Shown: positions 1 through 64,000 of the stretch, piece by piece
How the letters are laid out: every line of letters starts with the position of its first letter
Numbering within the stretch: the first letter of the stretch is position 1
Origin: Ruditapes philippinarum
Lineage: Eukaryota
NCBI RefSeq assembly: GCF_026571515.1
Contig: NW_026857880.1
Location: 1 to 64,000 of the forward strand
Direction: 5' to 3'
Length of the DNA stretch: 64,000 nt
The notes under the pieces: generated by a model
Database searches by the model: none
The model's input: only the letters and a program-made list of their open reading frames with translations
What the model was told of the DNA's origin: nothing
Made by a program: the position numbers and the translations under genes

Positions 1-138
1 GGGATTTCAATGTTAAAAAACAAAAATTGAGCTACATACATGTATGTACTAACAGTATAGAGCCTGGTCAGATAGAATGCATGTACAGGCCTGCCTGGCC
101 CTATACTTGTAGTAAAGGCTTAACACTTTAAGGGTTAA

Positions 139-445
139 AGAGACTCCACTGAGGTCTTAAAGCCTAAAACATAAAATTTGAATTTCTTACATTAATGAGC
201 TTGGGCACTTAAAACAGAAAGATATTCAAAGATAATTAAGAAATATACTGAGATATAATTTGAAAGTTTTTTCAATTTTGGGTCATTTTTAACAATAAAA
301 TTAACTATTCTGACAAAAACGAAGTGAGAAATTGATCTAAAATTTTTCACAAAGGCTATAGGTCTATACCTTCATGAAATGGAACATTAATCTTTGAAAA
401 ATAATTTCATTCCCGTCATGTCAAAAGAACCTCAGTCGAGTCCCT
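139..445. mobile_element. TTAA-flanked MITE (Kolobok-like AG..CT termini)
   Basis: ttaa|agagactccactgaggt ... acctcagtcgagtccct|ttaa; imperfect 17-bp TIR. Confidence 0.7.
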
Positions 446-498
446 TTAAAGTTACATATCAATATGTATTACAATAATATGAAACAATAATGCTATAC

Positions 499-3400
499 CC
501 GTAAGTCCAGTGGCTTCAGCTGTCTGAAATGATGCATAAGACATGAGAAAAAACAGAGCTGTCTCAAGAAGAGGGAACTCGCGGATCTTTGTATACTTCG
601 TTAATAATGCTGTCGCCATTCCAATCAGGGATCCAATCAGAAATGCCCCTCCAAATATACCAGCAAAGTTTCCAAGAGCTTTGAAAAATGCATGGACACT
701 GAATCCTGCAGATTTCTCCTTCCCATAAGCTTCCACAGAACTGGAATAAAGAATGAAGTTGTAAATTGATAAATTAAAGTTATATACCTATCTAAATATA
801 TATATATTGTCTACTGGTTTCTAATCAAAATACACTATAATTATTCTACCATCTGCAAATAAATACTGTGCAGAGTTAGCAGTTAAAAGAATGATGAACA
901 AGAAATATTCCTATTCTTGCCCTGTAGATTTTAAACTTGCATATAATAGAATAAAAGGCTTTTATTTTGTAGATGTGATTAATAAACCAAACAGCAATAA
1001 CTAACCCTTAACCTGCTAGAGCCTGAAGTGAGCCTTTGCCAACAGGCCAAAGGTCAGCCTGTACATCCATTCATTCTGACCAGGCTCTAAATTGATGGTA
1101 GCTCAATAGTTGCAGTTTGATATTGAAATTTCTAAAACTTTTAAATGGTCTGTTTTAAAAGCAAAACTCGGGGGAAAATTTTTTACAAATAAATTTTGCA
1201 AATTAAAGGGCTCAAAACAAATTTTTTTGTTAAATATTGACCAAAATTTTAAATTTTCCCAAAAATAATGATGTTTGAAAAAGTTTTGTTTTAAAATAAA
1301 ATGTGATATAAAAATTCCCCCAAAAAAAGATTTTTCTTTCAATAATCAAATTTTTTTTTTTTATAAAAATTTTTTAAATTAAAAAACCCCTTTTTTCAAC
1401 AATACCAAAAAATGTACCCTAATTGGGAAGCCCGCAAAAATTCACAAAAATATTAAACCAAAAATTTTATAAAGATGAAGACTGGAAAAAATAAATGATG
1501 ACTAATTACAATGTAAATGAAGAAATGAGAATAAATATAAAATAATGTGTTTCTCCTCTGGAGCAATTCCATCCGTCTAAATAATGTCATAAATAATGTT
1601 TATTCCTATGTCACAATAAAATGGTAACTAACTTGAGTCTTTGTTAAACTTCTGTTCTTTTCAAAGGTTAATTCCATGAACATGTATTTTTTTTTAACAT
1701 TCATTATATACACATAGATTAATGATCAGTTAAATCCATAGAAATAATAGGAATTGCTCAAAAGAAGATACATAAATACACATGGCAATGCATAAGCTAA
1801 GAAAAAGTAATTTTACACTGCAATTTTACTGTTTTCAATATTTCATAATAAAGATGTCAAAAATTATATTTGGTTAATGTAATTTTTATAATCATTTGAA
1901 TCTAAAATTGGGGAATAATATAAACTCTACCCATACATGATAATTAAAATGTGATCATGCAATGTTTGTCTAATGCAGCAGTCTTACACAAGCACTAATT
2001 TTTGGTATTTACTTCTTAACCTTTAACCTGCCGAAACCGAATTAGATCTGCCTTTACCAACCAGTATAAAACCAGGCTAGCATGAAAATCTGTGTTAAAG
2101 TCTGACAAGGCTCTATACTGTTGGTAATGGAATGGACTGTTCTAAATTCAAAGCAAGGCAAATCCATTTCACACACTCAGCAGATTTAAAGTTTATCTAT
2201 AGACATTATGTAACAAACAATAACTTCTTATAATTAAGGCACCAATTTCCATGGTTACAAGTATTGACAGGTCATAGGATAGGCTTACTACTGTGTATAT
2301 AGCAATCCATGGATGATAATTCAAAAATATTATTACATGTATATTCAATACAAAGGGAGATCATTCAAAAACCTAACTATAATATCAGTGTATATCATTT
2401 ACCATACAAGGGAGATAATCTACATTGTTTCAGAGTTTTTGGTGATTTCCTGTCATGAAGTATTTCTGGAACAATATATGCAGCTAAAGAATCAAAGAAT
2501 AAAACTTTAAAATATGATAAAAGTAAGTCAAACATAATCTCACAATATGATGTTTCAAGTACAGTAAATTGCAACTAGATGCAAATGTATACATGCCAAA
2601 ATAATCTATGCAACTTAATTTCCAATTCATTCTAAAATTCAAAAGCACAAAAAATATGCAAAATATTTAGCATGTAACAGACATCACAGGACTTTTCGAT
2701 TAATTGAATTTCGTGTGACATAATACTGCTACAGTCATGTGACAACTTTCAAGCTTTACCGTTGGATAGTGAACGTGGTCCATTTTTCCATGCATCAAGA
2801 ACAGTTCTGCTCTTCAATTGACAGTTTCATATACCAACCTTTATGAGGGATTCAATTTATCATTAAATAATCTTCTAATATTAAAGTGCAAATACTATTT
2901 ACCCAAGGTACACCATAATTCGAAGGTACTGTATTAAATTTTCACAGAGTGACCATACAGTTGTGTTTGTATTGCATGCATCAGTAAACAAAGTGACATA
3001 AAGATGCATCAAGACATGATAAATGAGGTCAAGCAGTGCTGTTTTCTGCAAAAGATGATGATGGATGATGAGAAAGACTACATTGATGATTAGGATAATG
3101 ATCAAGTTGATAATGATGCTGGTATAATCATGAAAGATTTGACAACCAATTTAAAAGCTAATGATGATTACACTCGATCTGTTTAAATTACTGATGGATG
3201 ACAACTATCATGATCATGATGACAGTACATTAATGATTAGGATTATTGCCTTACGCAGGTTATATAATGATAATGGCAATAAGAATAATGATGATGATGT
3301 TAATAATAATGATGATGATGATTACAGTGTAAACAATTTCAACTAGAACTATCACTAAATGTGATTAATACCCCCACAAGACTGCTTCGGAAATGAGGAT

Positions 3401-6400
3401 GTTACTAGTAACAGAATATCTTGTAAAAGAATTGAAATATAGAGTTATGGTTGTGGGCAATTAAAGATAGTTGTGGTTCTTGTATATTGCATTTCCTTTC
3501 AATGTGGTTGGCCATTGATGAAGTTTTATTGAATTACTCTGTAATAAGTCCAGAAAGACAAAAGAAAAGGAACAAAGGGCAATAACTCTACAAATACTGA
3601 AGATGGAGTTATAGTTCTTGTGCACTGCACTTCCTCTTTTTGTGCTTGACCATTGTATGAAGTTGTTTTGAATTTCAACCAGTACGTTTTAAGTTATGCT
3701 CCAGACAAGGAAAAGTATCAAAGGGCAGTAACTCTGTATTTTGTCAAAATGGAGTTATGGCTCTTATGCACTGCACTTCCTTTTAATGTCCTTGACAACT
3801 GTATGAAGTTGTATTGAATTCAAAACAGTAGTTTTCAAGTTATGCTCTGGACAAGGAAAAGTAACAAAGGGCAATAACTCTGTAATTTGTCAAGATGGAG
3901 TTATAGTTCTTGTGCACTGCACTTCCTCTCAATGTGCTTGACCATTGTATGAAGTTATAATGAATTCCAAAGGGCAATAACTCTTTAATTACTTTTGATA
4001 GAGTTATGGTTCTTGTGCACTGCACTTCCCCTTATTGTGTTTGACAATTGTATGAAGTTGTTTTGAATTCCAACCAGTAGTGTTCAAGTTATGCCCCGGA
4101 CAAGGAAAAGTAACAAAGGGCAGTAACTCTGTAATTAGTCAAGATAGAGTTATGGTTCTTGTGCACTGCACTTCCTCTCAATGTGCTTGACCAATGTATG
4201 TAGTTATATTGAATTCCAACCATTAGTCTTCAAGTTATGGTCCGGACAAAAGAAAGCAATGGAAAAGTAACAAAGGGCAATAACTCTGTAATTACTTTCG
4301 ATAGAGTTATGGTTCTTGTGCACTGCACTTCCCCTTATTGTGTTTGACAATTGTATGAAGTTGTTTTGAATTCCAACCAGTAGTTTTCAAGTTATGCCCC
4401 GGACAAGGAAAAGTAACAAAGGGCAATAACTCTGTAATTAGTCAAGATAGAGTTATGGTTCTTGTGCACTGCACTTCCTCTCAATGTGCTTGACCATTGT
4501 ATGTAGTTATATTGAATTCCAACCATTAGTCTTCAAGTTATGGTCCGGACAAGGAAAATGCAACAGACGTCTGGACCGACCGACCAACCGCCCGACCGAT
4601 CGACCAACCGACCACCGGGTGACTCCTATATACCCCCCCAAACTTCGTTTTTGGGGGTATAAAAATGTTAATAATGATCTGCAATACAAGTAAGCTTAAA
4701 CGATTACCACAATCAGCATTTCAATGAACAGGATGATGATAATAATGATGATGATGATGATGCCAATGATGATAATGATGATGAGTATTACTTCAGTATC
4801 ATGAATAAATCCAAATTATTAGTATTGGTCATTCAAAATGATAATGTAATTTCTAACTTACGATAAAGATATTGATCTAGAAAAATCACGACATTCATGT
4901 TGAAATCAATGAAATCGAATGATGAGAATGACACTGGTAATGATAAAGACATCATGAAATTCAGAGAGAAATGATGATAAAGAAAAATACAGGTGTTGAT
5001 ATTGTACCTTCACAATCATGTACACAGAACATCCATATCGTTCAACTTGTATGACAGGTGTTAATTTCAAAGCTTTGTGATCTAACATCCTTTGGATGCA
5101 TTCCCATGTGAGAGAATATGCTTAAATTCAGATGAAATTAGGTGCAACCTATGACACCTAAAGCCCTTATGATTTAATAACAAGCATAAAGTTTTTATAT
5201 AAATTGGACTTTGTAAATAATGAGTAAATGCAGGTATTTTTGTACACTTAATTAGATACGAATGAATTGGTGGTGTTCAACCTATCTCTGAAGTATTCCG
5301 ATGGACCTTTCTGGTGTTTACAGTTTTATATAAATTGGCTTACGTGTTATCCAATCGCTACACTGAGATAAAACATAGTCACTGGTTGACCTGGTTTGCA
5401 CAAAAGAACACGTGCTTATGTTTGTGATACTGTTTGTGAGCAGTTGACCTAGCAATGAATGGAAAAGGTGTGGCTAAATGTTCCGCTACGAAAAACCGGG
5501 AAGGTCCATCGTTTTCGCATATCTCAATTTGACACGTATTTTTATTGATTTTAATGTGATTTTAGTTTAACTTATACACATCATACATGTTATCTCAAAC
5601 TTTCCACATATTATGATTTTAATTGCCGTAATCAAATTATTTTCCTTTGAGATTATTTTGAGACATGGTGTCACGAGATTATCACAGATATTGACTATAC
5701 GTTTGTAAATTGTTATCGCCTCTCTGTTTGCTATGCCTTTTGTAATTTATTTGAAAACATTGAAAGCTTGTAATTTTGACATCAAAGTAAGACCGTTTCA
5801 TGAACGAGTCCCCTATGAGTCCACTTTTTACCAAAGTTTCTTCAACCTCGACTTATTGAAGTTCTACTGTACAGTCGACTCTCGTTATCTCGAAGTCATT
5901 GGGACCGTCCAAAAAATATCCAGATAACGAAATGTCGAGATAAACATATTAGGGTTAGATCAAGGCGAAACTGATTTTTACATAAGACATGTGCATACCT
6001 TATGTCAAATAACTATAGTATCCCAATGTCTTTGTTTTCATAGGCCTAGTCAATATTTAACAAAGTAACATAAGCGGATGTTTACCAGCGGAAATACGGG
6101 TGTCTGTGTTTAAAAAACACATAGTGAGGTTTACTCAATAATACACCAATATAGTGAATAGGATATCGGATATGGTTGATTCCGGATATCTTCCCGGTTA
6201 TTTATCGGGTTCTTTCTCGAGATTGTTCCAACGCTGATTGATTTGGTGGTGATTGTTGTGAAACAATATTGCAACGGTAGCTTTTCTATACTTTCACTAT
6301 TTCATTTACATTTAAAGTCATAATGAATTAATACAGTTTTCGAATATTTAAAAAGAATGTAAAATTCACTCATTTTGGACATAACTCAATCAACACGCTA

Positions 6401-9400
6401 AATAGATTAACTTTTATAAAAACAGCTAAACTTGTTACAAACATAATCGTCATTATGACGCGCGCTATTAATTGGGCAATTATTGTCTAGATTGCGTTTT
6501 TCACACGTCTGAAAGGAACAGACGAAGTCGAGATAAACAAAGGATAATAGTGTGAAAATAACTGTTGGGGCTGAAATTTTACATCGAGATACTGAAAATA
6601 TCGAAATAAAAATATCGAGATAAACAAATATTTCCAATATAGATAAAGAAGGAAGAAAATCGGGACTTTCAAAATTTCATCGAGATAACGAAATATCGAG
6701 AAAAGCGATGTCGAGATAACGATAGTTGACTGTATATAAAATTCTTTTTAAGCCTATTACATTTAAAACTCAATTTTTGATCATCCAAACAACTGATGAC
6801 AATGTTGTTTAACACTACTTTTCCCCTAAAATATAATGCATAAAATTCTATACAATTTCTTAAACCAATACTAATACATGCTTTACCCTTAGAAGAATTA
6901 ACACAAGCTAAAATGAGAAAAGAAACAAATATTTATAGATATAATTGAAAACCATTGTAAGATACCCACAACTGAACTGAAATATTCCATAACTCTTGCA
7001 TATAAACAGAGACAGGAATTATAATATCAGTCAAAAATATCCAAGGACATGTGAAAGCTTGAGTATGCAACAATTCCAGATAGATATAAGAAAGGCCCCA
7101 AGGATTGGAAGTTAGGATTTGTACACATGCTATGACATATAAAATAAAGACCTGCCTTTCTTCAAATGTTAACACCGACCTGTATAGAGAATGAATTACT
7201 AATTAAACATTCATGAATAATATAATTAAACTATGATCTTATATGAATTTACTTTTCCAGCACCATATTTCTTCATTTACTTTAATCAATGCAATATTTT
7301 TGGGCTAAAAATTTTATATGAGTAGTAAAGAGTAAAAAGCATTATGCTAATTCATTTACCTTGTACCTCAATTTCTTTAATTGACTTGATCAGCTTCTAT
7401 TTTTGGACCTGTCTATAATCAATTTAGGGGATATCAAGGTGAAAATTTTAAGTGAGTCAGCCAACAGTACAAAGCCTGGTCAGGCTGCATGGATGTGCAT
7501 TAAGTACTTCTGGCATTAAGTAAGTATATCACCCTGTCAGTTTTAGCAAGGTAAAAACTAATGAAATTGTAAGATTTGTTTATATAATGAATTAGTGTAT
7601 TATGGATTTTAAGGTAACTTTATTGTCATACTTTAAATCCAATCTAGATAATTTACCTCGACCTTCTACAAAACAAATTCTACAAAGATTCATTGACACT
7701 TGACCTTGTCACTATGCAGAAAATTTAATTACTATGAAAATACAGTCCGACCCCGGTTATTCCACAACCCTTTATTCGAATACCCGGCATTATCCGAAAT
7801 AGATCGGCGGTCCCGTTTTTTTATCTCTATATAAATAAATATTAATATGAGCGTATTATTCGAAATGCATTATCCGAATTCCCCCTATTTTTCGGAGTAA
7901 AATTTCAGTCCCGATTATACAATATTGAAAGAATTTCACACCTATTATTCGAAGCCAGCCTAAATATTATTCGAAGCCAGACTAATTGGCGCAGATCCAC
8001 TCGCTGCCCGGTCGACTTGTGAAAACTATCAACAGTCATGCATGTATTTAGATAATCAAGATAATAACTCTTTTGTATGTTCTTTAATCAACTTTAATTA
8101 CCGAAAATGAAAAGCAATGCACCGTATCCGATTTTGTTACTGTTATTGCTTGAAGATGACAGCAATAATTTTCATACATACCGTATATGTAAATTTGTCA
8201 AAACATCCAACACATTTTTTTCATTAATTGTAACGCTACATGAGAGCCTTTTTCCTAATCGAAAATACCAGAGTTTAGCTGTAAATACCGTAGTGACAAC
8301 TCGGCCATTATCAAGGCTTTGCGCGAAATGAAACGATACATTATGTTGAATAAAATGCAAGTACTTATGTCTTCAATGTCAATACAATAATTTTTACGCA
8401 TCTTTTTTAAATATTTTTTTCTCTAAATTGATTACAGGAAGTAAGTGTGTTGTAAACGGTAGTTTTGCTATGATTGGTCAAAGTTGAGTAGTTTTCGTCT
8501 ATCACAATAGTCCGATTTCGATTATTCGAACCCATCGATTAATCGAAGTAAATATTCAGTCCCAGGCACTTCGAATAAACGGGGTTGGACTGTATGCAGA
8601 AAAAAGGGAGCCTTTTATCATTATATGATTTAAACCTGACCTTAATGATGACCTGATGGTCATGTGACCTCAAACAGCCAAAATATAGAGCAAAATAAAT
8701 AGCAATATTTTGTAATAATGCAAATCAACATTCTTAAAGTAAAAGGACTTTTAAAAAAAACTTAATTATAATTAATATTCTTGTAACTTAAAATGACATG
8801 TAATTCAGAAAAAGAAGCTGCAATCATGGAAATGGAAAAATACATGTATATATTATAAGCACAGTAGGTAAGATATTTTACCACACCAGAAGGTATATGA
8901 AACAAATTATGATAAAAGTTGATTTGAATAACTCTTTGGATGCAAAGACAGATTCTGTATATACACAGAAAATATTTATCATTCATTAGAAACAAACATG
9001 GTATGTTCTTAAAACAAAACACCCCCATTCCAACCAAATGTGTAAAGGATGGTTTGGCAAAAAAATTATAAAAAACTAATGTCAATTGGGAAAAACATTA
9101 GGAATACGCTTAATACAGTAACATTCTTTAAGTACTTAATACAGTTACATTCTTTAAGTAGTCTTTAGATATTTTTCTAAATGTAAATTAACCATTTTCA
9201 TTAAAACATTAAAATACTATAAATATAAAATGATATTTATCTCTCATGAAACAGACTATATCTGATTACCTAATTTAAATTCAACAAGAGCTGTCCATAA
9301 GACAGTGCTCTTGACTATTCTCAGTGCTTGATAGAAAAGGGGCATTACTCTGTAAAAAGGTAATTTAAAATTATAGGACTTGTGCCTTTCATGTAAGATA

Positions 9401-12400
9401 ACCACAGAGAACAAGTGTGTGTGATTTTAACCATTCCCTCAAGTAGTTCTGAAAATACCAACTTGCACACAAAAATTTAACCAAAGTGTGATGCCGATGC
9501 CAACACCAGTTGAGTACAATTATAGCTCTCTCTATTCTCCTGCTAGGCAAGCTAAAAATATATAAATATGAAAGGTAAGCACTTCATAAAAATGGAATCT
9601 TTCCTTACCGTGATAGTACAATAGCTACATAAGGTAGAATCTTTCCTTACCCTGATAGAACAATAGCTACATAAAAGTGGAATCTTACCATACCCTGATA
9701 GGATACTAGCTACATAAAGATAGAATATTTCCTTAACTCGATAGTACAATAGCTACATAAAAGAGGAATATTTCCTTATCCTGATAGTACAATAGTTACA
9801 TAAAGGTGGAATCTTTCCTTACCCTGATAGGATACTAGCTACATAAAGATAGAATATTTCCTTAACTCGATAGTACAATAGCTACATAAAAGAGGAATAT
9901 TTCCTTTTCCTGATAGTACAATAGCTACATAAAAGTGGAATATTTCCTTACCCTGATAGTACGATAGCTACATAAAAGTGGAATATTTCCTTACCCTGAT
10001 AGTACGATAGCTACATTAAGGTAGAATATTTCCTTACCCTGATAGTACAACATCTACATGAAGGTAGAATATTTCCTTACCCTGATAGTAAAATAGCTAC
10101 ATGAAGGTAGAATATTTCCTTACCCTGATAGTACAATAGCTACATAAAGGTAGAATATTTCCTTACCCTGATAGTACAATAGCTACATAAAGGTAGAATA
10201 TTTCCTTACCCTGATAGTGCAATAGCTACATAAAGGTAGAATATTTCCTTACCCTGATAGTAAAATAGCTACATAAAGGTAGAATCTTTCCTTACCCTGA
10301 TAGTACAATAGCTACATAAAGGTAGAATCTTTCCTTACCCTGATAGTACAACATCTACATAAAGGTAGAATATTTCCTTACCCTGATAGTACAATAGCTA
10401 CATAAAAGTGGAATATTTCCTTACCCTGATAGTACGATAGCTACATTAAGGTAGAATATTTCCTTACCCTGATAGTACAACATCTACATGAAGGTAGAAT
10501 ATTTCCTTACCCTGATAGTAAAATAGCTACATGAAGGTAGAATATTTCCTTACCCTGATAGTACAATAGCTACATAAAGGTAGAATATTTCCTTACCCTG
10601 ATATCGCAAAAGCTACATAAAGGTGGAATATTTTCTTACCCTGATAGTACAATATCTACATAAAGGTAGAATATTTCCTTACCCTGATAGTGCAATAGCT
10701 ACATAAAGGTAGAATATTTCCTTACCCTGATATCGCAAAAGCTACATAAAGGTGGAATATTTTCTTACCCTGATAGTACAATATCTACATAAAGGTAGAA
10801 TATTTCCTTACCCTGATAGTACAATAGCTACATAAAGGTAGAATATTTCCTTACCCTGATAGTGTAATAGCTACATAAAGGTAGAATATTTCCTTACCCT
10901 GATAGTGCAATAGCTACATAAAGGTAGAATATTTCCTTACCCTGATAGTATAATACCTACATAAAGGAGAATATTTCTTTGAAAGCTACATGAAGGTAGA
11001 ATCTTTCTTTACCCTGATAGTACAATAGCTACATAAAAGTGGAATATTTCCTTATCCTGATAGTACGATAGCTACATAAAGGTGGAATATTTCCTTACCC
11101 TGATAGTATAATACCTACATTAAGGTGGAATATTTCCTATACCCTGATAGTACGATAGCTACATTAAGGTGGAATATTTCCTTACCCTGATAGTACGATA
11201 GCTACATTAAGGTAGAATATTTCCTTACCTGATAGTAAACATCTACATGAAGGTAGAATATTTCCTTACCTGATAGTAAAATAGCTACATGAAGGTAGAA
11301 TATTTCCTTACCCTGATAGTACAATAGCTACATAAAGGTAGAATATTTCCTTACCCTGATAGTACAATAGCTACATAAAGGTAGAATATTTCCTTACCCT
11401 GATAGTGCAATAGCTACATAAAGGTAGAATATTTCCTTACCCTGATATCGCAAAAGCTACATAAAGGTGGAATATTTTCTTACCCTGATAGTACAATATC
11501 TACATAAAGGTAGAATATTTCCTTACCCTGATAGTACAATAGCTACATAAAGGTAGAATATTTCCTTACCCTGATAGTGCAATAGCTACATAAAGGTAGA
11601 ATATTTCCTTACCCTGATAGTACAATATCTACATAAAAGTAGAATATTTCCTTACCCTGATAGTACAATAGCTACATAAAGGTAGAATATTTCCTTACCC
11701 TGATAGTGCAATAGCTACATAAAGGTAGAATATTTCCTTACCCTGATAGTGCAATAGCTACATAAAAGTGGAATATTTCCTCAACGTGATAGTACAATAG
11801 CTACATAAAAGTGGAATATTTCCTTACCCTGATATCGCAAAAGCTACATAAAAGTGGAATATTTCCTTACCCTGATATCGCAAAAGCTACATAAAAGTGG
11901 AATATTTCCTTATCCTGATAGTACAATAGCTACATAAAGGTGGAATATTTCCTTACCCTGATAGTACAATAGCTACATAAAAGTGGAATCTTTCCATACC
12001 CCGATAGTACAATAGCAGGGTTTGTACAGACATCCAATACCAAAATTCAAGCACTTTTAAGCAGGTTTTCCCATTTTTTCAAGCACATTTTGTTGCAAAT
12101 AATATCATTGATAACAAATGATAAAGTAACATTAAAACAGCCATAAAACATTGGAAACTTTAATCTTAACTACTAAATAACATACATTGTACATAATGTG
12201 ATATTTATGTATTCATGTATAGTGCAGCTAAATTATTCCTGTGTGACCAGCAAATTTAATTCATATCATTGTTTATTGATTTTGGTACTAAGTTTGATAA
12301 TTGGGTTTTTTTTGTATTTTTTGTAAACTGTTGATTTTTACCGACATGATCTCGTTTGATCATTTTCAAGCATATTAACAACAAATTTAATCACTTTCCA

Positions 12401-15400
12401 TTAAATTATCAAATTCAAGGACTTTTGAGCACTTTTTTCATTTTTATTTTTAAGCACTTTTGAAGAAAGGGACTCAAAATTAAGCATTTTTTAAGACTGT
12501 ACAACCCTGAATAGCTACATAAAGGTAGAATCTTCACTTACCCTGATAGTACAATAGCTACAGCATCATTGAGAACACTCTCCCCAAACACCAGTGCATA
12601 CAGTGTTACATCCACATTTAAATCATTGAATATCGCCAACACTGTCACTGAAAAACAACAGCAGCAACATTATCTGACAAATGCCACTTTTTAAGGTATC
12701 ACAGATTCAACATAATTTTACATTAATGTCAGGTTTCCTGTATCAAAACATATAATACTTAAACTGGTTAGGTCCACAATGGACACATTTTCTACAATTA
12801 TTTTTCAAAATATTGATAAACAGTAGAAAAGTATCAATCGGACATTCTCATAAAAAGTTATTCATAAATATAAAGTTCTAAGAGATAAAAGTTATAAGTG
12901 ACTTAGAATGAACAGTTATATGATGAATAATAATATTTTATTTCAGAACATTTTATTATCTGCTATATAAATAGATATTATATCAGATCATGTATCTCAC
13001 ACTTGACAACATCTTACATATATGGTTCTTTCGTGGTTTTTTCTTATGCCTGATACTACTTTCCACATAATTATTCATTGTATTGCAGACCTTTCATCAC
13101 AGACCAATTCACTTTAACAAATTTCTTAATCATACATTTGTAACACAAGAGGGTCATGATGGCTCACCTGAATATAAATACTCTTAATTAATATTGTAAA
13201 CTATAAATGAAAGCAGATATAATAATAAAATCTTAATTTCAAACTGATATCAAAAAGTTCATGCTTGCATCTGAAATTGTGCACATGTGAAATAACATTA
13301 CTGGCTGCTATTGTTAAGGGAAAACAATAGTTACTAAATAAGGCACTGGTTGCTATACAAAATCAATGGTTTCCTTGGAAGTCAGTGCCTGCTATAAAAT
13401 TCAATGGTACAATCACTCTTTGCTATGTAAAAAGTCAATGTTTGCAATGACAGTCACTGGTGGTTATGGAAATTTTCAGTTTGCTATGAAAAGTCTATGG
13501 CTGCTATGATATCAATGGCTGCTGTGGAAGTAAATGCTTAGTATATATGGAAACCAATCAGTTGCCATGGAAGTCATCAATTGCCATGGAAAGTCAATGA
13601 ATGCTATGGAAAGTCAATGTTTGCTATGTGAAGTCACTGTTTGCTATGGAAGTTTATGGTTGCTATGGAAAGTCCCTGGTTATTTTAGAAGTCCATGGTT
13701 GCTATGGAAGTCTATGGTTATTATGGTAAGTCACTGGTTGCTATGGAAATCTCTGGTTACTACGTTAAGTCACTGGTTGCTATGGAAGTCACTGGTTGCT
13801 ATAGAAGATACTGGTTACTATTGAAAGTCAATGGCTACAATGGGAGTCAATGGCTACTATAGGTTGCTATGAGAAGTCACATATAAGGAAAATCTATGTA
13901 ATGAAAAAGAAATATGCTTACCAGGATCAGTGGCTGATATAATTGCTCCAAAAAAGAAACAGTCATTCACTGTAAATGTCATAGGCAGAAATCGTGTGAA
14001 TGCAAACATCAAACCACTGTAAATGAATAACAAATATTCTATAATATTACCGTAACCATTAGCTGATTGTCCTTACAAATGACATTTAAACGATGTTACA
14101 AACTTGTATTATTTCAAGGTCATGTTTTAAGGTTGTTTTCTATTTACATAATTATAGCCCTTATCTTGAGCATTTAGTTATATATGTTTACAAAAGTAAG
14201 TAGATCATATAACCTGTCAAAATAATTTATGAATAATAATACAAATCTACATTAAGAGGTTCCATTTACAAATATATTGTATATTGAATAAAACAAATGA
14301 AGTGTATTGGCTACCTACCCAACAGCCATACATGATACAGTTGTTCCAATAAATGCATACATCACAATGGCTCCAAAATTTTTGAAAAAGTGCCTCTAAA
14401 AAATAAATGAAAATATTGTGATATTGTGATAAGGTTGTAATGAATCCAGCTATAAATAACCATAAAATATAAACTTACTTTCTCAGACAATAATAACAAG
14501 ATCTCTAATTAAAAACATCTTATTTCTTAAACAAGAGCTGTCAGTAGGACAGCAACGCTCGACTATTCTTAGTGCTTGATAGTAAAAAAAATGCTTGATA
14601 CAGTTACCTCCTCCTGTTTACAGGTTGGGGTCATGATGGTGAACAAGTGTGCAAAGTTTCAAAGCCATATGTCAATGGACTTTGAAAATATTTGAACTAT
14701 TACAAAAACTTTAACGTAAATTCTAAGTCGAAAAAGGGGCATAATTCTGTCAAAATGCTTGATAGAGTTACCTCCTCCTGTTTACAGGTTGGGGTCATGA
14801 TGTTGAACAAGTGTGCAATGTTTCAAAGCCATATGTCAATGGACTTTGAAAATATTTGAACTATTACAAAAACTTTAACGTAAATTCTAAGTCGAAGAAG
14901 GGGCATAATTCTGTCAAAATGCTTGATAGAGTTACCTCCTCCTGTTTACAGGTTGGGGTCATGATGTTGAACAAGTGTGCAAATTTTCAAAGCCATATGT
15001 CTTTGGACTTTGAAAATATTTGAACTATTACAAAAACTTTAACGTAAATTCTAAGTCGAAAAAGGGGCATAATTCTGTCAAAATGCTTGATAGAGTTACC
15101 TTTTCCTGTCTACAGGTTGGGGTCATGATGGTAAACAAGTGTGCAAAGTTTCAAAGCCATATGTCAATGGACTTTGAAAATATTTGAACTATTACAAAAA
15201 CTTTAACATAAGTGGTTACGCCGACGCGGACGCCGACGCTCGGGTGACTGCAATAGCTCTACTTATTCTTATCGAATAGTCGAGCTAAAAAGGATAACAT
15301 TTGGAAAAGTGATTAGTTTTGTGTTAATCAAGTATGAATTTTCATCTTCCAGTAGCCATAAATGTTCTAAACATGCTAAAGGTAATTTCTTATTGAATGT

Positions 15401-18400
15401 GAAAACTTTGTTTAAACTTAAAACTGTAGTCAAACATTAAAACATGTTATAATACAATGTATAAAAAAAGTTTCTGCAAACTCACTCTTTTCATACTGTA
15501 CCCAGCTTCAAATATAATCACTGGCAAGAATACATTGAAAAATATTTCTGGATCAAATGTTACCTGGAAAAAAAAACACCAGTTTTTATTACAAGGATGA
15601 TGTGCAGAATCCTGTATTGTCACTTAGTGAAGTGACGAATTAACCCATTACAGCACTAAGATGACATTATGTAACAGCTTGGAACTATTTATGTTAATTA
15701 TATTGCAACCTAAAGTCACACAGTTGAATTTTGGAAAAGTGACCTAAAGCCCCATAATAGGCAGACAAAATTTTAATGCTCCCTCAGTTTAATGTGCAAA
15801 ATAATAAAAAAAAAAAAACATATGATAGGTTAATCACATGAATTGTGTATCACACATTTTTTAAGAAGGGGCAGAATAAACATCAACTTCACTCAGAGTC
15901 AGACAAATTTCAACATCTTTTGTTCTCAAACATTTTCATGATAGTTTGTATCAATTACGGATTTTCTACAAACTTATATGCTGTATATTAAAAAGAAACT
16001 ATTTCTATAATTAGATAATATACATATGTATAATGACTTCAGTGCAGATCATGGAAAGAAGATTTTTGGGTTTATTTTTTTATTATGGTTCAAGGTACAT
16101 TGTACCTTATCATACTATGGAATACACTCTTTTAAATATTTTTAAATCTTCATTTTCTTTGCAGTTGTTTTTTTTTTATCATCATCCTTAAAGATCCTGT
16201 AACACAAATTTTTTATGGTTTTAAATCATAAATATGATGCTCAAATTAAGATTTATCGATTTTTTAGGTTCCAAAAGCATTATTTATTAAGATATTACCG
16301 ACTAACATTTCATGCAAATAAAGAGAGGTAATTAGAAATTTATTTTCAATAAAGTTTAATTCAAATTTTACAATAAGAAATGAATGCATATATTTTAATG
16401 ATTACATAAATTATAATATGCACAAATATTTGCAGAACATATTTTACACATTCTTCGATGTTTCAAAATTGTTTTATTTGCATAATTATAATTTATATAC
16501 ATACATGTATATATAATTTCACTTAGTGTGGTTAACCACTTTGATCACAACATACAGGATCTTAAATTCTTGAAAAGTTTTATGTTTAACTGAGTGGCTT
16601 TAGGTCATTTTGCTTTGTTTATAAATTCAAGTGGCTCTTAATTTTATTGTCTTCACACTGTCATGTCCCAATTCTAGTTGAGACTTTTTGGTCATTTTCA
16701 GCTTTCAGAAAAACATGTACTAACATTTATTCCTTTTAACATTTATAAATTCTATAGTTTTGTTTTTCATTTTGCTACTTTATGAATTGTATTTGTTAGG
16801 TTTATATATACTAGTATATAATAAATAATGTTATTTTTATGCCTTACTATGCATTTGTATTTATCTCATAAAATCATTAATTACTTTTATAGCCCTAAGG
16901 GTCTGATAATAATCAAAATTTATGGAAACATTTTTACTTTTTTTAATATATGTGTCTAAATATTCTAAAGGTACTATCTTAGAACAATGTTAAAATTGTT
17001 CTTGGTTGGATGTTGAAATACACTTGTATGTAAAGTAAATCAAGACCATATAATATACCGTATAAGTGGTATTTTCTGCGGGCTCCAAATTCTGCGGTTT
17101 TTCCAAATTTGGACATGTTTTTATTTCTGCGGACTTTATTTCTGCGGCACATTCTTTGGACAATACGTGTTTAAAATTCTGCGGCTCATCTTATCAAAGT
17201 CTTTGTCACATTACATATTTTATTTGCATGTACACATTCGCATTAAAATTTTGTTTATCGTCGTCACCGCAAAACTGTATAGTAATTACAAACAATTATA
17301 TTGTTTGCTTGCAAACAAATACAATGCGCAACTATAGACAGTATGCATTTTAATTCTTTTGATCAGTGCGAAAGGACGGGTGAAAAATATACCCTGGTAG
17401 TATCTTTAATTTAATAAAATTGATAAAAGTTTATCGTAAATCAGACAACAATTAATGTATATGACGATTATTTAGCAGTATAAGGTTTAAAATGGTGTTC
17501 AAACCTTTTAGCGTACAGGCAAACACTTTGATGTTTTAATAATTTTATTCATAAATTGGCATAACTAACAATAGGTACATCCTTACAAGCACATATTACA
17601 TACTTAGCTGAAAGCAATTTTATATAACTCGATGACTCGCTAACCGTTATAACCCGTAGTCGTTATTACTTTAATGGAAACAGGTCATAATGTAGGACAC
17701 TTATTGTTAAAAAAAACAAAACATGGATAAATATTCTGCGGTTTTTATTTCTGCGGTGGTGAAACTGACCGCAGAAAACGCAGAAATAAAGTCACCTCAG
17801 AAAAAACCACTTATACGGTAACATATTAAGATCAATAGATATACAAGTACATACAAGCAACCATTGTAATTCAAAGTAATATAAAATCTAGACAGAGCGA
17901 ATTTTCGTTCATTTAGATGGTAGAATATAAAATTTTGAAAACAACGGAACACTATCTGACTTACTGTTTTTTCAAGTGGAGCCTCTTCCTCTATGTCCGC
18001 TACTATTTTATCTAAAGAATACTTAATAATTTTCTCTTCACTTTTATTATGAACAATATGAGAGAAGTTAACAAAAACTGCCTCTGGAGGATCTGCCTTG
18101 TCATACTTCTGCAACACAGCATGAGCTGTAGATTGAACATTTGGATGACTTGTGTAACGAATTACAGCTCCCACAATCAACCCTGAAACACAGAAAGTAT
18201 CAATTCATTCATATTGTTAATACACAATGGCTCTTAAGTCTTTAATTGACATATATATAAATTAATATTGAAATTTGAATCTGCACATGGCCCATGCAGT
18301 GCCAAGCTGTCCGCTGGATCAAAAGAAATTTATAACAAGCACATATGAAACATTTAACCCCTTGTAATAGACTTTGCCTACTTTCATATTACAAGGAAGT

Positions 18401-21400
18401 CAACTACATTGTAGTCTAGGATTTCATGATATTTATGGATAGTCTAGAGATTTATAGATTTTTCAATCCATAAATTTACAGATATTCAATGTGAAATATG
18501 CTGTTTTGGGTTGAATACTTTAATTTGCAGTATTAGAGGAGATGTTTTATTGATTGTTTTCATTAACAAAGGTAATGAGATAAGTTTCATCTTTATATGA
18601 GGAGTTTGATGACTTTAAATTTTTTGTAAAAAGTGAAAATTGAAAGTCTTCAAATTGCTCTGAATCTTACCATACTGTTGCATTTCATCATATAATCAGT
18701 AACCTTATAATTATATTTAACCTGCAGTTTTGAATTTTAATACAACTTGTACTATTTTCATGCTTAATATCTATAAATTTACTATATAAAAGTCTATAAA
18801 ATTATGGATGGTCCATTACTTTATGAACAGTCTGTATTAAATACATGTACAATGAAATCCTAGACCTGGTCAAAGGCTGGGACTGTGAAGCGGGCCCAGG
18901 TTTTGGCTTGCCCGGCAATACGAAACACATCTATATTTAAAATCAAATAAAAAACAATTAAAAATATATAATTCTATACCTATCAGTGAAATTTTCAGTA
19001 TCATTTCATTTCTAGGTGGGCAACACCGTTTTTTAATGTAACACAATGATAAATAACAGAGGGTACTCTGATAAGGGTGAGAGTGGTTTCGTCGAACTAC
19101 CGGTTCGGCGAACTCACTGGGTTAGTATCTCGAAGCTATGGTTATATTTGCGTTTACGAACGTGCTAACGATTGATGGAGGGTTGCTTAACGAGAGACTA
19201 GCGCGGGTATCTCGAAAGCAGTAGTTAAGCAATCGTTCGTTGCTTACTTGTTAGTTATTAACGATTGCGTTGTGTTATCATTTGAATACATGTACCCGAA
19301 AATTGTGTACAGCTCTTGTTTATATTCACCGAATCATTATTTTGCGTAGACGAAGGTGAATATAAGGTTACAATCATGCTAAACCGGAACACAATCACAC
19401 GACACGTGCAGGATCCGCCGGTCTGTCGTCTAGCAATATAGACTTGTTTTGCGATGAAAATCCCGATTGCCTTGATAATATCAATTGTGATAGTGGTAAA
19501 CCTACGAAAACGGTTCCTTTAAAAAAAGAGAACAGTCATTGGAACTGCCCCTGTTGAAAGTTCCAATGAAACAGGCGTGATTTCTAATTGAGGGGCGGGA
19601 CGGGAACTTAACATAGAAACTGCAAAAAAAAAACGACTGTATATAGAACCGCAGAGATTGAAGATTTAGCAGCAGAGGCTGCCAGTGTAGTCAGATATTT
19701 TAAACTCTTTACATAGTTAAAGCCAATATTCTGGCGGAGCTTCTTCTCAATACCAGTCAAAAAATCTGGGAACAGATAACCATCCCTCATTCTTCAGGCT
19801 ATAGCAACATGTTGTTTTAGGGTGTAAGTATACTGTCAATATTCAAATATGAAAATGTTGCTTTCATTGTTGCTTTCCGTTTGAGTGAAATATGGACTAT
19901 ACTTTCACGAAACATAATGAAATTTTACCCTTTAGACAAACATATGTACAGCAACTCTTTCTAAAACCCCACTTGCTACACAGCTGCAAAGACATCATGC
20001 GCCTAACAATGACGCCATGAGCAAACCAATTACTTCATAAGCATAAATATATATTAAATATGTAAAGTTCATTTTCATTGGATAATCATGACGTTTATAT
20101 TATTAGTTATAAAGATTTTTGACAGCTAATATTGTCCTACATAAACAACTGTTTGGAAATATAACCCGAGCCGCTAGGCGATGGTTATATTGCCTACAAC
20201 CATTTAACATGTCAGGAATATTTATAACGAATTTATAAAACCGCGAACTTCCCTTTTTTTGAGAAAAAAAATTGAGATTTCTTAGAAAATTGCCAGAAAC
20301 AGTGTATATAAAACTATAAAAATGTCACGATTCTCCAATGAAAAGTGACGTGACAAACGTGCAGTATTATAAAATCTTTTATAATACTGCACGTTTGTTA
20401 CTGCAAGTTTGGTACGTCAATTTTAATTGGCGTTTATATACACAGCTGCTGTCAATTTATCAAGAAATCTCTCTTTTTTCTGCAGTATTGTAAATACGTT
20501 ATAAAGATTTTTAACAGGATATATGGCCGATATAATTTTGTTTGCAATATAACTCTCAATTGGCGGCTCGAGTTATCGTTTATATACGGCCATATAACCT
20601 GTCAAAATCTGTATTACTAAATATATACATGGCTGCTGTTAATTAATATGGATAAATTTTCATTTTGTTTTAAACAAAGGATGTTTGCTGTATTATGAAT
20701 TAAAATATAACGAGTTAAATTATAACAACTGGTGTTCGCGAGTGAAATATATGTTAATATAAAATGATAAACAAATAACATTTTCTATATATTACATCCC
20801 TTTTTTGTGGTACCGATTTTTGCAGCTGACGTAATGCACTTTTCTTCATGATGTAATTAATACGTCACAGTTTACTTTTCGAAATATAATTTTGTAACTA
20901 GTTTGAATTTTGTTGAATTTTCAGCATGATGTATGCATATATTTATTTATGTTTTCTTGTGCAAAATTACACATTACGGAGATTATTCCTTTCGCTGTTT
21001 AAGTTATGATATGTTTTTTGTTTCATCCGCATTCAAATATAAGTCTTAAATTAAAATGTAAAGAACCTTTACATATGTTTGATATGTGAGAAAAATTTTG
21101 TTTGTTTGGATTTGGATTTTTACGGGTTGTCAACACATAACTGGCCATATCGTGTCGAATGCTATAATAGGCTTAAAATGTTATGTAAAACTTTGTAAAT
21201 GACAATAAAATGAGCCAATTAGATCCAAGAATACAAGTTTATCTCTTTCAAATAATCAATGATATTTTTTATGGAATTGTATTAAAGAGTTCTTTGAGTG
21301 AATTTACACAATAAAATCTATTACGGGCCTGTGAAAATTCATGAGAAAAAGAAATACAATAGATCTACTATATTTATGTTGGTTCACCATTTTTTATCAA

Positions 21401-24400
21401 TAAAATGATATAATTCTCATTTTTTATGTACTTTAAAATCGCACCTTTCTTACTTTTGTGTCAAAATGATAGTAACGAGAGCCTTACGACACCCTCTAGG
21501 CATCCGTTAATAATTGGGCATGTTAACGATTATTCGTTAATTACGAGAGCGTCGAGATAGCGGTGAAAACCTTAACGAGAGGTATACGATAGTCGTTATG
21601 CTAACGATAGCTTCGAGATACTAACCCCTGATCTTATATAATAAAACAGGTAGTGGTTTCGGCGAACTTAAGTTTTATGGTGCAAACAATATCTATTGTA
21701 TAATGGGCACGCCAATTACTATGGTTTATCACACATTTTCAGGAATTAAAGACAAGATATTGAAAATTAAACCTATTATTTATTATTTTCTTTAGTATAA
21801 ATACTATAATAGTAATATTTACATAAAAGCATTACACAATAGAAAAGAACAACATCATAGAAATATATACACGTTTATAAGTAAAACCTGAAAAAAACAA
21901 AATAATGATTTAAAATTTATAACAAAATATTGATGATTAAAACACTTTATATATATGAACAATGTAGACCTACTTTGCCTTTAATTACTATATACTGTAA
22001 AACACTTATTATTCGCGAGAAATCTATTTTCGCTAATATTCGCAAGTTTTCTAAGACGCGAATTCATGTTTCTCGCGAATATTTCACTTTGTCTATACAC
22101 TTGTCCGAAAATGAACACTATCCGAAAATGCGTACACATGGATATATATCTGCGGGAAAGTATCGAAACCAGTTCTAGTTACATCATGTAGCTATTCAAG
22201 TGTTGCAGCATATACATATCGTACAGATTACTAGTATGAACTATTTACTTGTAACAATTTGGTATTATTGAGGAATTTGACAAAAAAATTCTTCGCTGCA
22301 TATTACCTGTGTCAAGGAAGGTAACTGTGACTTGCACTAGAATTAAGTACAAACAAATAAATGCGTCTCACAAAATTTTAATGGTATTTCTACAGATTGT
22401 TCTAATTGGTACAAATACTTTAGCACCTGCGAGTTGTTTGTAACATTTCTATTTATTGTATCCTATTGTATTGTACTACAGTTTAAGCTGGAGGGTAAAC
22501 ATAATCGTTTACTACAGGTTAGGCAAATTACAGTACCGTTTAATTGATTTTCTTCTGCTTGCCTTTGAATGGCTAATCAGTGAAACTTTAACATAGTGAA
22601 CACATATCAAATAATTATCAAACTTTATTGTCATATTTTTAGACAGACGGTTTCACTTAACAAGAAGATTAGCAAGCTATCAGAAAAATCGATACAGATA
22701 TAAATGCATTTGTCGCACAATAAACGACGCAAAGTTTAAGTGAACGGACAGGACAGAAAATATCCGAATGACATCGGGTTTCCGGTTTCACATTTTTTGG
22801 GAAGACGCGAATTCATGTTGACGGGAAATAATTATTTTGGACATTTTGCCTCAAATTCGCGAAATAAGGTTCTCCCGAAATATAAGTGTTTAACAGTAAC
22901 ATAAGATCGACGAAACCACTTTCGCACCTCTTCATAAATTAAGTTCGCCAAAACGGTAGTTCGACGAAACCACCATAATTGCTCTGATAACAGTCAGAAC
23001 AATTGCAACTTTTCGACTAAAAAATAAATACAGTACAGCTCGCGCGGAATGTACATTTTTTATGCTTCCTCCGCGATCGACGTTTAAGCAAACTCCTTAA
23101 TCCACCGCGTTTTTCTGAGCGTAATCGCGGAGAAACAACCTGGACCACAATCGCGGAGTTTTAGAGAGTGTAAAGGTATTACCGTGGAGATTCTCCAAGA
23201 AAATCACGATTTATAATTTGATATTATATTTTAAAATTATCCCTTTTCATTAAAGTAATTTTCATTTTTCATTAAAGAAACTACATTTGTAATTATCTTA
23301 ATTGTTATTTACTTTTGTTTTGAAATTTGTAGGTCCACTTGATTAATCGATCGTAGTATTTCTTGTGAACAATCTTCTTGAACACCGTACCGCTGAATCA
23401 TGTCTACATCGTATTTTGTTTTTATACTTTATTTGGCATTTTTTGTTGCTGTTTTTAGGACAAGGATACTGTAGGTGTATATAAGTTTTTTTATGTTTTG
23501 AAGCGCATTGGAAATGTTGGCATATGTTGGAAATAGGCCTCGGAGCTAGATATACATGTACTGTAGATATATCCGTTATTTCAATCACCCGTAAATGCAG
23601 AGATTTTTATTACAGATAGCTCTGGTAAATGTGTCAACATGAAAAACTATAACAACCCTATTTATATTTTGTAAAGAAATAAGATCAACAGTTTTGAAAA
23701 TTTGACGTGTACATGTAATACTACACCTATATTGTTTTATATTTTACATGCATGTTTTTTAAAATACGTCGGTCTCCATGCTTTGCTCATGACTTCACAT
23801 ATTTAATTTGGTCAACAACACAAATTATAAAGTTTCTTTTTCTTTAAGATTTTAAAGTTTATAAGACATTGGTTACCTGTTTATATACATGTAGTTCTTG
23901 ACCTATACGTTTCCCAACGCGTACACGATGTCTATTTCAAATGTCCACAAATTTGTACAACAAAACTAGTACGTCCTCACTGATAATTTTATGTGTCAAC
24001 AGCGAAAATTATAATGTCTTCACCTTTTACAATTCTCTATAATAATTTACGATACAATATATCTGTGTTTTATACAGTTTCTCTTCTCAATATAAATGTA
24101 TACACACTGGTGAAAAACTATACCGACTTCATTTTCAATAAATAAGATTGAACGTTCTTTTTTCTCATTTAGTGTATAATGATATTGGTTTCAAAATACT
24201 TTTTATTCTATCAATCATTTATAATCATAAACGTTTTTTTTCCAGCAAGATGACCATGCATGGAAGATTTCAAGAGTTTCCAGAGACGATGTGCCTTATC
24301 TAAATAACTTCTTACTTGAAGTATAACTAATATATAATATTTGTTCTACAAAGGTTGACAAATAAAAGAAGTGAACAAAGAATATTATGAATGTTATACT

Positions 24401-27400
24401 GTGTATCATTGTTCTTTGCCTCCCCCCCCCTTCTTTTTTTTTTTTTTTAAAGCCGGCAAACATACATGTACATGGATATGACGCTTTACAGAAGGTGGGT
24501 ATGTAATCACATACGGAGACATTAATATTAAGAACTATCCAACAGTAAGTCTCCTCATGGTAGAGGAACATATTTATTCAATATTCAACATTTGCACAGA
24601 TGATATATTTGGTAAGTGAACATTTTTGAGTATGTTGTTTGACGTCAACGCCAATGACTGAGCGCCGTTTGCACATACTTATCTTTTTGCTCAGATGTGC
24701 ACATGCTTGTCAAAAGTTGTTTGTTATAATTCTTTTTTTTGTAATGAGGATACATTGTGCCTTTTGATAAGGACCATCCGACAATTCCTAAGTTTTATCA
24801 TTCAGAAAGTCTGTCTTGACGTCTTCAAAGCTTACAGTACATATCTTCCGAAGATCGACGCAGCCTTAATCCGTGAAATTTCTCCACCGAACTTCATATA
24901 ATATGTAGATAATCTCAATCCAAAAGTACAAGATTAAGGAAAAGAAAAGGGAAGAGAATGTGAAGTTGAACTCTTAAGGAGAATACAACTCGCTTCTTTT
25001 TCTGAACTATTAAAACTGCTAAGGTCCTGAAATGAAAACAAATATAGGAATTATTATTATTACAAACACGAGTGTACAATTTATTTTCAAAGATGACTCG
25101 TTAGAAATAAAATGATGGGAAGAGACGATGGATCTAAAGATAAACATGTATATAAATGTATTGAATTTGATGATACGCAAAAACAATTAGGCCTAACATT
25201 AAAACCGTACACAGTTACTACAAGAACAACAACAACAATCACTTTTACAAAAGTTTAGATCTTCTGTTAACATGAATTGTTTGAAATAAATTCGTTGAAA
25301 GACAACGCATAATAGGTGTCTCATAAAATTATGAACAAGTCTGCATTCATCAAGTTTAAATAATATACATATGCATATGATATAATATACGCTCATCTCT
25401 ATTATTATGTCATAGGTATAAATATAAACACGTGTGCAATGGTCCGGAATACCGGCCAGGTAACAGATAATATCCTTGCTGAAATCGAAAGTAGATCTAC
25501 AACATACATTTACAAGAAACAATTTCTTTTATTTTGATCATTTTTATGAATTTTATTTGCACCAATTGAAAGAAAAGTCACGGAGAATCGCGGAGGACTG
25601 AAATACACCGTTTTTTTAGTAAAATACCGCCGCTTTCAGCGAATTTCTGTTTCCGCGACACCTCCGAAAATTGCGGAGTTTTATGGAGTTTCTCGGCGAT
25701 TTTCCTCCCAAGTTCCGCGGAGGGAAAAGGAAAAAAGTACATTCCGCGCGAGCTGTACTGTAATGCCAACATGTTCCTGTTGAATTTGCAAGAAATACTT
25801 AATGACACCTTTAAAACAATAAATGGAAAATAAAAATAAAACGAAATTATTCCTACTTTCATATTACAGGGATCATTCTTGTCAGGATTTTATAGTGAGA
25901 GATTTTCTCTCATTTGAGAAATTTTAATGAGAGAAATTAGATTTTCTTGAGAGATTTACTTTTCATGATGGGCGAGGTTAAAATTATGGAATTTTCTAAC
26001 TTTCTAAAATTACTGTACATATAAACATTGATTATCTAATGAGGATATAGATGTACCTCTGTTTATTACAGTGATTTTTGTTTTCACTTTTTTGATTCAC
26101 CCATGCCTTTTCTTTTGTGAATTTTTAAACATAATAAAATTCTAATTGTGAAAAATAAATATAACACTTTCATTCTGAAATATAAAAGAATTATACATGG
26201 ATATCTACTACAACTATTATTTGCAGCCAATGTTCCTAATGGACAACACTGTACTGTACAGAAGTGATTGTTGTGATTTGAAGAATATTTTTTACAACCT
26301 TACATTTTGTTTTCTTTATGATTCTCTTCACACACCTCCCTCCATTAAAAAATGTTCATTGAATATGTGACCTGAACACATAATGACAAATATCTCCATA
26401 TCCACGAATAAAAACAATACCTAAAGTAATTTTTTTATTCATAAACATCATTTTTAGTGTTATAAAACACCTTTGAATAACACTCAGCTTCCTTTTAGTA
26501 TTTTTTTTTAATCACGACATCGCGAAAATATGTGACAAATGAATATTTGTCTATTTTCCGCTGAAACATTCACAATTCTAGCTGTTGCTTATTGCAATTA
26601 TATAAAATTAAATACTTTTGTTCAATAAAAGAATATTTATTATCGGCTATTTCATCAGGAATCGTAAAACAAATTTTTTAATTTGTTCTTTACGGCAAAA
26701 TTTACCGTGGTTGATGTGACATTTAGAAGACAAATTTTACCGATATTTGGTTTCGACATGTCCATTTTTATGTTAGTCTGTGTCTAACAACTTTTATTAA
26801 AATCAATTAAAAGTGTTTTGTGTAAATTCTCGACTTACAGATAGATAAAGGTTACATTAGCCATCATACCGTATTTCTGTACGGTGAATTTGCGGTCTCC
26901 GATCGGCTATTATTTAAGGCTAAATAATTCAAAGTGTTGGACTACTTTTTGGAGTTTTTTACACCGATTTCATTAATAAACAATTTGAAATTAAATTCTT
27001 GATGGGAATCATAAATTTTTCATCATATTTTTGTGTGATTTTAGCATTCTTTAGATTGTGATCAGACATTTTTCGGCTCAAATTGCCGTGCGAGATTTTC
27101 TCTCATTTCACAAATTTCTCTGAGATTTTGGTGATTTTTTTGCGAGAAATCGCCCCCTAGAATGATCCCTGATATTATGAGAAACAAATTTCAGATGAAT
27201 CATGACTCACTGTCATGCACTTTGATCATACCATTCAATCAATAAAATGCCACAATTCGGCATTTTGAAAATGTTGGCCATTAAAAAGGTAAAAGTAACC
27301 AATATTTGCACTAACCGTAAATGATTGATAATCCGGTTTCGTGCACAAATCTAAATCTTCTATGTTTAAATAACCAAACTGTTAAAATTGTCAACAACAA

Positions 27401-27574
27401 CAAGCCTAATAACATTAAAATTGTCAAGCTGTCAGTTTTGTGTTGATTTGAAACTATTTCCTCTTCTTCTGTATCAACTGACGGTGACAGTGGAGTTTCT
27501 GTCACCTCTGCCATTGTGGAATAAATTAAAGAAATTAAAATTTGAAACGTCAAAAATCTCATTTTGTCCTCCAT
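499..27574 (-). CDS. Endosomal/organellar Na+/H+ exchanger (NHE6/7/9-like, SLC9A family), 5' seven coding exons; gene continues beyond the left edge
   Basis: Exons on the minus strand: 27574-27316, 18182-17965, 15563-15486, 14395-14319, 14016-13922, 12647-12542, 740-499. All are GT-AG and phases join in frame. Translation: signal peptide, [21 protein letters not shown]|[63 protein letters not shown]|[41 protein letters not shown]. These are signature motifs of the NHE6/7/9 clade. Confidence 0.95.
3050..3330. repeat. Degenerate (GAT/AAT)n low-complexity tract, continuing at 4665-4990 on the far side of the HINE insertion
   Basis: gatgatgat/aataataat runs; similar tracts at 52270-52640 and 63330-63380. 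Confidence 0.7.
3341..4663. mobile_element. Helentron-associated (HINE/Pearl-like) non-autonomous element with internal ~147-bp tandem repeats
   Basis: Starts aactagaactatcac..atacccccac. About 7-8 repeats containing aagggcaataactct...gtgcactgcacttcc, a (GACC)-type microsatellite at 4574-4616, and a terminal hairpin atacccccccaaacttcgtttttgggggtat before an A-run. Confidence 0.8.
5872..6732. mobile_element. Tc1/mariner-pogo-type MITE
   Basis: ta|cagtcgactctcgttatctcga ... tcgagataacgatagttgactg|ta; internal tcgagata subterminal repeats. Confidence 0.85.
7743..8592. mobile_element. Tc1/mariner-pogo-type MITE
   Basis: ta|cagtccgaccccggttattc ... gaataaacggggttggactg|ta; internal tattcgaa repeats. 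Confidence 0.85.
9283..9556. mobile_element. Degenerate single-unit copy of the 14530-15290 HINE-like family
   Basis: Same head (aacaagagctgtc..gacag..ttgactattctcagtgcttgatag) and tail (gccgatgcc..atagctct..gctaaaaa). Confidence 0.65.
9590..12561. repeat. 43-bp tandem satellite (~55 copies) derived from the NHE exon-6/intron-6 junction
   Basis: Unit aaaggtagaatatttccttaccctgatagtacaatagctacat is repeated over 9590-12015 and interrupted by an insertion at 12016-12509. The final copy overlaps the exon end at 12542. Confidence 0.97.
12016..12509. mobile_element. Non-autonomous TIR element with a 5-bp TSD inserted into the 43-bp satellite
   Basis: Ends are cagggtttgtacag ... ctgtacaaccctg. AATAG is duplicated at 12011-12015 and 12510-12514; the uninterrupted unit has it once. 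Confidence 0.85.
13340..13880. repeat. Degenerate 19-20-bp minisatellite (ctggttgctatggaagtca)
   Basis: Visible periodicity, e.g. 13733-13815; a similar decayed tract lies at ~59985-60170. Confidence 0.75.
14530..15290. mobile_element. HINE-like element with four 164-bp tandem repeats
   Basis: Head aacaagagctgtc..gctcgactattc; repeats start at 14591, 14755, 14919 and 15083; (GACGCC)-like microsatellite; tail gaatagtcgagctaaaaa is inverted to the head motif. Confidence 0.82.
16192..16562. mobile_element. TTAA-site MITE (Kolobok-like), copy 1
   Basis: ttaa|agatcctgta ... tacaggatct; alignable over its whole length with 28791-29150. Confidence 0.85.
17058..17818. mobile_element. TA-flanked MITE (Tc1/mariner-like)
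   Basis: ta|ccgtataagtggtattttctg ... cagaaaaaaccacttatacgg|ta; internal ttctgcgg repeats. Confidence 0.85.
18414..18865. mobile_element. Putative MITE with a 14-bp perfect TIR
   Basis: gtctaggatttcat ... atgaaatcctagac; TSD not evident. Confidence 0.55.
19117..21630. mobile_element. Nested TIR element inside 19075-22981
   Basis: gggttagtatctcgaagctat ... atagcttcgagatactaaccc (21-bp inverted match); subterminal taacga repeats at both ends. Confidence 0.78.
21995..22896. mobile_element. Nested TA-flanked MITE inside 19075-22981
   Basis: ta|ctgtaaaacacttatt..tcgcgaga ... tctcccgaaatataagtgtttaacag|ta. Confidence 0.8.
23031..25760. mobile_element. 2.7-kb TA-flanked DNA transposon derivative with 24-bp perfect TIRs
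   Basis: ta|cagtacagctcgcgcggaatgtac ... gtacattccgcgcgagctgtactg|ta; CpG-rich cgcgga subterminal repeats; no intact transposase ORF. Confidence 0.9.
25867..27171. mobile_element. Non-autonomous TIR element (CAGGG termini) with a 6-bp TSD
   Basis: TIR cagggatcattct / agaatgatccctg; ATATTA is duplicated at 25861-25866 and 27172-27177. Confidence 0.85.
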
Positions 27575-27590
27575 CTTGCACGCCCCCTAT

Positions 27591-27599
27591 CCGGAAGTG
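27591..27599 (-). promoter_or_regulatory. ETS/GABP-type site (CCGGAAGTG) just upstream of the NHE start codon; a YY1-like CAAGATGG overlaps the ATG
   Basis: Match to the ETS consensus 17 nt upstream of the ATG at 27574. This is a typical housekeeping-promoter arrangement; motif match only. Confidence 0.45.
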
Positions 27600-28790
27600 T
27601 TTGCCGTAAGAATAACCGCTGTATGATTGTTGCAATCGGTAGGCAATAAGACACTAAATAAAATTTATCCTCCTTTTGTTTTAAGTCAATTTTGTAATAT
27701 TTTCTATACTACGCGTTATCGAAAAGTAAATGGATCTACATGTACCGGATGAAAGAGAGTTGTTTATTTTGAGTGACAATAGTGAAAATAAGCTTCAAAT
27801 GTACGAAAAATTAAGACATTATTATAAAGTTAATTTTTAACTGATAGTTTTTAAGACTTATCTAATTAATGTTAAAACATTCGCATAAATTATTGAATGA
27901 ATATATTTAAACCAAACCGTTATACACGTTAGTATATTTAACATGCAAACTTAGTTTTATTATGATTATTTATATTTATAAGATCTAGGCATTCTAGGGA
28001 TTTACGCATTCTATGGAGCTACATATGTCGAAAAGAAGCGAAATGTAAACAAAGAAGTATTTTGACTTTGATACAGTATACATGCATTCACTTTAATTAT
28101 AGTAATTGATAAAAGGCAACAGATGCAAAAAAATATAAATGGCCAATAACACGCCCGGCAAACTGTCGCTCCACTTCAAATTGTGGTACGGTAAAACGAG
28201 CAACCGGCATTTCCGAGATAGAGCGAAAGGCCGATTTAAACGGCTAATTGTAAGTATTCTTTATGTTTTTGTCTTGTAATTCATTTAAATTGTTTTTTTT
28301 TTCAAAAATAGATCAATGTAGTTCCTTGAAGGATTGACTTAGGCTTCCAATGATCTAAGCTGTTACCAAAAGAAAATTATATTAAGCCCGGGAAAACTTC
28401 ACCCCCGTGCAATAAGTAACTTTTTTTGGTTAAAAAAGAAAAGTTTTTGAAACATAAAATCAAAGCATTTCTTTGGCTTAAAGACACATTATGTCTCACA
28501 AATGAATACAATTTGCCTTCTTTAGAATGGACAAACGTGAATTTTATAACGTTTATATAAATATTTAAAATGCATGTTTAATGCTTAAATTGTTACATGA
28601 ATAAAGTATAGCAATTAGTGTGAAATACTTTATCGTAAAAGTAGAACAATGTAAACAGACTAGTATTTTGACTTCCACTTCTAGTTATAGCCAAAAAGCA
28701 TCAGAAGAAGAAGATGGTTCAAGTAATTGGCCAATGGGTAACTTTTTTGGAAACTACAAACGGATAAGAAAAACAACTTTTGGGACTTAA

Positions 28791-29150
28791 AGATCCTGTA
28801 ACACAAATTTTATGGTTTTATAACACACATATGATGCTCAAATTAAGATTTATCAATTTTGTAAGTTCCAAAAAGCATTATTAATAAAGATATTACCGAA
28901 TTTAACCTTTCATGTAAATAAAGGGAGGTAATAAAAATTTATTTTCTAAAAAGTCTCAGTCAATTATTTCAATAAGAAATGAATGCATATATTTTAATGA
29001 TTACATAATTATAATATGTACAAATATTTGCATTACATATTTTACATATTCTTTGATGTTATAATATTATTTTATAAGCATAATTATATACGTATATATA
29101 TAATTTCACTTAAGTGTGGGATGCAACCTCAATTACAACATACTAGATCT
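28791..29150. mobile_element. TTAA-site MITE (Kolobok-like), copy 2
   Basis: ttaa|agatcctgtaacacaaattttatgg ... tactagatct; homologous to 16192-16562. Confidence 0.85.
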
Positions 29151-30779
29151 TAAAAAATAAAAGTATACCAGGGGAGTCTTAGGCCTTTAATGGACCTTTC
29201 GACTTTACTCAAGATGATGAAATAAACTAAATCCCAGCATTTATTACTTACTATTTTTTACATTTTAAATTTTGTAGCGCACGTATAGATTACCGCACTG
29301 TCTATTCATGACCTTTGCCCAATCGCAACTTTCAAGCTCAAACACAAAAGATACAGTATTTCGGTCTAACCTATGCACCTACAGACTTCTGGAATACATG
29401 TACCTCATATGTCATCCTAAATTTTGACTTGTAAACGGGGAGACAACTTACTGCAGGAATAATTTGTCTATCATTCATTTATTGATTTTGAATGTAGATC
29501 ACGTGATTTTATTAAAACGAAAATGGGTTTTATGTTCTAATCTTCTATCATAGAAAAGGTACATCTAATGGTTTAAGTATTATCTTTTGAACGTCGTGCA
29601 GATATTTAACAATTCTACTACAAAACTGCTGTGTATTTTTTTAAAGTACAAAATTAATATGCAAACATTTATACATTAATAAAATAGTGTGGTATTGTGT
29701 GTCTACTTTCGATTTGAAATGACAATCTACTCGTATGAATGTGTGCTCGCTCATACTCTATACACATTACGGTCATTCATTGGGAGAAACATAATTTAAA
29801 GGTCTTTTTTGTCAGGTACGTGAACACCAACCTACATTTTACATTTGTATGTGACTCATTAGCCAGAAATACTTTGTTAAGGGATTAATAGTCCAACTAA
29901 TTGTACTAAGCGTTGTCACATTTGCTATTTTATGTATGGTCAGTATCTCCCTTCAACGTACAACGACCGGACGTTGAGCGCTAGCTTTTAACTGTCTTAA
30001 ACCATATTCAAACTGATATTTTAAGATTTGTTTACGATTATTTGAAAGAGTATTCATTTCTAAATCTGGCTTTAGCACATGAATGTATTTTGACAAAGGG
30101 TTTAAGAAGCGTTACATATATATGCTTATGCTTAACATTTTAGGGCCCACCCCTCCCCCAGCATCTGTACCCCGAACATAGCAAAGACCAAGACATGTTA
30201 TCAGTCATGTACTTGAAGAGTTAATTTTGATGTTTAAACTTATGATAATTTACCTCCGTACAATTTCCACAGAGTATTATTCCAAGTTTTCAAAAGAATT
30301 GAATTTTGTACCGGAAGTTTGTCACTGTTCAGCGGCAAATGAAAAACTTTTAGTAACGTGAAACAATAATAGAAAGGTAAGGTGAACCATGGAAAGGACT
30401 GTTGTGTCATCAAGTCGCCCCTGCATATTAGAGGCTCATGCTAACTATGTCAGTTTCGACCTAGTAGGTACATGTAGATAGGTTAAGCTGTTTCTTTATC
30501 TAAAATTTTGTTCAACATACTATTTCAGTGCTGTTTTTTTTCTCTCCTTTTTTCACTTCTAGGGAAACGATATCGGCTATGGTGGGGGGTGGGGTGGGGG
30601 GCAAGGAGGAATTGTGATAACATCGATGTCCAGCAATAGGGCAAACATATATATCGTTGGGGAAGGTGAGTGGGGCAGAATTTCGTCCTCACATTTTGAC
30701 CCTAAAAGACATTGCACTTACATCTGAATTGCATGGATTAAAAAAAACATTTTGAATGCTTAACATCTGTCAGACTACC

Positions 30780-31400
30780 CTTTCGCCCTAGTTTGTATTC
30801 ACAATAAAAAACAAGTGGCGAAGAAAATGTACTTTTCCACTTTAAAGCCGATGCAGAAAATCTTGTTCCGATGGACACAGTCGCGTTGAGTGTTCCTTGT
30901 TTTGTGATTCAATTTCCCAAAAAGATAACGAAACATTCATTGTCGGATTGTTCGGAGGCCAAACACCATGTGGCGTTGCTTCAAGTGAAGGAAATGAAAA
31001 GGATTTTGACATCGAGTTACCGAAAAAGCAATACACTGCCGAGAACTCGAAATGCGTATTTGACTCTAAATCTGGTTTATTTGCGGTTAGTGATAAAAAC
31101 GCAGACATTGTGCATATAGTTGACACAAGAAACGACACAAAAACATCCATTCAATGTGAAAGTATCATGCAGCCGAGAGGTTTGGCATTTGGAAAAGATG
31201 AGACTGTATATATATGTAGTGGAGGTACAGACTCAATTGTTATGTTACTGCAGAAGGACGCTTGTTGAAATCTCACAAATTTGAATGTAGCACACCCTTA
31301 CGCTGTGTGCGTTTCAAGAGACCAAACTCGGCTCGCAGTCGCAAATATGGAAATAAACGACAAGCAAGTGCAGTTGTTTGAAGTGCATTATCACATATTC
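30780..31400 (+). pseudogene. NHL-repeat (beta-propeller) fragment resembling the C-terminus of TRIM/B-box-NHL-like proteins
   Basis: ORF 30897-31268 has AVSDKNADIVHIVD and QPRGLAFGKDETVYICSGGTDSIV (NHL-type PxGLA motif). Neighbouring frames are broken and no N-terminal exons are recognisable. Confidence 0.55.
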
Positions 31401-34063
31401 TGACTAGTGTAAAAAAATAGCTTGCTGTATATACTAGTATTGATATGTGTGACATATATTTCTATGACCGAATAGTTACATTGACTATATGTTTTATATG
31501 TTGAAAGGTTTCTTCTTATAATTATATAAATTTATATTCATAACTAAATATGCTTTATAACTGATATTTTTATATCTGAATGAAAAATCTGTTAAAAAAA
31601 TATATCTTTAAGGCAGATTTTCAAGTGTGAGTATATACTACGACAAGTTTTACATGGCATATAATGTTAATTGAAAAAGAATGCTTCATCGTACATGTAT
31701 ATTCGGATATTGGTATCTAAGTAGGAATATCTACCATATAAATATGTCTGAACAAGTCAATTTTCAGCGTAAATATAAATTTATGATAATTAATATACTG
31801 AATTAAAATATTTAAATGAAACTATGTTTGTAAAATAATCATATTTATAGAAAAAATGGTTTATCAGAATGATAATGGTATTTCAGTAAGGATATGTGGC
31901 TATTTAATTAATGTCATTTTCAAGCGTGCAACTGCATTGTATGATATAAGAAGTGATTTAATCTAATTTAATTTAAATGCATATTCATGACTTTTTTTCA
32001 TTATTTATTGAACACACGTGTCTTCCTGCAAATTGTTGCTGCATTTCATATAGAAATTTAAGAGTTTCGATTTTTAACGCTTAACTTTTCTTTTTGCATC
32101 CTGGTGTATTACATTGATTGAACCTTTTTTACGCAGAGAGATTTTTGTTTAAATTGCAAATAATATTTTGTAAAACATCATTATGTCTTGTAAAGATACC
32201 TGGATGAATAAACAGATTTGATCTAATTTTAGTATTATATGTTTGGCGGCAACTCCACTGATCAGTAAGTAATTATTGTAAATTGCATTTACTTTAGGAT
32301 AATTAGCTCCGTTTTGTTGAAGTAAATCAAATACACTTGTAGTTCAACCAACAAAAAAGGTTAAAATTATTGCCGAATTGTAAAAAATAGCCCTCAAGAA
32401 GAACTATGGTACAAATAGTTTCTTATTTGAATTATTTAAATGCCTGCAACGACTACTGTACAAGACACGTTTTGTACTGGTAATATAAGATAATTGGCCA
32501 ACGCATTGATTTTCATGTCCTTACTTATCTGATTTGTTTGCCGGTGCGAGAGTACTGCGTAGTAAAGGCGAATAATATATTTTACTTACTTATCTTTAAG
32601 TTATGTGCCAGACCTTTACATTACGATATCTGAAATTAGCTTTTAAGGTGTAATTTTCCTGCTGAAATTTTCAGTGCCATGAAAGGTCTGTTTAGCCTTC
32701 AGAATATCGTCTCTACGATTGTAATGGCATAAAGATTGGAAATATATTTTTCATTGGTTGATGTCATTTAACACAATTTAACACATGTCATTTAACACCT
32801 TTACTTCATTACCTATATTTTTATGATATCTGTATTATTTTGCCACAAATTGGACCAATGCCATTCTTTAAAACAGTTTGAGGTTATTTAAATATATTCC
32901 TAAGGTTCATAAAAATGTAATACTACTTATAGAAAACCCTGACACCTCTACGGTAATATGCGAATTGTTTTAGTGGTATTGTTCATGTTTAAGACTCGTT
33001 CAGTCTTGGTGGGTGATAATTATACAATGATCTAAAAACGTTCATACATTGGCAGATATTTTTTTTTAATAGTACAATTCAATTCACCTCATTTGAATGT
33101 TTAATTTTACATTTTTCGAACACATAATAACGGAATACGTTTTATATCGTTTTTCACTACAAGGACTCGACACAGTATTGGGATAGTGTAAAAAGTAATA
33201 CTAGAAAAAATATATACTGTATATGTAATATGGTCTATATAATATATACAGTATATTTTTTCTAGAAGAACGTTTTACACTTCTGTATTCAAACACTGCG
33301 CCGAGTTCCTGTGTTTTTCACAATTGATATTTGTCAGGATTATTTGAAAGAAACGTGTTCTGGAAATTGCTTAAAAGCTAAATTTACCCCGACTGTAACT
33401 GCTTCACCAAAAATGCAAATTGTCATTTTGTCTCAATGTACCGCAGTAAAATTGAACTCTAAATGCGCAATGAAAAAGATCTAATCCGTTCTTTGTGCGA
33501 AATTTGGGAACGTTATGAGACGATATGTTGATAGCAGAAAAGAATACTTCTACTCAAAATGTTGCCAAATGTATTCTTAATCGGTTCTTTTAAGTTTACA
33601 TAAATGATCATTATATCATTGAACTCCTTCGTATGTCGTGGCATTGATAAATTTTGAAAAGTACCCTTTATACTGTCAGTTCTTCGTGCAATCTAATTAC
33701 ACCAAAAATATAATCTTTTTTATTTGCAATAATTGAGGAATAACTTAAAGAACTTAATCACGAACTGTAATATTGCATTGAAGTAAATGGAAACACTTTT
33801 GGTATTGACATAAAGTTGATTAATTATCAATAAGAGAACAACGTACTTTACCTCTAAAGATCTCTTTAGATATTTCGAAACTTGGCTTGGAAGATTTCAA
33901 TAAAAAAAATGCAACCGATTATAATGACAAATCTATGTTAGTGGTCAAATGGTTTTCGATTCGGGTGCTTTGTAGTCTGGGCTACGTTGCATTCATCTGT
34001 TCAGCTAAATGTTACAAATCGAGTCTACTTGGAAACATGAAATACAATGAAATTTCACATTGC

Positions 34064-34180
34064 TGCCGGTACAGACCGGAATATGTAGCTCTCGGGTAAC
34101 TGTTTAGCGGAAACTCGACAGAGCCTCGTTACCGCCGTAAACAGTTACCCTTCGAGCTAGATATTCTAGTCTGTACCGGC
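34064..34180. repeat. ~115-bp hairpin of a dispersed element; related degenerate copy at ~40500-40600
   Basis: tgccggtacagaccggaatat..gggtaactgttta / taaacagttaccc..atattctagtctgtaccggca. Confidence 0.75.
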
Positions 34181-34620
34181 AGCCAGTGTAAGATTCTTAT
34201 AGTCTGACATGCAAGAAATAGGGGGTATTAAATGAGTGTAAGTTCAATACTGAATTTATTGAACGAGTTGAATAAATTCATATTATGTCTCTGGCGAGCA
34301 GAATATAATTTCCATTAACGATTTCAATAAATTAAGTAAAGAAACTTACATGAATTTAATATTCTATTTATAAAATATCAAAAATAAAGACCGTTTGAAG
34401 AGATAAAGAAACGTTTTTCATTGTTGCGTATATAGTGTAACGCTAACATTTAACGCGTTATATGTTTATATAACGCAAATGACGTCACGTCAAAATATAT
34501 GCACGACTGTGCAATACCATTTTTACGGAGTCGCAAAAACGGCACGGGTATGTGATTAAGGAAGTGAAATATGTGATTCATAAAAAATAAACAGAAACTC
34601 CTTGATAAAGAGGGGTTTAA

Positions 34621-35243
34621 CCCTTTCTCTCATGAGCATATTGGGAAAAATGGCTGTTTTCATTGAAAAGCCTCCTGTTACAAGTTCAAACTGCTATGAA
34701 ACAATGAAAAAGCTTCCATACTAATCAAACTTGGCACAAATGTTGACTGGACCATTGCCTTTGTAACGACATGCTCAGTCTTAAATTTCCTGTTACCATG
34801 GCAACGAGGGGACATCTGAAAATTGCCAAAAATCACTATTTTGCGTTGATTTTTTCCATCAAAATCGATTTAAAAGTGTTGCAACTTCTCAATGGATTGA
34901 GATAAGGTCAAAGGCTTTTCAGTGTTGATTACATATTACCTTATGATCGCCCTGGGGTCATTTTAAGCCTCTCACAGATCCAAAATTTTCTTGGCGATGA
35001 GGGAGACTACCGCCCCCTTAATCCTCCCAAACAGAAGGGGGCACATACCCTTCTGTCAACCCCCTAATGTACCTTTTTGATAGGAGGCGGGGCCAAATAA
35101 GTCATCGCTTTTTTATCAATATTTCCCCGAAGAAAAAAACAGTATTTAGGGCCTAAATAGGGTAATTTTTCACTGTTTGACGCCTCAAAAAGGCGGATGT
35201 GGGGTCGAAAAGCCGTCAAAACACATCTATATGATGTAAAGGG
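34621..35243. mobile_element. piggyBac-like MITE
   Basis: ttaa|ccctttctctcat ... atgatgtaaaggg|ttaa. Confidence 0.75.
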
Positions 35244-35599
35244 TTAACAAAAATGATGAAAAACCTTGGAATTACCAAAATTCTAGTTTTTCTATATTAA
35301 TATGTGGCCTTTCACCTAATTTTGGTGAAAAATTGTTGTTTTGTAGCATTTTTTTTATAATTAACGCATCGAAACGTTGGAGATTGAAAACTTTGTGTAG
35401 TAGATAATTTTACACTTTTCTACAACATTTTTTTTCTCTCACGAGGAATACATATGTATTTCAGAATTCTAGCACTATAGTTGTCATAAAGTCTTCCATG
35501 CTTTCTTGAAACGAAACGATGATTTCAAGCAATAACATTTGTTTATCCTGTTGGACATAACATGATGAATTATTCAATGAAATTATTTTGAAATTAAAA

Positions 35600-37930
35600 A
35601 AAATGTTTTGGAACTTTTTTAGGATTGTATAGCACAACCAAAGTCAGCCATTTTTAGTCGACAAATAGATGCGTTGTACTGGAAAGAGATTTGAACAACT
35701 AACTTTAATCTGATACACTTGGCAAGTGATTATAAAAAATGTTAAAGAATTACCTGTCCTTCCATTTCACGCATAGATTGCGTGCGCAATAAAATGACGC
35801 AGTTTGACAAAAAAGTCAATGTTTTCAGTCTTAATTTGTATTCTAGCTTGGGCATGGAATGTTATTGAATGTATTTAAAAAATCTTTCAGAATATAGGAT
35901 TTTTTTATAGGGAAATGAATGATTAAAATTTAGATATGTGGAATATCACCGGAATTGTCGTTTGCTTAGCTTCAATTTTGTACGGTGTTGGCGGTATTAA
36001 TTTTCTTAATGGTAAATACAGGAATGTTAATATTGTTATCCAAAACACTGTTGCTGAGAACGAGGTTCTAATTGAACGAATTAAGGTAATAATATGTTAA
36101 TACAAGTATTAGTTTTATATAAATGTAAATGTTAGATGAAAAGAAAAGTGAAACCTTGAATTAAAAGTAACTTATTTAAATATATAAATCAAACTGCGTG
36201 AATGGAAAATTTGCCTTTAACAAAACCACTTTCGTCACTGAATGAGAATTTAAAAAGAAAGGGGGAAAGACTGCACTACATTGATAGCTGATTATATTAG
36301 ATATATTTCCTTTTAAACTATATGGAAGATAATAAAACGCCTCTTAATGTTTATGTATATATCTCTTTTGAATATTTATTCATATAACTTGTAATTTATA
36401 AACACTTTCTCATAAATAATTTCAAATTTACCAAAAATAAAACTACATAAAAAAGATTATTCATACTATAATAAATCCTAGAAATCGATAACAGAAACGT
36501 GTTCAGTGAAAATAATGAGGCCTTTCTTTGCTTTTTAACTTAGCTGACTTTGTTTTCAGTTATTTTGTTAATTAAAAATATTTTTCTTTTGATCTGATGC
36601 CTTACCTTTACTTGATAAAGGATACACGCTAGTTTAGTCTTATTCCACGAAACTTTGGAATCTGACCATTTTATTTCTTCCTAAAAAATTAAAATGTACT
36701 TATGACTGAGAAATTCAATAATTAACATAATTATTTGAATTTTAACAAATACAATTATACATATTTTGTAGTCAAATTTTTAATATTTTGATAACGAATT
36801 CTTAAAAAAAATTTATTCTAGGAATTACGATTGTAGAGCACAACCAATGACAGTCATTATTAGTCGATCAATGGATATATTGTACTGGAGAGAGTTTCAA
36901 CTTATTTAAAATCTGATACACTTGTCAAGTGATCATTAAGTTTAGATATAGAAAGTCCTTAAAAAATACCTGGCCTTCCATTTCATGCATGCATTGCATG
37001 ATCAATAAAACGACGCAGTTTGACAAAAAAACCTCAATATTTTCAGCCTTTATTTGCATTCTAACTTTGGGCATGGAGTGTGATTAAAAATCTTTCAGAA
37101 AAAGGAAACTGATTTTTTTATAGGGAAATGAATGATTAAAATTAAAATATGTGGAATATCGCCGGAATTTTCGTTTGCTTAGCTTCAATTTTGTACGGTG
37201 TTGGCGGTATTAATTTTCTTAATGGTAAATACAGGAATGTTAATATTGTTATCCAAAACACTGTTGCCGAGAACGAGGTTCTAATTGAACGAATTAAGGT
37301 AATAACATAATAAAAATTATATTAGTTGTGTATTAATGTAAATGTTGTTAGATAAAAAAAAGGTAATAATTATATGTTAATACGAGTATTAGTTTAATAT
37401 AAATGTTGTTTAATGAAAAGAAAAGTAAAACATTGAACTAAAAGTAAATTACTTAAATATTAATCAAACCGCGTGGACGAAAAGGTATAATTTCAACAAT
37501 ACCTCTTTTGAAACTGAATGAGAAGTTAAAAAGAAAGCGGAATACTGCACTACATTGATAGCTGATTATATTAAATATGTTTCCTTTTAAACATTTTGTA
37601 TATGAAAGATAATAAAATGCCTCTTAATGTCTATGTATATATCTTTTTTGAATAATTTAAATTCTCTTTCTCATAAATAATTTCAAATTTAGCAGAAATA
37701 AAACTACATAAAAGATTATTTATACTTTAATCAAACTTAGAAATCGTTAACAGAAACGTGTCAAGTGAAAATAGTTAGGCCGTTCTTTGCTTTGCTTTTC
37801 ATTTAGCTTACTTTCTTTTCAATGATTTTGCAAAATTTCAAAAAAAAAAATCTTCTTCTATTTGATCTTATGCCTAGCCTTTGCTGAATAAAGGGTATGC
37901 TATTTTAGTGTTATTTCACGAAACTTTAGA
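35600..37930 (+). repeat. ~1.2-kb tandem duplication containing the CLCA first coding exon
   Basis: Copies at ~35600-36660 and ~36810-37930. The ATGs at 35936 and 37149 are 1213 bp apart, and the 150-nt exons differ at 3 positions. Confidence 0.92.
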
Positions 37931-40900
37931 GGATGATTTAAAAAATAAACGAACGAAGGTAAATCAGAACTGTGTATAAGTTACTTGCGCTTAAATTGAC
38001 CTGAAATAACAAAAAGTCAAATTCAGTTTACTCGACAGCGAAATCTGTGACCCTTATTTTTTTTTCACAGAAATTGCTTATGCTATCATATTCTACAATC
38101 ATGCAAAGATTGAATGTAACCCATTTTGCAACTTTCAATCGGCCATATCTCTATAAGTGACCTCAGCATATGTCTTTGATACTAAACTTTTGAGCTAATA
38201 TTTCCAATATACAGCTGCCATACATAATATTGATTTTAAGTTTATTAAAACCATTGATATTATGGTTACCAAAGTGGTAGCGAGAAACCCTTATTTTTAT
38301 GTATGACTTCAGCAAATTTTTACCAACGCATCTCAGCTCCTTTTCGAAGCGACACGGTACCAAGTGTCTTTTGGACAAATTAACATTATTATACCCAATA
38401 CATGGAGCTCGAAACCAGAATATCAGGAGATACCCGCTCTGTCCGAGTTAGACTCTTACATCACCGTCGATGATGGAAAGGTTAAAATGCCTCATACTAA
38501 ACGCAAGAGAAAGAAGTGCGGCTCATCTGGGCGTTATATCTTCTTACCGGAAAGCTTTTTATTGGAAGAAGGGAAAACAAAATATGGACACCATGGTAAC
38601 TATGTACAATAAGGATACAGGTTTGCTTCTTTAAAAAATAAGCATGCGAGAGGTCTTTTTGCTGCTGTGGTTCGATAATATTTGGGAATGAATTACAATT
38701 ATTTAATAGAATAGAATTTATTAAATATATTGAATATAGTATCATAATGAAAATTTGTTTTACACTTCATTTTTTAAAATGTTTTGAAAGATTATATGCC
38801 GGAGAAATTGACTTTTTTTCTTGGCTCAAAAAGGGATATCTGTTCAACAAAGGGAACTTGTATCATAGTTTGGGGACCTTTCTGTTGAAAATGTGTCAGA
38901 GTTAAATCATATACATATAAATGCACAGCGAGTTAAATGGAGTGCGGATATCAGTTACCCGCACTCCGGAGCATGTCCATTGATTGGCTCATTTTTGCTG
39001 GGGTTTACTTATAGTGACGGCAGAGAAAGGGAAAACGACAGAAATATCATATTCAGATGCTCGTTCATTGGTTCCTTTTTTCTGGTGTTTCATATTGTTA
39101 CAACAGGGAACGTGTTTTATGTTTGACTATGATACAAAAGAGAAAGAACATCAAAACAGTCGGCAATCTCATTAATACATGGGGGCTACGCCCCTCATAC
39201 AAATCAGATAGCCTCATGTTTCGATGCTCTTTTTATTACTAAATTTGAAATAAATGATATATATATAGTCATTTATATATATAAATATATATAAAATATA
39301 TATAATATATATTTATTTTATGCTTTTCAGTGGATTACTGATTTATCCGTGAAAATTATATTTGATAATTTCACAGTGAAAATTATCAAAATATAATTTC
39401 ACTTTTTTCAACGACGAAACTACTTTTTAAAGATTTTCCCCATGTGGTACCTCAATTTTATTTTTACTGATAATTCTGACAATATCAGACTGTTAAAAAA
39501 ATAGCAAAGCTGAAATAGATAAATAACTTAAATGTTAAAAGTAATAAAGAGAGAAAACTTACTTCTATTCCTTCAAATTCCAATCACAAAATTTCGTCTC
39601 TAAATTTTTTTGTTTTGTTTTTACAGTCTGAAAAATACATTCCTTCCCCATGCTAAACTGCTCTTGATGACATTTGGGCATATTAAAGTATCCTACGAGC
39701 AATAACTGCCGTATGCTTTATGAAAAATTGAAAAGCATTGACAGCCATCACTCGTAAAATAAGTAAAACAACCCAGCGTTCCTTACAATGCCTTAGCAAG
39801 CTTCCAAGTTTTCCATTTTCCTAGCTCCTTTTCTGAATGTTTTCACTTCTGTCAACACTTATTTTTTGTCTGTTATAATCTTCAAATAAGTTTTCTTTCT
39901 TTTAAAAAGGTGTATGACTAACAAATCCAAATTATATCCTTCTGAATCTTACACAATTATTTTCCTCCCATGAAATACACAACTTTAAAAAATGGCTGCC
40001 GCTTACATTTTACAAAGCCAGGTCTAATATAAATTCGCAGTAAGTAACAGAAATATGGATGGATGGTTGGACTTTTTCTCCTACAAGAATTGTTTGTTTT
40101 TATTATTAAAACAAGCGATCATTCATATTTTTTTAATAAAATGAATAAATATCACCGTCATTTAACCTTGATTGGCGGACTTATTTTTCAGCTCAAGACT
40201 TCTTGTTTTTAATGAGAAATTCCCTCCAAATGGGGCTCTCAATGGGGGAAACAGATTTTAATATTAACGTTAAAATTATGGAAATTTCGTTTTAACTTGT
40301 TTTAAAGTATAAAATAAAAAGAAAATTTGTCTGTTTGTTGTGTAAGATGTAATTTTATTTCATCTCGTGAACTTTAAAAACAATATTCTCACTCGTGGCT
40401 ACGCCACTCGTGAGAATACTGTTTTTAAAGCCCACTCGATGAAATAAAATTTCATCTTACACACAAACAAACAAATATCCTCTATATGATAACATCTCCT
40501 TTCGGTATAGACCGGAATATTATGGCTTGAGGGCAACTGTTTACGGCGGCAACGAGGCCCTGCGGACTGCAGTTACTCGAGAGCTAGATATTGATGTCTG
40601 TTACGTTTACAACTGTATTCATAATGGCAAAATGACGTCATCCTTAGAACGCAGGTTTAAAAAAAAGCGCATGGGAATAACGTCATTGAAAGCACGTGAC
40701 TTGACAGGTTTTCCTAATACAGTAAACAGTAGATAATCCTGTTTGATATGCAACAAATAATTGTTGTCTTCAAATTATCATTAAGGAAACTAACGCTATA
40801 AATAACTGATTTTTTGAATACTTAAGCCCATTTATATCTGAAACATAGAGTTAGAGCATGTCAAATTTAGGCTTATGTACAGACAATGCTACATTTATTT

Positions 40901-43900
40901 ATAACTTGTGTTTAAATTTAGACTTTTTCTCAGAATGAATTTTTCTAACGTATTATGCTATTTCATAAAGCAAACGTTGTGGTTCATGAGTGGGGTCATT
41001 TGAGATGGGGACTATGGGATGAATACGGAATAAAGAAAAATGGAAGATTTTACTTAAAAGATGGTGAATGGAAGCCTGTAGGGTAAGATCATTTCTATTG
41101 AACCAACGTATATCCCTTTTATGGGTATAAAACTGGTGAAAGATTTCGTACATCATTAGTATTTGCTTCAATCAAAGTGCATGCCAATAGCTAGGACATC
41201 ACACGGCCTGTGCACATATAATAGACGAAAGGCAATTTCAACTACATTAAATCGTGATACTGCGAAAAACGATTGCCAAACCCCACAAAAAATTAATTAT
41301 TGGATATATTTTAACTGTCTGTTTTGTTTTACATATCCAGATAAAAATGAGTTCAATATTTAAAGAAAATTTTAACATACAATCAAAATCTGGCTATATA
41401 AAATTTAATGCAATAATGGTTATTTATGTTCTTTTATTTATTATTCTCGAACAAATGCTTACAATTAATTATTCATATTACAAATGTTTGAAATAGATGC
41501 AGTGCGCAAATTACGGGTAAAGTTGGCAGAGGATCACAATGCACTCGAGGGATATCAAAATGTGACATTTCTAACACTGAAACAGTTATTAATGAAACTT
41601 GCAAGTTTTGCCCTGATGAATCACAACCAATATCCAACATGAGCTCCATAATGGCATTTAATTGGCTTGATGCGGTATGTGGTTACACCTTTTCGTGGCA
41701 TGATGCCTTGATAAATGCTCTCAATCTCCACTAGTCTTTGGTTCTTTGCATTGTCTTTTACAACGTTATCAACCTAGATATGTCTGTACTTTAACGAAAT
41801 GATGTTTCGTTTTCCCATTGTTCTTTTATCATTTTTTTCCCTAAATTCGTTACCAGGTAGACAAAAAAACTATCGTCATGTACCCTTTCTTTTTAAAAAG
41901 ATAAAACATTGACCCTTTACAGGGCAAATAGGAGTTATGAATTCAATTTAAATACTAATATCACGAAATTACTGATTAAATCTGGTTGACATCTTTAGCC
42001 GATGCCTCAAGATGTCTTTTTTAGTTTGATCATTCAATAATATATTCCGGCCTTTGAAATAATAAGAATATCTTAACTAATTTTAAAAAGTTTTCTTAAG
42101 ATTTGCATGTAACCGTACATGTGTATTTAAATATCCCACACTTTCCTTGAGGGAAATGTTCTATACTTCCATTGTATTTGCATGTCTCAGGTTGTTACTT
42201 TCTGTGATCGTGAGAATGACACAAGTGTTCCTGTTCACCAAAGACACAACAGTAATGGCAAGAGTAAACAAAATTTGAAATGTAAAGGCCGTAGTTCCTG
42301 GGAAGTAATGAGGGACCATGAAGACTTCAGATCAGGTCATCAAATTTATATACGTGCAGCTACAAATTGTTTTTTGTTGTTTTACAAAACTCTTTTAGGT
42401 TATAGCATAATACCGTTTTATTCTTATGAATGCATTGTAACCAAACAACATATCTACTCTGCGGTTAAAAGGAACTGAGGTTTTTGACATGACATGACTG
42501 GGAATATTTGCAGAGACTTGTGTATAATTTGATGTAGGTCTGGAAAAATTACCTGTGTGCAAAATTTTGATATCGTGCTCTCCCTTCCCCACCCCGTCTT
42601 TCCAAATTAATCATTTTTGTTATACAAAGTGACACAAAAATGAATAGTTTTGCATTTTGAGTAGATGTCTTATTTTCCTTTGTATACTTTTTCCATTTGA
42701 AATGATTTACTTGATCTATTTAAGAATTTCAAAGTTTACGTTTTAAGTCATTTGAACCCCAGTGGAGCTCCTTTAAATTTATCATTCTTGCTTTCAACGC
42801 TTCTATGAAATAATTTGAAATAATTTGCTCATCTATATTAAAAGTTCCCCGAACTGGGCAAGTTAAAAAATTTGTTCTCTTTTGTGGGGTTTCACTGGGA
42901 AAATTTCTTTTTTCCACACAAGGAAATTTAATTTTTTCACTCTTCATTAAAAGCTCCCATATGGAAAAACATGTTTAAAAAAAAAATATAAACCAAAAAA
43001 CAAAAAGGGAAAAGGGGGTCATCCAAACAAAAATAAAAAAAATGAAAAATGTTTTGTTCAAGAAAAAATTTTAAATTTTTTTAAACCCAATTAATTAATT
43101 TTAGAACTCAACTATATTCCTTTAAAAAAAACTTTGTTTTAAAGGTTTAATTTAACATATTTTTATTTTTTTTTCAGAAAAAACCCTTTTTCCAACATTT
43201 AAAACAATTTTCCAACCTTTGGGCTGTTACAAGAAACTGTTGGGATATCGTGTTTTGTATTTGAAAGTTTTTGGAAATATGAAATTTTTTTTAAAATGAA
43301 ATTTTTTCATTTCAAAATAAACCTTTCTTTTAATTTTTTTTTAAAAAAAACTAAAAAATTTAAAAAAACTTTTTCCCAAATTTTTTTTCAATTATTAAAT
43401 TTTTTTAGGTTTTAAGACTAACCAAAAAAGGTACAAGAAGTTCGTAAAATTACCAAAGAAAAATAAACCCCACAAAAGTTGGCTTGGCATTTGGTTTTAT
43501 TTTAAAACAAAAGCTGATCCCCTTTTAAAAAAACCCTGAAAGCCCAAATAAAGTCTCACAAGATAGAGATGATATGAAAATTGAAGTTAAATTGTCGCAA
43601 ATGGTGGTACTTGTATTGGATGTGGGGTAACGACTGCTTTACGGTATGTTTTTTTAAAAACTCCCTTTTTCCCATATAAAATAAAAAAATAACCCGTTGA
43701 ACCCAAATTAAAGCAGCTTTTTTTCGTCTGATTCAAAAAATTTTTAGGAAAAAGGGGCCTGTTTTTTTTACCAAAACCTTTACATTTAGAAAACTTGAAA
43801 ATTTTAAAAAACCCTTCGGGGAATTGGGCTGTCCAAAACTTAAAACAGTGAGGATCAATTGCATAATTACAAGATGAAAAACAAAGGATAATTGAATGTC

Positions 43901-46900
43901 AATAAAGTTTTCTTTTAAGTCCAAGGGCAAATTTCAAGTCGGAAATTTTAAAATTTAGCTTTTTTTTCTTTTTTTAGGTTTTTTTTTTCACCTGATTTTA
44001 AACCCCAGAGAAATTAAATATCAATTTAATCTTTGTATCACTAAAATTGCTTATAGTTTTGGAAAAGAAATTTTAATACCCCAAAATGAACTTTTTAAGT
44101 TATTTTGACTTGTATCCAAAATGGTTTGCAAAATAAAAAATTTTTAAAAACTCTTTAAAAAGAGCTTTTTACTTGAAAAGATTTTATTTTCGATTTGTTA
44201 CCTGTGTTAAAATGTGGAAACGGAAAACATAAGCAATTAAATTAGCTATATTTTATAATGTGTTATCATATTCTAAACTAGCTTCGAGTTTATAAACGCT
44301 TAACAAAAGCGCCTCGTACTCCGATGAAATGTCTAAAATTATTTTTTAAAATATTTGAATTGTCAATTTGACATTTTAAGAAAAATGATTTGCACATTAT
44401 TTACTTTGTATAATATATACATAGCAATATTCGTTTAATTTAAAGAAACTATGGTAATTCTGAGATGAATGATGATAATAGATATTCGCGAAAACTCGGA
44501 AGTTAATGTCTTATATGAATGTATGACTTAAAGCTCGATATATTTACTGCTTAATAAATTATATTATCCGAAAAGCATCAGTGACAGCTTCGTGCATTTG
44601 TGAAATGTTTGCTGTATAACAGCTGCATAGTGTTATGCTAATTCAGCAACATTCTTCCAGAGAATTCCCCTCTTTGTTTTAACCGGATAAAGAAGCAATC
44701 TTCGACCATTGTTGTAAAAGGCATAAAAACTATTTCGTGTTTTTCATAATGTATGTACACGAGACAATAATTTTATCATATACCCGTATAATTTGCAAGC
44801 ATATAATGCCCGCTGATTTCAATTTTTTAACATTACAACAATAAAGGCACTGGTGATCTTTAAAAAATATCAAGCATCATCAAGTTTAGTGCAGGTGATA
44901 TACACAATTAGATTTGTAGTTGACAATTTGTTGAGCATACATTTATGTGGTTATTATAGTTGCTAACGACCAAACTTGGCGATCCTGCCGGATCAGAGAT
45001 TATAGTGATATCAGATGGTCAAGATGGTTACGCAAGTATCCTCGATAGTGCAATACAAGATGCTGTTGACACAAGTGTAACTATACACAGTATTTCAGTA
45101 TCACAAAATGCGGATACCCGAATGATATCGATGGCAATCCAGCAACAGGTGGCAGCCATATCTCTCTTATCTTGAGGTTGGAAACAATAAGCATTGCCTC
45201 AGCATTTACGGAAATAATTGTCCAAAGTTGCAGTAAACATCGTTTGCCACAGAAATCAGGTCAAACGGTTTAAAAGTAACAACAAAAAAAGGCTTGTTAA
45301 AAATTAATTTCAATTATTGATTTAACGAAACAGATCCAAGTAACTGACAACATTTGTATTGAACAAAGTAAAAGAATTTCTAAAATGCGTTAAAGACAAT
45401 AAAATTTGAATATAAAGATAATATGTGTTTTTAATAAATTTCAATATTTGAAATTGGAAATTAAAACAGATTTTTAAAATTTGTAATTTTTGGATTAAAC
45501 ATTGGATAAAGCCAAAAAATCAACATAGTGGTCAATAAACTGAATAAAATAAATTTCGCCTTTTTTAAGATAATGGCAGAACAGTTAATACCGCTGGATT
45601 ATCAAAATAACATACAGACAAGTTTTGATTATAGACAGGCAGCATAGGAAATAGGTACCTCTGTAAAGCGATATACTTCAAGGGCAGCTCCAAGCGTTTT
45701 CTGAAAGGTTTGATGTCACAAGTCCGGATGGAACTGTTTATACAAAACAAACTTCTGACGACAATGTTGTTTTGGACATACCTGGTACAGCCATTGTAAG
45801 AAACTTAACTTATAGTCGTTTACCATGAAAATACCATAAAACACAAAACATATAAAAAACCGAACTTTCTTGGTACTCTATGTAAAAATATCTGCGTCTA
45901 TGGTATTTTATCATATTTGATATGTTTAATTAATTCAAATTTTATAATTTCCTTATATTTTTGCATATTAATGAAGCAAATGTATATGTATACATGAACT
46001 CGTCAATGTGAGTACACTTACGTCATGAGTACACTTACCGAAACATGACAGCTTTAATTAGGATCATATATTGCAGTGTTTTCTAGATCTAATTTTTAAA
46101 TGCTTTGGCAAGACTTCAAAATAATCTATGCAAATAAATACAGTTTAACCTCGTCCGAGTATCTTTTTTAAAGATTCTTCTTTACATATTTCAAGTTGTT
46201 CAAACATCCATTTACTGTCACATACATCTATGCACGTTTTAGATCAGGATTAAGATGGTTAGGAACTTCCCTGATAAAACTAATTCATTTTGTCATGATA
46301 GGCCGGGCAATATAATGTTTCCATTGAATCAAGCACGTCATCTTTGGAGCTTTACGTTACATCTTTACCTACCGACGCGGAGGCTGTTCGTGTCTCTTCA
46401 TGGATATCTCCAGTGGATTTTGACTTTTCCTCTGGTGAATTACCTGTTGTTGAAGCCGACGTAATGAAAGGAAGAGCGGCTGTTTTAAATGCGATTGTTA
46501 CAGCACTTGTGGAAACATCAGCTACTAATGATTGTACAATTTCATTACTTGATGATGGGGCAGGTTCGATTTTATCATATTTTTAATGCTAAATTGTTAT
46601 GTTAGTTGACCGTTGTGACAATTTGTCAATTAGCAATACAAAACGTCAATTAGCCATGTAAATAGAAACAAGTTTCTTTTATCACGAAACATGAAAAGCT
46701 TTGAATTTAAATACCAATCTGCGCCTAATAATGGAAGTGAACAATAATAGTAAAACATTCGACCGATGCGCAGGAAAATTATACCAATCTAACACGTACA
46801 TGATATTAATTTAGAAAAACAATATTTCGTCACTTGGATGAGTTAGTTTTGTTCAATCCTTCAGATCCTGATGATACGTCTGATGATGGGGTATATGCCG

Positions 46901-48314
46901 GAGTAATTCCAGCATTCTGTATCGACAGAAATGGTCGTGTGAGTGCAAAGGTTTAATGTTAAAGGAAAGAAATGGCAGCAACTGTTGCCGGATGTCCCTT
47001 CAGTGGTGCAGGGACAGCCCCAGATTCCCAGGTTATTGTAACTACTCAGTTGTTTCATTTTGTTACTTAGTATTTCGAAGAAAAATATTAAAATAATTTC
47101 AAATTTTTGGATTACATAAATTCAAGTCAATTGTATTTTCTGTACTCTTTCCAGTTATGACTGATAATTTCTATTCAAGGGATGGCCCCCGCAGGTATTC
47201 AAATTAAATATTTTCCTTTGGGCTACTGCATTTTGGGAGAGAATGAATTGGACATAAAGTTTACAGGTACATTGGGTTGGTAAACCGCGTTACAGAATAA
47301 TTGGTAATTTAACATATTGCAAGATGAAAGAGGAAACTTAGTAATGAATTCTAACAAAGACAACTTTCCAGCGCCAAAGTGTTGCAAATGGAAATCATTA
47401 GTCCAATTTAATTAAATGTTAGCCGGTTTGATGTTACTTTGCAACCAGGTCGTAATTAAAACAGAATGTTTCTATCAATAGATATATCTACAGAAAATAC
47501 TCCTTATGGCGAAAGTAGAAACTTTACCATAACATGGACGGCAACCGGCGACGATGTTAACATTGGGCAAGGTGCACATTCACTAGAGTTTCTTGCTTAA
47601 ATAATAGTAATGATAATATAACAGTTATATCATTATAATTATGGTAGTGATAGTAATCAGTATAAACGTTATTCTCGTTTTTGTCATCATCATAATTAAA
47701 ATTTTATGTATCATTTTTGTTCTCATATTCGTGATAAATCATACTATTATTATCATTAAACATTTATTCACAGACAATTGTACATATCTCCATTTAAGTT
47801 ATGTTATTTAAAAGATGTATTTCATAATTGGACCTGCCTTTTACTTTAAGCTATGGAATATGAGATAAGAATATCAAGCGACAATTAACATTTTGACAAA
47901 CGATTTTTCCAATGCTGAATTGCTCAGTTGTTTCTAATACAAACTTCACACCGAAGGCTTCAGGTGTAACAGAGTTCCTAAGGATAGAAGTAAATGCAGA
48001 AGAGTCGTACACATCAACCAAATATTTCGCTATCAAGGGCAAAGGACGAGGCTGGAAACGTAGGTGATGTTTCAAATATCATTTTCGATACTTGTTGCCA
48101 ATGGTTACCGAATAGCAATAGAAGGTGATATAGTTTACTCTCATAGTAACACAGACGACGAGGCTACAGAAGAGGCTGTGGTAGAAAAAGAGAAGAAGAA
48201 AAATCTCACTATACTTGCCGTTGGATTATCGTCTGCAGCAGCTGTAATTGTCATAGCAATAGTTTGCACTTACAGTGTGCGTTAAAAAAGCAAAAGCTAA
48301 GGAAATTGTACAAG
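35936..48314 (+). CDS. CLCA: Calcium-activated chloride channel regulator (CLCA-family zinc metalloprotease/VWA/FnIII/TM protein); 3' half frameshifted as assembled
   Basis: In-frame exons: 35936-36085 or 37149-37298 (signal peptide), 38313-38595 (QIFTNASQLLFEATRYQVSFGQINIIIPNTW..CGSSGRYIFLP), 40971-41082 (VVHEWGHLRWGLWDEY), 41497-41674 (CKFCPD..SSIM), 42191-42335 (FCD..HN..QNLKCKGRSSWEVM). VWA exons at ~43180-43643 are garbled (ANGGTCIGCGV survives). Later exons: 44960-45259 (IIVISDGQD), ~45570-45796, 46302-46563 (LLDDGA), 46865-47032 (DDGVYAG), ~47320-47571 (ITWTATGDD), 47851-48314 (AKDEAGNVGDVSN, TM helix). Confidence 0.9.
39310..40485. mobile_element. Non-autonomous element ending in a ~160-bp fold-back (Crypton-like, tentative)
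   Basis: 40323-40480 is a long inverted repeat centred on cactcgtggctacgccactcgtg. The family name is from recollection of mollusc repeats, not from a search. Confidence 0.5.
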
Positions 48315-48561
48315 GTACAAACGTCTCTTTTCAAATTGATATTACATTTTATGTTACAGCTATGTACATGTAAAGTTACAGAATGTAATTTAATGGCTTA
48401 AGTAGAGTTCCTTTTTTACAGCAATTTGTGTAGCAGCTTTCATTCGAACACATTATTTCTGTCTGCAAGTTTCAATACATTCGTATGTCGCTATTAACTT
48501 AGTCGAACGTTATCGAAACTTTACTTTTCAATAGTCATAATTCTTATATCAATATTCACAG

Positions 48562-49452
48562 ACTGTGAATTCGGCAGCAGGACAAAAGGGCCCCCTCAAT
48601 AGAAAAAACCCATTGAAAAAACCCTTTTTATCTGTCCCCCCCACGAACCCCTGTAAACGAAGAAGGTTTTCCCCGTCGTCACAACCCTTTAGACTATTTT
48701 CCGAAAAAAAACAAAAAATTTTTTGGGGCTGCCCTCGTTTTCTTCAGAGCCAATAAAAAATAACTCTCCCGGGAAAAACGGAAGCATTTGGAAAATTTTT
48801 AAGTCACCCGGGTTTGTTTTAAATTTTTTGACATGTTTTAAGGGGGAGAATAATTTTCCCTTGACGGGAAAACACCCCAGATGATGACAATGGAACTTAG
48901 TTCAGAAATTTATCACACATTTGGTAAATTTAAAGTGATACCCTGCTCACTTGTTGGGGAAAGCCAAAAAAAGAAAAGAGTCAGATGTTCTACCAGGAGA
49001 AATAAGTGAGGAAAGGCTATCTCCAAAAGGGGTTTTACAAAAAGAAAAGTAAAGAGGGTAATTTCCCAAACATGGGCCCCCAAAACTTTAAAAGTCAAAG
49101 GGGTTCATGGGGGACAATCAGCAGAAGGGGAAAAAATGGTAAATCCAATGGAAATAAAAGCGAGAATTTTTTTGCAGTGCTGATTTTCCTTTTCCGGGGA
49201 AAAAATTTCAGAACAGAGCTACAAGATGATCGGAACGGTGAATCAACTGAAAATTTTGCTGTAGCTGCTGAAACTCTAAGTTCACACGACACCGGCAAAT
49301 CAAAACCGAAAAGATTCAAATTTGAACGACATCAAGAATATTTTGATGAAAGGTCCATGACAACTTCAAATTTGTCGCTCGGATTTCCAGTTTTTGATTC
49401 GGGCAGAATGAGCAAAGAAATAAGCAAGATGTATGAAGATGTGTGCCCCTAA
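48562..49452 (+). CDS. Possible terminal exon (cytoplasmic tail) of the CLCA gene, partly garbled
   Basis: Acceptor ttcacag at 48561 follows a donor at 48315. An open frame in the cleaner 3' part ends at 49452. The middle is homopolymer-garbled, so frame continuity cannot be shown. Confidence 0.35.

Positions 49453-64000: not shown

Follow-up and report, generated by a model that had tools for sequence, protein, structure and literature searches.

Why does an intron of a clam Na+/H+ exchanger gene repeat its own exon end and 5′ splice site dozens of times, and what does this do to splicing? We approached the question in a window of 64,000 nt of Ruditapes philippinarum (positions 1 to 64,000 of contig NW_026857880.1). 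We suggest that the repeat is an intronic minisatellite that arose from the junction of exon 6 with the intron of this very gene. It is probably carried along neutrally, with the first and strongest donor being used and the copies being ignored.

The gene lies on the minus strand and encodes an endosomal-type exchanger of the NHE6/7/9 group. Eight exons reproduce the R. philippinarum RefSeq protein XP_060597483.1 with 0 differences in 366 residues. The protein matches Pfam PF00999 with 152 bits, and its best PDB matches are NHE6 (E 8e-95) and NHE9 (E 2e-87), with NHE3/NHE1 at about 1e-23; its CPA1 transmembrane domain is nearest to NHE6/NHE9, as in the endosomal NHE6/7/9 exchangers. By its match to this RefSeq protein, coding exon 6 (106 nt, minus strand, 12542-12647) ends in ...AVAIVLSG, and coding exon 8 (minus strand, 499-740) has its acceptor at 741. 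Both the exon and the acceptor between which the initial annotation had placed the array are thus borne out. Two Ruditapes RefSeq models, XP_060597483.1 and a second one (P0028), splice at the true exon-6 donor, although rare or NMD-degraded products would be missed by such models. The second model fits exons 3 onward and has 245 further residues, all on a 20,665-nt contig in which 5600 nt would be left over if the introns equalled those of the window; this contig hints at a shorter haplotype and proves nothing.

The template of the repeat is the authentic junction itself (copy 1, minus strand, 12521-12563), where the intron starts at 12541 behind the donor AGG/GTAAGT (the slash marks the exon/intron boundary). 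The main minisatellite occupies 9588-11978 on the same strand. TRF reports a tandem repeat with a period of 43 nt at 9595-12016, and splitting into units yields 56 tandem units between 11978 and 9588, in 34 distinct variants; 51 have exactly 43 nt. In each 43-nt unit, 21 nt from the end of exon 6 are followed by 22 nt from the start of the intron. The consensus is the unit that had been described before, when some 55 copies were proposed; 4 of its 43 positions depart from the true junction (12563-12521). Units are 94% alike, but divergence is distributed unevenly: units 6-48 carry 0-4 differences, and units 49-56, at the 3′ edge, are the most diverged, with 4-8. Blocks of 3-4 units are repeated (units 11-14 equal units 28-31, and units 34-37 equal units 44-47). 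Such block duplications and diverged edge units are typical of tandem-array turnover and resemble the amphioxus ‘mirages’, whose centre is homogenised and whose edges are diverged in the published account as far as it is accessible (PMC3087553). Of the 16 exon/intron boundaries of this gene in the window, donor 6 alone has extra copies. The VAIVLS motif, encoded within the 21-nt exon end that is copied into the array, is conserved in 24 of 24 homologues listed; hence the copying proceeded from exon to repeat, in support of the junction-born origin suggested earlier.

The array does not begin directly downstream of the real donor, as had been stated. Between them lies copy 2, split by a 494-nt element (12016-12509, no strand assigned) into a 5′ part (minus strand, 12510-12520), which ends in the target duplication CTATT, and a 3′ part (minus strand, 11979-12015), which has a degraded donor, GGG/GTATGG, at 11999. 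With the interrupted copy 2, the intron thus holds about 57 extra copies of the junction. Deletion of the element together with one target copy restores the 43-nt unit. The first unit of the family spans the authentic boundary, as in junction minisatellites, and the second is interrupted by an insertion. The element has the features of a non-autonomous TIR transposon (MITE): it is short, has imperfect 13-14-nt terminal inverted repeats starting with CAGGGTT, is flanked by the 5-nt target duplication and has dispersed copies, although the window holds no second one. Subterminal contig depth is 562-1268 in sequencing run X1 and 3827-6534 in run X11, whereas exon-6 bins reach 5-26. Reads also exit the element at 12502 into different flanks, and it therefore belongs to a high-copy family. 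A 5-bp target duplication is described for hAT5 non-autonomous transposons, and CA..TG termini with 2-5-bp duplications for the CMCT clade, in the accessible part of the source (PMC12730594). The element's termini and duplication fit both, and since it contains no transposase, they do not decide between the two.

Could the array be largely an expansion introduced by the assembly? Some stretches of the window, such as 1100-1500, seem prone to error, the length of five units is irregular, and no contig among those listed spans the array. Nevertheless, 34 distinct unit variants in an ordered block structure are hard to reconcile with this reading. Run X1 possibly represents the source sample, and its contigs agree with 12209-12633 and 11952-12202 without a difference. 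Run X11, which comes from another study, contains tandem unit-to-unit joints, and its summed depth is 262-312 on array bins and 24-26 on exon-6 bins, figures that do not translate into a copy number. Hence we consider an assembly artefact very improbable. Three of the four unit junctions in X11 carry letters absent from this array, and its short-read contigs give no array length; its exon-6 contig stops at 12526, and none of the pieces listed crosses the transposon insertion. A search of metagenome contigs for the orthologous intron with a degenerate exon-end pattern gave 0 matches.

The units repeat the donor consensus down the intron, as in junction minisatellites. G/GTRAG is retained in 46 of the 56 units, and the full 43-nt form with AGG/GTAAGG occurs in 38, in agreement with the previously noted contrast between a true GTAAGT and mostly GTAAGG copies. 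Within the 2431 nt of the array G/GTRAG is found 46 times on the transcribed strand and 0 times on the other; it is absent from the 8844 nt between the array and exon 8 and occurs 3 times in 14,660 nt upstream. This density is far beyond chance. By a U1-duplex energy proxy, computed on pairing with the U1 5′ end and not equivalent to a trained splice model, the true exon-6 donor scores -10.8 kcal/mol and the commonest decoy -9.4, which outscores 6 of the 7 other authentic donors of the gene. Two short units with donors at 11269 and 11228 read CAG/GTAAGG and score -11.5, stronger than the true donor; they may be one-base assembly slips. Donor cores show no detectable excess of conservation over the rest of the unit: 6 distinct variants fall in 6 columns and 24 in the 31 other columns (p=0.62), in a weak test with 30 variants and non-independent units. 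The true donor's +6 T occurs in 0 of the 51 43-nt units, which gives no support to the suggested gene conversion onto the exon, and the array contains no polyA hexamers, which likewise leaves protection from premature polyadenylation unsupported. Nor does positive evidence emerge for the copy-number-tunable U1 array or the NMD role that were also considered initially, the donor cores being without detectable conservation.

The array belongs to a published class of repeats that the initial annotation did not mention, the exon/intron-junction minisatellites, known from human F7, CBS, 6-16 and ABCA7 and from the amphioxus mirages. In the accessible part of the F7 study (Borensztajn et al. 2006, PMC1557585), the first unit of the 37-bp VNTR of F7 intron 7 and of the 6-16, CBS intron 13, lamin B2 and PDGF minisatellites crosses the exon/intron boundary and the donor recurs along the intron, as in the clam; the most upstream donor is mainly or only used there. 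The human arrays have 4-25 copies, compared with 57 extra copies here. In the clam, the copies also depart from the true donor at +6, where they have G or A and the donor has T; a transposon stands between the true donor and the array, and the gene is molluscan with its splicing predicted. The amphioxus mirages of Adh3 and globin genes are invertebrate minisatellite-like duplications of boundaries with cryptic splice signals, reported without disturbance of splicing. They are found in another phylum and differ in unit length; the globin gene has only 3-6 copies, and the accessible text mentions no transposon spacer (PMC3087553).

We propose the following history. A 43-nt duplication across the junction, by slippage or unequal crossover, would have produced copy 2. 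The TIR transposon would then have inserted into it, later than the duplication because the insertion presupposes the duplicated unit, and the downstream units were probably amplified and homogenised by further unequal exchanges. In the transcript, the authentic donor would close the 106-nt exon with the best U1 pairing, in line with the F7 results and with exon definition. With the first intact decoy, at 11956 and 585 nt from the true donor, the exon would grow to 691 nt, which would disfavour its use. Splicing from any array copy leads to a stop at codon 279, consistent with the immediate in-frame stop past the true donor proposed originally; the rare decoy product would thus be removed by NMD, which makes the cost of the array small. 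F7 minigenes splice exclusively from the most upstream donor at any repeat number, unless the copies are perfect consensus, according to the available text (PMC1557585). The earlier neutral option, in which the proximal, stronger donor wins, hence fits both the anatomy and these minigenes. An RNA depth of 0-3 on exon 6 is too shallow to bear on it, and the scanning data behind the first-donor mechanism are mammalian, whereas the host here is a mollusc. Two human cases also count against neutrality in the accessible reports: the nearest pseudo-sites of 6-16 and CBS are partly used (PMC1557585), and repeat length in ABCA7 alters skipping of the next exon (PMC5954066).

The former case bears on the idea that decoys leak, namely that the first intact copies serve as donors, or a unit as a 16-nt cassette, in a few percent of transcripts and that NHE mRNA is lowered in a copy-number-dependent manner. 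Array donors look competent, and a unit could also supply an acceptor: 55 of the 56 units start with ATGTAG, placing a TAG 16 nt before each unit's donor behind a pyrimidine-rich tract (9 of 12 positions, compared with 8-11 for the gene's seven acceptors, two windows being off by a base or two). Retention of one unit is described for ABCA7 in the accessible part of that study (PMC5954066). However, the transposon, together with the degradation of copy 2, removes the nearest pseudo-site, the 16-nt cassette would shift the frame, and no convincing branch point is seen by eye. A search across sequencing runs listed no RNA run with the sequence, which says nothing about expression. Reads from 4 of 24 listed runs were aligned to 11890-13500, a stretch without a downstream acceptor, with about 4% of one RNA run and about 6% of the other covered. 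These gave 1191 and 389 aligned RNA reads, nearly all from dispersed repeats, with a depth on exon 6 of about 2-3 (X21) and 0 (X23) and on array bins of about 1 and 0. Of the joints and loose ends listed for the two RNA runs, none falls at a donor, decoys included, the depth being too low to count. We regard leaky decoys as improbable.

The intron following exon 6 is not the single 11.8-kb intron reported initially. A 24-nt in-frame microexon, which had been missed, lies within it (minus strand, 7156-7179), adds SVLTFEES, and has an AG acceptor and a weak GC donor, AAG/GCAGGT. Its inclusion divides the intron into 5362 and 6415 nt, and the array lies 2.4 kb upstream of it, so splicing from the array donors could lead to 7179 and not only to 740. 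One reading is a length-tunable modifier, in which the array loads U1 or splicing factors by copy number and shifts microexon inclusion or intron retention; alleles of different array length would then give different NHE isoform ratios. The 8-residue insert is present in 10 of the 27 fetched homologues having this region. It is skipped in 1 of 8 Mercenaria isoforms and thus alternative in a relative, and its donor, at -5.8 by the U1-duplex proxy, is among the two weakest of the gene. The closest model is the 25-bp VNTR of ABCA7 intron 18 (De Roeck et al. 2018, PMC5954066, as far as accessible), whose unit carries the exon-18 donor and whose length correlates with skipping of exon 19, the next exon being alternatively skipped as in the clam gene. 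There exon skipping was measured against length, while a length effect in the clam is hypothetical, and the ABCA7 unit begins at GT without an exonic part, while the clam unit has 21 exonic nt. Decoy splice sites in introns are also reportedly linked to intron retention (PMC6097662), and the X11 unit junctions are consistent with allelic variation. Against this, the microexon occurs in Mercenaria and Dreissena proteins and probably predates an array with units so alike, the donor cores lack excess conservation, and adding or removing repeats left splicing unchanged in F7 minigenes in the available text (PMC1557585). A tunable modifier is therefore unlikely in our view, and the neutral junction minisatellite is preferred.

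A bolder combination is a long shot: the transposon insulated the true donor and thereby let the 56-unit array expand, the array became a copy-number dial on the GC-donor microexon, and each unit is an acceptor-donor pair. If so, the proportions of two endosomal Na+/H+ exchanger isoforms would vary among clams with array length, and the units, if they do offer such pairs, would be a ready-made substrate for new microexons.

No report on this clam array or its microexon is among the literature matches listed, which do not cover subscription journals. The locus adds a bivalve to the known cases of this oddity, and its 57 pseudo-donors offer a large natural case in which to examine ‘first donor wins’ outside mammals. 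With its transposon spacer and the alternative microexon downstream, it lends itself to such a test. Were array length to tune the microexon, a farmed clam would have, in a pH-regulating gene, an invertebrate counterpart of the ABCA7 splicing VNTR.

Eight minus-strand exons rebuild the R. philippinarum RefSeq protein XP_060597483.1, matched at 100% with the downstream exon as query, with 0 differences over 366 residues. These are exon 1 (27574-27316), exon 2 (18182-17965), exon 3 (15563-15486), exon 4 (14395-14319), exon 5 (14016-13922), exon 6, the source of the array (12647-12542), exon 7 (7179-7156) and exon 8 (740-499). By sequence, the product is an endosomal-type Na+/H+ exchanger, closest to NHE6 and NHE9. 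Elsewhere in the window, a multi-exon gene at 53996-59662 (minus strand) has a 905-codon frame with a P-loop (GEAGSGKST) followed by a leucine-rich stretch, and resembles a NACHT/NLR-type immune gene. Exon-like frames at 38307-47597 (plus strand) carry a HEWGHLRWG motif and a vWA-like stretch and resemble a gene for a calcium-activated chloride channel regulator (CLCA). The near-identical translations of 35927-36343 and 37146-37623, about 1.2 kb apart, suggest a local duplication. Regions 1100-1500, 43000-43900 and 48600-49200 contain many long homopolymers and look like unpolished long-read sequence.

The locus is a fairly large donor minisatellite born from an exon/intron junction. Tandem Repeats Finder places the 43-nt array at 9595-12016, and its splitting on the minus strand gives 56 units from 11978 to 9588, 51 of them 43 nt long and the remaining five 29-44 nt, with 34 distinct variants. 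Mean identity of the 43-nt units is 94% to their own consensus and 85.5% to the true junction (12563-12521), from which the consensus differs at 4 of 43 positions. The donor motif G/GTRAG is preserved in 46/56 units; neither the opposite strand of the array nor the 8844 nt between the array and exon 8 has a single instance, and the 14,660 nt upstream have three. Hence the array of junction copies reported in the initial annotation is genuine and not a product of chance. Among the 16 exon boundaries of the gene tested, only this donor has such copies. At the protein level, the exon part of the unit is conserved in 24/24 homologues listed, and the direction is thus from gene to repeat, not the reverse, with the junction of exon 6 and its intron as the source. 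Two further tandem arrays in NHE introns, of 146 nt (3556-4558) and 164 nt (14588-15211), match no exon boundary of the gene.

The copies had been thought to follow the true donor directly; however, copy 2, the unit next to the authentic junction, is interrupted by a 494-nt element (12509-12016), whose imperfect terminal inverted repeats start CAGGGTT and which is flanked by a 5-nt duplication of its target, CTATT. Excision of the element and one target copy restores a 43-nt copy 2. Four of 24 listed sequencing runs were compared with 11890-13500. Contigs of one of them, X1, which may be the source sample, cover 12209-12633 and 11952-12202 with 0 differences, confirming both transposon junctions. 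The element has one copy within the window. Two contig sets, however, show very high depth over its subterminal parts, and reads run from its end into flanking sequence other than that found here, which makes it a member of a dispersed family. It is MITE-like and high-copy, and its other copies in reads have slightly different ends, hence this one has diverged at both termini. It fits hAT5 by the 5-nt duplication as well as the CMCT clade by its CA..TG termini, as these traits are given in excerpts of PMC12730594. The copy 2 donor has decayed (GGG/GTATGG), which leaves 585 nt between the true donor and the first intact decoy, at 11956. AATAAA or ATTAAA occurs five times in the transposon; a search of the array for either found none.

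We suggest that duplication across the junction gave copy 2, into which the transposon then inserted, and that the inner units were amplified in blocks, as their identical runs of 3-4 units and the more diverged 3' edge would indicate. The +6 base of the 43-nt units is G in 48, A in 3 and T in 0, while the true donor has T, a difference that speaks against the array and the junction having recently converted each other. In X11, a run from another study whose kind is not on record, an exon-6 contig has 4 differences, four tandem joints lie within array units, and summed depth is 262-312 on array bins versus 24-26 on exon-6 bins. Related units are thus present in a second sample; the array described here lacks three of the four joint motifs, and the units are probably a different allele, possibly another locus.

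A crude U1-duplex proxy, not a trained splice model, gives -10.8 kcal/mol for the true donor, -9.4 for the common decoy and -5.6 to -11.6 for the other donors of the gene; the decoys look competent, yet fall short of the true site. Two short units reach -11.5 kcal/mol but may be one-base assembly slips. No variant depletion was detected in the donor core in a weak test (6 in 6 columns versus 24 in 31, p=0.62). A pyrimidine-rich TAG stands 16 nt ahead of the donor in 55/56 units, possibly forming with it a putative cassette. The in-frame stop foreseen past the true donor does occur: read-through at 12541 ends at codon 279, versus about 700 residues in relatives' proteins. Use of any decoy would therefore cut the protein short and, by established rules, make the transcript an NMD target.

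The intron, initially taken as a single 11.8-kb one, contains the 24-nt in-frame microexon 7179-7156, whose acceptor is AG and whose donor is GC, and decoy junctions could therefore join either 7179 or 740. Of 27 fetched homologues covering the region, 10 have an 8-residue insert at this position, namely 2/2 Ruditapes models, 7/8 Mercenaria isoforms and the Dreissena representative. From this spread, the microexon is an alternative exon in at least one relative and is likely older than the array. Its peptide (SV....ES/AS) opens much as the following exon does (SVEAY), which gives it the look of a partial copy, and it is seen in proteins of venerids and Dreissena.

We consider it quite probable that splicing keeps to the first donor because of its position, the size of the exon and its pairing with U1, and that NMD removes whatever else arises; we infer the order of events likewise. 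In the sections of PMC1557585 consulted, F7 minigenes use solely the most upstream donor at any repeat number, except with perfect-consensus copies, and 6-16 and CBS show partial use of the nearest pseudo-sites. Such leaky use of decoys is improbable here, though RNA depth on exon 6, about 2-3 reads in run X21 and 0 in X23, is too shallow to judge it either way. An influence of array length on the microexon is likewise improbable; an excerpt of PMC5954066 describes next-exon skipping that tracks repeat length at the ABCA7 VNTR, showing that such an array can act. Amphioxus "mirages" are an invertebrate example with splicing reportedly undisturbed (PMC3087553, in part). PMC10078293 (in part) shows that tandem repeats associated with splicing abound in humans but adds nothing specific. 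None of the papers listed in our literature searches concerns this clam locus. Like the minisatellites of human F7, 6-16, CBS, lamin B2 and PDGF, which begin with a unit lying across an exon/intron boundary (PMC1557585, in part), the clam array arises at such a junction. Junction-born donor minisatellites are thus an already known kind, of which the clam array is a further case.
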